Assembly: GCA_037441145.1 (NCBI GenBank) | Contig: JBBISR010000007.1 | Coordinates: 24,988 to 88,987 of the forward strand | Direction of reading: 5' to 3' | DNA: 64,000 nucleotides | DNA from: Armatimonadota bacterium | GTDB lineage: Bacteria > Vulcanimicrobiota > Vulcanimicrobiia > Vulcanimicrobiales > Vulcanimicrobiaceae | Part shown: piece after piece, positions 1-64,000 of the stretch | Position numbering within the stretch: position 1 is the first letter of the stretch | Layout of the letters: each line of letters begins with the position of its first letter | Notes under the pieces: generated by a model | Seen by the model: the letters and a program-made list of their open reading frames with translations, nothing else | Told to the model about the DNA's origin: nothing | The model's database searches: none | Position numbers and translations under genes: made by a program

Positions 1-324
1 ACGGGCGTTTCGCGTGGGACGCTTGCGATGTACGAGTCGCGTGGTCTTTTACGGGCGGGTGACGCGGTAACGCCCGATGCGGCTTCGATCGAACGCGTAC
101 GCGAGATCCGTCGCCTCGTCCAAGCCGGGTATAGCCTGGAGCGGATCGCCGCCGAAATCACGCGCGACGCTACCGGCGTTCGCCGTCCCACGATGCCGGA
201 CGCGCGCGCCTTCGCCGAGCGCATCCACGCCGCATCCGTGGACCTTGGCCTTGCGTGTATCGAGGAGCAGTACGGCAGCGCTACAGTGCGAAGCCGCCGC
301 TTACCTCGAGAATTTGCGCCGTAA
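1..324 (+). CDS. MerR-family transcriptional regulator, 5'-partial (runs off the window start)
   Basis: Frame 1 is open from nt 1. The translation TGVSRGTLAMYESRGLL matches the MerR HTH signature (GVS..TLR.YE..GLL) and is followed by IRRLVQAGYSLERI. Stop at 322-324. It overlaps the 3' end of the convergent SDR gene. Confidence 0.6.
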   Translation, partial: TGVSRGTLAMYESRGLLRAGDAVTPDAASIERVREIRRLVQAGYSLERIAAEITRDATGVRRPTMPDARAFAERIHAASVDLGLACIEEQYGSATVRSRRLPREFAP

Positions 325-1039
325 CGCGCGCGGCTGCGGGCGAACAGAAATACGCGACAGCCTCCGCGATCTCATCGACGCTCGTGAAATCCCCGAGTGC
401 GGTGCGCGCGAGGATGGCGGCACGGCGCGACGGGTCGGCCAGGACCTCGGCGTTCATATCGGTCGCGAGAAACCCCGGCGCGATCGCGTTCACGGTGATC
501 GAGCGCGGAGCGGATGCCTTTGCGAGTTGGAGCGTCATCGCATCCAGCGCGCCTTTCGAAACCGCATAGGCGATGCGGTTCGGGTTTGCGTTGCGCACGA
601 TCGTCGACGTAACGTTGACGATGCGCCCGCCCGTGCGCAGGTATGCCGCGGCTTCGCGCGCGAGCGCGAGGGGGGCACGTACGTTGAGGGCGAGGATCGC
701 GTCGATCGCGGCGTCGTCCGTCTCGGCGAGCGACCGGTACGGCGCTACGGCTGCGTTGTTGATGAGGACGTCGATCGCGCGTGGGAGCCCGCGAGCCGTG
801 AGTTCGGCGCCGAGCGCTTCGAAAAGGCGGCCGGCGGCTCCCGGCGCCGCAAGATCCTCGGCAAGTGCGAACGCCGTATCGCCGCGAGCGGTAATGCTCG
901 CAACTGCGGCTTCGGCGGCATCGCGGTCGCGGAGGTAATGCACGCACACCACATGCGCGCTCGCGAGACGTTCCGCGATCGCACGGCCGATGCCCCGGCT
1001 CGCACCCGTTACCAGGGCGACGCGTGGTTCGCGATCGAT
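281..1039 (-). CDS. SDR-family short-chain dehydrogenase/reductase (start codon uncertain)
   Basis: The hand translation above the first ATG (952) gives IDREPRVALVTGASRGIGRAIAERLA, the Rossmann TGxxxGxG motif. Downstream are NNAA, YAVSKGAL (YxxxK) and the PG motif. The frame opens at 1039, directly after a TAG, with no ATG/GTG/TTG before the glycine motif. Candidate starts are ATC 1039 or CTG 1015. Confidence 0.8.
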   Translation of the reverse strand: MDREPRVALVTGASRGIGRAIAERLASAHVVCVHYLRDRDAAEAAVASITARGDTAFALAEDLAAPGAAGRLFEALGAELTARGLPRAIDVLINNAAVAPYRSLAETDDAAIDAILALNVRAPLALAREAAAYLRTGGRIVNVTSTIVRNANPNRIAYAVSKGALDAMTLQLAKASAPRSITVNAIAPGFLATDMNAEVLADPSRRAAILARTALGDFTSVDEIAEAVAYFCSPAAARVTAQILEVSGGFAL

Positions 1040-1225
1040 CTAGGCGGTCGCTTTTTCGGTTTTCGTGCGGAAGAACTCGCCCTGCGTACCGGGGTTCGGG
1101 CCATCGCCGAGCCCGTAGGCGTGGAGCGCCTTCGAATAATGAGCGTTCTGCTCGGCTGGGGTCAGCTCGTTCCAAGGGCGGTTCGGGTCGAGTTTGGGTT
1201 TCGGATACTTACGTTTGGCAGCCAT
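1040..1225 (-). CDS. small basic hypothetical protein (61 aa)
   Basis: ATG-initiated [42 protein letters not shown]... with G/C-rich third codon positions typical of genes in this window. Its TAG stop is in frame with, and directly abuts, the SDR reading frame. Confidence 0.45.
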
Positions 1226-1343
1226 GATAGCGTCGTATTTGCCGTTTCACGCTCGGATGTCCTCGGCAAGCGCACGGGTGGCGGTCGCTCGCGCGACTTT
1301 TGGGTCCAGGACTTCGTGCGTGTACGCGGCAACGTTTTGCACG

Positions 1344-2300
1344 ATGAACCTGCTCGATGCCACCCCCGCCCGTACCGTATGGACCGTGGACGATCTGCTC
1401 GCGGTCTACGAATCGCCGTTTCTCGATCTCGTCTATCGGGCCGCCACGGTGCATCGCGCGTACAACGATCCGGCCGACGTGCAGCGCGCCTCGCTCCTGA
1501 GCGTCAAGACGGGTGGATGCCCGGAGAACTGCGCCTATTGCCCGCAATCCGCGCGCTACGACACGGGCGTCGAAGCCGAGAAATTACTCTCGCTCGAAAC
1601 GGTTCTCGAGAACGCGCGTGTGGCGAAGGCCCAGGGTTCGACGCGCTTTTGCATGGGGGCCGCCTGGCGTAACGTCAAGGACGGCCCGGAATTCGATCGC
1701 GTGATCGCGATGGTGCGTGGCGTGCGCGAACTCGGCATGGAGGCGTGCGTAACGCTCGGCATGCTCGCACCGCACCAAGCCGTGCGCCTGGCGGAAGCCG
1801 GCCTTACCGCATACAACCACAACCTCGACACGGGCCCGGAGTATTACGGCGATATCGTCTCGACCCGTACGTATGCCGATCGGATCGCGACGCTCGACGC
1901 CGTTGCCGAAGCCGGCATCGGCCAGTGCTGTGGCGGGATTGTCGGTATGGGGGAATCGCGGCGCGACCGCGTCTCGATGCTCGCCGTCATCGCCGCGCGG
2001 GATCCGCAGCCCGAAAGCGTGCCGATCAACGCGCTCGTCCGCGTTCCTGGGACGCCGCTTGCCGATGCCGATCCCCTCGATGGGTTCGAATTCGTACGCA
2101 TGGTCGCAACCGCGCGCATCGCCTTGCCGCGCGCGCGCGTGCGGCTGAGCGCGGGCCGTCGCGAACTCGGCCCGCAGATTCAGGCGCTCGCGTTCCTCGC
2201 CGGCGCAAACTCCGTTTTCGCGGGCGACGTTCTGCTGACGACCCCGAACGCCACGCCGGATGCGGATGCCGCACTCTTCGCAACTCTGGGCCTGCGATAG
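1344..2300 (+). CDS. bioB: biotin synthase (radical SAM)
   Basis: Contains the [11 protein letters not shown] radical-SAM cysteine motif, and the BioB-like sequence continues throughout. The ATG at 1344 gives the N-terminus [19 protein letters not shown]. The upstream part of the 1194 ORF is Arg/Ala junk. Confidence 0.95.
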
Positions 2301-2441
2301 GCGAATGGCCTAGCACCTACGGGTAATTTTCGGGCCGAAGTAATCCAGGGATGGACCAAGTGCGTTAGAAAAAGCAAACCGAGCAAGCATCGTTTGGTGT
2401 GCTCTTTGTACGCAGTTTGGCTATATCGAGGTACGTGACGT

Positions 2442-4040
2442 TTGAACGCGCCGAGCTTATCCGCACTCCAAGGTAAGGGAACGCAGGGGCTGGCTTGGCT
2501 GGTGCTCGCGCACGTGCCATTCGTTGCCGTCGTGTCGCTCGCAAATCACGTTCCCGCGACCGTACCGACGGCGATCGCGGCCGTCCTCGCCGCGATCGCG
2601 TTGCTCGCGGTGCGGCTCGCGCCGCTCGCGCCCGCGACCCGGCTCGCGATCGGCGCGACGTTGACGGCGATGCCGATGCTCTTCGTCCACGCCGCGATGG
2701 GTGGCGTGTGGCAGATCGATTTCCACATGTACTTCTTCGCGGTCTTCGCGATGCTCGTCGTCCTGGTCGATTGGCGCCCGATCGTGCTCGCTGCGGCGCT
2801 GACGGCGGTACACCACCTCGCCATGACGTTCTTCATGCCGATGTCGGTCTTCCCGGACCAGGCGGGGATCGTCGCGCTGCCGCGCGTCGGCCTCCATGCG
2901 ACGATCGTGGTCGTCGAGTGCGCCATCCTCGTGTGGCTCGTGCGGGCCGTGCGCCGTGCGTTTTTCGCGGCTACGGAGGCCGCCGCGAGTTCCGATGCCG
3001 CGCGTCAACAGTCGGAGCAACTCCAACGAGCGCTCGCAACGGAGTCCGACGCGAAAACGCTAGCGCTCGCCAACGCCCAGCACGCGCTCGCGGAACGCGA
3101 CGAAACGGCGGAAGCCGCCCGCCGCGAAGAGCGCGTGCGGAGCGAGGGGCGGCAGGCGATTCTCGAGCGTGAAGCGTTCGTCGGGGATCTCGCGAACCGG
3201 CTGCAATCTTCGGTGGGTGGCGTCGTCGCTTCGCTCGCCGATGCCGCGAACACGATGCTTGCCGCCGCGCACAAAGCGGGCCAAAGCGCCGAGGCGACGC
3301 ACGCGGAAGTAGCGCGCGTCATGGACGTAACGCAACACTCGGGGACCATCATCGCCGAAGTCGTGGCGGCTACCGAACGGCTCGCCGTATCGCATACGGC
3401 GATCGGAAAACGCATGGTCCAAGCGGTGACCGTCGCGCAGCGTGCGACGAGCGAATCCGCGCGCGGAACCCAAGTGCTGGGCTCGCTCGGCAGCGCGGCG
3501 GACCGCGTTGCCGACGTGCTCTCGTTGATCGAAGGCGTCGCGGATCAGACGCGGCTGCTCGCGCTCAATGCCGCGATCGAAGCCGCGCGTGCGGGCGACA
3601 CGGGCCGCGGCTTCGCCGTCGTTGCCGATGAAGTCCGCAAGCTCGCCGACGCGACGACCGACGCGACGCAAGACGTTGCAAGCGTCGTACGTTCGATCGC
3701 GGGTGCCTCGAAAGACGTTGGTGACGCGCTCGCGCTCATCGCCACCTCGATTGCGGAACTCCATACGGCGGCGAGCGAAGTGGATGGCGCGATCGGCGCC
3801 CAGGCATCGGCGACCGTTACGATTGCGGAACGGATCCGCGCCGTCGCCGATGGTACGGAGCAGATTCGCGCGGCGATCGGCCGCGTCGCGGCCGCAAGCG
3901 ACGGGGTCGGGGAGACGGCACGCGGCGTGCTCGATGGCGCGAGCGTCGTCGTCGACCGCAACGAAGAGCTCCGCCGCACGGTCGCGGGCGTCACGAACGA
4001 TTTGCTCGGCGCGAAGCGGTCGCTCGGGATGGCTTCTTAG
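2442..4040 (+). CDS. methyl-accepting chemotaxis protein with polytopic N-terminal membrane domain
   Basis: The C-terminal signalling domain has the highly conserved hairpin [31 protein letters not shown]. The N-terminal ~170 aa are 5-6 hydrophobic helices with no periplasmic domain. TTG start at 2442. Confidence 0.9.
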
Positions 4041-4690
4041 CGAGCCACCAGCGCGCGTAGCGCCGCGCTTGCGCTCGCGAGCGCTCGGCCGTCGTCGGTG
4101 TCGTGTGGGAGCGACGCGAGCAACGGTGCATGGCTAGCGAGCGCGCGCGTTGCGTCGGTGCGGTATGAATCGCCGACGGGGCCGAAACGCTCGCAAAAAA
4201 CGATACCCGCAACCGCGACCTTCGCTTGCGCGAGAAAGGCGAGCGTAAGCCGAGCGTGGTTGATACAGCCGAGTTTGAGGCCGACGACGACGATCGTGCG
4301 CGCATCGAGTGCGCGCGCGAGATCGGCGTAGGTTTCCGCGGCATTGAGCGGCACGGCGATGCCACCCGCGCCCTCGATGACGAGTGTTTCCGAAAAAGCG
4401 GAAATATGTGCCGCGAGTTTGGCGACGTGCGGGGGCTCGCGACCTTCGGCAAGCGCCGCGTTCCACGGATCGGCCGGGAGCCGATAGCGCGCGATCTCGG
4501 CGAACGCGCAACCGGCGAGGCGCGCGGCATCGTGCGCGTCGCCTGCGACATCGGGTTCGAGCCCCGTCTGCACGGGCTTCACGATCCGTACGAGGCCGTC
4601 GGCCTTGAGCGCGTGCGCCAGTGCCGCCGTGACGCGCGTCTTGCCGACGTCGGTATCCGTACCCGTTACGAAGAATCGGCGTGCGCTCAT
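4037..4690 (-). CDS. bioD: dethiobiotin synthetase
   Basis: N-terminus [18 protein letters not shown] (DTBS P-loop). The ATG at 4690 forms an ATGA overlap with the bioF stop. Confidence 0.9.
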
Positions 4691-5787
4691 GCGCGAGCGT
4701 GCGTGAGGGCGGCGAGGAGATCCGTAACATCCGCATCGGTGTGATCCGCGCGCAGGGTAAGGCGGATCATCGATTCGCCGCGCGGCACGGTCGGCGGCCG
4801 GATCGCGGGCGCGACGATGCCGAACGTCGCGAGCGCTCGTGAAAAGGCCAGCGCCGCTTCCGGCGTGCCGAGCACGATCGGTACGATCGCGCCGCCCTCG
4901 CCGCTTGCGGCGAGCCCGAGTGCGCCGAGATGCGTGCGAACCCGCGCCGCATGCGTTCGCACTCGCGCGCGCCGCGTATCGCCTTCGGCACCGGCGACGA
5001 GCGCGAGTGCGAAGCACGCGGCTTCGGCGATCGCCGGCGGCAAGGCGGTATCGAAGACGAACGCGCGTGCGTCGTTCTGCAAAAGCGAAATCACATCGCG
5101 CGGACCCGCGACGAAGCCGCCGAGCGTCCCTAGCGCCTTGGAGAGCGTGCCGATCACGACGATGCGCTCGTCCGCGACGTGGCGTGCGAGCCCGCCGCCG
5201 TGCTTGCCTTCGAGCCCGAGCGCATGTGCCTCATCGACGACGAGCACGTCGCTTGCGCCGAGCGATGCCGCAAGCGGGGCAACGTCGATGCGCGAGCCTT
5301 CCATGCCGAAGAGCGTTTCCGTGACGACGAGCGCGCGCGACGTACGTTTCGCGATTTGCGGTAGCATGCGATGCGGGTAGATCGTGCGAGGGAGCTTCGT
5401 GAGGCGGAGCGCGTCGATCGCGCACGCGTGGTTGCGTTCGTCGGAATAGGCGACCGCGACATGCGGGGCGAGCGCGCCGATCGCGCCGAGCGCCGCGAGA
5501 TACCCCGAAGAAAAGACGAGCGCCGCCTCGCGCCCGACCCATGCGGCAAGCGCCACCTCGAGCGCGACGTGCTCGGCGTGTGCGCCTGCGAGCAAACGCG
5601 CGCCGCCGGAACCGGCAACCGATGCAGCGCGCAACGCGGCCACCACGTGCGGGTGCCGCGACATGCCGAGATAGTCGTTCGACGAGAAGTCGCGCGCCGG
5701 ATCGTTTGCCGATGCACGCACGGTGCGCAGAAGCGACGTGTCGCGCAGCGCGTCGAGACGCGCGCGCACGTTCGCGAGATAGCTCAT
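4687..5787 (-). CDS. bioF: 8-amino-7-oxononanoate synthase
   Basis: MSYLANVRARLDALRD...FSSNDYLGMSRHP...VVDEAHALG is a class-II aminotransferase/BioF pattern. ATGA overlap with the bioA stop at 5784-5787. Confidence 0.9.
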   Translation of the reverse strand: MSYLANVRARLDALRDTSLLRTVRASANDPARDFSSNDYLGMSRHPHVVAALRAASVAGSGGARLLAGAHAEHVALEVALAAWVGREAALVFSSGYLAALGAIGALAPHVAVAYSDERNHACAIDALRLTKLPRTIYPHRMLPQIAKRTSRALVVTETLFGMEGSRIDVAPLAASLGASDVLVVDEAHALGLEGKHGGGLARHVADERIVVIGTLSKALGTLGGFVAGPRDVISLLQNDARAFVFDTALPPAIAEAACFALALVAGAEGDTRRARVRTHAARVRTHLGALGLAASGEGGAIVPIVLGTPEAALAFSRALATFGIVAPAIRPPTVPRGESMIRLTLRADHTDADVTDLLAALTHARA

Positions 5788-7016
5788 GGCGTGATGTCTA
5801 AAAGCACGCCGAGTTGCGCCACGAAATCGTCGAGTTCTTCCGCGCGCGCGGACAGCGGTGGGACGAGTTGGATCGCGGGGCCGATCGGCCGCGTGAAATG
5901 ACCGCGCTCGTAAAGTGCGTTTGCGATCGTCCATCCCGGCGTCGCGTCGCGTGGCTGGAAGCGGCGCTCGTCGAGCACGATCCCACACATCAAGCCCACA
6001 CGCCGAACTTCGCGCACGCGCGGGTGGCGTGCGATGCCGAGGAGCGCGCGTCCGAGTGCCGTGGAAAGCGTTGCCACGTGCGCGAGCGTGCGCTCCTCGG
6101 CGAAGAGCGCGAGCGATGCGAGTGCGGCCGCGCAAGCGATCGGGTTTGCCGCGTACGAATGCCCGTGAAAGAACTGCTTCGCCTCGCTCGTCGCGCCGAG
6201 AAATGCGTCGTAGACGTGCGCGCGCGCGAGCGTCGCCGAGAGCGCGAGCGTGCCGCCCGTGATGCCTTTACCGAGGCAGACGAGATCGGGTTTGAGGCCG
6301 AGCGCTTCGTAGGCGAACATCGTGCCCGTGCGGCCGAAGCCCGTTGCGATCTCATCGACGATAAGCAACGGCACGTGATTTTCCCGCAGCGGCGCATAGC
6401 GTGCGTCGTCGACGACGCGCATGCCGGCCGCCGCCTGCACGCGCGGTTCGACGACGATCGCCGCTACGTCGCTCGCGTCGAGAAACGCGGGCACTTCGTC
6501 GTACGCGTACGTTTCGAAGCAGAGCGCGCCGAAATTTTTTTTGAAGACGGCGATATCGGAGAGGCTCATCGCGCCGATCGTATCGCCGTGATAGCTTGCC
6601 GCGAGACGCACGAACCGCGTGCGTTGCGGTTCGCCGCGATGCCGCCAGTACTGCACGGCCATCTTCATTGCGGCCTCGATCGCGCTCGCACCGTCGCTTG
6701 CGAAGAATGCGTAGTCGAGCCCGGTCAGCGCGGTCAGGCTATCCGCGAGTTCCTCGGCGACCGGATTCGTCGCTCCGAGCGCCGTCGCGTGATCGAGGCG
6801 CGCGGCTTGTGCGGCGATCGCGGATGTGATCGCCGGGTGTCCGTGCCCGTGAATCGTCGTCCAGATCGACGACGTCGCATCGAAGGTCGTGTGACCGCGT
6901 GCATCCGTCAATCGGGTCCCGGCCGCGGCGACGAACGTTCGACGCTCGCGATCGAAGCCGGCCATCTGCGTGAAGGGAAGCCAGTGATGCGAGGGCTTTG
7001 CTTGCAATGGGTTCAC
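5784..7016 (-). CDS. bioA: adenosylmethionine-8-amino-7-oxononanoate aminotransferase
   Basis: HHWLPFTQM...IWTTIHGHGHP...DEIATGFGRTG is a BioA/class-III aminotransferase pattern. The GTG at 7016 makes a GTGA overlap with the upstream HD gene stop. An alternative GTG lies at 7031. Confidence 0.9.
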   Translation of the reverse strand: MNPLQAKPSHHWLPFTQMAGFDRERRTFVAAAGTRLTDARGHTTFDATSSIWTTIHGHGHPAITSAIAAQAARLDHATALGATNPVAEELADSLTALTGLDYAFFASDGASAIEAAMKMAVQYWRHRGEPQRTRFVRLAASYHGDTIGAMSLSDIAVFKKNFGALCFETYAYDEVPAFLDASDVAAIVVEPRVQAAAGMRVVDDARYAPLRENHVPLLIVDEIATGFGRTGTMFAYEALGLKPDLVCLGKGITGGTLALSATLARAHVYDAFLGATSEAKQFFHGHSYAANPIACAAALASLALFAEERTLAHVATLSTALGRALLGIARHPRVREVRRVGLMCGIVLDERRFQPRDATPGWTIANALYERGHFTRPIGPAIQLVPPLSARAEELDDFVAQLGVLLDITP

Positions 7017-8272
7017 GCCGGCCCCTCGCACGTCGTCAACGTAAGCTGCGTCGGCGTTTCATAGCGGCGTGCGATGATCGCGCGGCAGAGGTGGCGCGCT
7101 TCCGCGGTGTCGCCGCCCGCTTTGCGCACGAAGAGCTTGCGCCAGAACGCTTTGCCCGTCAGGCGCGCGATGAGGTCGGAGGCTTCGCGCGCATCGACCA
7201 CGCGGCCGGTGATCCGTACGCGTACCGTCGGTTCGTTTGAGGCGCCGAGTGGTAAGCGATGTAAGAGCTGCTCTTGCGAATCGCCCCACACGTTTTCGTC
7301 GCCGTACCGTTCGCGCAGCATGCGCTCGCACTGGTGATAGGTCGAGAGTTCGCCCTCGCCGTTGAATTCTGCGGCGAGGCCATAGAGCGTGACGCGATCG
7401 CGGAGCGCGCGGCCCGCGACGGACGCGCTGCCGCGAAGCGTATCGATCACGCGATTATCGTCCCACGCGAGATAGGTTTCGATCGGATCGAGCGCGCGCG
7501 GATCCGGCCAGAGTTCTTCGAGCACCGCGCCCAGAACGCGTTCGAACATGCGCGTCGTATGGTGGAAATATACGGTTGCGAACATCATGTAGCGTGCGAG
7601 CACGAACGATTCGAGCGCGACGACGCCGCGGCCATCGATACCGAGTTCGGGCGTACCGTCGACGTCGAACACGCGGAGCGAGCCGACGAGTTGATCGATG
7701 TCGTAGCGCCCGTTGACGACCCCCGTGAAGTAGGCATCGCGTAAGAGATAGTCCATGCGATCCGCGTCGAGATTCGGACCGCTCACGAGTTCGCGCAGCA
7801 CGGGAAAGCGGGTCGGCCGATCGCCGACGACGAGCGCTCGCACGTCCTCGGGATCGAGTTCGAGCATCGCGAGCGCATCCGCGATCTCGGGAAGCGCGAG
7901 GATCGCGGGCGTTCGCTGCTCGTGGTGCGTTCCGAGCACGGCTTCGCACGCATGGCTGAACGGGCCGTGACCGATATCGTGCAAGATCAGCGACGCGCGC
8001 AAGAGCGTGCGCTGCAGTTCGTAATCGGCGTCGCTTGCGAAATAGTCGGGGGAGTGGCGCCGCAACGATTCGAGCGCGCGCGTGCCGACGGCGAATGCCC
8101 CAAGCGCGTGCCCGAACCGCGAGTGTTCCGCCGAAGGATAGGCGAGATAGGCGAGGCCGAGTTGGCGGAGGCGCCGGAGCCGCTGGACGACCGGTGCCTC
8201 CAAGAGTGCCGTCTCACCGGGGTCGAGCTCGATGAAATGGTGAATCGGGTCGAAGATCCGTTTGCTTCCCAC
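7013..8272 (-). CDS. HD-domain phosphohydrolase (dNTP triphosphohydrolase/SAMHD1-like)
   Basis: Contains HSRFGHALGAF and ILHDIGHGPFSH (HD motif), plus DADRMDYLLRD. The GTG at 8272 gives VGSKRIFDPIHHFIEL, a typical N-terminus. The upstream part of the ORF overlaps dnaG and is Arg-rich. Confidence 0.8.
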   Translation of the reverse strand: MGSKRIFDPIHHFIELDPGETALLEAPVVQRLRRLRQLGLAYLAYPSAEHSRFGHALGAFAVGTRALESLRRHSPDYFASDADYELQRTLLRASLILHDIGHGPFSHACEAVLGTHHEQRTPAILALPEIADALAMLELDPEDVRALVVGDRPTRFPVLRELVSGPNLDADRMDYLLRDAYFTGVVNGRYDIDQLVGSLRVFDVDGTPELGIDGRGVVALESFVLARYMMFATVYFHHTTRMFERVLGAVLEELWPDPRALDPIETYLAWDDNRVIDTLRGSASVAGRALRDRVTLYGLAAEFNGEGELSTYHQCERMLRERYGDENVWGDSQEQLLHRLPLGASNEPTVRVRITGRVVDAREASDLIARLTGKAFWRKLFVRKAGGDTAEARHLCRAIIARRYETPTQLTLTTCEGPA

Positions 8273-8326
8273 GGTGTGGTGCCGTACGGCGCGGAGGGCG
8301 CGGTCCCTCCGCCGAACGTGCGTACG

Positions 8327-10108
8327 ATGGGATTCGAAGGGGCGCAGATTCGCGAGGTGCTTGCAAAGACGGACCTCGCCGTCCTCATCGGCTCGTACGT
8401 GCAGCTCAATCGTCGCGGGCGCGATCTCGTCGGCCTCTGCCCGTTCCACGGTGAGAAGACGCCGTCGTTTCACGTCCACCCCGATACCGGATATTATAAA
8501 TGTTTCGGGTGCGCCGAAGGCGGCGACGCGATTTCGTTTTTACGCAAACAGGAAGGCTTGACGTTCGGCGATGCGGTGCGGACGCTCGCGAAGCGCGCCG
8601 GGATCGAACTCGAACCCGAATCGCCGCAGCAAGCGCGCGCGCGAAGCGAACGCGAGACGATCGTCGCCGCGAATCAGATCGCGGTCGCCTACTTTCAGAA
8701 GATGCTCCTGATCGATGCGGCCGGTGCCGATGCCCGCGCCTATTGCGCGAAGCGCGGCCTCGATCGCGCGACGATCGAACGTTTCAAACTCGGGTTCGCG
8801 CCCGATCGTTGGGACGGCCTCACCCGCGAGCTGCAATCGAACGGCGTCGACCTCACCGTCGCAACGCGTGCGGGATTGCTTAAAGAAGGCCAACGCGGGC
8901 ACTACGATTTCTTTCGCGGTCGGCTGATGATCCCGACCTACGCGACGACGACGGGCGAACCGATCGCCTTCGGCGGGCGCACGCTCGGCAGCGAAGAGCC
9001 GAAGTATCTCAATACCGGAACGACGCCCGTCTACACCAAGGGCCGTGGGCTCTACGCGCTCGACATCGCGCGCAAGAACGCGGCGAAAACCGATTCCGTG
9101 ATCGTCGTCGAGGGCTATCTCGATTGCATCGCGCTGCACGTTTCCGGATTCACGACGGCGATCGCCTCGCTCGGTACGGCATTTACGCCCGAGCAGGCCG
9201 CCGAGATCAAGCGCTATGCGAAAACGGCGTTTCTCTGCTACGACGCGGATAAAGCGGGCCGCGTGGCAACCGCAAAGGCGGTCGACATCCTCATTGCGGC
9301 GAGCGTGAACGTCGGCGTCCTCGAACTCCCGGCGGGCGAGGACCCCGATTCGTACGTGCGCGCGAATGGTGCCGACGCGTTTCGCGAACGCATCTCGAAC
9401 GCCGCGGAACCCGTGCGGTTCAAGCTCGATAACGCGCTTGCCGAACGCGATACGTTTCGCACGCGCGAAGAACTCGTGACGTGGGCGGAACAGACGATCC
9501 GCGCGATCGCGCCGCAAGCCGAATGGGATAAAGAGCGCACGTACGTGGCGTTGCGGCTCGGCCTCAATCCCGACGACCTTCGGCGCAATCGGTTGATGAT
9601 GGCGCCGCGGTACGTGATGCGCGACGGGCGGCTCGAAGGGCCGACGCGGACGCAGCACGCGATCGTCCGCGAAGCGCCACCGTGGGAGCGCGACACGATC
9701 GTCGTGCTGCTCGAAGAGCCCGCGCTCATCGCCGATTTCGCGGCTCGCATCGCGCCGGAGCGGTTCTCGCACGAGCGGATTCGCGCGTTCTTCGAACGCA
9801 TGCGGGCGGAAGTGGTCTCGCTCGCGCAACCATCCGATGTCATGGCGTTGTTCTCGGATGATGCCGAGGCGCTTTCGGCACTTGCCGCGATCGCAAACCC
9901 GGAGCGTTCGTCGCAAGTGCGTTTCAACGACACGGAAGCGCGGCGCGATTTCCTCGAGCGGCTCGTCGAACGCTTTGCGATCGACGATCAGCGCAAGCGT
10001 TTTCGCGAACTTAGCGCGGAGATCGACCGTCTCTACGATGCGGGCGAAGCGATTCCGCCCGCGGTGCGCGAAGAGTATGCGGCTCTCGCGGCCAAAGTAA
10101 AACGGTAG
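8327..10108 (+). CDS. dnaG: DNA primase
   Basis: Contains the zinc finger CPFHGEKTPSFHVHPDTGYYKCFGC and TOPRIM motifs (VVEGYLD, CYDADKAG). ATG at 8327. Confidence 0.95.
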   Translation: MGFEGAQIREVLAKTDLAVLIGSYVQLNRRGRDLVGLCPFHGEKTPSFHVHPDTGYYKCFGCAEGGDAISFLRKQEGLTFGDAVRTLAKRAGIELEPESPQQARARSERETIVAANQIAVAYFQKMLLIDAAGADARAYCAKRGLDRATIERFKLGFAPDRWDGLTRELQSNGVDLTVATRAGLLKEGQRGHYDFFRGRLMIPTYATTTGEPIAFGGRTLGSEEPKYLNTGTTPVYTKGRGLYALDIARKNAAKTDSVIVVEGYLDCIALHVSGFTTAIASLGTAFTPEQAAEIKRYAKTAFLCYDADKAGRVATAKAVDILIAASVNVGVLELPAGEDPDSYVRANGADAFRERISNAAEPVRFKLDNALAERDTFRTREELVTWAEQTIRAIAPQAEWDKERTYVALRLGLNPDDLRRNRLMMAPRYVMRDGRLEGPTRTQHAIVREAPPWERDTIVVLLEEPALIADFAARIAPERFSHERIRAFFERMRAEVVSLAQPSDVMALFSDDAEALSALAAIANPERSSQVRFNDTEARRDFLERLVERFAIDDQRKRFRELSAEIDRLYDAGEAIPPAVREEYAALAAKVKR

Positions 10109-10208
10109 GTTCAGCGCGAAAGCGTCTGGCTCGCGATTGCGCCGCGGAGCGTATCGTCAAGCCAACGGCACTGCGTAAAGCAATTCGAGAGGGGGTGAAC
10201 AGCAAAAT

Positions 10209-11390
10209 ATGGCACGCAAAAAAACAAGTGGAGCGGTAGCGGAAGCGCCGCAAGTGCCGCTCGAAGAGGCGATCAAGAAACTTATCGAGCGCGGCAAGAA
10301 GCGCGGCGCATTGACCTATGAAGAAATCAACACCGTTTTCGACAACGCACCGGAAGACGTCAACCCCGAGCGCATGGACGATCTCATCGAAGAGATCGCG
10401 GCGATGGGAATCGAGGTCTCCGAGGAGCTTGCGAAGGACGATAAACCGGACCGTGAAGCCACGGAAAATGCCGGCGGAAACGATACCGTCATCGCGCAGG
10501 GCCTCGCACTCGACGATCCCGTTCGGATGTACCTCAAAGAGATCGGGCGCGTCCCACTCCTCTCGATGGACGACGAACGCAATCTCGCGATGGCGATCGA
10601 AGCGGGCGAACTCGAAATCGCTAAGAACGGCACCGCGCGCGGCGACGTCGTGTACGCGGGCGATGAAGCGAAGCGCCGACTCACCGAAGCGAACCTTCGG
10701 CTTGTCGTTTCGATCGCGAAGAAATACGTTGGCCGCGGGATGCTCTTTTTGGACCTCATCCAGGAAGGAAATCTCGGGCTGATTCGCGCGGTCGAGAAAT
10801 TCGATTATCGCAAAGGCTATAAGTTTTCGACGTATGCGACGTGGTGGATCCGTCAAGCGATCACGCGCGCGCTCGCAGACCAGGCGCGGACGATCCGCAT
10901 TCCCGTGCATATGGTCGAGACGATCAATCGCCTGATTAAGATCTCGCGCCAGCTCCTCCAAGAACTCGGGCGCGATCCGACGGTCGACGAAATCGCGGAA
11001 CAGATGGGCCTCACGGCCGAGAAGGTTCGCGAAGTTATCAAGATCTCGCAAGAACCGATCTCGCTCGAAACCCCGATCGGTGAAGAAGAAGATTCGCACC
11101 TCGGCGACTTCATCGAGGATCAGGAAGCGGTCGCTCCCGCAGAAGCGGCCTCCGTCATGCTCCTTAAAGAGAAGATGGCGGATGTTCTCAAGAACCTGAC
11201 CGACCGCGAGCGGAAGGTGCTCGTCTTACGGTTCGGTTTGGAAGACGGCCATCAGCGCACGCTCGAAGAGGTTGGCCACGAATTCGGGGTCACGCGCGAG
11301 CGAATCCGCCAGATCGAGGCGAAAGCGCTCCGCAAACTGCGCCACCCGAGTCGCGGGAAAGCCTTGAAAGACTACTGGTCCAACGAATAA
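10209..11390 (+). CDS. rpoD: primary RNA polymerase sigma factor (sigma-70)
   Basis: Region 2 has [13 protein letters not shown], and regions 3 and 4 follow (region 4 includes [20 protein letters not shown]). It sits directly after dnaG, the conserved macromolecular-synthesis gene order. Confidence 0.95.
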
Positions 11391-11420
11391 AACGAGCGCC
11401 TGCGAAGGCGCTCGTTTTAT
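11389..11420. terminator. intrinsic terminator between convergent rpoD and the 11445 gene
   Basis: Perfect hairpin AACGAGCGCC-tgcgaa-GGCGCTCGTT flanked by A-run and T-run (aaAACGAGCGCC...GGCGCTCGTTttat). The flanks allow it to act in both directions. Confidence 0.7.
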
Positions 11421-11444
11421 TACGGTTGCTTTGAAGCCCCGTGC

Positions 11445-12152
11445 CTAATGCTCGGCGTTCGGGTTCGCCGACTTACTCGGGGTGACGGCGGGGTTAAGTT
11501 CGGCGAAAGCGCCGTTCGCGTTGGGCTTGACCCAAACTTGGAGATCCCAAATCGCCCGATAGAGGAATGCGAACTTCACGTCGGCCGGCTTCGCGACGAT
11601 CGCGCCTTTGGGCCGATCGGCGAGCGCCTTGACGAGAATTTCTGGCGTCGGATGGCTCGGATCGCCGCCGGCGGCCGTATAAGCTGCCGTACCGAGGCCA
11701 CCGTATTTCACCGTGCCGTCGGGCATCGCGATTCCGAAGTGGATGTGGCCCGGAATCTTCACCCAGCGCTTCGGATCGGTAACGCCGTTATACGCGGCGG
11801 GCGGCGCTGCCGAATCCGCCTGCTCCACCGAGTAATCGGCACCGAGAAGGTTGCCCTTCGCGTCGTACCAGAGCTGGCTCGGCGCGTCGGGGAAGTGCGA
11901 CGTCCACTTGTCGTTTGCGTAGCTGATCGAACCGCTCTTGTCTTCCTCGGTGTAACGGACGTAGCCAGCCTTGACGGCGGCATCGGCGGTTGCGAACTTC
12001 TTGCCGAGCGCTTTCTGCACGGCTTCGACAAACGGTTTCTCGGCCGCGGTCGGCTGCCCCGACGCGGGTGTTTCGTCTGCGGCGAATGCGGGTGCGGCCG
12101 GCAAGAGCAGCGTGAGACACGCTAGCGCGAGGGCGAAGTGACGACGGACCAT
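11445..12152 (-). CDS. secreted hypothetical protein
   Basis: The ATG at 12152 gives a signal peptide MVRRHFALALACLTLLLPAAPAFA|ADE. There is no recognisable domain. The upstream part of the 320-aa ORF is Arg-rich junk. Confidence 0.6.
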   Translation of the reverse strand: MVRRHFALALACLTLLLPAAPAFAADETPASGQPTAAEKPFVEAVQKALGKKFATADAAVKAGYVRYTEEDKSGSISYANDKWTSHFPDAPSQLWYDAKGNLLGADYSVEQADSAAPPAAYNGVTDPKRWVKIPGHIHFGIAMPDGTVKYGGLGTAAYTAAGGDPSHPTPEILVKALADRPKGAIVAKPADVKFAFLYRAIWDLQVWVKPNANGAFAELNPAVTPSKSANPNAEH

Positions 12153-12192
12153 ACGGACTCCTTCGAAGCGGTCGGCGCCTGATTCCAAAATA

Positions 12193-12807
12193 CTACGGAG
12201 TAGGCGTCGCGGTGGGTTGGGCCGTTTCCGCCGGCGTTGCGGCTGGCGTTGCGGTCGGGACCGGCGTCGGGCTCGGACGAGCGGTCGGCCGAATGACGGG
12301 CGTCGGGGTCTTGAGCGGAATCGGCGTGAATTCCCCGTACGGTCGGTCGGTCGAGAGCCGAACCGGCAACGGAATTTGGATTTGAATGTGCGCGGGGTCG
12401 CTGGCATCGACGGTGGCGAGCGTCACCATCACGAGCGTCGCGCCGGTTGCCGACGCACCGATCGGCGCGACCGCGCGGACGGGCAAGCTGCCGCCGAGGA
12501 TCGGAATCCCATCGGTAGCGACATCCTCGACGCCCTCGGTTGTAACCGGTTTCCGGCGGAGACCCTCCACGCGCAGGCGAACGATCGTTCCGGGCGGCGC
12601 GAGTTCCGTCGCCCCCACCGAGAGCCCGTCGCGAAGGTGCGCTTTCACGGCGCGCCCGGGGCGATCGCGTGCGGGGTCGATCGCTTCATCGAGGACGAGC
12701 GTGATCGCCGTCTTCATCGCAAGCGTCGACGCGCTCGTGACGGCCGGGGATGCAGAAACCACAGGCGTCATAGGAGACGCCTGCGGCAATGCGAGAGAGC
12801 CGGACAA
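12193..12807 (-). CDS. hypothetical protein with Pro/Thr-rich C-terminus (start uncertain)
   Basis: ORF from TTG 12807. The in-frame upstream codons read SNISIFGLAAAALSGSLALPQA, which is signal-peptide-like, but contain no ATG/GTG/TTG. Possible ATC 12837 or ATT 12831 start. The C-terminal tail is PTPVPTATPAATPAETAQPTATPTP. Confidence 0.5.
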   Translation of the reverse strand: MSGSLALPQASPMTPVVSASPAVTSASTLAMKTAITLVLDEAIDPARDRPGRAVKAHLRDGLSVGATELAPPGTIVRLRVEGLRRKPVTTEGVEDVATDGIPILGGSLPVRAVAPIGASATGATLVMVTLATVDASDPAHIQIQIPLPVRLSTDRPYGEFTPIPLKTPTPVIRPTARPSPTPVPTATPAATPAETAQPTATPTP

Positions 12808-12842
12808 CGCCGCGGCGGCGAGGCCGAAAATCGAGATGTTGC

Positions 12843-13214
12843 TTAGGATGCTTTCTTCTCTCGCTCGGCTGCGGCGGCTTGAGCTGCTGCCGCAAGCTTC
12901 CCTTGCTCGATAAGGGCCTTTACCTTTTGTCCGCCCTTCTGTCCGATTTCCTCGTAGAAACTCGGGCCGTAACGGTCTCGGGTAGCTTCGCCACCTTTTT
13001 TGCCGCCTTTCTTGCCGATCGCCTCATAAAATGCATGGCCGTGGGCGGCTTTCGTCGCTTGGCCGCCTTTACGACCGATCATCTCGTAGAATTCCGGGCC
13101 GTACTTTTTCTTGACGGTCTCGCCGCCTTTTTGACCGGCTTCGCGAACGCTCATACCGGCGGGTTTCGCCGCGTCGGCGGCGATGATGGGAGGGGTATCT
13201 TCGGATTTCGACAT
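12843..13214 (-). CDS. KGG-repeat general stress protein
   Basis: Repeated GQKGGETV / GRKGGQAT / GKKGGKKGGEAT / GQKGGQKV motifs with YGPEFYEMIG, HAFYEAIG and YGPSFYEEIG, as in YciG/GsiB-type stress-induced KGG-repeat proteins. The ATG at 13214 gives MSKSEDTPP. Confidence 0.75.
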   Translation of the reverse strand: MSKSEDTPPIIAADAAKPAGMSVREAGQKGGETVKKKYGPEFYEMIGRKGGQATKAAHGHAFYEAIGKKGGKKGGEATRDRYGPSFYEEIGQKGGQKVKALIEQGKLAAAAQAAAAEREKKAS

Positions 13215-13287
13215 GGGTGCGCGTTCCTCGATTTCTTGTGTTGCCTGACCAATCAACGTGAGCGCCGACTGAATCATTGCTTCGGAC

Positions 13288-13305
13288 TGTGAAATTCAAG
13301 TCACA
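13288..13305. promoter_or_regulatory. CRP/FNR-like palindrome TGTGA-N8-TCACA in a divergent intergenic region
   Basis: TGTGAaattcaagTCACA lies 74 nt upstream of the KGG stress gene start and 36 nt upstream of the PPIase start. The half-sites are perfect, but the spacer is 8 nt rather than the canonical 6. Confidence 0.25.
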
Positions 13306-13340
13306 AAGTGCTCGGAGGCAAGGAAGCGAATCAGCGAGCG

Positions 13341-14873
13341 ATGGCATTGCGATTCGCGACCACCCGGCTGGCAAGCGTCGGGGTAGCCCTGTTGCTTGGT
13401 TTACCCATTCCCGCGTTCGGCCAGACGCAGCCGAGCGCGCGCGAAGCCGCCTATCGCAGCATTCTCGGTGCGGAGGCCGAGCGCGCGGTCGATGCCGCGC
13501 TCGTCGCCGCGCTGCAAAGCGCCGATCCGTCGATCGCCCAACGTGCGGCGCTCGGCCTCGGTCGCACGCGCACCGCCGCGGCATATGCGCCGCTCCTTGC
13601 CGCCTGGGCAACGGATTCCGGAACGCGCGCGATGATCGTCTATGCGCTTGGGTTGCTCGCGAACGTGCGACAGGCCGAAGCGGAGCACGCGCGGGCGGCG
13701 GCCGTCGTCGAGCGCGCGCTCGCGGACACGGCGAGCGGCGTGCGGCTGGCGGCATGCGATAGCGTCGACCGCTTCGGCGCGGCGGCGCGTCTCCCGAGCG
13801 CGCCCGTGGGCGAACTCGGCCGGCTCTTCACGCGGTTCGCGCGCGTCCTCGAATCGCTCGTCGCGCACGATCCCGATGCGCGAGTTCGTAGCCGCGCCGC
13901 ACTCGCGCTCGCAACATTTGCGGGCGCGCCGGGTGCGAAGGAGGTGGCGGGGGCACTCGGCCGCGCGGTCCTCGCCGATCCCGATACCGACGTTCGGCGT
14001 CACGCCGCCTGGTCGCTCAGCCGTGCGTTCGCCAAGGAAGTCGCAACGTCGACCGTGATCGACGGCGCGAGCGACGCCGATGAGGTCGTACGGATTCAAT
14101 TCGCGCGCTTGATCGGCCGTCGTAACGATGCCAAGCTCGGACGCGAATTGACGCTCCTCGCGCGCGACCCTTCGTGGCGCGTACAAGAACAGGCGCGCGA
14201 GGCCCAGCGGCTCCTTGCAAAGGAAACACCGACCGATCACCTCACGGCGATCCCGCGTGGGGTGCGCACTCCGAACCCATCGCCGATCCCCGATGCGCAA
14301 GCATCGGCGCTCCCCCGCCCGGCGGCGACGGGCGGGCCGGCGAAGCCTACGGTCGCGCGCGCGAACGTCGCGATCCCGCTCCGTCTCGATACTGCCGCTT
14401 CGTTGCTCGGCCCGAGTGCGGGCCCGCACCCGCGCGTGCGCATCACAACATCGCAGGGCGCGATCGTGGTCCGGCTCTTTCCGGAATGGGCACCGCTCAC
14501 CGTCGAGAATTTCCTCGATCTTACCGATCGCGGCTATTTCGACGGCCTTCGTTGGTTCCGGATCGTGCCCGATTTCGTCGTGCAAACGGGCGACCCGAAG
14601 GACGATGGCGAGGGCGACGCGGGCTACCAAATTCTGGCCGAAGAAAATCCGCTGGAGCAATCGAGCGGAACGCTCTCGATGGGGCTGAATTACGATAAGG
14701 CCGGACCACAGCGCGATAGCGCGGGTACGCAGTTTTACATCGATCTCTCGCCGCAGTACCATCTCGACCGCGATTTCACGGTCTTCGGGCGCGTCGAAGC
14801 CGGATTCGACGTGCTCGGGCGCCTTACCGAATCCGATCGCATGCTCAAAGTCGAGCGGATCGCGGACCGCTAG
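13341..14873 (+). CDS. secreted HEAT-repeat protein fused to a cyclophilin-type peptidyl-prolyl isomerase
   Basis: The C-terminal ~160 aa (ITTSQGAIVVRLFPEWAPLTVENFLDLTDRGYFDGLRWFRIVPDFVVQTGDP...TVFGRV) form a cyclophilin domain. The N-terminus has a signal peptide plus repeated A..AL..L.D.D..VR HEAT-like units. Confidence 0.85.
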   Translation: MALRFATTRLASVGVALLLGLPIPAFGQTQPSAREAAYRSILGAEAERAVDAALVAALQSADPSIAQRAALGLGRTRTAAAYAPLLAAWATDSGTRAMIVYALGLLANVRQAEAEHARAAAVVERALADTASGVRLAACDSVDRFGAAARLPSAPVGELGRLFTRFARVLESLVAHDPDARVRSRAALALATFAGAPGAKEVAGALGRAVLADPDTDVRRHAAWSLSRAFAKEVATSTVIDGASDADEVVRIQFARLIGRRNDAKLGRELTLLARDPSWRVQEQAREAQRLLAKETPTDHLTAIPRGVRTPNPSPIPDAQASALPRPAATGGPAKPTVARANVAIPLRLDTAASLLGPSAGPHPRVRITTSQGAIVVRLFPEWAPLTVENFLDLTDRGYFDGLRWFRIVPDFVVQTGDPKDDGEGDAGYQILAEENPLEQSSGTLSMGLNYDKAGPQRDSAGTQFYIDLSPQYHLDRDFTVFGRVEAGFDVLGRLTESDRMLKVERIADR

Positions 14874-14890
14874 CTCAGTTGGAGAAGCAC

Positions 14891-15958
14891 TTGCGCCTCG
14901 TTCGCCCTTCGCCCAATCGCCGTACCGCGAGCGCGTTCGTCGCCGTCCTCGCGCTTCTCGTCATGCCGAGCGCCGCCGATGCGCATGAAAAATGGTTTTT
15001 CGATCCGAGCGCCTTCCCGCTGCGGTTCGATGTGTTTTTCTCCGAAGGACCGGTTTGGTGGACGCTCGGCACGCTCGTCGTCGTCGCGCTCCTTGCCGTT
15101 TTGTGGAACAAGCGCGGCCACCGCGATTTCATCCCCGATCCCGATCGTCTGGGCGCGACCCCGCAGAGTACGCGCGTCGTCTACGCATTGCTGCCGCTCA
15201 TCATCGGCGTGCACGTCGCGGTGCCGTTGTTTTTCAACGGTACGCACGGCATCTTGTTCTCGCCGAACATCCAGCTGCACGGCCCGGCGGCCTATCTTTG
15301 CGGAATCGGGGAAATTTATGTCGCGCTTGCGTTTCTCTACGGCGGGCTGACGCGGCTCGCGGCGATCTTGCTCGCGGCGCTCTGGCTCGCCGGTATTCCG
15401 CTTGCCGGCCTGCAAGCGATGCTCGATAACGCGATGTTTCTCGGTATCGCGGCGTTTTTCTTCATGGTCGGCCGCGGCCCGATCTCGATCGATCGTTTCA
15501 TGTTTCCGCGGTTGGAGCCGCCCGAGGCGCTCGCGCGACATGCGGTCACGGCGCTTCGGGTGGGCATCGGCGCGAGCTTCGTCGTCGTCGCATTCACGGA
15601 GAAACTTGCGAACCTGCCGTATGCACTCGCGTTTCTCCGGCACTACCCGCTGAACTTCACGGCGTTCTTTCACGTCCCGATCCCCGACACGATCTTCATG
15701 TCCGGGGCGGGTGCGGTCGAACTGCTCATCGGTCTGTGTTTGCTCTTCGGTATCTTCGCACGCGAAATCATCATCCTCGCGTGGCTTCCGATCAACGTCA
15801 CGTTGACGTACTTCAACGATGTCGAGTTGATCGGGCATCTCCCGATCTACGGGATCATGGCCCTGCTCCTTATCTGGATTCCGGGCGAGGCGAACCGCGA
15901 TCAGTGGATTGCGGGGCTGCGCCTTTTCCGCGCGGTCCCAGAAGGGCTACGGCGTTAG
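14891..15958 (+). CDS. polytopic membrane protein, unknown function
   Basis: About 8 hydrophobic segments. The TTG at 14891 is preceded by GGAG at a 6-nt spacing. An alternative TTG lies at 14879. Confidence 0.6.
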   Translation: MRLVRPSPNRRTASAFVAVLALLVMPSAADAHEKWFFDPSAFPLRFDVFFSEGPVWWTLGTLVVVALLAVLWNKRGHRDFIPDPDRLGATPQSTRVVYALLPLIIGVHVAVPLFFNGTHGILFSPNIQLHGPAAYLCGIGEIYVALAFLYGGLTRLAAILLAALWLAGIPLAGLQAMLDNAMFLGIAAFFFMVGRGPISIDRFMFPRLEPPEALARHAVTALRVGIGASFVVVAFTEKLANLPYALAFLRHYPLNFTAFFHVPIPDTIFMSGAGAVELLIGLCLLFGIFAREIIILAWLPINVTLTYFNDVELIGHLPIYGIMALLLIWIPGEANRDQWIAGLRLFRAVPEGLRR

Positions 15959-16869
15959 CGATCGATCATCGAGCGCAATGCGAAGAAGGCGTTTTCGCGG
16001 CGCTCCATGATGCGGCGGTAAAAATACCCGGCCCAGTGCGAGCCGTATGGCACGTAGACGCGAACGGTATATCCGTCCGCGACGAGCGCCCGCTGGAGTT
16101 CCGGGCGTACGCCGTAGAGCATCTGGAACTCGAATCGATCCTTGCCGATCCCGTGAAGTTCGACGAACGATCGGATCGCGCGGACGATCTTCGGATCGTG
16201 CGTCGCGATCGCGGGATAGTTGCCGCGGGTCAGGAGCGCTTCGGCGAGCCGGAGATACTCGCGCCGGATCACTTGCATGTCCTTGTGCGCGATCGACGCG
16301 TCCTCGTTATACGCGCCTTTGCAGAGCCGGACGCGCGCGCCGAGCGCGATGCAGCGCTCGACATCCTCGGGCGTGCGCTTGAGATAGGCCTGAAGCACGG
16401 GCCCGACGTTCCCCGTTTCGCGAAAGAGCCGCTCCATGACGTCGAGCGTCGAATCCACGACGGCCGAGCCTTCCATGTCGATCCGCACGAAGGGATCGTC
16501 GTTGTGCGCGGCGCTCGCGACGATCGCGCGCACGTTCTCGGCGCAGAAATCGGGATCGACGAGTAACCCGAGCGCGGTCAGCTTCACGGAGACGTTGGTC
16601 TTGACGTGCGCGTCGCGTACCGCTTCCAGAACCGCCGCGTACGCATCGCGCGTCCCGATCGCTTCCGCTTTCTCGTAAACGTCTTCACCGAGAAAATCGA
16701 GCGTCGCCACGAGGCCCGCCGCGTTGAGTTCGGCGAGGACCGCGATCGCATCGGGTCCCGTCTCGCCCGCGACGAAGCGCCGTGCGAGCGGATAGAACTG
16801 CCGCTGGACTTTCGGGTGCTGGAGAACGCGATCCAAAACAGCCATGACGTTTTCGCATTCGTCCGGCAA
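15955..16869 (-). CDS. proline dehydrogenase (monofunctional PutA-like)
   Basis: LDFLGE...VSVKLTALG...VRIDMEGS...RLCKGAY...ATHD...FEFQMLYGV is the proline dehydrogenase TIM-barrel pattern. Confidence 0.85.
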   Translation of the reverse strand: MPDECENVMAVLDRVLQHPKVQRQFYPLARRFVAGETGPDAIAVLAELNAAGLVATLDFLGEDVYEKAEAIGTRDAYAAVLEAVRDAHVKTNVSVKLTALGLLVDPDFCAENVRAIVASAAHNDDPFVRIDMEGSAVVDSTLDVMERLFRETGNVGPVLQAYLKRTPEDVERCIALGARVRLCKGAYNEDASIAHKDMQVIRREYLRLAEALLTRGNYPAIATHDPKIVRAIRSFVELHGIGKDRFEFQMLYGVRPELQRALVADGYTVRVYVPYGSHWAGYFYRRIMERRENAFFALRSMIDR

Positions 16870-16896
16870 AGGAAGTGGGCCCTTTTTCCGCTTGGG

Positions 16897-17658
16897 TTAA
16901 AGCACCCGCTTGCGAACGATGGCTTGGGCCGCGACCACGCAAAGTGCGGTAAGCACGAAGAACGCGCTGACCGCTAGCGCGGGCTTGAGGCCGTCGGCGG
17001 CGAGCGTCACCGCGAGCGCGACCGGTAGTGCCGCCGGATGGTACGCGAGCACCGAGGTCGCGCCATATTCTCCGAGCGCCCGGAGCCAGCCGAGCAAAAC
17101 CCCCGCAGCGATGCTGGGCGCGGCGATGGGAAGCGCCACGCGCACGAAAACGCCGATGGTCGAGGCCCCGAGGCTGCGCGCGGCCTCCTCCAGATGCGGA
17201 TCGATTTCGGCGAATGCGGCCGTGGCGGCGATCACCACGAACGGCGCGCTCACGTACCACTCCGCGACGACCACCCCCGGAAACGCATCGACGAAGCCGA
17301 GCCCGAATCGCGCCGCGAGCGCGCCGAGCGGCGTATGCGTGCCGAGTGCTCCGAGAAGCAGCACGCCGACGGCAACCGGCGGAAGTCCGAGCGGAAGCGC
17401 CGCAGCGAAGATGCCGATGGTTCGTAGCGGCCCGCGCGCCCGGGCGAGTGCATATGCCGCGGGGATTCCGCATGCCGACGCAAGCGCGATCGCGATGAGC
17501 GAGGAGGCAAGCGAGGTGCCGATCGCCGCCACGATCGATGGAGTTCGCAGCTCGGAGACGAGCGTTTCGGGTTCGACCGACCAACCGAGGGCGAGCACGG
17601 GACCGATAAGGGCTACGAGGAACAAGGCGGCGAGAAGGCCGAGCGGACGCATGGACAC
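16897..17658 (-). CDS. ABC transporter permease (ModB/CysTW-like), orphan
   Basis: Contains the EAA loop EEAARSLGASTIGVFVRVALPIAAPSIAAGVLLGWLRALGEYGAT and has 6 TM segments. There is no adjacent ATPase or binding protein. Confidence 0.8.
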   Translation of the reverse strand: MSMRPLGLLAALFLVALIGPVLALGWSVEPETLVSELRTPSIVAAIGTSLASSLIAIALASACGIPAAYALARARGPLRTIGIFAAALPLGLPPVAVGVLLLGALGTHTPLGALAARFGLGFVDAFPGVVVAEWYVSAPFVVIAATAAFAEIDPHLEEAARSLGASTIGVFVRVALPIAAPSIAAGVLLGWLRALGEYGATSVLAYHPAALPVALAVTLAADGLKPALAVSAFFVLTALCVVAAQAIVRKRVL

Positions 17659-17740
17659 CAGCCGTTTCGTGTCTGGGAAAATTTACATTCCGCTTCGCGG
17701 TGACCGAGGCGGACTGGCGCTCGCGATGGAAAGGAGCACG

Positions 17741-18142
17741 ATGCCTGCCACTGCGTTTCGCGTGCTCGTCGCGGATGACGACCCCGAAATCTGCATGTTG
17801 ATCAATACGATCCTGCGGAACGGTCCGTACGATATTACGACGTGCAACGATGCCGAGTCCGCGCTCGTGCACATCAAGCGCGACCGGGCGTTCGATATCA
17901 TCATCTGCGACTTCATGCTGCCGGGCATTTCGGGGATCGATCTCATCACGCAGGTGCGCGCGTTGCCGATTACCGCGAGCACGCCGATCATCATGGTCTC
18001 CGGCCATAACAACTACGCGATGGATCAGCGCGCGAAAAACGCCGGCGCGAACGCGTTCTTAAACAAGCCATTCACGCTCTCGCAATTGCGCACGACCGTC
18101 GCCAATTTGCTGCAGAACCCGCTCGCCCGCACCTCGCTCTAG
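17741..18142 (+). CDS. single-domain CheY-like response regulator
   Basis: FRVLVADDD...IIICDFMLPGISG...MVSGH...FLNKPF is a receiver domain. The ATG at 17741 is preceded by AAGGAG. Confidence 0.85.
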   Translation: MPATAFRVLVADDDPEICMLINTILRNGPYDITTCNDAESALVHIKRDRAFDIIICDFMLPGISGIDLITQVRALPITASTPIIMVSGHNNYAMDQRAKNAGANAFLNKPFTLSQLRTTVANLLQNPLARTSL

Positions 18143-18152
18143 CGAGAACGGC

Positions 18153-18713
18153 ATGACGGGGTTTGTGAAGATCGGGGTCATTGCGGCCTCGCTTGCGCTC
18201 GATGTGTTTGCCGTGTCGGCCGGCGTCGGCATGCGCGGAGGGATGTCCCCCCTGCAGAAAGTCCGCATCGGGCTATCGTTCGCGGCCGCGGAGGTTGGGA
18301 TGAACCTGATCGGCGTGCTACTCGGCGATGTCGCGGGCAAGCTGATCGGCGATTTCGCCGCATATCTCGGATTCGTCGCGCTGATCGGCGTCGGCGCCTA
18401 CATGATTTACGAGAGCGTTCGCGAGTCCGAAGGCGCGGGGCTCGATCTTTCCAAGGGTTGGGGGCTCTTTCTCGGCGCGCTCTCGATCAGTCTCGATTCG
18501 CTCGGTATCGGCTTCTCGATTCAATTCATCGGCGTACCGCTGCTCGTCTCGATGATCGTGATCGCCTGCGCGGCGCTCGTCTCGACGGCGGCGGGGCTCA
18601 CGTTAGGTCGCTTCCTCGGCGAGAAGATGGAAGCGCGCGCCGCACTTTCGGCGGGCGTCATCTTGGTGCTCACCGGCCTCGGCTTTGGTTACCTGCACGC
18701 AACCGCGCATTAG
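18153..18713 (+). CDS. mntP: manganese efflux pump MntP family protein
   Basis: Duplicated DUF204-type halves (SLALDVFAVSAGVG ... SISLDSLGIGFS) in a 186-aa protein with 6 TM segments. Confidence 0.8.
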   Translation: MTGFVKIGVIAASLALDVFAVSAGVGMRGGMSPLQKVRIGLSFAAAEVGMNLIGVLLGDVAGKLIGDFAAYLGFVALIGVGAYMIYESVRESEGAGLDLSKGWGLFLGALSISLDSLGIGFSIQFIGVPLLVSMIVIACAALVSTAAGLTLGRFLGEKMEARAALSAGVILVLTGLGFGYLHATAH

Positions 18714-18728
18714 GCGGCGGTAATCGCC

Positions 18729-20225
18729 GTGCGCCGCGTTCTCGTCGTCGGTTGCTTGTGGGCATGCGCGATGACGCTACTCGGGTTCGATCGATATGCG
18801 ACGTACCATGCGGGCGCGGACCTCGGGCTCTTCACGCAAACGCTGATGTCGGCGTTCTCGCAAGTGGCACCGTTTTCGAATACGCTCGAAGGCGGAAACC
18901 ACTTCACGTACCACTTTTCGCCGATTCTCTATGCGTTTGCACCCTTCGTGATCGCGGCGCAAAGCGGCTGGCCGCTGATCGTCGTGCAGGCGCTCGCGGG
19001 AGCGTTCGTCGCGCCGGCGATGTATCGGATCGCGCGCCAACGGTTCGAGGAACGGACGGCATCGCTCGTCGCGTTCGGAAGCCTCGCTTATCCGCCGCTC
19101 GTCGGCGTGACGTTCACCGATTTTCACGAAGCGGGGCTCCTGCCCGCCGCGACGCTCTGGCTGCTCGATGCGCTCGATACCAAGAGCTTCGCGCGCGCTG
19201 CGATCTTCGCGGCGATTTGCCTCGCGACGCGCGACGATCAGGGGGTGATCCTCGGTTTTCTCGGCATCGCCGCGATCGGTTACGGCTTCCGGCGCGGTGC
19301 TACGGGCACCATGCGCTTCGGGGCCGGACTTATCGGCGCAAGCGCGATCGTGTTCGTCGGCTACTTCGCGCTCGTACGCCCGCTCGCAGGCGGCACGGAC
19401 GGTTGGCACCCGCTCCATTTTTATGCGTGGAACGCGACGCCCGGCGAATCGATCGACGTACGCGGCCGCGTAACGTATCTGCTGGAAGCCTTCGCGCCGC
19501 TCGCGTTCGTGCCGGTGCTCGCTCCGGCGGTGGTGCTCGCGCTTCCGGGGTTCGCCGAAGTTCTCGGCTCGCACGAGTCGCTCACCTACACGATGGGCCA
19601 GCACTATCCGGGCGTGTGGATCGGCTTCGTGCTCTTCGCATTCGTGCTCGGCCTCGCGCGGATCGCGAAGCGCGCGCCGTCGCTTGCCACGCGGTATGCG
19701 ACGGGTTCGCTCGTCGTCTCGCTGTTGTGGCTTGCCGTCGCGAGCCCGACGCACTGGGGGCATTTTCTGCGCCTCCGGAACGCGCACGACGCGGCTCTGG
19801 ATCGTGCGGCGGCGAGCTTTCGCTACGAAAATCAGGTCGGGAAACGAACCGACGTTTCGGTCGGCACGTTCGACGAAATGTACGCGCATCTCGGCTACGA
19901 TCCGTGCGCGCAAATCGGGATCGCGCTGCGGCCGTGCTGGCGTTTTCCGGCCGCGCAAACCGCGCAGCGCACGCCTGCATCGGAGTCGGCGCGTGTCGAT
20001 TACGCGCTCTTCGATGCGCGTTACGATTCCGCGAGCTGGCGTGACGTGTATCGGCCGCAACTCGCGTACCTGCTCTGCGCGCGCGCGACGTCGGTTCGCG
20101 AAACGCGGCGAAGCGTCGTGACGACGGACGATGGCGTCGTCGCGCTTCGCCTCGGCTCGCTGCCCGACGATCGGACCACGGTGCGAAACCCCGATGGCAC
20201 GCCGTTCATCGCGTGCTCGACGTGA
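18729..20225 (+). CDS. DUF2079-family polytopic membrane protein
   Basis: The N-terminal pattern FDRYATYHAGADLGLFTQ...GNHFTYHFSPILY is typical of DUF2079. It has many TM helices. Confidence 0.75.
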   Translation: MRRVLVVGCLWACAMTLLGFDRYATYHAGADLGLFTQTLMSAFSQVAPFSNTLEGGNHFTYHFSPILYAFAPFVIAAQSGWPLIVVQALAGAFVAPAMYRIARQRFEERTASLVAFGSLAYPPLVGVTFTDFHEAGLLPAATLWLLDALDTKSFARAAIFAAICLATRDDQGVILGFLGIAAIGYGFRRGATGTMRFGAGLIGASAIVFVGYFALVRPLAGGTDGWHPLHFYAWNATPGESIDVRGRVTYLLEAFAPLAFVPVLAPAVVLALPGFAEVLGSHESLTYTMGQHYPGVWIGFVLFAFVLGLARIAKRAPSLATRYATGSLVVSLLWLAVASPTHWGHFLRLRNAHDAALDRAAASFRYENQVGKRTDVSVGTFDEMYAHLGYDPCAQIGIALRPCWRFPAAQTAQRTPASESARVDYALFDARYDSASWRDVYRPQLAYLLCARATSVRETRRSVVTTDDGVVALRLGSLPDDRTTVRNPDGTPFIACST

Positions 20226-21121
20226 AGGCTGCAACCGGCGGGGAGGCGCTCTACGAAACGGTAGCGGATGCCGCGTCGATCGCGGTCGTCGGCACGGCGA
20301 AAAACGTGGGCAAAACGGTGACGACGCGCGCGCTCGTACGCACGTTCACCGAGCGCGGAGCGACGATCGGGCTGACGTCGATCGGCCGCGACGGCGAACT
20401 CGCCGACGCGCTCGACGGTGCGGCCAAACCGCGGCTCTTCGTGCGGCCTGGAATGCTCGTCGCCACGGCGCGCGAGGTGCTCGCGCGTTCCCCTGGTTGC
20501 GAAATCGTGGAAACGCTCGGCGCGAGCGCGCTCGGGACGATCGCGATCGTACGCGTGTTACACGCGGCGTACTTAGAAATCGCGGGCGCCCCCACGGCGG
20601 CGGGCTTACGCGCGATCGTCGCGCGCCTTCGCGCCCATGGTGCGATGCCCGCGATCGTCGATGGCGCGATCGATCGCATCGCCGCGCTCGCGGGTGGCGA
20701 CGACGCGATCGTCGTTGCAACGGGCGCGGAGAGCGGCGCAACGGTTGAGGCAGTCGCGCGTGTGGCCGCCGACCTCGTCGCGCGTTTGCGCTTACCCGCC
20801 GCAACCGATGACGAACGCGCGGCCTGCGACGAGCGGATCGACGGTGCGCTCGATGCGTTGCATGCGGATCGTTTGTTTGCAAGCGTCGCCGGCCGCATCG
20901 TGATCGTGCGCGACCCGACGCGCGTCGCGATCCGTGGCCGCACGTTCGCACGGCTGTGCGCGCACGTACGGTTACGTTGCGACCGCGATTTGCGCGTCGT
21001 CGCGTGCACGACCTCGCCGCTCGCGCGCGGACATGTGCTCGACGCGCGCGCGCTCGTCGCAGCCGTCGCGCGTGCGACCGGATGCCCGACGTTCGATGTG
21101 CTCGCAGGCCTCGCCGCGTGA
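20222..21121 (+). CDS. P-loop protein with DTBS/CobQ-like GT-x3-VGKT motif
   Basis: IAVVGTAKNVGKTVTT resembles the BioD motif GTDTDVGKT seen in this same window. The GTG at 20222 forms a GTGA overlap with the DUF2079 stop. An alternative GTG lies at 20213. Confidence 0.6.
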   Translation: MKAATGGEALYETVADAASIAVVGTAKNVGKTVTTRALVRTFTERGATIGLTSIGRDGELADALDGAAKPRLFVRPGMLVATAREVLARSPGCEIVETLGASALGTIAIVRVLHAAYLEIAGAPTAAGLRAIVARLRAHGAMPAIVDGAIDRIAALAGGDDAIVVATGAESGATVEAVARVAADLVARLRLPAATDDERAACDERIDGALDALHADRLFASVAGRIVIVRDPTRVAIRGRTFARLCAHVRLRCDRDLRVVACTTSPLARGHVLDARALVAAVARATGCPTFDVLAGLAA

Positions 21122-22695
21122 TCTGCGACGATTTCACCGCGGAGCGCATCGGGCTTGCTGCGTTGCTCGCGGCGATCGCGCCCGTCGGGGATTTCGGTCG
21201 GCGATACGCGGATCGATTCGTGCCGTATGGCCCCGGTGACGAAACGCGCGCGACGACGGCAATCGCAGAAGTCATGGCAATCGCGCGCGCGATGACGGAT
21301 GACGGCGTCGCCGCGATCCGTAGCGCCTTGCGCGCGGTACCCGACCCGGCGCCACTCCTCGCGCGGGCGCGCGGCGGCGACGTGCCGAGCGACGTCGATC
21401 TCTACGAGCTTTCGCGCTTCGTTGCGAGCCTCGCGCGCGTGCGGCTCGCGTGCGAAGCCGGCGGCCTCGGGGGCGATCGCATGCCGCCGGATGCGGACGA
21501 TTTGCGGGCGCTCCTTGCGCCCGGGCAAACGTCGTACGGCTTCGCGCTCGCGCACGCGTTCGATCCGCGGCTCGCTCCCGCGCGCGCCGCGCTCGATGCG
21601 GCGCAAGGGCGGCTCGACGTCGAGCGAAACGCGCGCTTCGATGCGCTCGCGGAAGTGCTCGGCTCGCGTCCGCACGATGACGAATTCGTCGTCTTGCGCG
21701 ATGCCGTGGCCGCATTGCCGCGTACGGTGCGGATCGTGCGCGAGACGCCGACGTATTATCTCTGCACGCTCGTGCTCGACGGCACGCTGCTGGCCAACAC
21801 GCGCGACCGCGATGCGGTGTTCGATGCTTTGGCAAATATCGAAGAAGAAGTGCGCGCGCGTTTGGGCGATGCCGTTGCCGCCGAGTACGCGAACGTGCTA
21901 TTTACGACGGATGCGCTCGGCGCGCTCGATTGTTTTCTCGCTCGCGTCGCTTTCGCGCAGCGGTACGGCGGTTGCACGCCGAGGTTCGCGGCGCGCCGTG
22001 TCGCGATCGTCGATGCGACGTTCGTACCGTTACGCGAATCGCTCGCCGCGGCACGTCGCCCGCACATCCCGATCGCGTTAGCGTTCGATGGCACGGCGGT
22101 GCTGACGGGTCCGAATATGGGTGGGAAGAGTGCGGCGCTCGCGACGTGTGCGTTTCTGATACTGTGCGCGATGTACGGGGTGCCCCCGCCCGCGGCAAGC
22201 GCCACGCTCCCGTTGCCCGCGCGCATCGCATGGCTCGGCGGCGAATCGTCGAGCGATCGCGGGCGTTTGCTCTCGTCGTTCGGTGCCGATGTCGTGCGCG
22301 CGGCTTCGATTCTTCGCGACGACGTTTCGCAACTGATTCTCATCGACGAATTCGCGCGCACGACGGGACCGCGCGAAGGGCGCGCGCTCGTTCTCGCATT
22401 CGTCCGCGCGCTGGTGCGCCGTGGGTCGGTCGCACTCGTGGCAACGCACTTCGATGGCATCGCGGATGCGGCGGAGGTGACGCATCTCGCCGTCGCCGGC
22501 ATCGCAACGACGTTTCCCGCGATCGCGGATGGCGACCTCACGGCGGCGCTCGATGCACTTGCAGCCGCGATGGACTACCGTATCGTCGCGGTCGGTTCCC
22601 AAGCCGCGCCGCGTTCCGATGCGCTCGCGCTAGCGGCACTCCTCGGGATGGATGCCGAAGTCGTCGCCGACGCGCGCCGCGAGTACGAACGCTAG
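21118..22695 (+). CDS. MutS-related ATPase (domain V only; no mismatch-binding or Smr domain)
   Basis: Walker A is LTGPNMGGKSA, Walker B is LILIDEFARTTGPREG, followed by ATHF. The GTG at 21118 forms a GTGA overlap with the upstream P-loop gene stop. Confidence 0.75.
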   Translation: MICDDFTAERIGLAALLAAIAPVGDFGRRYADRFVPYGPGDETRATTAIAEVMAIARAMTDDGVAAIRSALRAVPDPAPLLARARGGDVPSDVDLYELSRFVASLARVRLACEAGGLGGDRMPPDADDLRALLAPGQTSYGFALAHAFDPRLAPARAALDAAQGRLDVERNARFDALAEVLGSRPHDDEFVVLRDAVAALPRTVRIVRETPTYYLCTLVLDGTLLANTRDRDAVFDALANIEEEVRARLGDAVAAEYANVLFTTDALGALDCFLARVAFAQRYGGCTPRFAARRVAIVDATFVPLRESLAAARRPHIPIALAFDGTAVLTGPNMGGKSAALATCAFLILCAMYGVPPPAASATLPLPARIAWLGGESSSDRGRLLSSFGADVVRAASILRDDVSQLILIDEFARTTGPREGRALVLAFVRALVRRGSVALVATHFDGIADAAEVTHLAVAGIATTFPAIADGDLTAALDALAAAMDYRIVAVGSQAAPRSDALALAALLGMDAEVVADARREYER

Positions 22696-23849
22696 CGGGT
22701 CTGGCGGTCGCACCGCGCGGCGGCGTTCGCAAGCGTGCAGCGATCGATGATGCTCGCGTCCGTTGCGTGCAGCGTGATGCGCCATCCCGCGCCCACGCGC
22801 TCGTAGACCGCGTAACCGAACGCGCGATCGACGGTGCTCCCGAGAACGGTACTTCCGGCGACGCTCGTCAGCTCGGTCGCGAGCTCCGTGCCGCTCGAGA
22901 GCTCGTCCCCACCCATGCCGTTGATGACGAGCGGCGGGTGGCCGTCGAGCGTGAAGGCGCCGAACACATGCACGTGCCCGGCAAGTAGCGCGGAAAATCC
23001 GGCGTAGCCGTCGCGCGTTGCGGCGGCCATCGTTGCGTTCATGTACGGCGGGCGATGCGTCACGAACCAACTGGGGCTCGTTCCCGCCGCAGCGAGATCG
23101 TGTGCCGCGGCGAGCTGTCGCGCGTAGGTCGGGACGTTCGCATCGGGCTTCGTGTCGTTTGCATACGAGTCGTCGAAGACCACCATGCGCAATCCCGGCA
23201 CGTCGATCGCAAAGGGCTCGGTGAACTCGACGCAATCCGTCGCAGTCGTCGCTTCGAGATACTGGAACCAACCGATGCCGCCGCGCTTGCACGATTCGTG
23301 ATTGCCGCGCGCCATGACGATCGGCGCGGCTTGCAACATCGGTGCTGCAGGCGCGAACCAGTCGGCGTTCCACGTCGCCCACGTGTCGCCGCTCGGGCTG
23401 CCCGCGCATGCGGCGTTTGCGGGCGGGCACGGCGTTTCGCGATAGATGTAATCGCCGACATGCACGATGAGATCGGGCTTTTCCGCCGCAACGGCTTTCG
23501 CGATCGTTGCGAACGGCCACGCGATCGGATCGTTGCATGCTTGTACGACGGGATTCTTCAAACGACAGCCGGTGTCGCCGAGCACGACGATGCGATCGGG
23601 GCGCGTCGCCATCGCCGGGTGCTGCAACGCGATCGTGCCGATCGTGAGCGGACCGTCGGCGCGAACCGGCGCGTCGCAGGCGACGTTCGGAAACGCCGCG
23701 GACGCTTTCGTCCGTGCGGTCATCGGGAGCTCGCCTGCGGCGCTCGTCACGCTCGGGCATGCGTCCGTCGCGATGGCACGCGCGTGTAGCGCTCCATCGG
23801 AGCCGTACTGAAGCCACGCGGAGAGGACCGTCGCGAGTACGAATTGCAT
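22692..23849 (-). CDS. secreted metallophosphoesterase
   Basis: Calcineurin-like motifs VVLGDTG, VHVGDYIY, ARGNHE and LLAGHVH. The N-terminus is hydrophobic. Confidence 0.75.
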   Translation of the reverse strand: MQFVLATVLSAWLQYGSDGALHARAIATDACPSVTSAAGELPMTARTKASAAFPNVACDAPVRADGPLTIGTIALQHPAMATRPDRIVVLGDTGCRLKNPVVQACNDPIAWPFATIAKAVAAEKPDLIVHVGDYIYRETPCPPANAACAGSPSGDTWATWNADWFAPAAPMLQAAPIVMARGNHESCKRGGIGWFQYLEATTATDCVEFTEPFAIDVPGLRMVVFDDSYANDTKPDANVPTYARQLAAAHDLAAAGTSPSWFVTHRPPYMNATMAAATRDGYAGFSALLAGHVHVFGAFTLDGHPPLVINGMGGDELSSGTELATELTSVAGSTVLGSTVDRAFGYAVYERVGAGWRITLHATDASIIDRCTLANAAARCDRQTR

Positions 23850-23852
23850 GCG

Positions 23853-24608
23853 CTACGGTTCGCCGAAGCGCGCCTCACCCGCCTCCGCAAGAGCCAGGGC
23901 GAAGCCGCCGAGATGCGGGATGCCGAGTTGCGCATACCCGATAGCCCGTGCCGCTTCGTCCCCGTACATCGCGGCGAAAAGCTCCGGCTCCGCGCGCGAG
24001 CTGCGAAAAGGATCGAGGGCGCGCGCGATCGCCGCAAGCTCGTCCGGTGCGAAGCGCGGGCCGCCGCCCGCAAACGTAAGCGCGATGCCTTCTTGGCGCA
24101 GCCGATCGTTCAGTGTTTCCGGAAGTCCGAAACGAAGTTGATGCAGCGTGCGCCGTACACCCGCATATACGGATGCGGTAATCGCATCGGGCGTCGGCGC
24201 ATCCGAGCCGAACACGAGCACGGGCACCCAGCCATTGCGCAAGACGTGCGTATTTTCGGGAAAGCGATTGCGCGCATCGGCCGACCAGCGGTTCGTCCAC
24301 GCACCCGCGACGTCGTCGGCGAAGGCGAGAAGCACGGTGAGCTCGTGCTCTGTGGCCGTTTCGCCTAATCGAGCACGCGCCGTAGCGAGCGCCGTCTCCG
24401 CAACGCGCTCGGCGCCCGCGGCGAGCAGGGCGTCGAGCGCGGCGACCGTCGCCTCGCCCGCCATCGGGTTCACATCCATGAGCGGTAAGCGCATCTCGCC
24501 CCTCGCGTCGCACATGAGCGCGAGGTACGCGGCCATGCGTTCGGGGCCGCGCGGTAGCGCGTAGATCTCGCGTATCGGCGCGAGCGTGGGCAGCAGGGTG
24601 AATGCCAT
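23853..24608 (-). CDS. hypothetical protein (251 aa)
   Basis: The ATG at 24608 gives MAFTLLPTLAPIREIYALPRGP. The composition is protein-like from there to the stop, whereas the upstream 237 codons of the ORF are Arg/Asp-rich and overlap the BKACE gene antisense. It ends 3 nt before the metallophosphoesterase start. Confidence 0.55.
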   Translation of the reverse strand: MAFTLLPTLAPIREIYALPRGPERMAAYLALMCDARGEMRLPLMDVNPMAGEATVAALDALLAAGAERVAETALATARARLGETATEHELTVLLAFADDVAGAWTNRWSADARNRFPENTHVLRNGWVPVLVFGSDAPTPDAITASVYAGVRRTLHQLRFGLPETLNDRLRQEGIALTFAGGGPRFAPDELAAIARALDPFRSSRAEPELFAAMYGDEAARAIGYAQLGIPHLGGFALALAEAGEARFGEP

Positions 24609-24662
24609 CGTACGGCGCCTCGTGCGGGAGCGAACGGGCCCGCGCGTACCGAACGACGCGCC

Positions 24663-25490
24663 ATGGATCCGCTCGTGATAACGGTTGCTCCGGTCGGCGC
24701 AGAAGTTCGCCCCGAGGACTCGCCATATCTGCCGGTCACGCCGCAGCAGCTCGCCGCAACGGCCGTTGCCTGCGCGGAAGCGGGCGCCGCGATCGTGCAC
24801 GTCCATTGCCGCACGGACGATGGAGCGAACACGCACGCGGTGGAGCGATTCCGCGAAGCGCACGAGGCGATCCGCGCGGCGACGGATCTCATCGTCCAGT
24901 TCTCGACCGGCGGCGCCGTCGGGATGACGCCCGCCGAACGCGCCGCGCCGCTCGCGCTTCGGCCGGAGATGGCGACGCTCTCCTGCGGCACCGTGAATTT
25001 CGGCGACGACGTGTTCGAGAATAGCTTCCCGATCATGCGTGGCATCCTCGCGGCGATCGTGGCGAACGGCGTCGTCCCCGAACTCGAATTCTTCGATCGC
25101 GGCCATGTTGCGAACGCCATACGGCTCGCGCGCGAGGGCGCACTCGCGTTGCCGCAGCACTGCGATATCGTGCTCGGCGTCCCCGGCGGCCTGGATGCGA
25201 CGGTCGAGAACCTCGTCGACTTCGTGCGCGCGCTCCCCGCGAAATGTACGTGGTCGGTCGCCGGGATCGGCCGCATGCAACTGCCCCTCGCGACGGTCGC
25301 GATCGCGATGGGCGGCCACGTCCGAGTCGGGCTCGAGGACAATCTCTGGTATGCGAAGGGCCGTCTCGCGCGGAACGATGAGCTGGTCGCGCGGGTCGCA
25401 CGCATCGCCGCCGAGCTCGGCCGGCCCGTCGCCACTCCGGCGCAGGCGCGCGAGATTCTCGGCATTTCGAACGGCGCGAGCGCTCGATAA
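24663..25490 (+). CDS. BKACE-family beta-keto acid cleavage enzyme (3-keto-5-aminohexanoate cleavage-like, DUF849)
   Basis: LVITVAPVGAE...PYLPVTPQQLA...AGAAIVHVHCR...VQFSTGG...GGHVRVGLEDNLW is the typical BKACE/Kce TIM-barrel pattern. Confidence 0.85.
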   Translation: MDPLVITVAPVGAEVRPEDSPYLPVTPQQLAATAVACAEAGAAIVHVHCRTDDGANTHAVERFREAHEAIRAATDLIVQFSTGGAVGMTPAERAAPLALRPEMATLSCGTVNFGDDVFENSFPIMRGILAAIVANGVVPELEFFDRGHVANAIRLAREGALALPQHCDIVLGVPGGLDATVENLVDFVRALPAKCTWSVAGIGRMQLPLATVAIAMGGHVRVGLEDNLWYAKGRLARNDELVARVARIAAELGRPVATPAQAREILGISNGASAR

Positions 25491-25551
25491 CCAAGGGATA
25501 ACGTAGGGCCCGTCTGAAGGGAGGCGGGTTCGTTTCCGGGGGTCTCAAGCA

Positions 25552-26523
25552 CTGCTCACGTACGTCGTCCGAAGAACGTTGCAGAACATCCCGCTTCTGC
25601 TCCTGATCTCGATCCTGCTCTACTATATTCTCAGCCAGGCGCCGGGCGGTCCGCTCGCGCCGTATCTGCAGAATCCGCACATCACCCCTGCGGATATCGA
25701 GCGCTTGAAGCACAACTTCGGGCTCGATCAACCGTTGCCGATCCGCTATGCGCGCTGGCTCGGGCACATCCTCACGGGCGATCTCGGTTATTCGAATTCG
25801 AATTCCGAGACCGTCGTCCAAGCGATCCTCGAGCGGATGCCCGCGACGTTCGAGCTGATGGGCGCTTCGTTCGTGCTCTCGTTGATCGTCGGCGTCGCCG
25901 CCGGTATCTTCTCGGCGATCCGCCCGTACACGCCGTTCGATTACATCGTTACCTCGTTTGCGTTCTTCGGTCAGTCGATGCCCGTGTTCTGGTTCGCGCT
26001 GATGATGCAGCTGGCGTTTGCGGTGTATGGCTTCACGGGATTCGGCGTGCACGTCGCGCTGCCGTCGGCGAGCATCTGTTATACGGACGAGTGCCCGCTC
26101 TGGGATCGGCTCGAACACCTCGTGCTTCCCACGATCACGCTCTCGCTGCTCTACATCGCGCAGTGGAGCCGCTTCATGCGCTCCTCGATGCTCGAAGTCG
26201 TCAAGACGGACTACATGCGTACGGCGCGAGCGAAGGGGCTCGCATCGACCCTCGTCGTGATGAAGCACGGCTTCCGAAACGCGCTCATCCCGCTCGTCAC
26301 GATCATCGCGCTCTCGCTCCCCGGCATCTTCGCGGGCGCGATCGTCACCGAAACGATCTTCGCCTGGCCCGGCATGGGACGGCTCTTTTTCAACGCCCTC
26401 GGTCAGCAAGATTTCTCGCTGCTGATGGGCTACCTGATGTTCGTCTCGTTCCTCGTCGTGTTCTTCAACCTACTCGCGGATGTCGTCTACGCGTGGCTCG
26501 ATCCGCGCGTGAAATACAGCTAG
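25552..26523 (+). CDS. ABC peptide/nickel-type permease (DppB/OppB-like); probable non-canonical start
   Basis: Shows the OppB-like pattern throughout. The track start (TTG 25579) truncates the conserved N-terminus. The in-frame upstream codons read LLTYVVRRTLQNIPLL with CTG at 25552 and no ATG/GTG/TTG back to the TAG at 25504. Confidence 0.8.
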   Translation: MLTYVVRRTLQNIPLLLLISILLYYILSQAPGGPLAPYLQNPHITPADIERLKHNFGLDQPLPIRYARWLGHILTGDLGYSNSNSETVVQAILERMPATFELMGASFVLSLIVGVAAGIFSAIRPYTPFDYIVTSFAFFGQSMPVFWFALMMQLAFAVYGFTGFGVHVALPSASICYTDECPLWDRLEHLVLPTITLSLLYIAQWSRFMRSSMLEVVKTDYMRTARAKGLASTLVVMKHGFRNALIPLVTIIALSLPGIFAGAIVTETIFAWPGMGRLFFNALGQQDFSLLMGYLMFVSFLVVFFNLLADVVYAWLDPRVKYS

Positions 26524-26530
26524 GGGCACC

Positions 26531-27457
26531 ATGGCAGCAACGATTCCGGTGATGCCCGCGCCCGGCGTCCGCGACGACGACGATGTCGCCATCTCGCGTA
26601 ACGTCACGATCAAGCGCTTCCGCAAACACAAGCTCGCGCTGATCGGCGCGGTCGTGATCGTCCTGATCGTACTCGCCGCCGTGTTTGCGCCGCTCCTGCA
26701 CCTGCAAGATCCGAATGCCATCGACAACGTGCACTGGAACGGCACGCCGCTCGCGCCCGGGCAGTTCGGGCACATCCTCGGGATCGATGAAAACGGGCGC
26801 GATCTGCTCTCGCGCCTGGTCTACGGCGCGCAGATCTCGCTTACGGTCGCGGTCTTCGCCGTCGTCATGGAACTCGCGATCGGCATCTTCATTGGGGCGA
26901 TCTCGGGCTATTACGGCGGCTGGGTCGATTTCTGGCTCATGCGCCTCACCGACGTGTTTCTCTCGATCCCGCTGCTCCCGCTCTTGCTCATGCTCACGGC
27001 GATTGTCGCGGCGTCCTCGAACAAGGCCGCGCTCAACTTCAGCGTCATCGTGGCCATCATCGGCGGCCTGAGCTGGCCCGCAACGGCACGCCTCGTACGC
27101 GCCTCGTTCTTACAGCTTCGCGAGCGCGAATTCACCGAAGCCGCGCGGGCGATCGGCAACCGGGACGGCCGGATCATCTTCCGGCATCTGCTCCCGAACG
27201 CCGTCGCTCCGATCATCGTGCAGGGCACGCTCGAAGTAGCGAACGTCATCATCCTCGAATCGACGCTCTCGTTTTTGGGCTTCGGCATCCAGCCGCCGAC
27301 CGCAAGCTGGGGGAACATGCTCGCAAACGCGCAAGCGAACCTCACGCTCGCCCCGTGGGCCGCGATCTTCCCGGGGCTCGCGATCTTCGTCACGGTGCTC
27401 TCGATCAATTACCTCGGCGACGGCCTCCGCGACGCCCTCGACCCCAATATGAAGTGA
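26531..27457 (+). CDS. ABC peptide/nickel-type permease (DppC/OppC-like)
   Basis: OppC-like N-terminal domain and an EAA region (FTEAARAIGNRDGRIIFRHLLPNAVAPIIV). Confidence 0.85.
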   Translation: MAATIPVMPAPGVRDDDDVAISRNVTIKRFRKHKLALIGAVVIVLIVLAAVFAPLLHLQDPNAIDNVHWNGTPLAPGQFGHILGIDENGRDLLSRLVYGAQISLTVAVFAVVMELAIGIFIGAISGYYGGWVDFWLMRLTDVFLSIPLLPLLLMLTAIVAASSNKAALNFSVIVAIIGGLSWPATARLVRASFLQLREREFTEAARAIGNRDGRIIFRHLLPNAVAPIIVQGTLEVANVIILESTLSFLGFGIQPPTASWGNMLANAQANLTLAPWAAIFPGLAIFVTVLSINYLGDGLRDALDPNMK

Positions 27458-27495
27458 CGATAGCGACCGTCGAGAGCGCCCGCTAACGACGGGTC

Positions 27496-27524
27496 TTGAA
27501 ATGCGTGGGGGTTTCGGGTACACT
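27496..27524 (+). promoter_or_regulatory. candidate sigma-70 promoter upstream of tRNA-Leu
   Basis: TTGAAA (27496-27501), a 17-nt spacer, then TACACT (27519-27524), lying ~78 nt upstream of the mature tRNA 5' end. Confidence 0.3.
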
Positions 27525-27602
27525 ACCGAGGTTGTTGTCCTGGGCGCGAGCCGAGGACTCTACCAAACAACCGGTGCCGTTTCGACGGCGTTCGTGAATC
27601 GT

Positions 27603-27689
27603 GCGTGGGTGGCGGAATTGGTAGACGCACTAGCTTGAGGTGCTAGCGCTCGCAAGGGCGTGCTGGTTCGAGTCCAGTCTCGCGCACCA
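27603..27689 (+). tRNA. tRNA-Leu (anticodon GAG), CCA encoded
   Basis: Hand-folded cloverleaf. Acceptor stem GCGTGGG/CTCGCGC (two G-U pairs). 3-bp D stem. Anticodon stem CTAGC/GCTAG with loop TTGAGGT. Long variable arm (CGCTCGCAAGGGCGT). T arm GCTGG-TTCGAGT-CCAGT. Discriminator A, then CCA. Confidence 0.9.
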
Positions 27690-27696
27690 TCGTTCG

Positions 27697-27730
27697 AAGC
27701 CCCGCGGAGCAGCATCCGCGGGGCTTTTTT
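27697..27730 (+). terminator. intrinsic terminator after tRNA-Leu
   Basis: 11-bp perfect stem AGCCCCGCGGA-gcagca-TCCGCGGGGCT followed by TTTTTTA. Confidence 0.75.
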
Positions 27731-27832
27731 ATCGAGCGAGCGAAACTTTGGCGCCCCGGTTGCCGTAGCGAAATCGGCGGCGTTTTTGTGCGACCGTCGA
27801 AACCAGAAACCGGGAAACTGAGGAATTTCGGT

Positions 27833-30800
27833 ATGTGGCTGACCCGCTTTGCGATCCAGCGGCCGATCATCACGTCGATGGCGTTTATCGCCCTCGCGCT
27901 TTTCGGTTTCGTCTCGTTCAACCAGATCGGCCGAAGCGATCAGCCGAACGTCGCCTTTCCGATCGTCGTCGTCGTCGCGAGCTATCCGGGCGCTTCGCCC
28001 GCGGAGATGGAGAAGCTCGTCCTCAAGCCGCTCGAAGATCAGATCGACGGGATCGAACACCTCGATCGGATGACGGCGACCGCGCAAGAAGGCATCGGCA
28101 CCGTCGCCGTGCAGTTCAAGATCGACACGAATCTCGATTTCGCAGCGATCGACGTGCAGCGACGGGTGGATACCGCGCGTGTGTACATGCCGAACGACCT
28201 CAACCCGCCCGAAGTGATCAAGAACGGCGCCGACACGCCGATGATGACCTACGCGGTCAGCTCGAAGACCATGTCGCGCGAAGCGCTCGGCGATCTCATC
28301 CACGACCGCATCTCTCCGGAAATCAAACACATCCCGTACGTCTCGGGTACGGATGTCCGCGGCGACGTGACGCGCGAAATTCAGGTCGAGCCCGATCCGC
28401 AGCGGCTCGCGATGATCGGTGCGACGCTCCCCGATCTCTACGCCGCGATCGCGAACAACAACGCGACGCTGCCGGGTGGCCGCATCGACGAGCCGACGCG
28501 CGAAACGACCGTCTCGATTCACGCCGATATCGTGAACGCAAACGATATCCTCGGCATCCCGCTCCCGACCGTCTCGGCGGGCAATCGCACGACGAAGATC
28601 GGCGACGTCGCGCGCGTCATCGACGGCCATGCGGACCAACGCGTGGTTTCGCACTATAACGGCGTCGCGGGCATCATCATGGATGTCACGCGCACGATCA
28701 CCTCGGACGAGCTCAATTCGACCGATGCGCTGCGCGCGCAGATGAAGGTCATCCGGGCGGAATATCCGTCGGTGAACTTTCAAGAGATCTTCGCGCCCGC
28801 CGATTACACGAAGTCCGCGCTCATCGGCGTCGTCGAAAGCTTGCTCGAGGGCATCGCGCTCACGGCCGTCGTGCTGATGTTCTTCTTACACGCGTGGCGT
28901 AACGCCGTCGTCGTGATGCTCGCGATCCCGGCATCGCTGCTCGCGACGTTCATCGTGATGAAGATGCTCAATTTCTTGCTCGATTCGATCTCGCTGATGG
29001 CGCTCTCGCTCATCATCGGTATCCTCGTCGACGACTCGATCGTCGTGCTCGAAAACATCACGCGGCACAGGGATCTCGGCCAGAATCCGACGGATGCGGC
29101 GATCATGGGGCGCACGGAAATTGGCGGCGCCGCCGTCGCGATCACGCTCGTCGATGTCGTGGTGTTCTTCCCGATCGCGTTCATGTCGGGGATCGTTGGG
29201 AAGTATTTCGTCGAGTTCGGGATCGTCGTCGTCGTGGCGACGCTCTTCTCGCTGCTCGTCTCGTTTACGCTCACGCCGATGCTCGCGGCGCGGTGGTCGG
29301 TCGTTCGCCGTTCGACTGCCGTGCCGGTCGCCTTCGCTTGGTTCCAGACGGGCTTCGATCGCCTCTCGATTTTCTATCGCGACCGGATCGTCAAGTGGTC
29401 CCTCTCGCATAAGCTCATCGTCGTCGCGGGCTGCTTCGCGCTCGTGATCGGGGCGATCGCGCTCCCGGCGCTCGGCTTCGTGCAGAGCGAGTTCATCCCG
29501 GCCGAGCCTAGCGGCGATATTCCGATGACCGTCACGTTCCCGGTCGGCACGACGCTTGCGACGACGCAAGCGCGCATCGACGCGCTTGAACTCGCGATCC
29601 TGAAAATCCCCGGAATCGAACGCACGATCTCGACGACCGGCACGAAGCCGAGCGGTTTTTCGAGCACGCGTGCGGGCAACGTCGCACGCCTGACCGCGAC
29701 GATGGAGACATCGCGTCGGCGGGAAACCCAGCGCGCCGTCCTAGAAATCCGGAAACTCGAATACCTCGTACCGGGCGCGCGGTTTACCGTCTCGCAAAAC
29801 GGCGGCGGTGGCGGCGGTTCGGCGATCAACTACACGCTCTCCGGCCCCGACGATCAGATCGATGCGGCGGCGCTCAAGCTCGCGTCGTTCGTCCGCGCGA
29901 TCGATGGCACGGCGAACGTCCAGACGGGCGCGGAAGCCGATGCGCCCCGCCTGAACATCCAAATCGATCCCCGGAAATGCGCGATCCTCGGCGTCTCGCC
30001 CGGCACCGCGGCGACGGCGGCGCGTACGGCAGTCGGCGGCATCGTCGCGACCCGCGTACGTACCGCGACGCGCCTCATCGACGTCCGGCTCCAATCGCCG
30101 CTCGTCGACCGCTCGTCGATCGATCAGATCCGGACGATCAAGGTGCGCGCAAACGATGGCAGCTTTGTGAACCTCTCGCAGATCGCCACGTTCACGCTCG
30201 GCCACGCACCGACGAAAATCCAGCGCGAATCGCGCGAACGCGTTGCAACCGTCACGGGCGATGTCGATCCCGGCAAGTCGACGACGCTCGGCTCGGTCAC
30301 GGGCCGAATCGATAAGGCGATCGCGGGTGGCCTGCTACCGGGCGGCGTGCACCTCAAAGCACAGGGCGACAGCCAATTCCTCGCCGAGACGCTTTCGAGC
30401 CTCGGCCTGGCGTTGCTGACCTCGTTCATGCTCGTGTACATGCTGATGGTGGTACTCTACGGCTCGTTCGGCACGCCGTTCGTCGTGATGTTCTCGGTGC
30501 CGGTCGCGGCGGTCGGCGCGCTCGGTGCGCTCGCGGTCTCGCATCAGACGATCAATCTGTTCTCTATGATCGGGTTGATCATGCTCTTCGGCCTCGTGGC
30601 GAAGAACGGTATCCTGCTCGTCGATTACGCGAACACGCTCAAGCACCGCGGCTTACGCACGTACGACGCGATGGTCGGCGCTTGCGGAACGCGCTTACGG
30701 CCGATCGTCATGACCACGGCCGCGATGATCTTCGGGATGTTGCCGCTCGCCCTCGGCGTTGCGGAAGGCGCGGCGATCCGGCAGTCGATCGGTACCGTCA

Positions 30801-30949
30801 TCATCGGCGGCTTGATCAGCTCGCTCCTGATGACCCTCGTGCTCGTTCCCGTGATCTACGTGTATTTCGGCCAACGTGCGGAGCGCCGAGCGGATCGCAA
30901 GGCGATGCGCGCGGAGCACAAAACGGCTGAAGCATTCGCGTTGCGTTAA
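27833..30949 (+). CDS. RND-family efflux transporter (AcrB/HAE1-like inner-membrane subunit)
   Basis: MWLTRFAIQRPIITSMAFIALALFG...ASYPGASPAEME is the typical AcrB N-terminus. The protein is 1038 aa with a 12-TM pattern. The ATG at 27833 has a GAGGA RBS. No adjacent membrane-fusion or outer-membrane partner gene. Confidence 0.9.
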   Translation: MWLTRFAIQRPIITSMAFIALALFGFVSFNQIGRSDQPNVAFPIVVVVASYPGASPAEMEKLVLKPLEDQIDGIEHLDRMTATAQEGIGTVAVQFKIDTNLDFAAIDVQRRVDTARVYMPNDLNPPEVIKNGADTPMMTYAVSSKTMSREALGDLIHDRISPEIKHIPYVSGTDVRGDVTREIQVEPDPQRLAMIGATLPDLYAAIANNNATLPGGRIDEPTRETTVSIHADIVNANDILGIPLPTVSAGNRTTKIGDVARVIDGHADQRVVSHYNGVAGIIMDVTRTITSDELNSTDALRAQMKVIRAEYPSVNFQEIFAPADYTKSALIGVVESLLEGIALTAVVLMFFLHAWRNAVVVMLAIPASLLATFIVMKMLNFLLDSISLMALSLIIGILVDDSIVVLENITRHRDLGQNPTDAAIMGRTEIGGAAVAITLVDVVVFFPIAFMSGIVGKYFVEFGIVVVVATLFSLLVSFTLTPMLAARWSVVRRSTAVPVAFAWFQTGFDRLSIFYRDRIVKWSLSHKLIVVAGCFALVIGAIALPALGFVQSEFIPAEPSGDIPMTVTFPVGTTLATTQARIDALELAILKIPGIERTISTTGTKPSGFSSTRAGNVARLTATMETSRRRETQRAVLEIRKLEYLVPGARFTVSQNGGGGGGSAINYTLSGPDDQIDAAALKLASFVRAIDGTANVQTGAEADAPRLNIQIDPRKCAILGVSPGTAATAARTAVGGIVATRVRTATRLIDVRLQSPLVDRSSIDQIRTIKVRANDGSFVNLSQIATFTLGHAPTKIQRESRERVATVTGDVDPGKSTTLGSVTGRIDKAIAGGLLPGGVHLKAQGDSQFLAETLSSLGLALLTSFMLVYMLMVVLYGSFGTPFVVMFSVPVAAVGALGALAVSHQTINLFSMIGLIMLFGLVAKNGILLVDYANTLKHRGLRTYDAMVGACGTRLRPIVMTTAAMIFGMLPLALGVAEGAAIRQSIGTVIIGGLISSLLMTLVLVPVIYVYFGQRAERRADRKAMRAEHKTAEAFALR

Positions 30950-31031
30950 GGCCGAGTCGGCAGGCGTAAGGTGGGATCTTCCTGGGTAAGGCCTTGTCGC
31001 TACAAGGAAACACCTTTTCTAGGAGGTCCCG

Positions 31032-32138
31032 ATGCCCCGAATACCCGCACGTCTCCGCCAGGTCGCAATTTCGGCCGCAACGCTCGTCGCACTCTGCACG
31101 GCACCCGCGCTCGCGGACGTGCAAGTGACGCTGAACGGTGCCAATTTGCCGTTGTCTCCCGCTCCGATCGAGCGCGCTGGCCGCATCTTCGTCCCGCTGC
31201 GTGGTATTTTCCAGGGTCTCGGCGCCACGGTCGTCTACCAGGGCGGCCAAATCAACGCGACGGGTGGTAATCGCACGGTCTCGCTGCAGATCGGCTCGCG
31301 CACGGCGACGGTTAATGGTCAGCAGCAGAACCTCGACATACCCCCGTTCGTGATCGGCGCCAGCACGTACGTCCCGCTGCGCTTCGTCTCGCAGGCGCTC
31401 GGGGCGAACGTCAACTACGACGGCGAACATCAGATCGTCGCCATTTCGAGCAACGGCGCCGCCCCCGTCTCGTATAACGCACCGCCGACGAGCGCGCCGG
31501 CTGCGGCTCCCACCGCCGCCGCCGCGGTCAATAGCGTGAATCTCGCTGCCGTGGTACCCGCGCGCAACGCTAGCGTGAGCCTGACGCGCCCGGCGATCCG
31601 CGCGAACTTCGATCAGCCGGTCGATGTCGGTACCGTCCACGTCTATCTCGATGGTCGCGACGTTTCGAACAATGCGTACCTCAACCCGAACCAGGTGGAT
31701 TTCACGCCGCCGTACGATCTGCCGGCCGAGAAGCACGGCGTGCGGATCACCGGGAAGAATCAGGCCGGCGCGCCGTTCGATCGTTCGTGGGCGTTCACGA
31801 CTACCGATGCCGTCGCGGCTCCCACCGCGAATTACATCAATAACCTGAGCCCGGCCGACGGCGGCCAGGTCGGTGGAACGTTCCGCGTCCGTGGCACGAC
31901 GCTTCCGAATGCGAAACTGCACATCGTCGCCAAGGGCGCGGGCGCGACGCTCGGCGGTATCTTCAAGATCAGCGACGGCGATACGTACACGACCGACGTG
32001 CAAGCGGACGATGCGGGCAAATTCGACGCCGAAGTCAGCGTAAATAACCCGCCCGGCGGTTCCGTGATCGTCGCGCTACAGTCGGTGTCGCCGAACGGCC
32101 AGGCCTTCGCACGCCGCTTGCAGTTGCAAACGAAGTAG
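31032..32138 (+). CDS. secreted protein with copper amine oxidase N-terminal-like (stalk) domain and Ig-like repeats
   Basis: Signal peptide ending ALA|DVQ. VPLRGIFQGLGATVVY...TATVNGQQQNLDIPPFVIGASTYVPLRFVSQALGANVNYDG is the typical stalk-domain pattern. Confidence 0.75.
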   Translation: MPRIPARLRQVAISAATLVALCTAPALADVQVTLNGANLPLSPAPIERAGRIFVPLRGIFQGLGATVVYQGGQINATGGNRTVSLQIGSRTATVNGQQQNLDIPPFVIGASTYVPLRFVSQALGANVNYDGEHQIVAISSNGAAPVSYNAPPTSAPAAAPTAAAAVNSVNLAAVVPARNASVSLTRPAIRANFDQPVDVGTVHVYLDGRDVSNNAYLNPNQVDFTPPYDLPAEKHGVRITGKNQAGAPFDRSWAFTTTDAVAAPTANYINNLSPADGGQVGGTFRVRGTTLPNAKLHIVAKGAGATLGGIFKISDGDTYTTDVQADDAGKFDAEVSVNNPPGGSVIVALQSVSPNGQAFARRLQLQTK

Positions 32139-32145
32139 CGGTTGC

Positions 32146-32811
32146 CTACAGGGTGCGCTCGATCCAAGCGATCGAGCGCGCCAAGATCTCTGGCTGGTTC
32201 GCGGTCCATAACGCGAGGCCGGAATCGGCCGACGGGTACGCAAAGGCCTCGGACGGCGTTCCCGATTGTGCGATGAACGCGGGGATCGATGCCGCGGAAA
32301 CGGGGTCTTCCGCCCCGTAGATCACGTAGGTCGATCGGGGCGCGAAGGTCCCCGTGCCGGCGAGCGTGCGCGCCCGCTCTTCATCGAGCCCGATGCACAC
32401 GGCACTCGCCGTGCCCCATCCGCGCGCCGAAGCGGCGTAGGCGAGCGCGCCGCCGAGGCCGAGGCCGATCGTCGCGATGCGCCCGCGTTGCGTGCGCGGT
32501 TGGCGATTGAGAAACGCCAGCGCCGCGCTCGTGTCCAGCGCATAGGTGTTCGCGCTGTCGCCGTCATCGTCCGAGGGGCGGAGCAGGTCGGCTCGGATGT
32601 CTTGACGGACAGACTCGCCGTGCCCGCGCAGATCGAAGGTCAAGACACCCCAACCCCGCGATTGGAACGTGCGCACGTACGGCTCCCACACGGAGCGGTC
32701 CGACGCGAAATCGTGCACGAGCAAGAGCGCGATCGCCTCGTCCGTTCGCGGTTCCCAATAGGTCCCACGCAGATGCACGCTATCGTTCGACAAAAAATTA
32801 ACCTGCCGCAT
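32146..32811 (-). CDS. alpha/beta-hydrolase-fold protein (nucleophile elbow reads GLGLGG)
   Basis: LLVHDFASDRSVWEPY...FDLRGHGES is an alpha/beta-hydrolase pattern. The expected GxSxG position reads IGLGLGG, without Ser. ATG at 32811, with an alternative at 32844. Confidence 0.65.
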   Translation of the reverse strand: MRQVNFLSNDSVHLRGTYWEPRTDEAIALLLVHDFASDRSVWEPYVRTFQSRGWGVLTFDLRGHGESVRQDIRADLLRPSDDDGDSANTYALDTSAALAFLNRQPRTQRGRIATIGLGLGGALAYAASARGWGTASAVCIGLDEERARTLAGTGTFAPRSTYVIYGAEDPVSAASIPAFIAQSGTPSEAFAYPSADSGLALWTANQPEILARSIAWIERTL

Positions 32812-32882
32812 CGCGGGCTCGATCCGCGGCGGTATGAAACGCATCGTGCTAGCGTACGAACGAGCCGGGAACGAGTCCTTTC

Positions 32883-33656
32883 GTGAGCGCATCACACGGA
32901 CGTTTGGCCTTGGTAACGGCCGCCGCATCGGGGCTCGCTCGCGGATCGGCGCTCGCGCTCGCGCGTGCGGGCTATCGGATCGCGATTACGACGAAGCCCG
33001 GCGGAACGAGCGCGGATGCTACGCTCGCGCACGTACGCGCACACGATCCCGAAGCGCTTGCGATCGCAGCGGACGTGAGCGAACCGGGTGTTGCGGCGAC
33101 GGTCGTTGCGGCGATCGAACGCGCGCGCGGGCCGATCGACGTACTCGTGCACGCGCTCGGGCCGATCGTCGTCAAGCGTTTCGCGAACTGCACGTTTGCC
33201 GAACACGAAGCGATGATCCATGGCAATTATTCGAGCAGCGTTGCGCTTGCGTTCGCGCTGTTGCCCGGCATGCGCGAACGCCGGTTCGGGCGGCTCGTCT
33301 TTTTCGGCATGAATGGCACGCATGCAACGCAGCCCGCGCGCGGGATGGCGCTTTACGGCGCCGCGAAGGCTGCGGTCGTCACGTTCGCGCGCACGCTCGC
33401 TTTAGAAGAAGCGCAATTCGGGATCACGACGAATGTGATCGAACCCGGGGATATTCGCGACAAAAATGCGGACCGCGCGCTCGCGAAGACCATGCCGGCC
33501 GCGAACCCGACGGGTCACGCGGGATCGTGGGAAGATATCGCCGAGGCGGTGCTCTTCGCGGTTTCGGACAACGCCTCGTTTTTGAATGGAATGGTTATCG
33601 GCGTGAACGGCGGGCTCGTGGAGCCATTCGAGAGTTACGGTTCCACCCCGCAATGA
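32883..33656 (+). CDS. SDR-family oxidoreductase
   Basis: LALVTAAASGLARG..., YGAAKAAV (YxxxK) and NVIEPG. An ATGA overlap links it to the downstream glycosyltransferase. Confidence 0.85.
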   Translation: MSASHGRLALVTAAASGLARGSALALARAGYRIAITTKPGGTSADATLAHVRAHDPEALAIAADVSEPGVAATVVAAIERARGPIDVLVHALGPIVVKRFANCTFAEHEAMIHGNYSSSVALAFALLPGMRERRFGRLVFFGMNGTHATQPARGMALYGAAKAAVVTFARTLALEEAQFGITTNVIEPGDIRDKNADRALAKTMPAANPTGHAGSWEDIAEAVLFAVSDNASFLNGMVIGVNGGLVEPFESYGSTPQ

Positions 33657-35236
33657 TCGTGGTGGTCTGGATCCTCGTCGGCCTCGTCACGCTCATGCGT
33701 TGCGTCGCCGTCTTCAAGGTGCCGCTTACGGGTGACGAAGCGTATTACTGGGAGTGGTCCCGCCATCTCGCGTTCGGGTACGTCGATCATCCACCGATGG
33801 TCGCCTGGACCGTCGGGCTCTTCGCGCCGTTCGGCACGGAATCGCCGGGCGTCACGCGCCTCGGGTTTGTCCTTTGTGGCCTGATCGCCACGCTCGCGGG
33901 CGCAGCGTGCGCGACGCGCCTTGCGGGCGGCGATCGGCGCGCGGGTGCGGTAACGGCGCTTGCCATCACGCTGACGCCGCTCTTGTGGCTCGCGTTCGGA
34001 AGCGTGCAGCCCGATGGGCCGTATCTCGCGGCCTGGACCGTTTCGCTCTGGCTTGCGGTGCGCGCGTTTCAGACGAAGCGCCGCCTCGATTTCGTCTTCC
34101 TCGGTTTTGCGCTCGGTGCCGCGGTGCTCTCGCGCATGTTCGGGTTCGCGCTCGTGGCGGGTATCGCGCTCTACGCGCTCGCACCCGCACGCCGAGCGCT
34201 GTGGCGTGAGGGTCTGCTCATCTCGTTCGGCATCCTTGCGGCGTGCTTCGCGCCGTTCTTGTGGTGGAATGCAGAGCATCACTGGGTGACGTTTGCGTTT
34301 ACGTTCGTCGGGCGCCACGTGCACGAAGCCGCCTCGACCGATCATCCGCTGCGGCGTTTTCTCGGGATGTACGCGACGGAAGCTGCGGCCTATTCGCCGG
34401 GATTTTTCCTCGCGGCGCTCTGGTGCGCGATCCGGCCGCGGCATTCGCTGCTCGCGTATACCGCGATCCCGCTCTTACTTCTGATGTCCGCGCTCGTGTG
34501 GTTCGAACGCGTCGAGATCCACTGGATCTTCGGTGCTTATGCATCGCTCTGCATCGCGCTCGGCGTCGAGTACACGCACCTCTCCCATCGCAGCCGCATC
34601 ATCTGGGCGAGCGCCTCGCTCGTGCCGGCGTTTTTCTTGCTCCCGCTGATCTTCGTCGCGGCCGTCGCGCCCGGCGAAGCGTACCAGGCATTCCGCAATA
34701 ACAGCGGCGGCTCGACGTTGCGGAACACCGGGCCGTTCGAGATCTTCACCGTATGGCCGCTCGCGCAAGACGTACGGAAGCTCGCCGATGCGCACAAGGC
34801 GATGGTGATGACCGATGGCTACGGGCTTTCCGCAACGCTCGATTACGATGCGGGCGTGCCGCCGGTGGTGATCGGATATAATTGGCAAGGCCGTGAAGCG
34901 CGGCGCTGGTATCCGTCGGACCGCGCGCTGACGAATCCGACGCTCTTCGTCGATAAGGAATCGCTCTTCAAGCGGCCGGATCATCCGAAGGACGACGGGC
35001 GTGCCGATTTCGCGAAGCAGCTCAAGCGCGCGTGCGGGAATGTGCGCGTCGAGCCGAAGCCGCTCGCGTATAGCGTGTATCCGGGCGTGCCGGCGCGCGA
35101 ATATTTTCTGACGTGGTGCGACGATCCGAAGCCCGATGCGCTCGCGATCCTGCGCTGGCAACGCGAACCGTCGTCGTTGAACGAACGGCCGTGGGAGCGT
35201 GTCGCGCTCGGTGGGGCGAAGCTCGCGAGGCCGTGA
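33653..35236 (+). CDS. GT-C (family 39/ArnT/PMT-like) membrane glycosyltransferase
   Basis: PLTGDEAYYWEWSRHLAFGYVDHPPMVAW is the hallmark N-terminal loop, followed by ~10 TM helices and a C-terminal soluble domain. ATG at 33653. Confidence 0.8.
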   Translation: MIVVVWILVGLVTLMRCVAVFKVPLTGDEAYYWEWSRHLAFGYVDHPPMVAWTVGLFAPFGTESPGVTRLGFVLCGLIATLAGAACATRLAGGDRRAGAVTALAITLTPLLWLAFGSVQPDGPYLAAWTVSLWLAVRAFQTKRRLDFVFLGFALGAAVLSRMFGFALVAGIALYALAPARRALWREGLLISFGILAACFAPFLWWNAEHHWVTFAFTFVGRHVHEAASTDHPLRRFLGMYATEAAAYSPGFFLAALWCAIRPRHSLLAYTAIPLLLLMSALVWFERVEIHWIFGAYASLCIALGVEYTHLSHRSRIIWASASLVPAFFLLPLIFVAAVAPGEAYQAFRNNSGGSTLRNTGPFEIFTVWPLAQDVRKLADAHKAMVMTDGYGLSATLDYDAGVPPVVIGYNWQGREARRWYPSDRALTNPTLFVDKESLFKRPDHPKDDGRADFAKQLKRACGNVRVEPKPLAYSVYPGVPAREYFLTWCDDPKPDALAILRWQREPSSLNERPWERVALGGAKLARP

Positions 35237-35778
35237 GCCTCGATTACATCCCGCTGACCGCTACGGCGGGCAAACCGACGACCACACGCGAGCTCCGTTC
35301 GCTTGCGTGCGAGCGCATGCGTGGGCTCGGCTACCCCGTCGTGGCAACCGAATTCACGCCGCGTATCGGCGGCGTGCGCTTCGACGTGATCGGCATCGGC
35401 CGGTTCACGCGCCAAGTTCGCATCTACGAGGTCAAATCGTCACGTGCGGATTTCTTGAGCGACGCAAAATGGGAACGCTACCTGCCGTTTGCGACGCACT
35501 TCGCGTTTGTCGCGCCGGCGGGTGCGATCCAACGTTGGGAAGTCGATCCGCGTGTCGGCCTGATCGAATACGGCGCACCCGCGTTTTCGCGGATGCGCGC
35601 CGCACGGCGATTCGGCGCGACGATCTTGCGCGAGGATTGCTTGCGCTCCGTGCGACCGTCGCGCCGCTTACGCGAGCACGTCGCCGACGACGAATGGATC
35701 GCGCTTCTCGAAACCCTTGCCTTCGGTGCGCAGTTGAGCGCAGTTGAGTTCTCGTTCGTTGATGGAGCTGGTATCTAA
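35233..35778 (+). CDS. MmcB-like (PD-(D/E)xK-type) DNA repair family protein
   Basis: RFDVIGIG...IYEVKSSRADFLSDAKWERYLPFATHFAFVAP matches the MmcB family pattern. The GTG at 35233 forms a GTGA overlap with the GT39 stop. Confidence 0.6.
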   Translation: MSLDYIPLTATAGKPTTTRELRSLACERMRGLGYPVVATEFTPRIGGVRFDVIGIGRFTRQVRIYEVKSSRADFLSDAKWERYLPFATHFAFVAPAGAIQRWEVDPRVGLIEYGAPAFSRMRAARRFGATILREDCLRSVRPSRRLREHVADDEWIALLETLAFGAQLSAVEFSFVDGAGI

Positions 35779-35782
35779 CGTT

Positions 35783-38335
35783 ATGACGATGCGTGGTGAC
35801 GACCGACGCCCCTTTGCCTTGCCCGGTGCGACCTTGCAATACGGCCCGGACAAGACCGTCGACGTCAAGCACATCGACTTACATCTGGTGCCGGATCTCG
35901 ACGCGCAAGCGCTCCGCGGTACGTGCACGACGACGGTAGAAGCGATCGAGGATGGCGTTGCGACGCTCGCGCTCGATGCGGCGGATCTGCTCGTCGATGC
36001 CGTGCGCGATCATGCCGGCGCGCCGCTTGCGTTCGTGTCCACGAGCGAGCGACTGACGATTACGTTTGCGCAACCGCTGCGTGCGGGCGAAGCGGTTACG
36101 TTCCGTGTCGATTATCGCGTCGAGCGTCCGATTCGCGGCTTGTATTTCACCGAGCCCGACGCCGCCGAGCCGCAGAAGCCCCGGCAGGCGTGGACGCAGT
36201 CGCAAGACACCGATGCGCGTGCGTGGTTTCCGTGCCTCGATTATCCGCACGAGAAGCAGACGACATCCGCGACGATCGTCGTGCGCAGAGGCGAATTCGC
36301 GCTTGCGAACGGCGCGCTCGTCGAGCGGCGCGACGACGGTGAGACGACGATCTTCCGGTACGAGCAAGCGATCCCGCATGCGACCTATCTCGTGACGATG
36401 GTCGTCGGGCGCTTCGCCGAGATCGAGCAAACGCCGTCGCCCGTGCCGACGTTTTACTACGTCCCGTTCGGGCGCGAAGCCGATGGCGAGCGTGCGTTCG
36501 GCAAGACGCCGCAGATGCTCGAAGCGTTCGCGAAGATCACGGGGCACGCGTATCCATACGCGCGCTATTCGCAGATCGCCGTCGCCGATTTCATCTTCGG
36601 CGGTATGGAAAATACGTCGGCGACGACCCAGATGGATCGCTGTCTGTTCGACGAACGCGCCGGGCTCGATTACCACGCCGATTGGCTCGTCGCGCACGAG
36701 CTCGCGCACCAGTGGTTCGGCGATCTGCTCACGTGCCGCGATTGGTCCCACGCGTGGCTGAACGAAGGCTTTGCGACGTACTTCGAAGCGCTTTGGCTCG
36801 AATGCGATCGTGGCTGGGACGAATATCTCTACGACATCATGTGCGATCAGCGCCAGTACCTCGGCGAGGATGGCGATCGCTATCGTCGGCCGATCGTGTG
36901 CAATCGCTTCCGCGATCCGATCGAACTCTTCGACGGTCACCTGTATCAAAAAGGCGGCGCCGTGCTGCACATGCTGCGCGGGATCTTGGGCTGGGAGCGC
37001 ATGCAGCGCTCGCTCAAGCGCTATGTCGCGGACAACGCGCAGCGTAACGTCGAGACGATCGATCTCGTGCGTGCGGTCGAACATGCGACCGGGAAAAATA
37101 TTCGCGGCTTCATCGCGCAATTCGTCGAGCGCGGCGGGCATCCGGAACTCGAACTCGGCTACAAGTACGATAAAGAGCGCGGCCTCGCGATCGTTTCGGT
37201 AACGCAGAAACAGACGATCGATGGCGAACGCCCGGCATACGAATTCGATCTCGTCGTCGGTTTCGTTACCGGCGCCGTTGCCGATCGTGCGCCGAGTAAT
37301 TTCGGCGACGGGCCTATGGCGAACGAATTGCGTACCACGCTGCGCGTAACGCGGGCCGTCGAATCGTTCGCATTTCCGGTTCCTGCGGAGCCCGTGCTCG
37401 TGCGCGTCGATCCCGGCGGCTACGTGCTTGGAACGATGGCGTACGCGATGGACGCCGATATGCTCGCCGCCGTGTTGCGCAACGATCCGAGCATCGCCGC
37501 TCGCGCGCGCGCGGCGAAGGCGCTCGGCAAGAAGACGAGTCGCGTCGCGATGAAAGCGCTCGCGGACGCGCTTGCAAACGACGCGTTCTGGGGCGTCGGT
37601 GCGGACGTTGCGGGCGTGCTCGGCGGCACGTTCGCACCCGCAGCACGGGCGGCGTTGCTCGCAAACGTCGGTCACGCGCATCCCAAGGTGCGCCGCGCCG
37701 TTGCTTCGGCGCTGCGAAATTTCCCCGATGCGGAAGTTGCAACGGCGTTGCTCGGCATGCTCGACGACGCTTCGTATTACGTCGTTGCGGCGGCCCTCGG
37801 GTCGCTTGGGAAAACGCGCGATCCGCGTGCATTCGATGCGCTCGTCGCGCATCTGGCGGTCCCGTCGTTCAACGATGTGATCGGCGCGGGAGCGGCGCGT
37901 GGGCTCGGCGATCTCGCCGATCCGCGCGCGTTCGCGCCGCTCGAAGCGGCGACCGGTGCGGACTATCGCGAAGCGATCCGCCGCGGCGCGCTTGCGGCGC
38001 TCGCGACGGCCGGCACGCTGCTCGAACACGAACGCACGCGCGTGGTCGAAGCGATCCGGCCCTCGTTCAACGATACGCGCTACTTCATCCGGCTCTCGGC
38101 GATCGCCGCGGCGGAAGCGCTCGGCGATGCGCGTTTGCTCGGCGAGCTCGACCGCTCGGCCGTGCGCGAGATCGACGGCCGCTTACGGCGGAGCGCTGCG
38201 GAAGCCGCGATCCGCGTGCGCGAAGCGCAAAGCGCCCCAGCCGAGCTCGCTCGCCTGCGAACGGAGCTCGACGACTTGCGCGACGAGCATCGGAAAATGC
38301 GCGAACGGCTCGACGAACTCGCGCCGAAAGCGTGA
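35783..38335 (+). CDS. pepN: M1-family aminopeptidase N with C-terminal HEAT-repeat domain
   Basis: Contains GAMEN-type GGMEN and the zinc motif HELAHQWFGDLLTCRDWSHAWLNEGFATYFE. The C-terminal ~300 aa carry A..ALG...D..A...L repeats. Confidence 0.9.
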   Translation: MTMRGDDRRPFALPGATLQYGPDKTVDVKHIDLHLVPDLDAQALRGTCTTTVEAIEDGVATLALDAADLLVDAVRDHAGAPLAFVSTSERLTITFAQPLRAGEAVTFRVDYRVERPIRGLYFTEPDAAEPQKPRQAWTQSQDTDARAWFPCLDYPHEKQTTSATIVVRRGEFALANGALVERRDDGETTIFRYEQAIPHATYLVTMVVGRFAEIEQTPSPVPTFYYVPFGREADGERAFGKTPQMLEAFAKITGHAYPYARYSQIAVADFIFGGMENTSATTQMDRCLFDERAGLDYHADWLVAHELAHQWFGDLLTCRDWSHAWLNEGFATYFEALWLECDRGWDEYLYDIMCDQRQYLGEDGDRYRRPIVCNRFRDPIELFDGHLYQKGGAVLHMLRGILGWERMQRSLKRYVADNAQRNVETIDLVRAVEHATGKNIRGFIAQFVERGGHPELELGYKYDKERGLAIVSVTQKQTIDGERPAYEFDLVVGFVTGAVADRAPSNFGDGPMANELRTTLRVTRAVESFAFPVPAEPVLVRVDPGGYVLGTMAYAMDADMLAAVLRNDPSIAARARAAKALGKKTSRVAMKALADALANDAFWGVGADVAGVLGGTFAPAARAALLANVGHAHPKVRRAVASALRNFPDAEVATALLGMLDDASYYVVAAALGSLGKTRDPRAFDALVAHLAVPSFNDVIGAGAARGLGDLADPRAFAPLEAATGADYREAIRRGALAALATAGTLLEHERTRVVEAIRPSFNDTRYFIRLSAIAAAEALGDARLLGELDRSAVREIDGRLRRSAAEAAIRVREAQSAPAELARLRTELDDLRDEHRKMRERLDELAPKA

Positions 38336-39813
38336 TCGCCCGCAACCTCACGGTTGCGGCGTTGTTCGCGCTGACGGCGTGTTCCGGCGCCCGGCACGAC
38401 GCGCGCGCCGCGAACGCGCCGCATCCGTCAGCATCCGCCATCGCACCAGCCGTCGCCGGCCCGTCGCCGTGGCCCGCACCGGCGGTGACGCGCTTACGGC
38501 GCGAGCTCGATCGCGTGCTCGGCGACCCGATCCTACGCACCGGAGCGGGGATCGCGATCGTCGGTCCGGATGGCGCGCTGCTCTACGGGCGTCGCGAACG
38601 CAAGGCGTACGCACCGGCATCGACGATGAAAGTGCTCACGGCCGCATCGGCGCTCGCAACGCTCGGCCCCGCGTATCGCTTCGTCACTTCGTTCGAAACC
38701 GACGCCGATCTCACGCCGGACGGCACGCTTGCGGGCGATCTCGCGCTCGTCGGCACGGGCGATCCGATCCTCACGAGCGACGACCTGCGCGGTGGCGTCG
38801 CCGCTTTAGCGCGGCGGGGCGTGCGCGCGATCGCGGGCGATCTCGTGATCGACGCGAGCGCGTTTTCCGGGCCCGAGCAGAATCCGAAATGGTCGCCCGA
38901 CGATTTGCAATACGGCTATGCAGCCGGTACGAGCGCGATCTCGCTCGATCAGGGAACCGTCGAATTCCATCTGGAGCCGCAGTCGGCGGGTGTACCCGCC
39001 GTCGTCGACGTCCGCCCGGCAAACGACGATCTCGTCGTGCACGGTTCGGTCACGACGGGCTACAGCACGAACCTCTCGATCGAGCGCGCACCGACGGCGA
39101 ACGATTTCACGTTTTCCGGAACGATCGCGCTCGGCGCCGAGCAGTCGTTCTACCGGCCCGTTTCCGACCAACCGGCGTTCGTCGGTGGTGTGGTGCGTAC
39201 GATGCTGCGCCAGCGCAACATCGAATTGCGCGGTAACGTGCGCGTCGGCGTCGCACCGCTTGCAGGGAATACGCTCTGGCGCCATCGTTCGCCGGTGCTT
39301 GCGAAACTCGTAAAGCAGATGCTCTGGGAATCGAACAATCATTTCGCGGAACAACTGCTGCGTACGGTCGGCACCGCCCGCGGCGTCGGCACGGAACGCA
39401 ATGGCGCGGCGATCGAGGGCACGGTGCTACGCAGCGATCTCGTGCCGATGGACGGCATGCGCGTGCTCGATGGCTCGGGGCTCGCGCCCGATAACCGCGT
39501 TGCCGCGTTGACGCTCGCAACGGTCGTCGCGCGTGCCTTTGCCGATCCGCGTTTACGCGCGTTACCGCCGCTCTTTCCCCGCGTCGGGATCGAAGGCACC
39601 GTGCGCCGCCGTACGCCGACGGCCGCGCTCGGCAAAGCGTGGGCGAAGAGCGGTCATATCGAATCGGTGAACGCGCTCGCCGGCTGGGTGCGCAGCGCCG
39701 CGGGCGATCCGCTCGCGTTCGCCGTCGTCATCAACGACCGCAACGCCGATGCCGGCGGCGCGGACGACGGCATCGATAAGATGCTCGACGTGCTCGCTCG
39801 AGCGAAGCGCTAG
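38332..39813 (+). CDS. dacB: D-alanyl-D-alanine carboxypeptidase/endopeptidase (PBP4, S13)
   Basis: Contains the SxxK motif PASTMKVLT, SNN-type ESNNHFAE and KSGHI (KTG-like). GTGA overlap with the pepN stop. Confidence 0.85.
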   Translation: MIARNLTVAALFALTACSGARHDARAANAPHPSASAIAPAVAGPSPWPAPAVTRLRRELDRVLGDPILRTGAGIAIVGPDGALLYGRRERKAYAPASTMKVLTAASALATLGPAYRFVTSFETDADLTPDGTLAGDLALVGTGDPILTSDDLRGGVAALARRGVRAIAGDLVIDASAFSGPEQNPKWSPDDLQYGYAAGTSAISLDQGTVEFHLEPQSAGVPAVVDVRPANDDLVVHGSVTTGYSTNLSIERAPTANDFTFSGTIALGAEQSFYRPVSDQPAFVGGVVRTMLRQRNIELRGNVRVGVAPLAGNTLWRHRSPVLAKLVKQMLWESNNHFAEQLLRTVGTARGVGTERNGAAIEGTVLRSDLVPMDGMRVLDGSGLAPDNRVAALTLATVVARAFADPRLRALPPLFPRVGIEGTVRRRTPTAALGKAWAKSGHIESVNALAGWVRSAAGDPLAFAVVINDRNADAGGADDGIDKMLDVLARAKR

Positions 39814-40553
39814 AACCCGACGGTAAGATCCGGAAGGTCGATGCCGCTTACGCGTGCGGTCCAGCGCTCGCCGCGCTTGATGTGGGGTGCCGCGGTGAGC
39901 GTACCCGTAGTAACGATCGCGTCGTTCGCGAGTGGCGTCCCGCGATCGTGGAGTTGTTTCTGCAACCAGAGAAATGCCATGATCGGGCTGCCGAGCACAT
40001 GCGATGCGTTGCCGCGCTCGACGACGATTTCATCGCATAGCAACTCGACATCGAACGAACCGAGCGCGGCCTCGATGCCCGGCGCGAACGTGCGGCGTTC
40101 GCCGATGAGGAGCTGCGCGTGCAAGCCAAAATCGGCGAGCGCGTCCGTCGGCGCGAAGCGCCAATCGGCGTAGTGGCATTGCACGATCTCGAAGCCGAGC
40201 GCATACCACGCGATCTTGCCGTCCGAGAAACAGAAGACGAGTTCCGGTTCGATGCGCGGCGCGACGAGATGCGCGATTTCGGCTTCATGCACGCCGCCGA
40301 TTGTCTCGCGATAGATCGGTGCGTAGAGCGGCGCGTCGAGGCCGTTCGCTTCCCAGATGACGGTGTTGGTAAAGCCGATCTTGTACCCGGCAGGTCGTTC
40401 TCCCGCGGCTTCGCGACGTGCGGCAAGTGCGTCGCCGAGCGCGTAGGCTTCGTCCCACGAGAGCGCTCCACGTTGGCTCGGCGGCACGACGAGCGTTCCG
40501 TTCGCACGAGCGGCGAGCAGCTCTTCGACCAGTGCTTCGTTCACCATGTTCAC
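39810..40553 (-). CDS. 2-keto-4-pentenoate hydratase / FAH-fold hydratase-decarboxylase family
   Basis: GYKIGFTN...IEPELVF...VTTGTLT is an MhpD/HpcG-like pattern. Confidence 0.7.
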   Translation of the reverse strand: MNMVNEALVEELLAARANGTLVVPPSQRGALSWDEAYALGDALAARREAAGERPAGYKIGFTNTVIWEANGLDAPLYAPIYRETIGGVHEAEIAHLVAPRIEPELVFCFSDGKIAWYALGFEIVQCHYADWRFAPTDALADFGLHAQLLIGERRTFAPGIEAALGSFDVELLCDEIVVERGNASHVLGSPIMAFLWLQKQLHDRGTPLANDAIVTTGTLTAAPHIKRGERWTARVSGIDLPDLTVGF

Positions 40554-40608
40554 TCCGGATACGGCAGAAGAGAGAGCGACGGATTCGCGAGGCGCTGTGG
40601 CGCGAACG

Positions 40609-40896
40609 TCATGTCGGGAGGACGCGCTTTGGCGGTGGGCCGGGCGTCTCGTCGAACGGTGTCAACCCGAGTCGATAGTGCCAATAGGTCCACGAACGCG
40701 GCGAGAACCAGCCCGGCTGTGCGCGCGCGATCGACGCGCGGAGTCGTTCGTGACCGAGTGCATCGACCATGGCCTCGACGTCGGCGAGATCGCCGATGTT
40801 CATGACCTGCGCGATGATGCGGTCGTCCGTGAAACGCGCGCCATCGACCGGTTTCCACCAGAGATATTTCGGGGCGAGCGCGGCTAGGATCGACAC
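40609..40896 (-). CDS. small hypothetical protein (95 aa)
   Basis: ATG ORF with protein-like composition (MSILAALAPKYLWWKPVDGARFTDDRIIAQVMNIGDLADVEAMVDALG...). I do not recognise a domain. Confidence 0.5.
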   Translation of the reverse strand: MSILAALAPKYLWWKPVDGARFTDDRIIAQVMNIGDLADVEAMVDALGHERLRASIARAQPGWFSPRSWTYWHYRLGLTPFDETPGPPPKRVLPT

Positions 40897-40954
40897 GGTT
40901 CTATACTTATTCGCGTGATGAGGACTCCGTGCCTAGAACGAATAAGCGACGGCG

Positions 40955-42361
40955 ATGGAGTACGGCCTCGACCCCACGCTGCTGCAACACTTGCTCGCGC
41001 GAGCGCTCCGCCATGGCGGCGATTATGCGGATGTGTTTTTCGAACGACGTGTTGCGACGAGCTTCCGTTTGCAAGACGGGCGCATCAACGATGCCGGCAT
41101 CGCGATGACGATGGGCGCGGGTATCCGCGTCATCAGCGGCGAGCGCGCGGGGTACGGCTACTCGGACGACCTCTCGCCCGAAGCGCTCGAACGTGCGGCC
41201 GATGTCGCCGCGCTGATCGCGCGCGATTCGTCCGTCGATCGATCGCACGAAATCCGCCTCGCGCGCGCGAGCGCTCCGCTCGTGTACGATGCCTTCGATG
41301 CAAACGGCGTCGATGCACAAACGGCCGTCGCATTACTCGAACGCGCCGATTTCGCCGCGCGCGCATACGATCCGCGCGTCGCATCGGTCAACGGTTTTTT
41401 CTCGAATGAAGTGCAGCACGTGCAGATCGCGACGAGCGATGGGAGGCTCGTGACCGATACGCGCCCGCTCATCGCGCTTACCGTGCAAGTCGTAACGAAG
41501 AAAGCGGGCGAACGCGCGACCGGATACCACGGCGACGGCGGCCGCATCGGCGTCGCATTTTACGACACGCGTACGCCCGAAGCGATCGCGACCGAAGCCG
41601 CGCGCATTTCTGCGACCAACCTCGATGCACGCGAAGCGCCCGCGGGCGATATGCCGGTAGTCGTCGGTGCGGGCGGCGGCGGCGTGCTGTTGCACGAGGC
41701 GGTGGGGCACGGGCTCGAGAGCGACTTCAATCGCCAGGGGACGTCGCTCTATTCGGGGCGTGTCGGCGAACGCGTCGCGAGCGAACTCGTGACGATTTAC
41801 GACGACGGCGATCTTCCCGGCGAACGCGGCACGGTTGCGGTGGACGACGAGGGAACGCCCGGCCAGCACAAGGTGCTCGTCGAGCGCGGCGTGCTGCAAG
41901 GCTACATGCAAGATCGCATGAACGGCGCGCTGATGGGCGCGCATTCCACGGGCAGCGGCAGGCGGCAGTCGTTTCGCGTGATGCCGCAACCGCGCATGTG
42001 CAACACGTTCATGCCCAGTGGCGAATCGACGTTCGAGGAAATCGTCGGCTCGGTCGAACGCGGCGTCTACTGCACGTCGTTCTCCGGCGGACAGGTCGAG
42101 ATCAGTAAGGGCGACTTCGTGTTCATGGTCGCCGAAGGCTATTTAATTGAAGGCGGAAAGATTACCGCGCCGATCAAGGGTGCGACGCTGATCGGTAACG
42201 GACCCGATGCGATGACGAAGGTGGTCGCGGTCGGCAACGACGGACGGCTTGCGAGCCGCTCGTACACCTGCGGCAAGGGCGGTCAGTACGTTCCCGTCGG
42301 CGTCGGCATGCCGACGGTGAAACTCGCGAGCTGCACGGTGGGCGGTTCGCAGGTCGCGTAG
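40955..42361 (+). CDS. tldD: metalloprotease TldD
   Basis: Contains LLHEAVGHGLESD (HExxxH) and is TldD-like throughout. Confidence 0.9.
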   Translation: MEYGLDPTLLQHLLARALRHGGDYADVFFERRVATSFRLQDGRINDAGIAMTMGAGIRVISGERAGYGYSDDLSPEALERAADVAALIARDSSVDRSHEIRLARASAPLVYDAFDANGVDAQTAVALLERADFAARAYDPRVASVNGFFSNEVQHVQIATSDGRLVTDTRPLIALTVQVVTKKAGERATGYHGDGGRIGVAFYDTRTPEAIATEAARISATNLDAREAPAGDMPVVVGAGGGGVLLHEAVGHGLESDFNRQGTSLYSGRVGERVASELVTIYDDGDLPGERGTVAVDDEGTPGQHKVLVERGVLQGYMQDRMNGALMGAHSTGSGRRQSFRVMPQPRMCNTFMPSGESTFEEIVGSVERGVYCTSFSGGQVEISKGDFVFMVAEGYLIEGGKITAPIKGATLIGNGPDAMTKVVAVGNDGRLASRSYTCGKGGQYVPVGVGMPTVKLASCTVGGSQVA

Positions 42362-42483
42362 AACGCCCGAGAGTGAGCGCCTTCACACCGCGCGGATACG
42401 TGCTACTCGGGCGTTTGGTCGCGATAGCATCCCGCGTTCTCATACCACTCATGTATCCGCATCAGAAAAAAGGACGCCCCGTC

Positions 42484-44034
42484 ATGTTTCGTTCGTTCCG
42501 CTCGGCCGTACCCGCGCTCGCGATCGTCGCCTGCGCCGTCAGCGCAACCGCAGCACCCGTGCTTGCCCAATCCGCTCCGCCCACGATCGCGATCACTTCC
42601 GGTGCGAATCAGGCCGTCGCTGCGACCGCGCAAATCAGCGGTGTCGTCGGCGATCCGAATCTCGGCTTCAACCCGGCCCGTGGGGTCGCGAATCCGCCGC
42701 CGATTCCCGTTGGCGGTGCCGCCCCGATTGCGATTTCCGTGAAAAACGCCGCGGGAACCCCGCTCGCAAATGCGCGCGTTTTGTTCTCGTGCGAATTTGC
42801 CGGAGGTCAGTGTTTTCTGTTTCCGCGAAGCAGCACGCATTTCACGGTGACCGATGCGGCGGGTAACGCGACGACCGTCTTCGGCGCAGGCAGTACCGCC
42901 TTCCCGAACGGCGTCGGTGCGCTAATTGCCCCGGTCACGAACAGCACGCTCGCAAGCGGCACGGCGAAAATTACCATCACGCTGCGCGACTTTCCGAACG
43001 CCGTCGCGACGACGACGCTTGCCGTCACGGGAGCCGCGCCGGTAACGAGCGGAACGTCGACGGGGCGATCGGGCGCCACGGTCACGATCGTCGCCGGTGC
43101 GCGGCAAACGCTGAGCGCCACGGGGCAGATCAACCGCATTACGGGCGATACCGCCCTTGGGTTCAACCCCACCCGCGGCGGCGTGCAGCTGGCCCCCCTT
43201 GCGGCCGCGGGTGCCGCCGCGATTACGATTGCGGCGAAAGACGGCGCGGGAAATCCCGTTGCGGGCGCGCGCATCGTGTTCGCATGTACCTTTGCGGGCG
43301 GCCAGTGCTTCCTCGCTCCGGGCGCCACCGATCACTTCACCGTCACCGATGCGATGGGCATGGCGACGAATCTCTTCGGCGCGGGGAGCACCGCGTTTCC
43401 GAACGGCGTCGGCGCGCTGATCACCGCGGGACCGAACGGACAACTCGCGAGCGGCACGGCGACGATTACGGCCACGCTCCGTGACTTCCCGAATGCCGTC
43501 GCGACGACCACGCTTGCGGTGACCGGCGCGGCTGCCGCGGCAACACCGCCCGCAACTGCGCCGACGAAAACGGGTAGCACGACGATCGCGTTCGTCGATG
43601 GTGCGAATCAAACGGGCGTCGGCACGGCACCGCTCAACGTCATGGCGGGCGACCCGGCACTCGGGATCGTGACCTCGCGTCGCACGCTCGCAACGCCGGT
43701 CGTTCGTGCCGCCGGCGCCAAAGCGATGACCGTCCGCGTCCTCGACGCCGCAGGCAATCCCGTCGTCGGCGTACGCGTGTTCTTTACGTGTCAGGTCGCG
43801 CAAGCGCAATGCTTTATGAGCCGTGCCGGGGTGCTCTCGGGCGTGTTCACCGACGCATCGGGAACGGCGACGAATCTCTTCGGCGTCGGCAGTAACGCCT
43901 TCCCAACCGGCGTCGGTGCCCTGATTTTCCCGAACCTGAACCAGACGCTCGCGGCGACGACCGCGACCATCACCGCGCGCGTGGCCAGTGCGCAAACGGC
44001 GGTTGCGACGACGACGATCGGCATCACGCCGTAG
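42484..44034 (+). CDS. secreted protein built of three ~165-aa tandem repeats (Ig-like, one Cys pair each)
   Basis: Signal peptide MFRSFRSAVPALAIVACAVSATAAPVLA. There are three units, each with C.FAGGQCF (CQVAQAQCF in unit 3), FTVTDA.G.ATN.FGAGSTAFPNGVGALI and TLRDFPNAVATTTLAVTG. The nucleotide landmark ttcccgaacggcgtcgg recurs with small substitutions at 42901, 43396 and 43900 (periods 495 and 504 nt). Confidence 0.7.
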   Translation: MFRSFRSAVPALAIVACAVSATAAPVLAQSAPPTIAITSGANQAVAATAQISGVVGDPNLGFNPARGVANPPPIPVGGAAPIAISVKNAAGTPLANARVLFSCEFAGGQCFLFPRSSTHFTVTDAAGNATTVFGAGSTAFPNGVGALIAPVTNSTLASGTAKITITLRDFPNAVATTTLAVTGAAPVTSGTSTGRSGATVTIVAGARQTLSATGQINRITGDTALGFNPTRGGVQLAPLAAAGAAAITIAAKDGAGNPVAGARIVFACTFAGGQCFLAPGATDHFTVTDAMGMATNLFGAGSTAFPNGVGALITAGPNGQLASGTATITATLRDFPNAVATTTLAVTGAAAAATPPATAPTKTGSTTIAFVDGANQTGVGTAPLNVMAGDPALGIVTSRRTLATPVVRAAGAKAMTVRVLDAAGNPVVGVRVFFTCQVAQAQCFMSRAGVLSGVFTDASGTATNLFGVGSNAFPTGVGALIFPNLNQTLAATTATITARVASAQTAVATTTIGITP

Positions 44035-44098
44035 CGGGAATGCCCGCATCGGGTGTCTTAGCTTCGAGCGATGGACTCGGTGCTCGAAACCCTCGCTC

Positions 44099-45418
44099 AT
44101 GTCGGCTGATCTCGTCGCCGTGGCACTCGCCGCGGCGACGGCATCCGGCGCCACCGACGCGGAAGCGTCGCTCGGACTCGCCGATCGCTTCGCCTGCGAA
44201 GCGCGGCTGACGGAAGTAACGAAGCTCGAGCGCTCGCGTGCGCGCGGGCTTTCGTTGCGCGTGTTCGTCGGCAAGAAACGTGCCGCGCTCTCGACGACCG
44301 ACCTGACGCCTGCGGGTATTCGCGAGCTCGCGACGCGCACGGTCGAGGCCGCGCGCTTCGTGGCCGACGACCCGCACGCCGGGCTACCCGAAGTTTTCGG
44401 GATCGCGGAAGGTGACTTCGGGCTCGTCTCGCCGGACGTCGCCGCGCGGCCCGACGAAGCGAAGATCGAAGAAGCGCTAGAGCTCGAACGCTTGGTGCGC
44501 CAGGGCGATCCGCGTATCACGAACTCGAAGGGCGCGCATGTCGGCGACACCCGTGCGACGCATCTGCTCGCGAATACGCGCGGCTTTTCGGGATCGTACG
44601 ATACGACGTATGCGAGCCGTAGCGTAACGCCGCTTGCGAGCGACGGCGCCGACCGCCGGATCGGATCGTATGGAAGCGCAGCGCGGTCCTATGCCGGGCT
44701 CACACCGGTTGCCGATGTCGCCCGCATCGCCGTCGAGCGCGCCGTGCTCTTGTGCGGTGCGCGCAAGCCTGCGACGATGCGCATCCCCGTGATCTTCGAG
44801 CGCGATCTCGCCGCGAGCGTCCTTGGCGATTTATTCGCCGCGCTCGGCGCTGCGAACGTCGCGAGCGGAAACTCGTTTCTGACCGATCGGATCGGCGAGC
44901 GCATCGGGAGCGATCTCGTCACGATCGTCGACGATGGCTTGCTCCCCGGTGGCCTCGGCACCGCGCCGTTCGATGCCGAAGGCGTGCCGACGCGCACGAC
45001 GACCGTCATCGAACGCGGGATGTTTCGGACGTTTCTCGCGGATACGTACAATGGGCGGCGCATCGGCATAGCCTCGACCGGCAACGCTTCGGGCGGCGGC
45101 GTCGGCGCGAACAATTTCTTCTTACAGCCCGGATCGGGGACGCTCGAAGAGCTTATCCGCAAGACGCAGCGTGGCGTGCTCGTAACGGACACGATCGGCT
45201 TTGCAACGGAATACGCGAGCGGCATGTACAGCCGCGGCGCGCGCGGAATGATGATCGAAAACGGCGAGCTGGCCTATCCCGTGGACGAGTTCACGATCGC
45301 CTCGACCTTCGGCGAGATGCTCCTCGGCATCGACGCGATCGCGGACGATCTCATCCACGACGGACGCGTCGTTTCGCCGTCCTTTCGCGTCGCCGAAATG
45401 ACGATCAGCGGAACGTAA
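44099..45418 (+). CDS. pmbA: metalloprotease PmbA/TldE
   Basis: PmbA-like throughout (LSLRVFVGKKRAALSTTDL..., C-terminal FRVAEMTISGT). ATG at 44099. Confidence 0.9.
   Translation: MSADLVAVALAAATASGATDAEASLGLADRFACEARLTEVTKLERSRARGLSLRVFVGKKRAALSTTDLTPAGIRELATRTVEAARFVADDPHAGLPEVFGIAEGDFGLVSPDVAARPDEAKIEEALELERLVRQGDPRITNSKGAHVGDTRATHLLANTRGFSGSYDTTYASRSVTPLASDGADRRIGSYGSAARSYAGLTPVADVARIAVERAVLLCGARKPATMRIPVIFERDLAASVLGDLFAALGAANVASGNSFLTDRIGERIGSDLVTIVDDGLLPGGLGTAPFDAEGVPTRTTTVIERGMFRTFLADTYNGRRIGIASTGNASGGGVGANNFFLQPGSGTLEELIRKTQRGVLVTDTIGFATEYASGMYSRGARGMMIENGELAYPVDEFTIASTFGEMLLGIDAIADDLIHDGRVVSPSFRVAEMTISGT
45337..45418 (+). repeat. left copy of the 82-nt direct repeat (functional 3' end of pmbA)
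   Basis: 75 of 82 nt are identical to 46601-46682. It encodes IADDLIHDGRVVSPSFRVAEMTISGT*. Confidence 0.9.
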
Positions 45419-45427
45419 TCGCGTCTT

Positions 45428-45673
45428 CTATCTTCCCGACTTGGTCAACGCTGCAGCAAGGCGCTGTGCGGACTCAAAGTAGCGAGCGTGCGTTTTGCGC
45501 AAGGTCGTCTCATCATGGGATTCGATTTCTACGATTTCGAGATGCTCTGCTTTGCGGTGCTCCAACTCAAGAGCTAGTCGCGCGGCACCAGACGCATCAA
45601 AATCAGCATCAGCAAAGCGCTCAAGATGACGCACTATTCCGGCCTTGCGATCGTAAACGATCAAAAAAATCAT
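45428..45673 (-). CDS. small acidic hypothetical protein (81 aa), candidate partner or antitoxin of the SAS gene
   Basis: ATG at 45673 with AGGAA 7 nt upstream, 49 nt downstream of the SAS stop. Sequence MIFLIVYDRKAGIVRHLERFADADFDASGAARLALELEHRKAEHLEIVEIESHDETTLRKTHARYFES... I do not recognise a domain. Confidence 0.6.
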   Translation of the reverse strand: MIFLIVYDRKAGIVRHLERFADADFDASGAARLALELEHRKAEHLEIVEIESHDETTLRKTHARYFESAQRLAAALTKSGR

Positions 45674-45722
45674 CGCTCTGTTCCTGTTGCTCTAACATCG
45701 CTGCGCGACCTAGGAGACGCGA

Positions 45723-46520
45723 TTAGGTGCTGTCTTGAGCGCCACGCGCTTCTGGATCGTCTGAGGTCTGCGCCGGTATTTCCTCCGTTTCAATCCCGAT
45801 TATTCGCTCCGCCTCGTCGAGCGCACGGTCAGTCATTGCTAATTTTATGTCGATATTCTCAAGCTCGGCGTCACGCTCGCCGTCGCTTCGTCCATCGAGG
45901 ATCTCGCCGATCACGCTTGCCAGCCCCTGTTTCACCTGCGCAAGCTGTTCAACCGCGGTTTCAATATTGATTATGTAATTCGCAAAATTCCGAAGTTGTT
46001 TTTGGATTTGCTCTGAACCCCCGCCGTACTTTACCTCTGCTCCGAACTCATCGGCGAGACGTTCGCTCATTTGAGCCCAATCGTTTTGAAGTCTCGTCCT
46101 GATTTGAATTTCTACAAAATACTCATCGTCACTTACGATTATGTGGACAGCGCGATATCCTGTTCGGTTCTGCAAGCCTCTCTTATCATCAATTCGCGCG
46201 GTCGGATAAACACGGAGAATGTTCGCTACGAGATCGTCTTGCTCTCGATTTTGCGCAACTACGAGACGTAGCCCACCGATATCTTGCATGCGAGAGAGGC
46301 GAGTTTTCTCACGAACCAATTTCGCGACGATTGAGAATGTCGATTTTTGCGGACGAAGCGACATCGTCGCATCATCGAGTAGTGGAACGATATTCGCGGC
46401 TATCTTATGCACGACAGGCGCGAAGCCAGAGCGAAATTTCGAGAGGAGCGCAAGATCGTCTTCACTCACCGAGCCGTGACGCAATCGCTCCCCTAGCCGA
46501 TCGATTTCACTTCGCGTCAT
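45723..46520 (-). CDS. stand-alone RelA/SpoT-homologue small alarmone synthetase (synthetase domain plus helical acidic tail)
   Basis: The ordered motifs are LRPQKSTFSIVAKL, MQDIGGLRLVV, TGYRAVHIIV and VEIQIRTRLQNDWA. There is no HD hydrolase, TGS or ACT domain. The ATG at 46520 gives MTRSEIDRLGERL. The longer track ORF (to 46772) merely reads antisense through the pmbA-repeat. Confidence 0.85.
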   Translation of the reverse strand: MTRSEIDRLGERLRHGSVSEDDLALLSKFRSGFAPVVHKIAANIVPLLDDATMSLRPQKSTFSIVAKLVREKTRLSRMQDIGGLRLVVAQNREQDDLVANILRVYPTARIDDKRGLQNRTGYRAVHIIVSDDEYFVEIQIRTRLQNDWAQMSERLADEFGAEVKYGGGSEQIQKQLRNFANYIINIETAVEQLAQVKQGLASVIGEILDGRSDGERDAELENIDIKLAMTDRALDEAERIIGIETEEIPAQTSDDPEARGAQDST

Positions 46521-46600
46521 AGGATCGTCTTCACGGGCGCGGCCCACCTGGCCCGTCGTATGACAGCCAAGAATGTCGGGCTCATTTTTTAAGGCGACCT

Positions 46601-46682
46601 GATCGCGGACGGCCTTGTCCACGACGGCCGCGTCGTTTCGCCGTCCTTCCGCGTCGCCGAAATGACGATCAGCGGAACTTAA
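46601..46682 (+). pseudogene. displaced remnant of a pmbA 3' end (right copy of the direct repeat)
   Basis: Encodes IADGLVHDGRVVSPSFRVAEMTISGT* followed by TAA, but has no pmbA body upstream. The junction is at the A/T-rich ctcattttttaagg. Confidence 0.75.
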
Positions 46683-46753
46683 GTTCGCGGTAATATCCAC
46701 GGGGTGGAAGCCGTTTGCGAGGACACCCGGGTCGCGTCCCCGTAGCCGGGGGG

Positions 46754-48193
46754 ATGGCAAGTCCAGCAGCAATCGGTTTCACCCTCATCATGCGTCTCGA
46801 AATGTCGGCGCATCCCGGCGCCTTCGGCACCGTCTCCTCGGCGATCATCGATGCGGGGGGCACGATCTCCGCAGTCGACATGCGCTCCGCCGGCAAGACC
46901 GCCGTGGTGCGCGATTTCTCCGTAACCGTCCCGAGCGATCCGGTCGGGAACGCCGTGCGTCTCGCGGTCGAAGCGCTCGATGGCGTGCGCATCATCTCGA
47001 TGTCCGATTCGACGTTCCTCGCGCACCTCGGCGGCAAGATCACGATCGATCCGAAGATGCCGATCAAGACGCGTCAGGATCTCTCGACCGTGTATACGCC
47101 GGGCGTCGCGCGCGTCTCGATGGCGATCGCAAACGATCCCGCGAAAGCGTTCACGCTGACGATCAAGAAAAATACCGTTGCCGTCGTCACCGATGGAACG
47201 GCCGTACTCGGCCTCGGCGATATCGGCCCGCTCGGCGCGGCGCCCGTGATGGAGGGCAAATGCGCGCTGTTCAAACAGTTTGCGGGCATCGATGCGTTTC
47301 CGATCTGCCTCGACACCAAAGATGTCGATGAGATCGTCGAGACGATCGTACGCATCGCGCCGATCTTCGGCGGTATCAACCTCGAAGATATCTCCGCACC
47401 GCGCTGCTTCGAAGTCGAAAAACGCCTGATCGAGCGCCTCGATATCCCCGTGATGCACGATGACCAACACGGCACCGCAGTCGTGATCCTCGCGGCGCTT
47501 ATCAACGCGGCGAAAGTCGTCGGCAAAGAACTGAGCGCGATGCGCGTCGTCGTCGTCGGCAGCGGCGCCGCCGGCACCGCAACGATCAAGATGCTACTCG
47601 CGGCGGGGATCGGCGACGTCGTTCCCGTGGATCGTGCGGGCGCGATCAACCGTGGCGATCGGTACGAGAATCCGTACTGGACGTGGCTTGCCGAAAACAC
47701 GAATCGCGAGAACCGCCGTGGCAATTTGCACGACGTGCTCAAGGGCGCCGATTGCTTCATCGGCGTCAGCGCGCCCGGCATCTTGACGGTCGAAGATCTT
47801 AAGACGATGGGCAAGGACCCGATCGTGTTCGCGATGGCGAACCCGACGCCCGAAATCATGCCGGACATCGCGGCGCCGTACGTTGCCGTCATCGGCACGG
47901 GGCGTTCGGATTTTCCGAATCAAGTGAATAATCTACTCGCGTTTCCGGGCCTCTTCCGCGGCGCGCTCGATGCACGCTCGACCCGTATTAGCGAGGGGAT
48001 GAAGCTTGCGGCCGCACACGCGATCGCGAACATCGTTGGCGAAGAGCGGTCGGCGGAATATGTGATCCCGAGCGTGTTCGATCAGCGCGTCGTCGACGCC
48101 GTCGCGAAAGCGGTCGCTCAGGCGGCCGTGGAAGAAGGGCTTAGCCGACGTAGCCTCCTAGTCAACGAGGAAGAAAACGCGGCCCTCGTCTAG
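46754..48193 (+). CDS. NAD(P)-dependent malic enzyme with N-terminal ACT-like domain
   Basis: YTPGVARV...VVTDGTAVLGLGDIGPLGAAPVMEGKCALFK...DISAPRCFE...HDDQHGTAVV...GSGAAG is the bacterial malic enzyme pattern. Confidence 0.9.
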   Translation: MASPAAIGFTLIMRLEMSAHPGAFGTVSSAIIDAGGTISAVDMRSAGKTAVVRDFSVTVPSDPVGNAVRLAVEALDGVRIISMSDSTFLAHLGGKITIDPKMPIKTRQDLSTVYTPGVARVSMAIANDPAKAFTLTIKKNTVAVVTDGTAVLGLGDIGPLGAAPVMEGKCALFKQFAGIDAFPICLDTKDVDEIVETIVRIAPIFGGINLEDISAPRCFEVEKRLIERLDIPVMHDDQHGTAVVILAALINAAKVVGKELSAMRVVVVGSGAAGTATIKMLLAAGIGDVVPVDRAGAINRGDRYENPYWTWLAENTNRENRRGNLHDVLKGADCFIGVSAPGILTVEDLKTMGKDPIVFAMANPTPEIMPDIAAPYVAVIGTGRSDFPNQVNNLLAFPGLFRGALDARSTRISEGMKLAAAHAIANIVGEERSAEYVIPSVFDQRVVDAVAKAVAQAAVEEGLSRRSLLVNEEENAALV

Positions 48194-48228
48194 AGCGCGG
48201 CGGATCGTTCGTTTCACGAGGAGCTAGG

Positions 48229-48918
48229 ATGCAAGACCGGGTTCTCATCATCGAGGACGACCCCGGAATCGCCGCGATGGAGCAGGCGTTCCTCAATCGC
48301 GCGGGATTCGAAACCAAACACGCATCGACCGGCGTGCAAGGCCTCGAAATCGAATCGACGTTCAAACCGGCAGTCGTTTTGCTCGACGTCGAGTTGCCCG
48401 ATATCTCGGGCCTCGACGTCTGCACGTCGCTTGCGAACACGAGCGATGCGTTCATCTTGATGGTGAGCGCGCACTCGACCGAAAAAGACAAACTCACGGG
48501 CCTCGGGCTCGGCGCGGACGATTACATCACGAAGCCGTTTTCGGGCAACGAACTCGTCGCGCGCGTGCAGTCGTTCTTGCGGCGCCGCGAACGCTCGCGG
48601 CAGCGCGATAGCGATGGCAAACTCGTCGTCGGCGATGCGACGCTCGTCCGCGATTTCCACACGATCGATACGGCGGACGGAAAGAGCGTCGTGCTGACGG
48701 CGCTGGAATTTCGCCTGCTATGGTTCCTCGCAGAGGCCGAGGGCAAGCTCCTCACGCGCGCGCAGATTCTCGAATTCGTCTGGAACGACGTCTCGGGCGT
48801 GCCCACGCGCGTCGTCGACGTGCACATTGCGGCATTGCGCAAAAAGTTGCAAGAAGTCCAGGCGACGATCCAGATTTCGAGCGTGCGCGGCATCGGGTAC
48901 CGCCTCGATCTCAGTTAA
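48229..48918 (+). CDS. OmpR-family response regulator
   Basis: Receiver domain (VLIIEDD...LLDVELPDISG...ADDYITKPF) plus a winged-helix output domain (LTALEFRLLWFL...VDVHIAALRKKL...RGIGYRL). No histidine kinase is adjacent. Confidence 0.9.
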   Translation: MQDRVLIIEDDPGIAAMEQAFLNRAGFETKHASTGVQGLEIESTFKPAVVLLDVELPDISGLDVCTSLANTSDAFILMVSAHSTEKDKLTGLGLGADDYITKPFSGNELVARVQSFLRRRERSRQRDSDGKLVVGDATLVRDFHTIDTADGKSVVLTALEFRLLWFLAEAEGKLLTRAQILEFVWNDVSGVPTRVVDVHIAALRKKLQEVQATIQISSVRGIGYRLDLS

Positions 48919-50398
48919 GCGTAACGATCCCGCCGCGCTCGGGCTGAAGCTCGACGCGCGGGATCCGCGCCCACTCTACGTGCAGATCGCCGACGGCATC
49001 GTCGAAGCGATCGACGACGCGCGGCTCGTTCCGGGCTCACGGCTCCCGCCGATTCGCGATTTCGCGAGCGCGCTCGGCTGCGGCGTCGTCACGGTATCGC
49101 AAGCGTACGACGTACTCAATGCCCGCAAGCGCGTGACGGCGCGCGTCGGCAAGGGCACGTTCGTTGCCGAAGCGCAGCGGCCCGATACGTTTTTCGCACG
49201 AAAATGGGAGCCCGATCTCGGGCGGCTCGCACGCGCGGAGCGCATGGAAGGCACGCTCGATCGGCTCGCGCGCGCGAACGTCGATGGCGCGATCTCGCTT
49301 GCAAGCGGGCACCCTTCGCCGGAAACGTTTCCGATGGTGGATTTCGGGCGCGCGATGCAGCGCACGTTACTCGAAGACCCACCGGAAGCGATGCAATATC
49401 GCGCATCGACGGGCGATCCGGATCTGTGCGAAGCGCTCGCGCTCGGCCTGCGCGGACGCGGCTGCGATGCGAAGGCCGATGAGATCATCGTTTGCTCGGG
49501 CGCGCAACAAGCGGCCGATCTCGTCGCGACGCTCGTGCTCGGCGATCGCTCCGTCGTTGCGGCCGAAAGCCCGACCTATGCGGGGACGCTCGGCGTCTTC
49601 GATGCGCGCGGCGCGACGTACGTGGAAGTCGCAAGCGACGGCGACGGCGTGCGCATCGACGACGTCGAGCGCGTGTTCGCGGAATACCGGCCGCGCCTGT
49701 TCTACGTGAACCCGATCTCGCAAAATCCCACGGGCGCCGTGCTTTCGGAGCGCCGGGCGAAGCAGATCGTCGCGCTCGCGCGCCGGTACGACGTACTCGT
49801 TCTGGAAGACCAGACGAACTGGGTGTTCACGTACGACGCGGCCGCGCCACCGCCGGTCGCCGCGCACGATACCGACGGTCGCGTTATCGTGATGGAATCG
49901 CTTTCGAAATCGATCTTTCCGGCGCTGCGCATCGGGTATCTCTACGTGAAGGGCGGCTTGCGCGCGCCGCTCGAAGCCGCGAAAGTGCGCGCGGATTCGT
50001 TTACCTCGACGCTCACGCAGCGTGCGCTGTGGCGCTTTATGACGAGCCCGTCCTATGCGCGCCACCTCAAAGCGGCACGGGGGCTCTATCGCTCGCGGCG
50101 CGACGCGTTCGTGATCGCGCTTGCCGAGGCGCTTCCGTGGGCGGACGTGCGCCCGCCCGCCGCCGGTACCAACGTGTGGCTGCGCCTCCCGCCGCGTTTT
50201 TCGACCGCGGCGGTGTTCGATGCGTGCGCGCGCGAGGGCGTGTTGGTCATGCCGGCGGAAGCGTTCTATCCGACACGATCCGGCCCACCCGCGATCCGTC
50301 TGTCGTTCGGCGATCTCGCGCCGCGCGATGTCCCGACCGCCGTGAATCGTCTCGCCGCAGCGTTTGCGGCGCTCGAAGGCGAAACCGCGCCCACCTGA
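48827..50398 (+). CDS. MocR-type regulator (GntR HTH fused to a PLP aminotransferase-like domain); start uncertain
   Basis: PLYVQIADGIVEAIDDARLVPGSRLPPIRDFASALGCGVVTVSQAYDVL is a GntR HTH, followed by a fold-type-I aminotransferase domain (SLSKSIFPALRIGY). The only canonical start (ATG 48827) overlaps the response regulator gene by 92 nt. An in-frame CTG at 48944 would give a typical N-terminus, LKLDARDPRPLY. Confidence 0.85.
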   Translation: MRHCAKSCKKSRRRSRFRACAASGTASISVKRNDPAALGLKLDARDPRPLYVQIADGIVEAIDDARLVPGSRLPPIRDFASALGCGVVTVSQAYDVLNARKRVTARVGKGTFVAEAQRPDTFFARKWEPDLGRLARAERMEGTLDRLARANVDGAISLASGHPSPETFPMVDFGRAMQRTLLEDPPEAMQYRASTGDPDLCEALALGLRGRGCDAKADEIIVCSGAQQAADLVATLVLGDRSVVAAESPTYAGTLGVFDARGATYVEVASDGDGVRIDDVERVFAEYRPRLFYVNPISQNPTGAVLSERRAKQIVALARRYDVLVLEDQTNWVFTYDAAAPPPVAAHDTDGRVIVMESLSKSIFPALRIGYLYVKGGLRAPLEAAKVRADSFTSTLTQRALWRFMTSPSYARHLKAARGLYRSRRDAFVIALAEALPWADVRPPAAGTNVWLRLPPRFSTAAVFDACAREGVLVMPAEAFYPTRSGPPAIRLSFGDLAPRDVPTAVNRLAAAFAALEGETAPT

Positions 50399-50411
50399 CT
50401 TCGGAGTACTC

Positions 50412-53231
50412 GTGCAACGTCGCTCGTCATTCGCTCTTCTCGGTTGCTTTCTCGCGTGCGGGGTCGCAAGTGCGATCGCCACGCCGAGTATCGCCGCGCA
50501 GCCGCGGCCGACCGTCGTGTATTCGGTGCCCGCAGGATACCGTGGCGCGGGCGCGCTCGGCGTGAATTTCTTCAACGCGATCTTGCCCTCGGGGCGCGTT
50601 GTCTCGCCCCTCGGGCAGAGCGTGCTCGTCGGCATGAACGCGCTCGGCACCGCAGTTACCGAAAACGGAAAATACGCGATCGTTACCTGCGATGACGAAC
50701 GCCAATCGCAGGTGCGTTCGCTCACGAATCCGGCGATCGTCGGGGGCTTTTCGCTTTCGGTCGTCGAGACCGCGACGATGCGCGTCGTCGATCAGGTCGT
50801 CGGCGACGGATTCTTCCAGGGCGTCGTCGCGGTGCCCGATCCGCTCGACGCGGCGCGCACGCTCGTGTTCGCAAGCGGCGGCCCCACGAACGTCGTGAAC
50901 GTGTACGATCTCGATCCCGCATCCGGAAAACTCACGCCCGACAAAGAACGCACCGTGATCTCGATGCCGGGGCCGATCGACCCCGCGTTCGGCGATGAAG
51001 GGCACGCGTTTCCCTCGACGCTGCTCGCTTCTGCCGACCGCAAGACGGTGTACGCGGTGAACGAACTCGCGGGCAGTATTTCGGCGATCGACGTTGCGAC
51101 GCGCACGCTGCTTGCGGGCACGCAACGCGTTGGGTTCTTTCCGCTCGGCGCGACGATCGCGGGCTCGCAGGCGATCGTCGCAAACGAAGGCCTCATGCGC
51201 TACGCGCAGCTCGAGCAGCCGACGAATGCGCCGCCGTTTCGCACCGTCGATCCCGATCTCGAACACGCGTCGTCGCTCTCGTTCGTGCCGCTCGGCGCCG
51301 ATGGTCGCTTCGCAACGGCTGCGGTCGCTCCGTCATCGGCGCTGCTGCCGCATGCGCTCGCGCTCGACCCCACGCCCGATGGCGTCCGCGCGATCGGTGG
51401 CGCGCATCCGAATGCGCTCGTCGCGACGCCCGACGGCGCATACGCGTACGTGGCGCTCGCAAACGTCGACCGCGTCGCCACGATCGCGCTTGCGGGCACG
51501 CCGCATGCGGTCGGCGGAACGGAACTCCGCCTTTTCGATAAAGGCCCATACGGCACGCAGCCGACGGCGCTCGCCCTCTCGCACGATGGGACGCGCCTCT
51601 ACGTCGCACTCGCTGGCCTGAACGCCGTTGCGGTGGTCGATGCGAAAGATCCGATCCATCTGCATCGGCTCGGATTGATTCCGACGGGCTGGTACCCGAC
51701 GGCGCTTACGCTTGCAGAAAACGACCGCACGCTCTACATCACGAACACGAAGGGCTTCGGCCACGAGCCCGGCTTCACGGGCGATCCCGCGACGGATGCC
51801 GATGCGAACGCGGTGTGGTCCACGTTGCAGCGCGTCGATCTCACGCACGTCGATCTCGCGCGCGCGACACGCACGGCGCTCGCGAACACGCGTGTGGCGT
51901 CGCCCGCAAAAACGAACGCGATCGTGCCGCAATCGCTCGCGCTCGGCGCATCGAAGAAGATCAAGCACGTCGTATTTGTCTTGCAAGAGAACAAGACGTA
52001 CGACTCGATGCTCGGCGATCTGACCGACAGCTCTGGCGCGCCTTATGGGCCGGGCGATCCGCGTTTCACGATGTTCGGCGCGAGCGTCACGCCGAATCTG
52101 CACGCGCTCGCGCGCACGTATGCCCTCGCCGGTAATATTTTCGCAGATGCGGAAGAATCGGATGCGGGCCATCAATTCGCTGCGGGTGGGATCGCAACGG
52201 CATACACCGAGCGCACGCTGTTCGTGAAGAGTGGGCGGCGGCCGCTCGTAAACAAGAACGAGGATCCCGAAGATTATCCGCGCGCGGGGTACATCTTCGA
52301 CGCGCTCGCGCGCCACGGCTCGACGTATCGCGACTACGGCGATTTCGTGCGCGTCTCGGGTTACGACGAGGGGCAAAATCCCGATCCGAAAGCGGATGAC
52401 CCGAACTTCGCGGGTATCGACGATACGAGCGCGCCGACGACGAACCTCGGCGGGCTCTATAGCGAGAACGTTCCCGCGCCGTCGGCGCTTGCGAACCACG
52501 TCGATCTCGCCTATCCCGGTTGGAACTTGCGCATTCGCGACGAGCGGCGCGCACGCGAATTCATCCGCGATTACGGCGCACTCGCGCGCGCGAACGCGAT
52601 TCCGACGTATACCTACATCTGGCTCCCGGCAGATCACGGTGGCGCGGGGCGCAACATCCCACCGATCGCCGAGGAAGTCGCCGATGGCGACCGCGCGCTC
52701 GGTACGATCGTGCAGTATCTCACGCATCTCCCGAGTTACGCGTCGACCGCGATCGTCATCATGCCGGACGACGCGCAATCGACGCGCGATCACGTCGACG
52801 AATATCGCACGTATGCCATCGTCGTTTCGCCGTTCGCGAAACGCGGCTACATCGGGAAGCGCCATCTCTCGACGACCTCGGTGCTGAAAACGACGGAAGA
52901 ACTTTTGGGCTTACCGCCGCTTTCGCTCGGCGATCTTCTCGCGACCGATATGAGCGATTTCTTCACGCCGAATGCGCGCGTCGAGCCCTACACGGCACTC
53001 GACGTTCCGACGCAAACGGCGAGCCGCGAAGGTGCGCGGATCGCCGCGCTGCTCGAAGGCACGGATCAATCGGCACCGGATACGGACGCTTCGCGCGGGG
53101 GGTGGTTGGTCGAGCTTTCGCGCATGGCCGATCTCACGGCCGAGCGGCGCGCGCGTTACGGAGCGCGCGCGTATGCCGAGCGGCAGGGCGCCCTCTGGGA
53201 TGCCGCCGTGCGTGCGGCCCGCGCACGCTGA
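50412..53231 (+). CDS. secreted beta-propeller (YVTN/lactonase-like repeats) fused to a phosphoesterase (PLC/AcpA family) domain
   Basis: The GTG at 50412 follows GGAG and gives the signal peptide VQRRSSFALLGCFLACGVASAIA. Repeated TVYAVNELAGSISAIDV / RLYVALAGLNAVAVVD / TLYITNTKG units are present. The C-terminal half has KHVVFVLQENKTYDSMLG, typical of the phosphoesterase family. Confidence 0.8.
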   Translation: MQRRSSFALLGCFLACGVASAIATPSIAAQPRPTVVYSVPAGYRGAGALGVNFFNAILPSGRVVSPLGQSVLVGMNALGTAVTENGKYAIVTCDDERQSQVRSLTNPAIVGGFSLSVVETATMRVVDQVVGDGFFQGVVAVPDPLDAARTLVFASGGPTNVVNVYDLDPASGKLTPDKERTVISMPGPIDPAFGDEGHAFPSTLLASADRKTVYAVNELAGSISAIDVATRTLLAGTQRVGFFPLGATIAGSQAIVANEGLMRYAQLEQPTNAPPFRTVDPDLEHASSLSFVPLGADGRFATAAVAPSSALLPHALALDPTPDGVRAIGGAHPNALVATPDGAYAYVALANVDRVATIALAGTPHAVGGTELRLFDKGPYGTQPTALALSHDGTRLYVALAGLNAVAVVDAKDPIHLHRLGLIPTGWYPTALTLAENDRTLYITNTKGFGHEPGFTGDPATDADANAVWSTLQRVDLTHVDLARATRTALANTRVASPAKTNAIVPQSLALGASKKIKHVVFVLQENKTYDSMLGDLTDSSGAPYGPGDPRFTMFGASVTPNLHALARTYALAGNIFADAEESDAGHQFAAGGIATAYTERTLFVKSGRRPLVNKNEDPEDYPRAGYIFDALARHGSTYRDYGDFVRVSGYDEGQNPDPKADDPNFAGIDDTSAPTTNLGGLYSENVPAPSALANHVDLAYPGWNLRIRDERRAREFIRDYGALARANAIPTYTYIWLPADHGGAGRNIPPIAEEVADGDRALGTIVQYLTHLPSYASTAIVIMPDDAQSTRDHVDEYRTYAIVVSPFAKRGYIGKRHLSTTSVLKTTEELLGLPPLSLGDLLATDMSDFFTPNARVEPYTALDVPTQTASREGARIAALLEGTDQSAPDTDASRGGWLVELSRMADLTAERRARYGARAYAERQGALWDAAVRAARAR

Positions 53232-53285
53232 CCCGGAAACCGGAAGCCCGCGCACGAAGCCTCGTGCGATGGCCTCTTCCGTAGC

Positions 53286-54155
53286 GTGCTCGTGAAAGAA
53301 CTCTTGCCGAAATCCGCTCTCGCCGCGCCGTTCGTCACGCACGATGCGGGTGCGCTCCGCGCCGCGATCGTCGCCCGTCCCGCCGCCGCCGTCGAAACGC
53401 TCGCGCCGCTTGCGTCCGAGCCGTCGCCGATCTTCGACCGCGCGCTCGAACAGCACGGGATCATGGTGTCGCGTTTGCGCGCGGCGGGTGTGGCGGTCAC
53501 GGTGCTCGATGCGCCTGCGGCAACGGCCTCGGGTGCGTTCGTTACCGACGCGGCGGCGATCGTCGCGAACGGCGCGATTTTGATGCGGCCGAGCGCGCTC
53601 GATCGCCGCGCGGAAGTCGCGAGCGTCGAAGTCGCGTTGCGCGAACTCGGCGTGCCGATCGTCGGCGCGATCGCCGCTCCCGGCTTACTCGATGGCGGCG
53701 ACGTTGTCATCGCGGGCGATGTGGCATATGTCGGCGTTGCCGCGAGTACCGGGATGCTCGGCGCGCCACGATCGAACGCGTTTGGCCGCGCACAATTCGC
53801 CGAGCTCGCGCGCGCCGCGGGCCTTCGGGTCGTCGAGATCGCGATGGCGAGCGACGTGCACCGGCTTCGCAACGTGTTTTCGCTCGTTGCGAACGATCTC
53901 GCGATCGTCGCGGCGGATAAAGTCGACGCGAGCGTGCTCGGCTCGCTGACGCTCGTGCACGTTCCGAAGGGCGAGCAGTATGCGGCGGGCGTCCTCGTCC
54001 TCGGGAAGAAACGCGTGCTCGGCAATCTCCGCTTTCGCGAGTCGATCGCGATGCTGAAAAAGGCGCGCGTCGCCGTCGAATCGATCGATCTTTGGGAGTT
54101 CGGCAAAGCCGGATACGGCCCGAACATGTTGGTACTTCCGGTCAAACGCGGATAG
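53286..54155 (+). CDS. amidinotransferase/DDAH-fold protein
   Basis: FVTDAA..., LLDGGDVVIAGDVAYVGV..., RSNAFG and DVHRLRNVF are DDAH/arginine-deiminase-superfamily landmarks. The C-terminal segment reads EFGKAGYGPNMLVL, with no Cys where the nucleophile is expected. Confidence 0.65.
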   Translation: MLVKELLPKSALAAPFVTHDAGALRAAIVARPAAAVETLAPLASEPSPIFDRALEQHGIMVSRLRAAGVAVTVLDAPAATASGAFVTDAAAIVANGAILMRPSALDRRAEVASVEVALRELGVPIVGAIAAPGLLDGGDVVIAGDVAYVGVAASTGMLGAPRSNAFGRAQFAELARAAGLRVVEIAMASDVHRLRNVFSLVANDLAIVAADKVDASVLGSLTLVHVPKGEQYAAGVLVLGKKRVLGNLRFRESIAMLKKARVAVESIDLWEFGKAGYGPNMLVLPVKRG

Positions 54156-54163
54156 CCGCTCGC

Positions 54164-54829
54164 GTGCAAACGACCGCGCTCGTTCCGCTCTATACGGACC
54201 CGGGCGAGGTTTGGGATGCGCTGATCGCCGCCGTTACGTCCGCCGCGCCGAGTGACGTGCTCGTGATCGCGAATCCGAACAGCGGTCCCGATACCGTGCC
54301 ACGCGCGGATTATGCAGCCGGGATCGCCGCGTTGCGCGCGGCGGGGATCGCGGTTGCGGGTTACGTTTCGACGCGGTACGGCGCGCGCGCGACGGACGAG
54401 GTCGCATCCGAAATCGCCGCATGGCAAGCGTGGTATGGCATCGATGCGATCTTTTTCGACGAGGTGGCCTCCGCGCCGGAATGGGTCGCGCACTATCGCG
54501 AAATGACGGACGACGCGCGCGCCTGCGGGATCGTGTTTGGGATCGGGAATCCGGGGACCGTCCCCGATCCGGGATATGCGGAAATCTTCGAGGTGATCGT
54601 GATGCACGAGAACGACGGATTTCCCGATGCCGCAAGCCTCGCGGCAACGGCCGCGTTCGGCCGAGAGCGGCTCGCCGCGATCGCGATGCGCACGCCCTTC
54701 GACGCCGAGACGATGGCCGCACTCGCCGAGCGCGTGCGCTTTCTCTTTACGACCGATGCGGGCCCGGGGCAAGACTATGCATCGTTACCGCGCGATTTTG
54801 TGGCGCTCTTGCGGCTCGTTGCGAAGTAA
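54164..54829 (+). CDS. spherulation-specific family 4 (Spherulin-4-like) protein
   Basis: LVPLYTDPGEVWDAL...LVIANPNSGP...AGYVSTRYGAR...IDAIFFDEV matches the family pattern. GTG at 54164. Confidence 0.7.
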   Translation: MQTTALVPLYTDPGEVWDALIAAVTSAAPSDVLVIANPNSGPDTVPRADYAAGIAALRAAGIAVAGYVSTRYGARATDEVASEIAAWQAWYGIDAIFFDEVASAPEWVAHYREMTDDARACGIVFGIGNPGTVPDPGYAEIFEVIVMHENDGFPDAASLAATAAFGRERLAAIAMRTPFDAETMAALAERVRFLFTTDAGPGQDYASLPRDFVALLRLVAK

Positions 54830-54877
54830 CCGCGGGCGACCTGCGCGAAAGGGGCTTGCCCGACAAGGAGCCTTGAA

Positions 54878-55606
54878 TTGCGCGTTGCCATCGTTTCGGA
54901 CGTGCACGGTAATCTCCGTGCCCTCGATGCTTGTCTCGACGATCTCGCACGCGAAGGCGGGGCCGATGTGCTGGTAGCTGCCGGCGATTTCTGCATGGAC
55001 GGGCCGAAGCCGCGTCGCGTGCTCGAACGCTTGCAAGAACGCGGTGCGGTGTGCATCCGCGGTAACACCGAACGCTACATCGCGATGGAATCGATCGATT
55101 CGTTTGCCGTCGAAGAGCGCGAAGCGATCCTCTGGCAACGCGATCAACTCGGCGAAGCGTGGCTTGCGTGGATGCGCGCGCTCCCGTTCTCGATGACGTT
55201 CGGCGAGGGGCACGATCGGCTTTTCGTCTCGCATGCAAATCCGAAAACCGATGACGAGCACGTGTGGCCCGATGCCGACGATGCTTCGCTCGAACGCCTT
55301 TTCGGCGACGTCGATGCGAGCGCGTTCGCGTTCGGCCATCTGCATCTGCCGTACGTGCGTGCGTGGCGCGGGAAGTTACTCGTCAACGTTTCCTCGGCGG
55401 GCTTGCCGAAGGACGGCGATCCGCGCGCACACTACGCGATCCTCACGCAGCGTTCCGGCGGCTGGCAAGTGCGGAGTCGGCGGGTGGATTTCGATGTCGA
55501 GAAGACCGCACGCGATTTGGAACGATCCGGTATCCCGCAGCTTGTGAAACGACGGAAAGTCCTCGAACGCCACCGTTACAAAGCGCTCGGTGCGATCGTT
55601 CCGTAG
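54878..55606 (+). CDS. cytoplasmic metallophosphoesterase (YfcE/MJ0936-like)
   Basis: Contains RVAIVSDVHGN, AAGDF, RGNTE and FGHLH. The TTG at 54878 is preceded by AAGGAG. Confidence 0.8.
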   Translation: MRVAIVSDVHGNLRALDACLDDLAREGGADVLVAAGDFCMDGPKPRRVLERLQERGAVCIRGNTERYIAMESIDSFAVEEREAILWQRDQLGEAWLAWMRALPFSMTFGEGHDRLFVSHANPKTDDEHVWPDADDASLERLFGDVDASAFAFGHLHLPYVRAWRGKLLVNVSSAGLPKDGDPRAHYAILTQRSGGWQVRSRRVDFDVEKTARDLERSGIPQLVKRRKVLERHRYKALGAIVP

Positions 55607-56009
55607 GGCGCTCGCACTTGCGTGCGCTGCGGCACTGGTCGGCTGTGCCGGAACGCCGCAAAGCGATCGCGTGACGGTCGGCGCGCCCGAACCGACGCGC
55701 GAGCCCGTACCGTATGCCTTTCATAGCGATCCCGTGCGCATCTCTTCGGTCTGGGTTTCGCAAGATCGGATGAAGGCAGGCGATGTCGTGCGCTTCCGCG
55801 TCGTAACGACGACGAACGCCGGCGCCGTCTCCGCGCGCGTGGAGAGCATCGCGAAACCGCTCGATCGCCCGACGTACGGGGTGTTCACGGGATCGATCGT
55901 CGTGCCGCAGCTGCCGGCATTCTTGCGGCGCACGTACGACGTCATCGTTACGGCGTACGGCGAGGGCGCGGCGCACGACGACATCCGCATCCCGATCGCG
56001 ATCGAATAG
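55590..56009 (+). CDS. lipoprotein, unknown function
   Basis: MRSFRRALALACAAALVGC|AG contains a lipobox. The GTG start overlaps the preceding gene by 17 nt. Confidence 0.55.
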   Translation: MRSFRRALALACAAALVGCAGTPQSDRVTVGAPEPTREPVPYAFHSDPVRISSVWVSQDRMKAGDVVRFRVVTTTNAGAVSARVESIAKPLDRPTYGVFTGSIVVPQLPAFLRRTYDVIVTAYGEGAAHDDIRIPIAIE

Positions 56010-56021
56010 CGATCGAAACGG

Positions 56022-58643
56022 CTAGCGATCGAACGGCATCAGCCGCTCGGTTCGTAGGAGCCGAAGGTCGTCGTCGAATCGCGTCGGTCGGATCGTGAAG
56101 CGGCTCGGATCCGCGATGCGCCCGCCCGCGAGGAGTTCGGCTCGCGCGGCCGCGGCGACGCCGTTGAGTGCGAGCGCACTCTGCAGCCCGGAGACGGTCG
56201 TTCCGAGGGACGCGATGCCGACGAGCGATGCGATCGCGACGAGCGCGAGTCGAGCTCGCGGGCGCTCGCGCACGCACGCCGATGCCGCGAGGCCGACGAG
56301 TGCGATCCAAAGATCGATACCGATCGTCGTATAGCGCGACGTGAGCGCGGCATCCGCGCCATACGATGCGCGCCCGATCGCCTCCAGGATCGCGCCACCG
56401 CATGCAAATGCACCGATCCCAAGAAACGCAAGCGAGTCGGGTGCCGATGCGAAGCGCCGCGCGGTGGTGCGGATCGCGCTTGCGAGAAAGGCGAGCAGCC
56501 CGAGCGTACCGAGCAGTTGCGCGACGACCGTCGGCGCGCCGAGTGCGAGCGGAGCGCCGAGATACCCGACGAGAAACGCGAGGCCGCTACCGTCGAGTGC
56601 GAGGTGCGTCGCGCCGAGTTGGCCGCCCGGCGGGTGGTAGTCGATGAGAAAGAGCGTGCCGCTCGCGAGCGCGATCGCGGCCCAGATCGCGAACGCGCGG
56701 ACGCGCTTCTGCGCGAGCAGGATCGCGCCGCCGATCGGCCAGATGAGCGTGCCGAGGATAAGCGCGTACGTCGCGCCGATCGCGCAGGCAAGCGCGATGC
56801 CGAACCCTAGCCGCGTGGAGCGCGCGAGCGCTGCGAACGCGCCGAACGCGCACGCGTTGGTCAGGAACCAGGCAACTTGGAAACCCCACAACCAATTTTC
56901 CATTTGCGCGAACGAATAGACGAGTAGCGCGCAAGCTGCCAGCGCCACGATCGTCGAGCGACGCGTACGTGCGAAGAGCGAGGCAACGATGCCGAAACTC
57001 GCGCTTGCGAATACGATGCTCGCAGCGGCTTCGCTCCACACATGCCAACCGACGGCACGCACGATGCCGAGCGCGAGCACGGTCGGAACGATGCTGCGAT
57101 GCACGTTCTGCGCCGCCCACAGTTCGGAGAAGGCGAGTGTGCCAGCGTGCGCGTGCGCGACGATCGGAATCCAGAGCCACTCGTCGTAGAGCGGTACGTC
57201 CACCGCAAACGCCCGGACGACGGCACCCGTCGCAGCGATGCCGAGCGTGCCCGCGACGATCGCCACACCAAGCGTTACGCGCGAGGAGACGTGCACGACG
57301 GCGCGCGGACGCTCCGCCCGTTGCGTTCGCGCCGCAGGATGCGTGCGCGAACGAGTACGGGCGATGCGCCGCGCGAGCAAACCGCCCTGCGTTAGCCCGA
57401 AGAGCGCGAGAAAGGCAACGGAAGTGAAGTACGCGCTTGCGGGTGCGTCGCGCCGCGCTTCGCGACAGTCGCGCAAACGAGCGCGCGCGAAATAGCCCTG
57501 CGCCCAGCCATCGACGCGCGTCGGTTCGAGCGTCGCCGAACCGCAGCGCGCGACGAACGCCGGATCGTATGGCCGATCGGTCGCGATGACGGTGCCTTTT
57601 TCGAGCCGCTCGGGAAAACGCGCGATGGGATGCGCATCGAGCGGGATGCCGTGAGCCTGCGCGGCTCGTTTCATATCGTCGGCAAGGGCGGCATCGGCGC
57701 CGAAGTAGCGCGCCGCTTCGATCGGGATCACGCGCAGCGGAGCGTCATCTGTCGAAAAGCGGACGCTTCGGATCGGACGGTCGAAAGCGACCACGGTCCA
57801 TCGTGGCGTCGCGGCGCGATCGTCGGCGCGCAACACGTGCGCTTGCGGCACGATGCGCGCGACGCTCTGAGAACGCGTGCCGAGAACGAGCACCGCATCG
57901 GCGGAAGTGGCGAAGCGAAATCCGTCGCCGTCGTGGAGCGCATCGGGAAAGCGCATGGGGTCGCCGATGACTTCCCCGAGCACGCGCTCGAGGCGGCGAG
58001 CGGGGTCCACGATCTCGGCTGCCGCCCATGGGCGCGGGTCGTCGGTCAGGACGGCCCGATCGAGCGCGGGCAACATCCGTGCGAGTCGATCGGCGGGTTC
58101 TGCGGTTACGCGAACGATCGTCGTACTCGCACGCAACGCCGCGCGCTTCGCTCCGGTGAAGACGATCCGTGGCGTCGCGCCGGCCGGCATGACGATCGCC
58201 GTGACGCCCAAATACCGCAACGCGCGCGCGGCGTAATCGGGATCGCGCTCGCGCACGATGCGTTCGAACGACGCGTCGGGGACGAACACGTTCGGCCGTA
58301 AGTGCGCGAACAACCGCGCGTCGCCCGCGCCTGCGAGCCAGGCGACGCGGCCGCCGCGAGCACTCGCGGCGTCGGCGAGCGCGAGGGTTGCGCGGTCGTG
58401 CAGCGTGCCTGCGATCCCCACGCCGATGGCCCACACGAAGAGCACGATCGCGACGACGAAAAACCGGCGGGCCGCCGCGCCGAGCGCCGATCCGAAAATC
58501 GCGCACGCGCTTGCGGCGATTGCGACCGCAAGCGGAACGTGGGCGAAGAAGTCCGCGCTCCATGCCGGGCGCGGTGCGTCCGGCCACGCGAGGTAAGCGC
58601 TAGCGCTAGCGAGCGCCGCGATCCCGAGTGACGTTCGCAGCAT
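56022..58643 (-). CDS. large polytopic membrane protein (873 aa), unknown function
   Basis: Two N-terminal TM helices, a ~350-aa soluble region, then ~12 TM helices. The composition is coding-like throughout, and all overlapping ORFs are Arg-rich shadows. Confidence 0.7.
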   Translation of the reverse strand: MLRTSLGIAALASASAYLAWPDAPRPAWSADFFAHVPLAVAIAASACAIFGSALGAAARRFFVVAIVLFVWAIGVGIAGTLHDRATLALADAASARGGRVAWLAGAGDARLFAHLRPNVFVPDASFERIVRERDPDYAARALRYLGVTAIVMPAGATPRIVFTGAKRAALRASTTIVRVTAEPADRLARMLPALDRAVLTDDPRPWAAAEIVDPARRLERVLGEVIGDPMRFPDALHDGDGFRFATSADAVLVLGTRSQSVARIVPQAHVLRADDRAATPRWTVVAFDRPIRSVRFSTDDAPLRVIPIEAARYFGADAALADDMKRAAQAHGIPLDAHPIARFPERLEKGTVIATDRPYDPAFVARCGSATLEPTRVDGWAQGYFARARLRDCREARRDAPASAYFTSVAFLALFGLTQGGLLARRIARTRSRTHPAARTQRAERPRAVVHVSSRVTLGVAIVAGTLGIAATGAVVRAFAVDVPLYDEWLWIPIVAHAHAGTLAFSELWAAQNVHRSIVPTVLALGIVRAVGWHVWSEAAASIVFASASFGIVASLFARTRRSTIVALAACALLVYSFAQMENWLWGFQVAWFLTNACAFGAFAALARSTRLGFGIALACAIGATYALILGTLIWPIGGAILLAQKRVRAFAIWAAIALASGTLFLIDYHPPGGQLGATHLALDGSGLAFLVGYLGAPLALGAPTVVAQLLGTLGLLAFLASAIRTTARRFASAPDSLAFLGIGAFACGGAILEAIGRASYGADAALTSRYTTIGIDLWIALVGLAASACVRERPRARLALVAIASLVGIASLGTTVSGLQSALALNGVAAAARAELLAGGRIADPSRFTIRPTRFDDDLRLLRTERLMPFDR

Positions 58644-58721
58644 CCTCGCGCAATTACACCCGGCACGCCACGTTTACTTCGACGGCATGTGCTCGCGATT
58701 GGGACCGCGTAGCCATATGAA

Positions 58722-59639
58722 GTGGTGGTTCCGGCAATCGAAATCTCTCAGCTCCGCAAGCAGTATGGCGCGTTTACCGCCGTGCACGATATCTCGCTCA
58801 CCGTCCCCGCGGGGGCGTTCTTCGGTTTTCTCGGGCCCAACGGCGCGGGAAAGACGACGACGATCAACGCGATGGTTGGCCTTGTCAAGATCACCTCGGG
58901 CGCGATCCGGCTCTTCGGCCACGACGTCGTTACGGATTGGCGTGCCGCACGCACGCGGGTCGGTCTCGCGCCGCAAGAGTACAACTTCGATCGCTACCTT
59001 TCGATCCGCGATATCCTGATCTATCAGGCGGGCTATTACGGGCTCGCGGGCCCGGAAGTCGGTCGCCGTGCCGACGCCTTGCTCAAACGATTCCAGCTCG
59101 ATACGAAAGCGCGCGAGGGGTACACGCGGCTCTCCGGCGGCATGAAGCGGCGCCTCACCCTCGCCCGCGCGCTGATCCACGAGCCGCAGCTGCTCATCTT
59201 GGACGAGCCCACCGCCGGCGTCGATGTCGAACTCCGTTTGGAATTGTGGGATTTCTTACGCGAGCTCAATGCGGGTGGGATGACGATCGTCCTTACGACC
59301 CACTATCTCGAAGAAGCGGAAACGCTTTGCAACGAGATCGGGATCATCGAGGGCGGCCGGCTCGTCGCATTGCAATCGACCGCATCGCTCGTCGCGACGC
59401 AAAACCAGACTTCCGTCGCGATCACGCTGGATCGCCCGATCCGCGCACTTCCCGAATCGCTCGCCGCACGCGGAACGCGCTTCGAACCGGGCACGATGCT
59501 GCTTCAGGTACCGGGCGTCTCGCCGAGCGAGATCCGCAGCGTGCTCGAAGAGATCGAAGCCGCGGGCCTGGTCGTTGTGGATATCGATTTCAAGCGCGGC
59601 ACCTTACAAGATGTGTTCCTGGAGCTCACGCGCCGATGA
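58722..59639 (+). CDS. ABC transporter ATP-binding protein (ABC-2/DrrA-like exporter)
   Basis: Walker A is GFLGPNGAGKTT, the signature is LSGGMKRR and Walker B is LLILDEPTAGVD. Confidence 0.9.
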   Translation: MVVPAIEISQLRKQYGAFTAVHDISLTVPAGAFFGFLGPNGAGKTTTINAMVGLVKITSGAIRLFGHDVVTDWRAARTRVGLAPQEYNFDRYLSIRDILIYQAGYYGLAGPEVGRRADALLKRFQLDTKAREGYTRLSGGMKRRLTLARALIHEPQLLILDEPTAGVDVELRLELWDFLRELNAGGMTIVLTTHYLEEAETLCNEIGIIEGGRLVALQSTASLVATQNQTSVAITLDRPIRALPESLAARGTRFEPGTMLLQVPGVSPSEIRSVLEEIEAAGLVVVDIDFKRGTLQDVFLELTRR

Positions 59640-60406
59640 TCGTCGTCAACACCGTCGGATTTCAAACGCTGGTCAAACGCGAGATCGTGCGTACGTTCGC
59701 GGTCATCAATCAGGTGATTTGGCCGCCGATCATCACGACGCTGCTCTACATCTTCGTGTTTGGGCTCGCCCTCGGAAGCCGCATCAAGGACGTGCAGGGC
59801 GTGCCCTATGCGATGTTCCTGATCCCCGGTTTGATCATGTTGCAAGTGATCGACGGAACTTACGGCGAGACTTCCAGCTCCGTGTTCCAAGGGCGCTTCC
59901 TCAACCATATCCAGGAAGTGCTGATCGCGCCGATTTCCGCCGTCGAACTCGTGCTCGGCTATATCGTCGCGGGGATCGTGCGCGCGTTCATCATCGCCGC
60001 GCTCATCACGATCATCGGCATCGTGTTCGTGCACACGTGGCCCGCGAATTGGCCACTCTATCTCGGCGTGATCGTGCTGGTGGCAACGCTGTTTTCCGCG
60101 CTCGGCATCATCTTTGGCCTGATGGCGGAAAAGTTCGATCACATCGCCGTGCTCACGACGTTTGCGATCACGCCGCTCGTGTTCGTCGGCGGCGTGTTCA
60201 CCTCGACGCAATTCTTGCCGCCCGTCGTGCGTCAGATCAGCTACATCAACCCGATGTTCCACATGATCGACGCGTTTCGGTACGCGTTTACGGGGCGCGG
60301 TGACGTGCCGCTCGGGGTCTCGCTCGGCGTCGTCGCAACGCTCACGGTAATCTTCGTTGCAATCGCGCTGCGTATGACGGCGATCGGCTACAAACTCCGC
60401 ACGTAG
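59636..60406 (+). CDS. ABC-2 type transporter permease
   Basis: ATGA overlap with the ATPase gene. A 6-TM ABC-2 pattern with the C-terminal INPMFHMIDAFRY. Confidence 0.85.
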   Translation: MIVVNTVGFQTLVKREIVRTFAVINQVIWPPIITTLLYIFVFGLALGSRIKDVQGVPYAMFLIPGLIMLQVIDGTYGETSSSVFQGRFLNHIQEVLIAPISAVELVLGYIVAGIVRAFIIAALITIIGIVFVHTWPANWPLYLGVIVLVATLFSALGIIFGLMAEKFDHIAVLTTFAITPLVFVGGVFTSTQFLPPVVRQISYINPMFHMIDAFRYAFTGRGDVPLGVSLGVVATLTVIFVAIALRMTAIGYKLRT

Positions 60407-60440
60407 CTGCGGCGCAACCGTCCGGGCCGTTCCAGGCGTC

Positions 60441-62051
60441 GTGCGCTCCATGCGCCGAATCGCCCTCGCCCTCGCTCTTGGTTGCTCCCTCGTTGGTACG
60501 GCCCGCGTCGCTTCGGCCGCGCCGGGTGCCGTCGTCGGCCAACCCGCGCCCGCGTTTTCGCTCAAGACGCTCGATGGGAAATCCGTCTCGCTCGCGACGT
60601 ACCGCGGGCAGACGATCGTACTCAACGTGTGGGGCTCGTGGTGTCCGCCGTGCCGTCTCGAACAGCCGGACCTGAACCGAACCGCGCGTACGCTCGCGCG
60701 CGAGCACGTGGTGATTCTCGGCATCGATACGACCGAGACCGCGGAGACCGTCCGCGCGTTCGTTGCGGCGAAAAACATCCCGTACGCGGAAGTCGCGACG
60801 ACGACCGCCTCGCCGTTCGCACGCGATTACGATATTCGTAATTACCCGACGACGATCGTGATCGACCCGTCGGGGATCGTCCGTGCCGTGCACGCCGATA
60901 ACGTGTTGCCGCCGGCGCAGTTGCACGCATACATCGAAGCGGCACGTCAGGGGCGGACCGCGCCGCTCGCATCCGCAGAGCAGCGGCGCCTCGATGCGTT
61001 GCTCGCGCCCGCGCGGTATCCGTTCACCGGAGATCCCGCGGCGATCGTCGCGAGCGTGCGCGAAGCCGCCACCGCGATCGCGAAAGCGGATAACGAACTC
61101 GACGATGCCATGATCGATCCCGCGCGCGATCACGATTTGCTCCGCACGCGGACGGAACAGCGCATCCTGCGCGACGTCGCGCTCGCCGCGTTGACGCCGA
61201 TCGCGACCGTGCCCGCAGATCGTGCGTTGCTCGCGCGACTGCAGGGCGACCAGCGCGCGGATCGCGGCGAATGGGCGAACGCGAACGAAGCCTATGGAAA
61301 CGCGCTTGCGATCGATCCGAAAGATACGCGTGCGCTCTCCGGCCGTGCGTACGTCGCGAGCAAACTCGACGATTACGCAACCGTCGTCGCGGCGGACGAA
61401 GCGATCGCGGAGCTCGCGCCATCTACCGGTTCGTTCGAAGCGCTCGGCCGCGCGCAGGCGCGTGCGGGCAAAAGAGCCGAGAGCTACGCGTCGTTCGACA
61501 AAGCGGCAACGCTCGCGACTTCGGATTCGTCGCTCGCACATCTCTCGCTGTACGCCGCGCGTTCGGCGCTACTCTTCGGCGATCGCGCGCGCGCGAAGGC
61601 ACTCTTCACGCGTGCGGGGATCGCGGCGCAGCGCATTCCCGAAAACGATCTGCAACGCACGTTGTTTTTGGAACAAGCGCAGGAGGGTGCGATCGCCCTC
61701 GGTCTCATGCACGGCGCGCAGGCGCAGATCTCGCTCGCGCCGTGGACGGGCCCGGATCTTCCAGGTTCGCTTGCGAGCACGGCAAAGTACCGTCTCGTCG
61801 TCGTCGGAACGCCGCAAGCGAGCGTGACGATGCTCGCGGACGGCTTGCCAAACGGCTGGATCGCGTCGTTTTGCAGCGATAAGATTTGCTCGCCGTTCCA
61901 AAGCACGATTCGCGTACCGGCCGATGGCGTGAAGATCGTCGAATTGCAGATCGTGCCGCGCGGCGCCGAGCGTAGGATCGTTTCCGTGCGCGTCCGCGCG
62001 ACCTCGGGTGGCAAGGCCGTCGGCACCGTGGCAACGACGGTCGCGATTTAA
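60441..62051 (+). CDS. secreted TlpA/ResA-like thioredoxin-fold protein fused to TPR repeats and a C-terminal beta domain
   Basis: Signal peptide. APAFSLKTLDGKSVSLATYRGQTIVLNVWGSWCPPCRLEQPDL carries the CxxC motif. The central region has TPR-like A..AY..AL..DP units. Confidence 0.8.
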   Translation: MRSMRRIALALALGCSLVGTARVASAAPGAVVGQPAPAFSLKTLDGKSVSLATYRGQTIVLNVWGSWCPPCRLEQPDLNRTARTLAREHVVILGIDTTETAETVRAFVAAKNIPYAEVATTTASPFARDYDIRNYPTTIVIDPSGIVRAVHADNVLPPAQLHAYIEAARQGRTAPLASAEQRRLDALLAPARYPFTGDPAAIVASVREAATAIAKADNELDDAMIDPARDHDLLRTRTEQRILRDVALAALTPIATVPADRALLARLQGDQRADRGEWANANEAYGNALAIDPKDTRALSGRAYVASKLDDYATVVAADEAIAELAPSTGSFEALGRAQARAGKRAESYASFDKAATLATSDSSLAHLSLYAARSALLFGDRARAKALFTRAGIAAQRIPENDLQRTLFLEQAQEGAIALGLMHGAQAQISLAPWTGPDLPGSLASTAKYRLVVVGTPQASVTMLADGLPNGWIASFCSDKICSPFQSTIRVPADGVKIVELQIVPRGAERRIVSVRVRATSGGKAVGTVATTVAI

Positions 62052-62057
62052 TAACGG

Positions 62058-62837
62058 TTGCACGGTAAGCCGATGATCGCCGTTGCCGTCGACGCCGCGC
62101 GCCAGGCGGGAGCGCTCCTCGCCGCCCGCTTTGGCGGGCCGCTCCAGATCGCCGAGAAGGCGCGCCGTAACGACCTCGTTACCGACGCCGATCGGGCCAG
62201 CGAGGCGTTGATCGTGCAACTGTTACGCGCCGCGACACCGCATGCTGCGACTCTCGGCGAGGAGGGTGGTACGACGGCCGGTACGAGCGACGAGCGCTGG
62301 ATCGTCGATCCGCTCGACGGCACGACCAATTTCGCGCACGGTTATCCGTTCTGGTGCGTTTCGATCGCGTACGAACGCGCCGGAATCGTCGAGGCGGGCG
62401 CCATTTACGCGCCGCTCTTCGGCGAGATGTACGCCGCCGTTCGCAACGGCGGCGCGACCTGTAACGACGTTCCGATTTGCGTCACCGACCCCGTCGCGCT
62501 CGGCGATGCGTTCGTGTGCACGGGTTTCAAGCCCGACGATTACGCGCGCAACGGCGATGCATTTGCGGCTGCATCGCGCGCCGCGCAAGGCGTGCGTCGC
62601 GACGGGTCGGCCGCACTCGATCTGGCGTTTACGGCACGCGGGCGTTTCGATGGCTTCTGGGAATTCGATCTCGCGCCGTGGGACATCGCCGCTGGCGCGT
62701 TGCTCGTGCGCGAAGCGGGCGGGATCGTCACGACGCTCACCGGGAGCGCGCACGACGTTGTGAGCCCGCATATTCTCGCCGCGGGGGCCGCGCTGCACCC
62801 GCAACTCGTTTCGTTGCTTTCACCCTTCGCGAAATAG
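62058..62837 (+). CDS. inositol monophosphatase family protein (SuhB-like)
   Basis: LGEEGG...WIVDPLDGTTNFAHG...AALDLAF...WDIAAGALLVREAGG. Start is TTG 62058 or ATG 62073. Confidence 0.85.
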   Translation: MHGKPMIAVAVDAARQAGALLAARFGGPLQIAEKARRNDLVTDADRASEALIVQLLRAATPHAATLGEEGGTTAGTSDERWIVDPLDGTTNFAHGYPFWCVSIAYERAGIVEAGAIYAPLFGEMYAAVRNGGATCNDVPICVTDPVALGDAFVCTGFKPDDYARNGDAFAAASRAAQGVRRDGSAALDLAFTARGRFDGFWEFDLAPWDIAAGALLVREAGGIVTTLTGSAHDVVSPHILAAGAALHPQLVSLLSPFAK

Positions 62838-63055
62838 AAGGCATCCAAGAACTTTGAACTTTGCGCGCGCGTTGCGGGAGACGGTCACACTCCCAACACG
62901 CGAGCGGAGTGAGATGCGCGTCCTCGACAACGACACGAAAAACGGTTACACAGCGTAGCACCCGGACGAGCACATCCCGCCGCGCCTGATCGCCGCACGC
63001 GGTGCATCCACTACTCCGAGAGGGCCTTTAGCCGCCTTTTCATACTGTGATACTG

Positions 63056-63065
63056 ATGATATCAT
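63056..63065. promoter_or_regulatory. 10-bp perfect palindrome ATGATATCAT in an AT-rich stretch upstream of the RHH gene
   Basis: It lies within catactgtgatactgATGATATCATgatatga, ~73 nt upstream of ATG 63138. It is a plausible autoregulatory operator or -10 region, but this rests on position only. Confidence 0.2.
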
Positions 63066-63137
63066 GATATGAAGACATTACATTTCTTCGGACGGTTGGC
63101 AAACGCGTTACCGTCAAATCGAAAAGGACAAAAAGAT

Positions 63138-63428
63138 ATGTCGGAACGTGGTAAGGCATCGAGCGGCGCCGTAAAGCAAGTCCCGCTACGCCTCGAACCA
63201 GAGCTCTACGAAGAACTCGCGCGTCGATCGGCTATCGAGCAAAAGTCGATGAATACGATCGTTCGCGAAGCGCTTCGCGCGCAATTCGACACCGTTCGAA
63301 TCACCAAATCACAACTCCATGCTGCGATCACGCGCATCGCTCGTGACGACAGCGAAATACTCGCCAAATTAGCGGGCCCTGAAACGGAAAACACCGACGA
63401 ATGCAAGGCTGTTCTATCTCGCGCCTGA
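63138..63428 (+). CDS. ribbon-helix-helix (Arc/CopG/HicB-C-like) DNA-binding protein, orphan
   Basis: VPLRLEPELYEELARRSAIEQKSMNTIVREALRAQF is an RHH beta-strand plus two helices. The ATG at 63138 has an AAGGA RBS. The region has low GC (a hand count of 63061-63120 gives 42%). Confidence 0.6.
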   Translation: MSERGKASSGAVKQVPLRLEPELYEELARRSAIEQKSMNTIVREALRAQFDTVRITKSQLHAAITRIARDDSEILAKLAGPETENTDECKAVLSRA

Positions 63429-63799
63429 GGTCGTACAGGAGCCCTTCGACGCTCTGTTGGGCGCATTATCAACCGCGCTTCGCTCAAAAGACTTGCGGAA
63501 GCAGCGGTGATGGGACCGCACCAAAGCGCCTTTGGAGAAGACCGTCGCAGAGGAAAATTCGCGTATCGGCCGACGACGTCACGAACATCGATTTGCAGAT
63601 CATGCGCAGCCATGGTGCACCGATCCGTTGTCGTGCTAGTTTGCGCGACGTGGGGCGGCGAGTCCGTCGGAATCTTCGCTTTGGCCGCCGTGTGGTATAA
63701 GGCTGGTCTCAAGTCTTCGGAGGGATAAAAGCAAACCTCCTAGTAATGCCCACGGCGTAGCCATTTGCTGCCACACTTTTCGTTTAGGGGTAACGAGGT

Positions 63800-64000
63800 T
63801 TGAATAAGATTGTTCTTGTTTTTCTCGCCGTCCTTTTAAGCTCGTGTTCGTCGGGAACGATTGCAAAACCGATGCCGAGTGCCTCTCCATCTGCTGTGCA
63901 CAATCTGACGATTCAGCCTACTGCGAACGGGCGCGTGATCAATTTCTCGATCGCTAGCGCAGCAAACACGAGCGTTCCCATGACGATCGTCATGACAACG
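63800..64000 (+). CDS. probable lipoprotein, 3'-partial (runs off the window end)
   Basis: Hand translation from TTG 63800 gives (M)NKIVLVFLAVLLSSC|SSGTIAKPMPSASPSAVHNLTIQPTANGRV..., with a lipobox and an open frame to the window end. It is absent from the ORF track, presumably because there is no stop. The start codon is weakly supported. Confidence 0.35.
   Translation, partial: MNKIVLVFLAVLLSSCSSGTIAKPMPSASPSAVHNLTIQPTANGRVINFSIASAANTSVPMTIVMTT

Follow-up and report, generated by a model that had tools for sequence, protein, structure and literature searches.

A CapRel-type toxSAS cassette between imperfect repeats of the pmbA terminus in an uncultured Eremiobacterota lineage

The islet at the 3' end of pmbA

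In the window analysed here, a 64-kb stretch of DNA from an uncultured Eremiobacterota lineage, an intact pmbA gene is followed by a short islet that lies between two copies of the pmbA terminus and precedes a gene for an NAD(P)-malic enzyme (Table 1). The PmbA protein matches the three Pfam domains of the family (PmbA_TldD_1st, 2nd and 3rd; E=1.5e-66 for the C-terminal domain) and the NCBIfam PmbA model at E=2.6e-63, which is under the curated cutoff of that model, and an identical protein (P0121) is present in public data. Between the repeat copies lie 1176 nt (~1.18 kb) that hold, as the preliminary description of this DNA had stated, just two minus-strand genes, situated 9 nt and 74 nt away from the repeats. 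The A/T-richness that had been noticed in this stretch is borne out by windowed GC, which falls to 0.47-0.55 against ~0.66 in the flanks. GC3 in the two islet genes is 0.51 (0.51 for the antitoxin gene and 0.515 for the toxin gene) against 0.779 ± 0.043 in 32 host genes (z ~ -6), and the islet is the compositional outlier of the window. The composition, together with the existence of relatives that do not carry the cassette, supports the earlier view that the segment was acquired horizontally and inserted at the pmbA terminus. The 74-nt leader upstream of the toxin gene presumably serves as the cassette promoter; no sigma-70 consensus was found in it, a negative that is uninformative for the host phylum.

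Table 1. Coordinates of the features at the pmbA locus, as positions in the window.
Feature	Position	Strand	Description
pmbA, TldD/PmbA-family metalloprotease (target gene)	44099..45418	+	intact, 439 aa
Left repeat copy	45331..45418	+	functional pmbA 3' terminus including the TAA stop
Inserted unit	45419..46682 (equivalently 45331-46594)		1264 nt, cassette plus one repeat copy (start-to-start spacing)
Antitoxin gene	45428..45673	-	81 aa, free-standing counterpart of the fused CapRel C-terminal antitoxin domain
toxSAS toxin gene, RelA/SpoT-type nucleotidyltransferase, CapRel-like	45723..46520	-	265 aa, ATG at 46520
Cassette leader, putative promoter region	46521..46594	-	74 nt, up to the in-frame TAA (46590-46592) closing off the pmbA remnant
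Right repeat copy	46595..46682	+	displaced non-coding pmbA remnant, beyond which native DNA leads to the malic enzyme gene
NAD(P)-malic enzyme gene	46754..48193	+	native downstream neighbour, outside the element; Pfam malic and Malic_M

The direct repeat had been given as 82 nt with 75 identical positions; that count is correct, and the true extent is slightly greater, with 79 of 88 positions identical between the two copies (E = 1e-27 when they are compared by BLAST) and both of the perfect runs reported for it, of 20 and 29 nt, present in the alignment. The window contains just one other direct repeat of 40 nt or more, which lies inside an upstream gene for a 553-aa protein. Similarity between the 88-nt copies is continuous, with mismatches spread along the whole span and no short identical core between non-homologous arms, and it stops exactly at the pmbA stop codon. 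Both copies end in TAA and encode the peptides IADDLIHDGRVVSPSFRVAEMTISGT and IADGLVHDGRVVSPSFRVAEMTISGT, and codon comparison reproduces the six changed codons described earlier, four of them synonymous and the other two giving D/G and I/V replacements. The right copy is not a gene, since an in-frame TAA precedes it, in keeping with the proposal that one copy keeps pmbA intact and the other is a displaced, non-coding terminus. This remnant has nevertheless accumulated no indel or frame break, and seven random substitutions would leave the frame intact with at most two amino-acid changes in only 1.2% of cases (P = 0.012). Polarisation of the differences with outgroups yields a single left-to-right switch at 45348/45349 (chance 6/128), a pattern defined by seven informative sites and distant outgroups, with two four-fold degenerate sites excluded, one of which disagrees if counted. 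By parsimony with the same kind of distant outgroups, the left copy carries ~4 derived changes, mostly synonymous, and the right remnant ~3 in 81 sites.

The reported absence of a recombinase extends to integrase, transposase and relaxase Pfam domains, none of which was detected in the islet or among the 40 further ORFs mapped across the window. Neither terminal inverted repeats nor attC-like ends were found at the islet boundaries, which consist of pmbA coding sequence, and no tRNA was found near the islet. The sole nearby inverted pair (45413-45430 / 45711-45728) spans the antitoxin gene and is no more than chance would produce. Searches of viral, metagenome and species-representative genome collections returned neither a related element nor another instance of the cassette.

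A CapRel-type toxSAS toxin-antitoxin pair

The cargo of the islet, which the preliminary description had left without an identity, is an unfused toxSAS toxin-antitoxin module of the CapRel type, as revealed by domain content, fold and an antitoxin HMM, with structure and HMM defining its proximity to CapRel. The toxin passes the curated cutoff of the Pfam RelA_SpoT family (PF04607, E=1.8e-14) and matches positions 9-252 of PADLOC PDC-S33 (E=1e-26), a candidate-defence profile that provides the sole, indirect hint at a defence role of the cassette. Its AlphaFold model (pLDDT 88.5) retrieves RSH synthetases as all of its top Foldseek matches, the best PDB matches being the CapRel structures 9erv and 7ztb (E 6e-9 to 4e-8 over 240-258 columns), and the assigned start codon agrees with the N-termini of homologues. 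In a set of 48 homologues, D80, G121-Y122, E137 and R141 are family-invariant and Q139 nearly so, and the window toxin keeps all of them; the D80-type aspartate (QDIGG) is presumably the Mg/ATP-binding residue, and the ExQxRT motif is taken to comprise catalytic or substrate residues, as in other RSH enzymes. The toxin is a predicted RelA/SpoT pyrophosphokinase whose probable effect is a block of translation through modification of tRNA 3' ends, and the cassette is presumably toxic and addictive to its host. Toxins of this type are expected to halt growth unless neutralised by their antitoxin, to use the tRNA CCA end or ATP (giving (pp)pApp) as substrate, and to act in phage-triggered defence. 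The role of the G-loop tyrosine in CapRel-type enzymes has been documented (PMC9712102).

The antitoxin belongs to a family of ~330 representatives, nearly all of them free-standing at 75-100 aa. An ORF of 80-103 aa lies directly downstream of the toxSAS homologue in 10/10 contexts inspected, and 66 of 110 toxSAS ORFs proved to have a separate antitoxin ORF downstream. The antitoxin HMM also matches the C-terminus (residues ~265-345) of 30 fused toxSAS ORFs, and the fused proteins of two loci (L066 and L153) align over their full length with CapRel 7ztb/9erv, at E 1e-42 and 1e-47. The window antitoxin itself matches PDC-S33 at positions 265-339 (E=0.003). Its structural model (pLDDT 88.7) has a beta-beta-alpha-beta-alpha-alpha topology and gives no significant fold match against the CapRel structures, so that the link between this antitoxin and CapRel is a transitive one. 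The homology agrees with the published relationship between fused and unfused CapRel systems (PMC9712102).

The toxSYNTH fold, the G-loop tyrosine and the ExQxRT-type residues of the fused CapRel-SJ46 (PDB 7ZTB) are all present in the window toxin, but identity to CapRel-SJ46 is only ~17-20% over the fold alignment, and the antitoxin motif reads H-x-R-Y-F in the window family against Y-P-N-Y-F in CapRel. The order of the genes, toxin followed by a small antitoxin, is that of the unfused CapRel-ATcapRel and PhRel-ATphRel systems (PMC9712102, PMC7229694, PMC11782079), from which the window pair differs in its host, extending unfused CapRel-type toxSAS systems to the Eremiobacterota. The nearest homologues of the cassette are 43-48% identical and lie in unrelated contexts, and the toxSAS cassette family is common on phage-like contigs.

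Related loci and the Actinomyces massiliensis twin

In the Eremiobacterota relatives the pmbA-malic enzyme synteny is kept, with malic enzyme orthologues 73-80% identical downstream of pmbA, a single pmbA terminus, no cassette and no repeat. The gap between the two genes ranges from 31 nt to 4.7 kb and is variable in content; in the closest relative (L058), with only 80% PmbA identity, it holds a different, 119-aa gene, and the window sequence from ~46703 on aligns with the L058 region upstream of the malic enzyme gene. Because the nearest relative stands at this distance and carries other DNA in the gap, the polarity and timing of the insertion in the window lineage are inferred. Strong flanking repeats were detected at 3 of 58 homologous cassette loci and at none of 47 controls, a difference that is not significant, and the repeat-bounded state is an exception within the toxSAS cassette family.

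A twin of the window arrangement occurs in Actinomyces massiliensis, where a distant homologue of the toxSAS-antitoxin cassette (28% toxin identity with the window) is flanked by a 131-nt repeat starting 27 nt inside the 3' end of an MFS gene. The copies share a 27-nt perfect run followed by 104 nt of further homology, the cassette genes lie 55 and 16 nt from them, and the Actinomyces and window targets have no sequence in common. The repeat anatomy is seen in three independent assemblies (L160, L171 and L177) beside empty alleles, within a population that comprises full, toxin-truncated and empty alleles. At nine empty-site loci, the reference genome among them, the target is present once, and positions 5170-5300 of one of these empty loci (L174) align with both L171 copies, at 5170-5300 and 6000-6130.

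The Actinomyces repeat copies are demonstrably mosaics of strain haplotypes. The first 85 nt of the left copy of L171 are 97.6% identical to an empty strain, whereas its last 46 nt show 69.6% identity to that same strain and 95.7% to their own right copy; the right flank derives from another lineage (96.2%), and the 3' parts of both copies share one filled-specific haplotype. The divergence between these repeats therefore reflects homologous recombination, not age. Different strain haplotypes in the Actinomyces copies, along with the coding-like divergence of the pmbA remnant, lend modest support to the earlier suggestion that the two pmbA termini are of different ancestry and not the product of a fresh duplication. 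An argument from the AT-richness of one Actinomyces copy is undermined by the existence of AT-richer empty-site haplotypes.

Origin of the islet and comparison with known systems

The islet is best explained, with moderate probability, as a horizontally acquired toxSAS addiction or defence module that inserted with a long target duplication and has been moved and kept by host functions. In this model, a repeat-flanked cassette would enter related strains through ordinary homologous recombination, with the repeat copies and the flanking genes serving as arms, a route formally equal to excision of a circle by way of the repeats and its Campbell integration. Such import would turn the two repeat copies into mosaics of different strain haplotypes, which could account for both the 90% identity and the coding-like divergence of the repeats. 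Recombination between the repeats would lose the cassette, and this loss would be counter-selected by post-segregational killing, since the toxin is set free once the antitoxin gene is gone. As a counterpoint, 88 nt at 90% identity with a longest perfect run of 29 nt is a poor RecA substrate, and for the window genome the recombination route is an inference.

Repeats of a target 3' end with the gene restored, such as those at pmbA, are also the classic signature of site-specific integration, and the locus might instead represent a decayed integrative element (CIME/microCIME). An integrase island carrying a replacement terminus in its attP would have entered the 3' end of pmbA, and later deletion would have left the toxin-antitoxin pair between attL and attR, where a related integrase could mobilise it in trans. 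CIMEs that retain attL/attR but no integrase are on record (PMC5704250, PMC7563491), the single switch in the polarised differences fits an attL composed of host and then element sequence and an attR composed of element and then host sequence, and toxin-antitoxin pairs are the genes likeliest to outlast decay. Furthermore, at one locus (L059) the cassette lies between 171-nt repeats with degraded transposase-like fragments. However, no integrase domain turned up in the islet or the 40 other ORFs scanned, searches of viral, metagenome and genome collections yielded no related element with the cassette or the site, homology covers the full 88 nt in place of a short core between unrelated arms, and the two targets lack a common sequence. 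The tight trimming of the cassette, to 9/74 nt here and 55/16 nt in Actinomyces, would be unlikely to arise by random deletions, and a single site-specific crossover does not predict the same filled-specific 3' haplotype in both Actinomyces copies. A decayed element is hence an unlikely origin, and the earlier framing of the islet as an integrase-type integrative element, odd for its missing integrase, is not supported as stated: no integrase-bearing relative using the pmbA site was found in the collections searched, and a small addiction module within a long imperfect target duplication, with no mobility gene, has already been described for restriction-modification units (PMC2853133).

A long target duplication could also have formed in situ at a single ancient insertion, for instance when a staggered or resected break was repaired around the entering DNA, with the copies diverging afterwards by mutation alone and without later recombination or transfer. 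Exactly this course was proposed for restriction-modification units (PMC2853133), it is consistent with the 95.7% identity of the Actinomyces 3' parts, as in an originally perfect duplication, and the few polarised changes on the remnant (~3) make a drifting remnant statistically possible. Mutation alone, however, predicts the opposite of what is seen in the functional left copy, which has at least as many derived changes as the remnant (~4 vs ~3), and a remnant devoid of indels and frame breaks would be rare if all seven changes were random (P = 0.012). The cassette GC3 of 0.51, with no amelioration to 0.78, argues against long residence, and in Actinomyces the divergence of the copies demonstrably stems from recombination; duplication followed by mutation alone is accordingly quite improbable. 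An assembly artefact, with pmbA termini of different strains mis-joined in the metagenome, would be conceivable in an uncultured lineage whose exact PmbA and antitoxin proteins trace to one 150,616-nt contig, but the longest perfect run between the copies (29 nt) is well under typical final assembly k-mers, a chimeric join swaps flanks and would not duplicate them around 1.18 kb of unique DNA, both junctions make biological sense, with pmbA intact as an ORF on the left and the native malic enzyme upstream region on the right, and the same anatomy recurs in the three Actinomyces assemblies, making an artefact very improbable. It is hardly credible that both genes are old residents of the locus lost in other lineages, beside an unrelated local duplication: the content of the pmbA-malic enzyme gap does vary widely in the Eremiobacterota, but both genes stand at GC3 z = -6, none of the Eremiobacterota relatives examined carries either of them at the locus, their nearest homologues are distant and in unrelated contexts, and the repeat brackets the pair exactly.

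It is a long-standing loose end how islets of a single toxin-antitoxin or defence operon, with no recombinase, come to lie at ordinary chromosomal sites. Here one toxin-antitoxin family appears in the same type of scar in two unrelated hosts, one of them an uncultured Eremiobacterota lineage and the other Actinomyces massiliensis, a culturable bacterium of the mouth. Insertion with long target duplication, if moved and kept by host functions, admits a tentative generalisation, possible rather than likely, in which small cassettes, of toxin-antitoxin genes or of other addiction or defence genes, act as recombinase-free mobile units: the long flanking repeats of host sequence would allow them to leave as circles, or they would be acquired as linear DNA, and they would then re-enter the homologous site of related genomes by host recombination and regenerate their repeats, while the toxin punishes repeat-mediated loss. 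If true, the scar would depend on addiction as a selection filter and not on DNA cleavage by the cargo. Imperfect flanking repeats, moreover, can be recombination mosaics and not marks of age, and the allele polymorphism in Actinomyces offers a tractable system for the study of excision, re-integration and addiction-enforced retention.

The window unit can be set against several known arrangements. Chromosomal integrons contain single toxin-antitoxin operons that act as minimal mobile units without a recombinase of their own and stabilise their surroundings, but these cassettes have attC sites at their ends and depend on IntI for movement, whereas the window unit is bounded by pmbA coding copies. 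In phage 21 and e14, which insert at icd, the incoming DNA brings a replacement 3' end that is mostly synonymously diverged, and the native terminus becomes the distal repeat; these are prophage-type elements of 15-40 kb with their own integrase, in contrast to a 1.26-kb unit with none. The decayed CIMEs and microCIMEs of streptococci, which lie at the 3' end of fda or of tRNA genes (PMC5704250, PMC7563491), share the islet anatomy and an intact target gene (PMC5704250), but they have known ICE/IME parents, identifiable integrases and short att cores. No parent or integrase was found for the window unit, homology is continuous over 88-131 nt in the window and Actinomyces, and the Actinomyces pattern fits homologous, not site-specific, exchange.

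The closest parallel is found in restriction-modification units, which leave the same scar in genomes, without mobility genes and with 46-423-bp repeats of ~93-100% identity, some over the 3' end of a gene (PMC2853133). This mode of insertion, 'insertion with long target duplication', is attributed to Nobusato et al. (2000) in a later article (PMC3874152). Furuta, Abe and Kobayashi (2010; PMC2853133) defined such units by a complete pair, an insert below 20 kb, a target duplication above 30 bp, the absence of a linked mobility gene (integrase, transposase, resolvase or phage gene) and a related empty site in which a single target aligns with both repeat copies. The window has a complete pair within 1176 nt, an 88-nt duplication and no mobility gene; a related empty site accompanies the Actinomyces loci L160/L171/L177, and the window relatives have a single terminus and no cassette, the nearest at 80% PmbA identity. 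The window islet and the restriction-modification units are both small, self-contained addiction modules of atypical GC that lack a transposase or integrase and lie within long imperfect target duplications of tens to hundreds of bp, and the presence/absence polymorphism with clean empty sites seen in restriction-modification units has its counterpart in the Actinomyces twin. The recombinase-free cycle outlined above likewise corresponds to the 'virus-like life cycle' hypothesised for these units. The difference lies in the cargo, a type II toxin-antitoxin (toxSAS) pair in place of a restriction-modification system. The mechanism suggested by Furuta et al. (2010) depends on DNA breakage by the restriction enzyme, which a tRNA- or nucleotide-targeting toxin cannot supply. 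Among the papers searched, those naming both long target duplication and toxin-antitoxin systems apply this insertion mode to restriction-modification units only, and the scar is apparently new for toxin-antitoxin modules, which suggests that the property common to its cargoes is addiction, not DNA breakage.

An islet between two copies of the pmbA terminus

The preliminary description held that the end of pmbA recurs a short distance downstream of the gene, and both the structure and its description prove to be accurate. The direct repeat exists and is slightly longer than stated, with 79 of 88 nt identical between the copies (BLAST E = 1e-27), with stretches of 20 and 29 nt free of mismatches. 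Each copy terminates in TAA, and the encoded peptides differ, as claimed, by six changed codons, of which four are synonymous. On the right, homology ends exactly at the stop codon, and its left limit is abrupt. An in-frame TAA lies just ahead of the right copy, which is not a gene. Direct repeats of at least 40 nt occur only twice in the window, as this pair and as one internal to the upstream gene for a 553-aa protein. The low-GC stretch and the two minus-strand genes reported between the copies were likewise recovered: GC falls to 0.47–0.55, and GC3 is 0.51 for both genes against 0.779 ± 0.043 for 32 host genes (z ~ -6), the islet being the strongest compositional outlier of the 64 kb.

Features of the islet and its surroundings in the window
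Feature	Position	Strand	Remarks
tldD-like gene	40955-42361		
Gene for secreted-looking protein	42373-44034	+	553 aa
Direct repeat, left copy	45331-45418		functional pmbA 3' terminus
Inverted repeat, first arm	45413-45430		18 nt
Putative antitoxin gene	45428-45673	-	81 aa
Inverted repeat, second arm	45711-45728		18 nt
Putative toxin gene	45723-46520	-	265 aa, RelA_SpoT domain; ATG at 46520
Extended toxin frame	45723-46772	-	TTG at 46772
In-frame TAA	46590-46592		
Direct repeat, right copy	46595-46682		pmbA terminus remnant
Second low-GC patch	62800-63900		GC 0.53-0.56
ORF in second patch	63069-63428	+	119 aa; GC3 0.53, z=-5.8

The claimed absence of a recombinase also holds, since Pfam scans of 40 other window ORFs returned no integrase, transposase, resolvase or relaxase, the functions recovered being core ones, for example dnaG, rpoD and an AcrB-type pump. 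The islet was judged not to be an integron, transposon, MITE or tRNA island, because it has no attC and no terminal inverted repeats and no tRNA gene is nearby, the only one lying 18 kb away. Rfam gave no match in the islet, its scan yielding only a sub-threshold PhotoRC-I in the malic enzyme gene, and nothing was found in a promoter/terminator scan, the lack of a sigma-70 consensus being uninformative in this phylum.

The PmbA relatives of the window belong to the Eremiobacterota/Vulcanimicrobiota, and the gene order pmbA, malic enzyme, response regulator is conserved among them. In an empty allele, the pmbA stop would be followed directly by gttcgcggtaatatccacgggg. An empty site from the same species was not found, and the closest available relative (P0122, locus L058) is 80% identical in PmbA, the next at most 67%. 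L058 lacks the cassette; it has a single pmbA terminus and a host-GC ORF of 119 aa, and alignment of the region 5' of its malic enzyme gene with the window starts at about 46703. The cassette is absent from L058 and from the other relatives, and hence represents an insertion relative to all known relatives. Among the Eremiobacterota loci L002–L010, the pmbA–malic enzyme gap measures between 31 nt (L009) and 4.7 kb. Where PmbA is ~62% identical, it contains ordinary host-GC genes and no pmbA-terminus repeat, which indicates plain synteny decay at this depth, and the notion of an insertion hotspot was rejected because the relatives' inserts are host-GC and lack repeats. Several of these genomes carry a conserved gene for a ~320-aa membrane protein, on the opposite strand and adjoining the malic enzyme gene, and the gap also contains aminotransferase-like and other genes; the set of genes at this junction thus changes quickly across the phylum.

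Two further observations concern the surrounding DNA. The gene for the 553-aa protein, which contains three tandem repeat units of ~500 nt and gives a weak Big_1 match, lies between the tldD-like gene and pmbA. These two genes are adjacent or overlapping in relatives (L058 5263-6669 and 6659-7990; L002 and others), and the 553-aa gene is therefore a second, host-GC insertion at this locus. Just after the inositol-monophosphatase gene there is a second patch of foreign composition, whose ORF encodes a ribbon-helix-helix-like segment and gives a weak HicB-antitoxin Pfam match (E=6e-4, below cutoff). A further small toxin-antitoxin islet may be present here; up to position 64000, where the window ends, no terminus repeat was detected.

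A CapRel-type toxin-antitoxin pair

The 265-aa protein contains a RelA_SpoT domain (E=1.8e-14) and aligns with the PADLOC candidate-defence profile PDC-S33 over its positions 9-252 (E=1e-26), while positions 265-339 of the same profile are matched by the 81-aa protein (E=0.003). In an alignment of 48 homologues, residues D80, G121-Y122, E137 and R141 are invariant and Q139 nearly so, corresponding to the Mg/ATP site, the G-loop and the ExQxRT motif of RSH synthetases; the role of the G-loop Tyr has been described previously (PMC9712102). The AlphaFold model of the toxin is confident (pLDDT 88.5), and its best PDB neighbours are those of the Salmonella-phage CapRel tRNA pyrophosphokinase (9erv, 7ztb; E 6e-9 to 4e-8), followed by housekeeping small alarmone synthetases. 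The fold alignment with CapRel spans 240-258 columns and therefore reaches into the CapRel helical anchor region. The nearest toxin homologues are 43-48% identical, and those of 300-330 aa among the top matches, considered as toxin-antitoxin fusions, turned out not to be fused. No close copy of the cassette was found in protein-guided scans of viral contigs (best 35%) and metagenome contigs (best 39%), nor in a set of 5.8 billion proteins (best 48%), and the donor is hence untraceable. The toxin frame remains open for 84 codons 5' of its ATG and crosses the pmbA remnant on the antisense strand, a shadow ORF that could mislead gene callers; the exact toxin sequence, with either start codon, is absent from a 15-billion-protein collection in which its two neighbours are present.

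The family of the 81-aa protein comprises ~330 representatives, nearly all free-standing and of 75-100 aa, with an N-terminal MIFLIxYDR and a C-terminal H-x-R-Y-F motif, and a gene of 80-103 aa lies immediately 3' of the toxSAS gene in all ten homologue contexts looked up. An HMM of this family detects 30 fused toxSAS proteins of 340-410 aa, in which it covers the last ~65 residues, and a separate downstream ORF for 66 others. Two of the fused proteins align end-to-end with CapRel-SJ46 (E 1e-42 and 1e-47), through the C-terminal antitoxin domain and with CapRel AYPNYF opposite the family HxRYF, and the relationship between fused and unfused forms is the one described earlier in CapRel and PhRel (PMC9712102). 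With a pLDDT of 88.7, the antitoxin model shows a beta-beta-alpha-beta-alpha-alpha topology that fits the published description of the pseudo-ZFD. A Foldseek search of the PDB with this model gave no significant match, and the link to the CapRel antitoxin domain is thus transitive, via the fused intermediates. These lines of evidence leave little doubt that the two genes form a toxSAS toxin-antitoxin pair of the unfused CapRel type, for which toxicity, substrate and any anti-phage role may be presumed by analogy with the family (PMC7229694, PMC11782079, PMC9712102). The antitoxin gene is bracketed almost exactly by an 18-nt inverted repeat (16/18 complementary) reaching from the pmbA stop to the toxin stop. 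Its occurrence is within the estimated chance expectation for the region, but exchange of the antitoxin gene as a module, or a structure in the transcript, could also account for it.

Origin and divergence of the flanking repeats

Strong flanking repeats accompany 3 of 58 homologous cassette loci and 0 of 47 control positions. This difference is not significant, so that the repeat-bounded state appears exceptional for the family, and a general association was dropped. In intergenic DNA of L059 (also L060), 171-nt direct repeats (1303-1473 and 3815-3984, 89% identity) enclose a cassette more closely related to that of the window (44% toxin identity), and short ORF fragments at 3265-3590 resemble an IS110-type transposase, a different mobile context for the same module. 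In L116, a 322-aa toxSAS with a C-terminal extension resides in a low-GC phage-like block (2531-6957) whose ORFs look, by eye, RecT-like, Rha/antirepressor-like and exonuclease-like, with 53-nt repeats (98% identity) 3.8 kb apart; the toxSAS C-terminus resembles the antitoxin motif, below the antitoxin HMM threshold.

The geometry of the window is reproduced in one of the three loci with strong repeats, a twin from Actinomyces massiliensis (P0423, 97% identity; reference genome GCA_000269805.1). At locus L160, a toxSAS and antitoxin unit of ~1.2 kb, with no other gene and a GC of 0.60 versus 0.72, is bracketed by a 131-nt repeat of 83% identity, whose start lies 27 nt within the 3' end of an MFS-transporter gene and whose end coincides with that of the intergenic region, the cassette lying 55 and 16 nt from the repeats. 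Nine loci, the reference genome included, are empty and contain the 131-nt target once, whereas L171 and L177 contain a shorter unit, from which 384 nt with the toxin 5' end are missing. In this unit (L171 and L177 5301-5999; compare L160 5932-6315), the cassette leader and the first ~110 toxin codons have been lost; the antitoxin gene and both repeats are kept, in a toxin-dead decay state beside full and empty alleles. The empty target of L174 (5170-5300) aligns with both copies in L171 (5170-5300 and 6000-6130), and the left junction is common to all filled alleles, so that a single ancestral insertion took place. An IS3-type transposase pair (HTH_Tnp_1 + rve; about 1650-2850 in L171-L176, L178 and L180) lies 1.3-2.3 kb 5' of the MFS gene in filled and empty alleles alike, and is therefore unrelated to cassette presence; the left end of L171 additionally carries a group II intron-type reverse transcriptase.

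Empty strains differ from one another in the target (91.6-100% identity, four haplotypes), and the repeat copies of A. massiliensis are mosaics of these strain haplotypes. The first 85 nt of the L171 left copy are 97.6% identical to L174, and its last 46 nt are 69.6% identical to L174 and 95.7% to its own right copy; the left flank is 99.4% identical to L174, the right flank 96.2%. This is most simply explained if a near-perfect duplication arose in one lineage and was then carried into other strains through homologous recombination, a single crossover falling within the repeat. An argument for an element-borne target copy, based on the AT-richness of L160 copy A (16 vs 3, p=0.004), was withdrawn because empty sites also carry AT-richer haplotypes.

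In the window, the differences between copies were polarised with L058 and seven more distant pmbA termini, two four-fold degenerate sites being uninformative. The outgroups match the left copy at 45335/6 and 45348 and the right copy at 45349, 45353, 45364 and 45385, a single left-to-right switch with a chance of 6/128. The reconstructed native terminus reads ...ADDLV..., identical to L058 at the variable residues, and the incoming one ...ADGLI.... The pattern would fit a Campbell-type or two-crossover exchange, and is taken as suggestive only, given the few sites and distant outgroups. In the model proposed here, the cassette would spread by host homologous recombination via repeats and flanks, the 10% repeat divergence would reflect different strain ancestry, and addiction would counter-select repeat-mediated loss. 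As a joint account of the window, this model has slightly less than an even chance of being right, its recombination component being shown only in the twin.

The structure itself is very probably genuine: foreign DNA that was inserted with an 88-nt duplication of the target and that encodes no recombinase of its own. A decayed integrase-type element is an improbable alternative, for which neither a parental element nor an integrase was found; the homology is continuous, and the haplotypes of the twin do not form the pattern of one site-specific crossover. Duplication in place with purely mutational divergence is rather less probable again: under drift of one copy alone, seven random substitutions leave an intact frame with at most two amino-acid changes only 1.2% of the time. 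An assembly artefact is very hard to reconcile with a maximal identity of 29 nt between copies, with coherent junctions and with three independent assemblies of the twin that share this anatomy. Lastly, that the two genes are ancestral is extremely improbable, all known relatives lacking the cassette. Imperfect flanking repeats can be recombination mosaics, and A. massiliensis offers a culturable system with full, decayed and empty alleles.

Relation to known insertion types

Two known classes of insertion closely resemble the window islet. On the one hand, CIMEs and microCIMEs are integrase-less remnants that keep attL and attR at a gene 3' end (PMC5704250, PMC7563491). Unlike these, the islet has no detected parental element or integrase and its homology is continuous rather than confined to a short core, and the twin departs from the haplotypes predicted by one site-specific crossover. 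On the other hand, the "insertion with long target duplication" was defined for restriction-modification (RM) units by a complete addiction pair, a size of less than 20 kb, no mobility genes and a clean empty site (Furuta, Abe and Kobayashi, PMC2853133). Repeats of over 30 bp were required, and those observed were of 46-423 bp and roughly 93-100% identical, some overlapping a gene's 3' end; the authors suggested that the process depends on DNA breakage and that the units go through a virus-like cycle in which they insert, amplify and are released. Mruk and Kobayashi (PMC3874152) describe the insertion mode for RM systems only, and the literature checked that covers both the mode and toxin-antitoxin systems ties it to RM units only. 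All the defining features are present in the A. massiliensis twin, and all but a conspecific empty site in the window. Rather than the unusual integrative element of the preliminary description, the islet is better filed as the toxin-antitoxin counterpart of the RM scar type, extending the long-target-duplication category to cargo without nuclease activity.

What the first reader, a model, noticed from the sequence alone, without database searches (positions are those of the whole stretch)
45428..46520. Candidate new toxSAS-like / abortive-infection module: stand-alone RelA/SpoT synthetase with a helical acidic tail plus a tightly linked 81-aa acidic ORF
Seen: the 265-aa protein (45723-46520, minus strand) has the full ordered set of RelA/SpoT synthetase motifs. 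These are LRPQKSTFSIVAKL (basic/Ser/Lys nucleotide-binding), MQDIGGLRLVV (D-x-G-x-R), TGYRAVHIIV and VEIQIRTRLQNDWA. It has no HD hydrolase, TGS or ACT domains. Its last ~95 aa form an acidic, heptad-like helical extension (EQLAQVKQGLASVIGEILDGRSDGERDAELENIDIKLAMTDRALDEAERIIGIETEE). A separate 81-aa acidic ORF with its own RBS follows 49 nt downstream. Established: small alarmone synthetases linked to small neighbour genes include the toxSAS toxin-antitoxin families (FaRel, PhRel, CapRel). These act by (pp)pApp synthesis or pyrophosphorylation of tRNA 3' CCA ends, and some provide antiphage defence, with CapRel using a C-terminal autoinhibitory sensor domain. Inference: this is a toxic or defensive SAS. 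Either the helical tail, the downstream ORF, or both may act as neutraliser or sensor. I do not recognise this exact architecture, nor its carriage on an integrase-less islet, as a described subfamily.
Basis: partly seen in the sequence, partly recalled or inferred. Interest (0 to 1): 0.85.

Follow-up and report, generated by a model that had tools for sequence, protein, structure and literature searches.

The report
Split CapRel/PhRel-type toxin–antitoxin pair
The two genes are real and form a toxin–antitoxin pair of an already described kind (the PhRel/CapRel "toxic small alarmone synthetase" family known from phage defence), here on a tiny 1.26-kb insert in an uncultured soil-type bacterium; it is a new member, not a new architecture.

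Summary
A 265-aa stand-alone RelA/SpoT synthetase sits at 45723-46520(-). It has a basic core and an acidic two-helix tail. An 81-aa ORF follows 49 nt downstream at 45428-45673(-).

The claim of a new architecture does not hold. The small ORF is a clear homologue of gp30 (ATphRel), the antitoxin of mycobacteriophage Phrann (hhalign 98%, E 2.6e-13). The best phage match of the synthetase is Phrann gp29 (PhRel). The two window ORFs match the N- and C-terminal parts of one PADLOC model, PDC-S33. I show that this model is the fused CapRel family (CapRelSJ46 hits it at 7e-87).

In 78 of 80 related genome loci the same small gene lies directly downstream of the synthetase: 77 as a separate ORF, 1 fused. 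The window therefore carries a bicistronic PhRel/CapRel-type toxSAS toxin–antitoxin module. By homology, the toxin most likely pyrophosphorylates tRNA 3'-CCA ends, and the antitoxin blocks its ATP site through an HxxY motif, the counterpart of CapRel's YXXY.

The module is a 1264-bp low-GC islet in an Eremiobacterota genome. It is bounded by an 88-nt direct repeat that duplicates the 3' end of pmbA. Verdict: new member of a known kind.

The parts
45723..46520 (-). toxSAS toxin gene (265 aa): RelA/SpoT synthetase core (aa 1-169, pI 9.0) plus an acidic two-helix tail (aa 170-246) and a disordered end
   Evidence: Pfam PF04607 E 1.8e-14. PADLOC PDC-S33 positions 9-252, E 1e-26. hhalign of the family against the CapRelSJ46 N-terminus, 98.7%, E 3.8e-16. 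Best phage hit is Phrann gp29/PhRel, E 3e-10. AF2 pLDDT 87.5. The top three Foldseek PDB hits are CapRel, E 2e-9 to 3e-8.
45428..45673 (-). Antitoxin gene (81 aa), ATphRel/ATcapRel-type pseudo-zinc-finger-like domain with the motif T61-H62-A-R64-Y65-F66
   Evidence: hhalign of the family against Phrann gp30, 98%, E 2.6e-13. Match to CapRelSJ46 residues 302-363, E 6e-4, pairing H62 with Y352 and Y65 with Y355. PADLOC PDC-S33 positions 265-339, E 0.003. Homologue directly downstream of the SAS in 78/80 loci. AF2 pLDDT 85.4, beta-beta-alpha-beta plus two C-terminal helices broken at residue 62.
45674..45722 (-). 49-nt spacer between toxin stop and antitoxin start, containing the antitoxin's ribosome-binding site. 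It is longer than in relatives, where the genes mostly overlap or lie 0-13 nt apart.
46521..46594 (-). 74-nt region upstream of the toxin gene inside the islet; presumed promoter and operator region (inferred only)
   Evidence: Sequence. No sigma-70 consensus match, so this role is unverified.
45331..45418 (+). Direct repeat, left copy: the in-gene 3' end of pmbA (ends with its stop codon), 9 nt from the antitoxin stop
46595..46682 (+). Direct repeat, right copy: orphan pmbA 3'-end fragment (79/88 identical; still encodes ...HDGRVVSPSFRVAEMTISGT*), 32 nt before the malic-enzyme gene
45419..46682 (.). The 1264-bp low-GC islet as a whole (toxin, antitoxin and one repeat copy). No integrase-sized ORF lies inside it.
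   Evidence: Homology to the nearest relative contig L092 stops at 45411 and resumes at 46703.

Best explanation
[quoted passage not shown] It is the split counterpart of the fused antiphage protein CapRel.

**Shown here**
- The 265-aa protein is a stand-alone RelA/SpoT synthetase with all family-invariant residues intact.
- The 81-aa protein is a homologue of the validated antitoxin ATphRel and of CapRel's C-terminal antitoxin domain.
- The gene pair is almost invariably linked across many phyla.

**Inferred from homology to characterised relatives**
1. In uninfected cells the antitoxin binds the toxin. It docks on the helical tail, the counterpart of CapRel's 'anchor' helices.
2. The antitoxin inserts its T-H-x-R-Y-F hinge into the ATP (pyrophosphate-donor) site. 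H62 and Y65 align with the YXXY residues Y352 and Y355 of CapRelSJ46.
3. When the antitoxin is displaced, titrated or lost, the basic synthetase core transfers pyrophosphate from ATP to the 3'-CCA end of tRNAs. Possible triggers are a phage protein, host shut-off or loss of the islet.
4. Aminoacylation is blocked and translation stops. The outcome is abortive infection, or addiction that stabilises the islet.

The module arrived by horizontal transfer as a 1.26-kb islet at the 3' end of pmbA.
For: **Synthetase domain and residues**
- Pfam finds RelA_SpoT only.
- All 30-sequence invariant columns are intact in the window protein.
- By the hhalign alignment, Y122 corresponds to the CapRelSJ46 G-loop Y155 and R85 to R116.

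**Relation to fused CapRel**
- The toxin and the small ORF hit the N- and C-terminal parts of one PADLOC profile, PDC-S33.
- CapRelSJ46 matches that profile end to end at 7e-87, and Phrann gp29 at 1e-23.

**Relation to PhRel/ATphRel**
- The small-ORF family matches Phrann gp30 with hhalign 98%, E 2.6e-13.
- It matches the CapRelSJ46 C-terminus at E 6e-4, with HxxY aligned to YXXY.
- The best phage tblastn hit of the toxin is Phrann gp29.

**Structure**
- The top three PDB matches of the toxin model are CapRelSJ46 (E 2e-9 to 3e-8, 240-259 columns).
- The top two matches of the antitoxin model are also CapRelSJ46, but not significantly (E 1.6).
- The antitoxin model has the beta-beta-alpha-beta core plus two C-terminal helices hinged at H62, as described for the pZFD (PMC9712102).

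**Gene linkage**
- The partner lies directly downstream in 78/80 loci from more than 10 phyla, mostly overlapping the toxin gene.
- The antitoxin family has 1475 50%-identity clusters, and 133 of the best 148 are 120 aa or shorter.

**Literature**
- PhRel and CapRel share a homologous antitoxin and are validated toxin–antitoxin systems (PMC7229694).
- Both inhibit translation specifically, and toxSAS of this type pyrophosphorylate tRNA CCA (bioRxiv 10.1101/2021.04.30.441581).
- Neutralisation through the donor site is predicted for split CapRel and PhRel (PMC11782079).

**Charge pattern**
- The basic core (pI 9.0; family median 9.1) fits tRNA binding.
Against: - No experiment exists for this protein or for any close relative. 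The nearest homologue is only 43-48% identical, and identity to PhRel is 26%.
- Kurata et al. state that no sequence signature separates tRNA-modifying from nucleotide-modifying toxSAS, so the substrate is inferred from clade membership only.
- In a crude NJ tree the window toxin is a long, deep branch. It is not nested in the main split group.
- The match of the antitoxin family to the CapRelSJ46 C-terminus has only 28% hhalign probability. The structural match is not significant on its own.
- The window antitoxin departs from three columns that are at least 90% conserved (A28S, L50I, A52S).
- The 49-nt spacer is atypical.
- No promoter-like site was found.
- The neighbours are housekeeping genes, not a defence island.
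Confidence: 0.82

Rival explanations
1. The gene pair is the same, but the toxin acts on nucleotides: it synthesises (pp)pApp and depletes ATP like FaRel/Tas1, or overproduces (p)ppGpp. It would not modify tRNA.
For: The RelA/SpoT fold and all donor-site residues are shared by both kinds of enzyme. Kurata et al. (10.1101/2021.04.30.441581) report no clear sequence signature that predicts the substrate. The window toxin is a deep, divergent branch.
Against: Its detectable relatives among characterised toxSAS are PhRel and CapRel, both of which specifically inhibit translation. The antitoxin is of the pZFD/ATphRel type. PMC11782079 associates that type with donor-site neutralisation of tRNA-targeting toxSAS, whereas (pp)pApp makers are neutralised by Tis1-like domains or hydrolases. 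The family has a basic core.
Confidence: 0.12
2. The module is biochemically a toxSAS toxin–antitoxin pair, but in this genome it has no antiphage role. It would be the last surviving, self-stabilising (addictive) cargo of a decayed integrative element.
For: The islet is only 1264 bp and has att-like direct repeats but no integrase. The flanks are housekeeping genes. The nearest relative contig carries unrelated cargo at the same pmbA–malic-enzyme junction. In six related loci the toxin ORF is interrupted while the antitoxin is intact, which is the pattern expected for decaying toxin–antitoxin pairs.
Against: Both window genes are intact, with all invariant residues. Relatives of both architectures defend against phages: Phrann gp29/gp30 according to PMC7229694, and CapRelSJ46 in PMC9712102. 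Addiction and defence are not mutually exclusive.
Confidence: 0.3
3. The pair is a fused CapRel gene broken by a frameshift, that is, a pseudogene. The 'tail' would then be out-of-frame read-through.
For: The two ORFs lie in different frames and map to consecutive parts of the fused PDC-S33 profile. The spacer is unusually long.
Against: 77 of 78 related loci are split in the same way, each antitoxin with its own start codon at profile position 1. 133 of the best 148 antitoxin relatives are stand-alone small proteins. The tail folds confidently as two helices (pLDDT 80-88) and aligns with relatives' tails. Phrann gp29/gp30 has the same layout.
Confidence: 0.03
4. The synthetase is a housekeeping RelQ/RelP-like (p)ppGpp synthetase, and the small ORF is an unrelated neighbour.
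For: By plain sequence, the best PDB hits are RelQ-type SAS (E 2e-4). RelQ/RelP structures score only slightly below CapRel in Foldseek.
Against: The NCBIfam RelQ equivalog scores 25.9 bits against a cut-off of 320. The partner gene is conserved and homologous to a validated antitoxin. The module is a low-GC horizontally acquired islet. The taxonomic distribution is patchy and spans many phyla.
Confidence: 0.03

Closest known systems
Mycobacteriophage Phrann gp29/gp30 (PhRel : ATphRel)
   Same: The layout is the same: a stand-alone toxSAS with a long helical C-terminal tail (292 aa), followed a few nucleotides later by a roughly 70-80-aa antitoxin. The antitoxins are clearly homologous, sharing FLIxYxR...RLxLE...EVxxL...L+RTHxRYF (hhalign E 2.6e-13). 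gp29 is the toxin's best phage hit.
   Different: Toxin identity is only 26%. The host is an Eremiobacterota chromosome islet, not an actinobacteriophage. The spacer is 49 nt against 7 nt.
Unfused CapRel : ATcapRel (Mycobacterium sp. AB308; Jimmy et al. 2020)
   Same: It is a bicistronic toxSAS pair whose antitoxin is stated to be homologous to ATphRel (PMC7229694). The CapRel subfamily is the broadly distributed one.
   Different: I could not obtain the sequence, so no direct comparison was made. Zhang et al. describe unfused CapRel as mainly actinobacterial. The window's relatives are mostly Acidobacteriota, Burkholderiales, Nitrospirota and Planctomycetota.
Fused CapRelSJ46 (PADLOC candidate PDC-S33; PDB 7ZTB, 9ERV)
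   Same: Both have the toxSYNTH core, helical 'anchor' region and C-terminal antitoxin/sensor domain in the same order. The window's two ORFs cover profile positions 9-252 and 265-339. CapRelSJ46 gives the best structural match. HxxY aligns with the YXXY neutralisation motif.
   Different: CapRelSJ46 is one polypeptide; the window has two genes in different frames. The first motif residue is His, not Tyr. Neutralisation would act in trans (dissociation possible) rather than through a conformational switch in cis.
FaRel2 : ATfaRel2 (Coprobacillus sp. D7; PDB 8PU1-8PU4)
   Same: It is a bipartite tRNA-pyrophosphorylating toxSAS neutralised in trans by a small pZFD-like antitoxin with a YXXY motif at the ATP-donor site (PMC11782079). 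This is the best experimental model for how a split system is neutralised.
   Different: It belongs to a different SAS subfamily, and the sequence and fold matches are weak (E 0.11; ranks 37 and 49). Its antitoxin is circularly permuted relative to CapRel's domain.
RelQ / RelP housekeeping small alarmone synthetases
   Same: They share the catalytic fold and the single-domain architecture.
   Different: They have no antitoxin partner and are non-toxic. They are vertically inherited, make (p)ppGpp and lack the helical acidic tail.
CIME-type decayed integrative elements (att-flanked, integrase-less; PMC5704250)
   Same: The islet sits at the 3' end of a conserved gene between direct repeats that duplicate that 3' end, and it has no integration genes.
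   Different: It is far smaller (1.26 kb, two genes). No parent ICE/IME or cognate integrase was identified. The repeats are only 90% identical.

Membership tests
PhRel/CapRel clade of toxSAS toxin–antitoxin modules | Stand-alone RelA/SpoT synthetase (toxSYNTH) domain with intact catalytic, ATP-coordinating and G-loop residues, and no HD, TGS or ACT domains | tested here: met
   Pfam finds only PF04607. All family-invariant residues are present. Y122 and R85 align with CapRelSJ46 Y155 and R116.
PhRel/CapRel clade of toxSAS toxin–antitoxin modules | Adjacent cognate antitoxin homologous to ATphRel / ATcapRel / the CapRel C-terminal domain | tested here: met
   hhalign against Phrann gp30, 98%, E 2.6e-13. 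PDC-S33 C-terminal positions 265-339. Conserved synteny in 78/80 loci.
PhRel/CapRel clade of toxSAS toxin–antitoxin modules | Neutralisation motif (YXXY in CapRel/ATfaRel2) at the hinge between the two C-terminal helices of the antitoxin | tested here: met
   The variant is H62-A-R-Y65. H62 is invariant and Y65 at least 90% conserved in 60 family members. H62 aligns to Y352 and Y65 to Y355. Phrann gp30 has the same HSRY form. The AF2 helix break falls at residue 62.
PhRel/CapRel clade of toxSAS toxin–antitoxin modules | Phylogenetic placement inside the CapRel+PhRel clade of the RSH tree (Jimmy et al. subfamily HMMs) | tested here: inconclusive
   The subfamily HMMs were not available. A crude NJ tree puts the window on a deep branch among split relatives, PhRel and CapRelSJ46. 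Profile scores to PDC-S33 are similar for the window toxin (92 bits) and PhRel (82 bits).
PhRel/CapRel clade of toxSAS toxin–antitoxin modules | Toxin arrests growth and the cognate antitoxin neutralises it by direct binding | not testable with these tools
   Requires expression and rescue assays. The only indirect support is that interrupted toxin ORFs with intact antitoxins occur in six related loci.
PhRel/CapRel clade of toxSAS toxin–antitoxin modules | Pyrophosphorylation of the tRNA 3'-CCA end, leading to translation arrest | not testable with these tools
   Inferred from characterised relatives (10.1101/2021.04.30.441581; PMC9712102).
Fused CapRel (PADLOC PDC-S33, CapRelSJ46 type) | Toxin and antitoxin domains in a single polypeptide | tested here: not met
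   There are two ORFs in different frames separated by 49 nt. 77/78 relatives are also split.
Housekeeping SAS (RelQ/RelP) | Scores above the family threshold for RelQ/YjbM-type GTP diphosphokinase; no antitoxin partner | tested here: not met
   NF053588 scores 25.9 bits against a cut-off of 320. The antitoxin partner is conserved.
CIME-like decayed integrative element | attL/attR direct repeats at the 3' end of a target gene; no integrase or transfer genes | tested here: met
   88-nt repeat, 79/88 identical, equal to the pmbA 3' end. Only the two toxin–antitoxin ORFs lie inside.
CIME-like decayed integrative element | Derivation from, or mobilisation by, an integrase-encoding parent element | not tested
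   No parent element or cognate integrase was searched for or found.

The most novel reading that the evidence does not exclude
The split PhRel/CapRel cassette may itself be a minimal unit of mobility. It would be a roughly 1.1-1.3-kb toxin–antitoxin-only islet that carries a replacement copy of the 3' end of a host gene. It would enter and leave chromosomes through the flanking 26-110-nt direct repeats without an integrase of its own, using either a trans-acting recombinase or RecA-mediated Campbell-type integration of an excised circle.

Support: the window (pmbA), two Nitrospirota loci (sigma-54 regulator) and an actinobacterial locus (LytR-family gene) show this layout. The Nitrospirota loci carry different cargo sizes at the same site.

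Against specificity: a control found similar direct repeats about as often elsewhere in the flanks.
Probability: 0.12. Interest if true: 0.55.

Novelty: new member of a known kind. Interest (0 to 1): 0.3.

Why it matters
The main value is correct filing. The pair can be annotated as a PhRel/CapRel-type toxSAS toxin and its ATphRel-type antitoxin. The PADLOC 'candidate' PDC-S33 can be equated with fused CapRel.

Two modest extensions follow:

1. The split form, described in the literature as mainly actinobacterial, is the rule among the 78 relatives recovered here. These come from Acidobacteriota, Burkholderiales, Nitrospirota, Planctomycetota, Omnitrophota and others, and the form now also appears in Eremiobacterota. 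The antitoxin family comprises about 1,500 50%-identity clusters, nearly all stand-alone.
2. These antitoxins use an invariant His in place of the first Tyr of the YXXY neutralisation motif.

Split systems could show how a trans-acting pZFD antitoxin senses phage. The tiny repeat-bounded islet is a clean natural example of toxin–antitoxin cargo at a variable chromosomal junction.

Tried and rejected
**Searches that found nothing**
- Exact-sequence look-ups of the window toxin, antitoxin and PmbA returned no retrievable contig. The organism is therefore inferred only from the names attached to PmbA homologues: Candidatus Eremiobacteraeota, Baltobacteraceae, Velthaea and Elarobacter.
- The small ORF alone, and a 60-member profile of it, gave no Pfam family and no PDB sequence match. 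The link to known antitoxins appeared only through the PADLOC profile and a direct profile comparison with Phrann gp30.
- A literature search for 'PDC-S33' found nothing.
- The sigma-70 promoter scan found nothing in the islet.

**Weak or spurious results**
- Foldseek of the antitoxin model ranks CapRel first and second, but at E 1.6. I treat this as concordant, not as evidence on its own.
- Two giant repetitive proteins (3555 and 4564 aa, 31 matched stretches each) among the antitoxin-profile hits are repeat artefacts.

**Ideas tested and dropped or weakened**
- I suspected that the 43-nt repeat in L079 was a tRNA 3' half. ARAGORN and Rfam found no tRNA or RNA family in any repeat-bearing locus.
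- I tested whether direct repeats specifically bracket the toxin–antitoxin pair in relatives. Five of 70 loci have bracketing repeats of at least 40 nt. However, four loci have equally long repeats lying within a single flank, for an equal search space. The enrichment is therefore not demonstrated.
- The broken fused-gene reading and the housekeeping-SAS reading were considered and rejected (see rival explanations).
- I did not attempt a complex prediction.
Full report
**1. The observation**

The ORF list and the sequence confirm a 265-aa ORF at 45723-46520(-). An 81-aa ORF lies at 45428-45673(-). It starts 49 nt after the first ORF's stop codon, lies in a different frame and has a GGAA-type ribosome-binding site.

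Pfam detects only the RelA_SpoT synthetase domain (PF04607, E 1.8e-14, aa 58-150) and no hydrolase or regulatory domains. NCBIfam models for long RSH enzymes and for RelQ/YjbM score far below their cut-offs.

AlphaFold2 with a 30-sequence alignment gives a confident model (pLDDT 87.5). It shows an alpha/beta synthetase core, two long helices (170-208 and 213-246) and a disordered last ~20 residues. The core is basic (pI 9.0) and the tail acidic (pI 4.1). The small ORF is close to neutral (pI 6.5), so 'acidic' overstates it.

The longer 349-aa TTG-start ORF listed by the ORF finder (45723-46772) is an artefact. Relatives all begin at the position of the ATG at 46520.

**2. What the pair is**

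The key clue came from PADLOC. The synthetase matches positions 9-252, and the small ORF positions 265-339, of a single 349-position model, the 'phage defence candidate' PDC-S33. I fetched the CapRel gene of Salmonella phage SJ46. It matches PDC-S33 end to end at 7e-87, so PDC-S33 is the fused CapRel family.

Against the phage collection, the toxin's best hit is gp29 of mycobacteriophage Phrann, the founding PhRel toxin (E 3e-10, 26% identity over aa 1-200). Phrann has the same layout: a 292-aa synthetase with a helical tail, then a 71-aa gp30 after 7 nt.

A 60-member profile of the small ORF family matches gp30 (ATphRel) with 98% probability and E 2.6e-13. It matches residues 302-363 of CapRelSJ46 more weakly (E 6e-4, probability 28%). 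The synthetase family profile matches the CapRelSJ46 N-terminal domain with 98.7% probability and E 3.8e-16.

The structural results agree:
- The three best PDB matches of the toxin model are CapRelSJ46 entries (E 2e-9 to 3e-8, 240-259 aligned columns). The alignment therefore extends beyond the core into the helical tail. RelQ and RelP follow closely.
- The two best matches of the antitoxin model are also CapRelSJ46, but at a non-significant E of 1.6.
- The antitoxin model (pLDDT 85.4) is beta-beta-alpha-beta followed by two helices that break at residue 62. This is the topology published for CapRel's pseudo-zinc-finger domain, with its neutralisation motif at the hinge of the two C-terminal helices (PMC9712102).

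In the profile alignment, the family's most conserved element is T61-H62-x-R64-Y65-F66; H62 and F66 are invariant, and T61, R64 and Y65 are at least 90% conserved. It lines up with A351-Y352-P-N-Y355-F356 of CapRelSJ46. H62 and Y65 are thus the counterparts of the YXXY residues. Phrann gp30 has the same HSRY form.

**3. Conservation of the pairing**

The toxin has 620 detectable homologues, none closer than 43-48% identity. Most are 220-260 aa.

A scan of one genome per species returned 80 loci. They come from Acidobacteriota, Burkholderiales and other Proteobacteria, Nitrospirota, Planctomycetota, Gemmatimonadota, Omnitrophota, Chloroflexota, Actinomycetota and others.

- In 78 of the 80 loci a homologue of the 81-aa ORF lies immediately downstream on the same strand (HMM E 1e-15 to 1e-31). 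The other two loci are cut by contig ends.
- Of the 78, 77 have separate ORFs, most overlapping the toxin stop by 4 or 17 nt or lying 0-13 nt away. One, from Anaeromyxobacteraceae, is fused.
- Five weak homologues found independently with the small ORF as query also sit right after a RelA_SpoT gene where context could be read.
- An exhaustive profile search finds 1475 50%-identity clusters of the antitoxin family. Of the best 148, 133 are 120 aa or shorter and only two are 250 aa or longer.

The split arrangement is therefore genuine, not a broken fused gene.

The helical tail is a variable family feature: 47-128 aa, median pI 5.1. The basic core is also typical, with a median pI of 9.1.

In six related loci the toxin reading frame is interrupted while the antitoxin is intact. 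This is what toxin–antitoxin decay would predict, although errors in MAG assemblies could also produce it.

**4. How it most likely works**

What is shown is homology, intact catalytic residues and conserved linkage. The mechanism is inferred from characterised relatives.

- Jimmy et al. validated PhRel:ATphRel and CapRel:ATcapRel as toxin–antitoxin pairs and noted that their antitoxins are homologous (PMC7229694).
- Zhang et al. showed that the C-terminal domain of fused CapRel autoinhibits the ATP site through YXXY and senses phage capsid protein (PMC9712102).
- Dominguez-Molina et al. showed donor-site neutralisation in trans for FaRel2:ATfaRel2 and predicted the same for split CapRel and PhRel (PMC11782079).

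I therefore propose the following. The 81-aa protein binds the toxin's helical tail and plugs the ATP-donor site with its HxRY hinge. When it is displaced or lost, the toxin pyrophosphorylates tRNA and stops translation.

The substrate is the least secure step, because no sequence signature distinguishes tRNA-targeting from nucleotide-targeting toxSAS.

**5. Genomic setting**

The pair occupies a 1264-bp low-GC segment (0.47-0.54 against 0.62-0.70). The segment lies between pmbA/tldE (43988-45418) and a malic-enzyme gene (46715-48193).

It is bounded by an 88-nt direct repeat, 45331-45418 and 46595-46682 (79/88 identical). The repeat is the 3' end of pmbA. The orphan right copy still encodes the last 29 residues of the protein.

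PmbA homologues carry Eremiobacterota names. The closest available relative contig (PmbA 80% identical) is syntenic on both sides. Between pmbA and the malic-enzyme gene it has an unrelated 119-aa ORF instead of the toxin–antitoxin pair. The junction is therefore a variable spot.

Both repeat copies are equally distant from the relative's sequence (63/88), so I cannot say which copy is native.

The layout fits either of two origins:
- the remnant of an element that integrated site-specifically into the gene's 3' end (CIME-like; PMC5704250);
- homology-assisted acquisition from a related genome.

No integrase lies in the islet.

**6. Comparison and novelty**

The module meets the testable defining features of the PhRel/CapRel toxSAS toxin–antitoxin group. 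It fails the single-polypeptide criterion of fused CapRel and the criteria for housekeeping RelQ/RelP. It is a new, divergent member of a known kind.

The modest new points are:
- its occurrence in Eremiobacterota;
- the dominance of the split form among environmental Gram-negative phyla, where the literature describes unfused CapRel as mainly actinobacterial;
- the HxxY variant of the motif;
- the minimal repeat-bounded islet.

**7. Side observations on other loci**

Several relatives also have the pair between direct repeats.

- In two Nitrospirota loci the repeat is the 3' end of a sigma-54-dependent regulator. One islet carries an extra HepT/MNT pair.
- In Marinactinospora the repeat is the 3' end of a LytR-family gene.
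- In a Planctomycetia locus the repeat is a strongly folding 76-nt palindromic element (z = -7.3).

A control showed that comparable repeats occur about as often elsewhere in the flanks. I therefore do not claim a mechanism specific to the toxin–antitoxin pair.

Noticed in passing
window 45331-45418 and 46595-46682: An 88-nt direct repeat (79/88 identical) duplicates the 3' end of pmbA and bounds the 1264-bp toxin–antitoxin islet. The nearest relative contig (L092) has an unrelated 119-aa ORF at the same pmbA–malic-enzyme junction, so this is a variable insertion spot. Which copy is native could not be decided.
   Followed up: partly
window 45413-45430 and 45711-45728: An 18-nt inverted repeat (16/18 complementary) overlaps the toxin stop codon and the antitoxin stop codon. 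In the mRNA it would enclose the whole antitoxin cistron in a long-range stem. The stem appears in both the MFE and the centroid fold, but the region as a whole folds no better than shuffled sequence (z = 0.57). This may be chance or a translational/stability element linked to the unusually long 49-nt spacer.
   Followed up: partly
window 42373-44034 (+): A 553-aa ORF with a signal-like N-terminus and three internal ~170-aa repeats lies between tldD and pmbA. It has a sub-threshold Pfam Big_1 hit (30.5 bits against a cut-off of 34.9). In the relative L092 tldD and pmbA overlap directly, so this is a second insertion relative to that genome.
   Followed up: no
L084 2915-2983 / 4069-4137; L011 588-613 / 2675-2700: In two Nitrospirota genomes the homologous toxin–antitoxin pair sits directly after a sigma-54-dependent regulator gene. 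An orphan copy of that gene's 3' end, with a different C-terminal ending, lies beyond the islet. The L011 islet also contains a HepT/MNT toxin–antitoxin pair. The site is the same but the cargo differs.
   Followed up: partly
L070 1317-1392 / 2607-2682; L035 3-169 / 1290-1363 / 2323-2490; L042 2783-2961 / 4122-4303: Other relatives have the pair between non-coding direct repeats. One is a 76-nt strongly folding palindromic element in Planctomycetia (DNA fold z = -7.3). Another is a three-copy repeat in Terriglobia that also brackets an Uma2-family endonuclease gene. These might be attC-like or REP-like cassette boundaries. A control found similar repeats about as often elsewhere in the flanks.
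   Followed up: partly
L012, L024, L033, L052, L076, L084: In these six related loci the toxin reading frame is interrupted or truncated while the downstream antitoxin ORF is intact. This is the asymmetry expected for decaying toxin–antitoxin modules, but assembly errors in low-coverage MAGs are not excluded.
   Followed up: no
L078 2992-4101: This is the only fused toxin–antitoxin among the 78 relatives (370 aa, Anaeromyxobacteraceae). In a crude NJ tree it groups with Phrann PhRel and actinobacterial split systems rather than with CapRelSJ46. That hints that fusion arose more than once.
   Followed up: no
window 45723-46772 (-): The toxin frame stays open upstream of the true ATG, through the orphan pmbA repeat, giving a spurious 349-aa TTG-start ORF. 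This may explain why the exact 265-aa product is not in the protein collection although the antitoxin and PmbA are.
   Followed up: no
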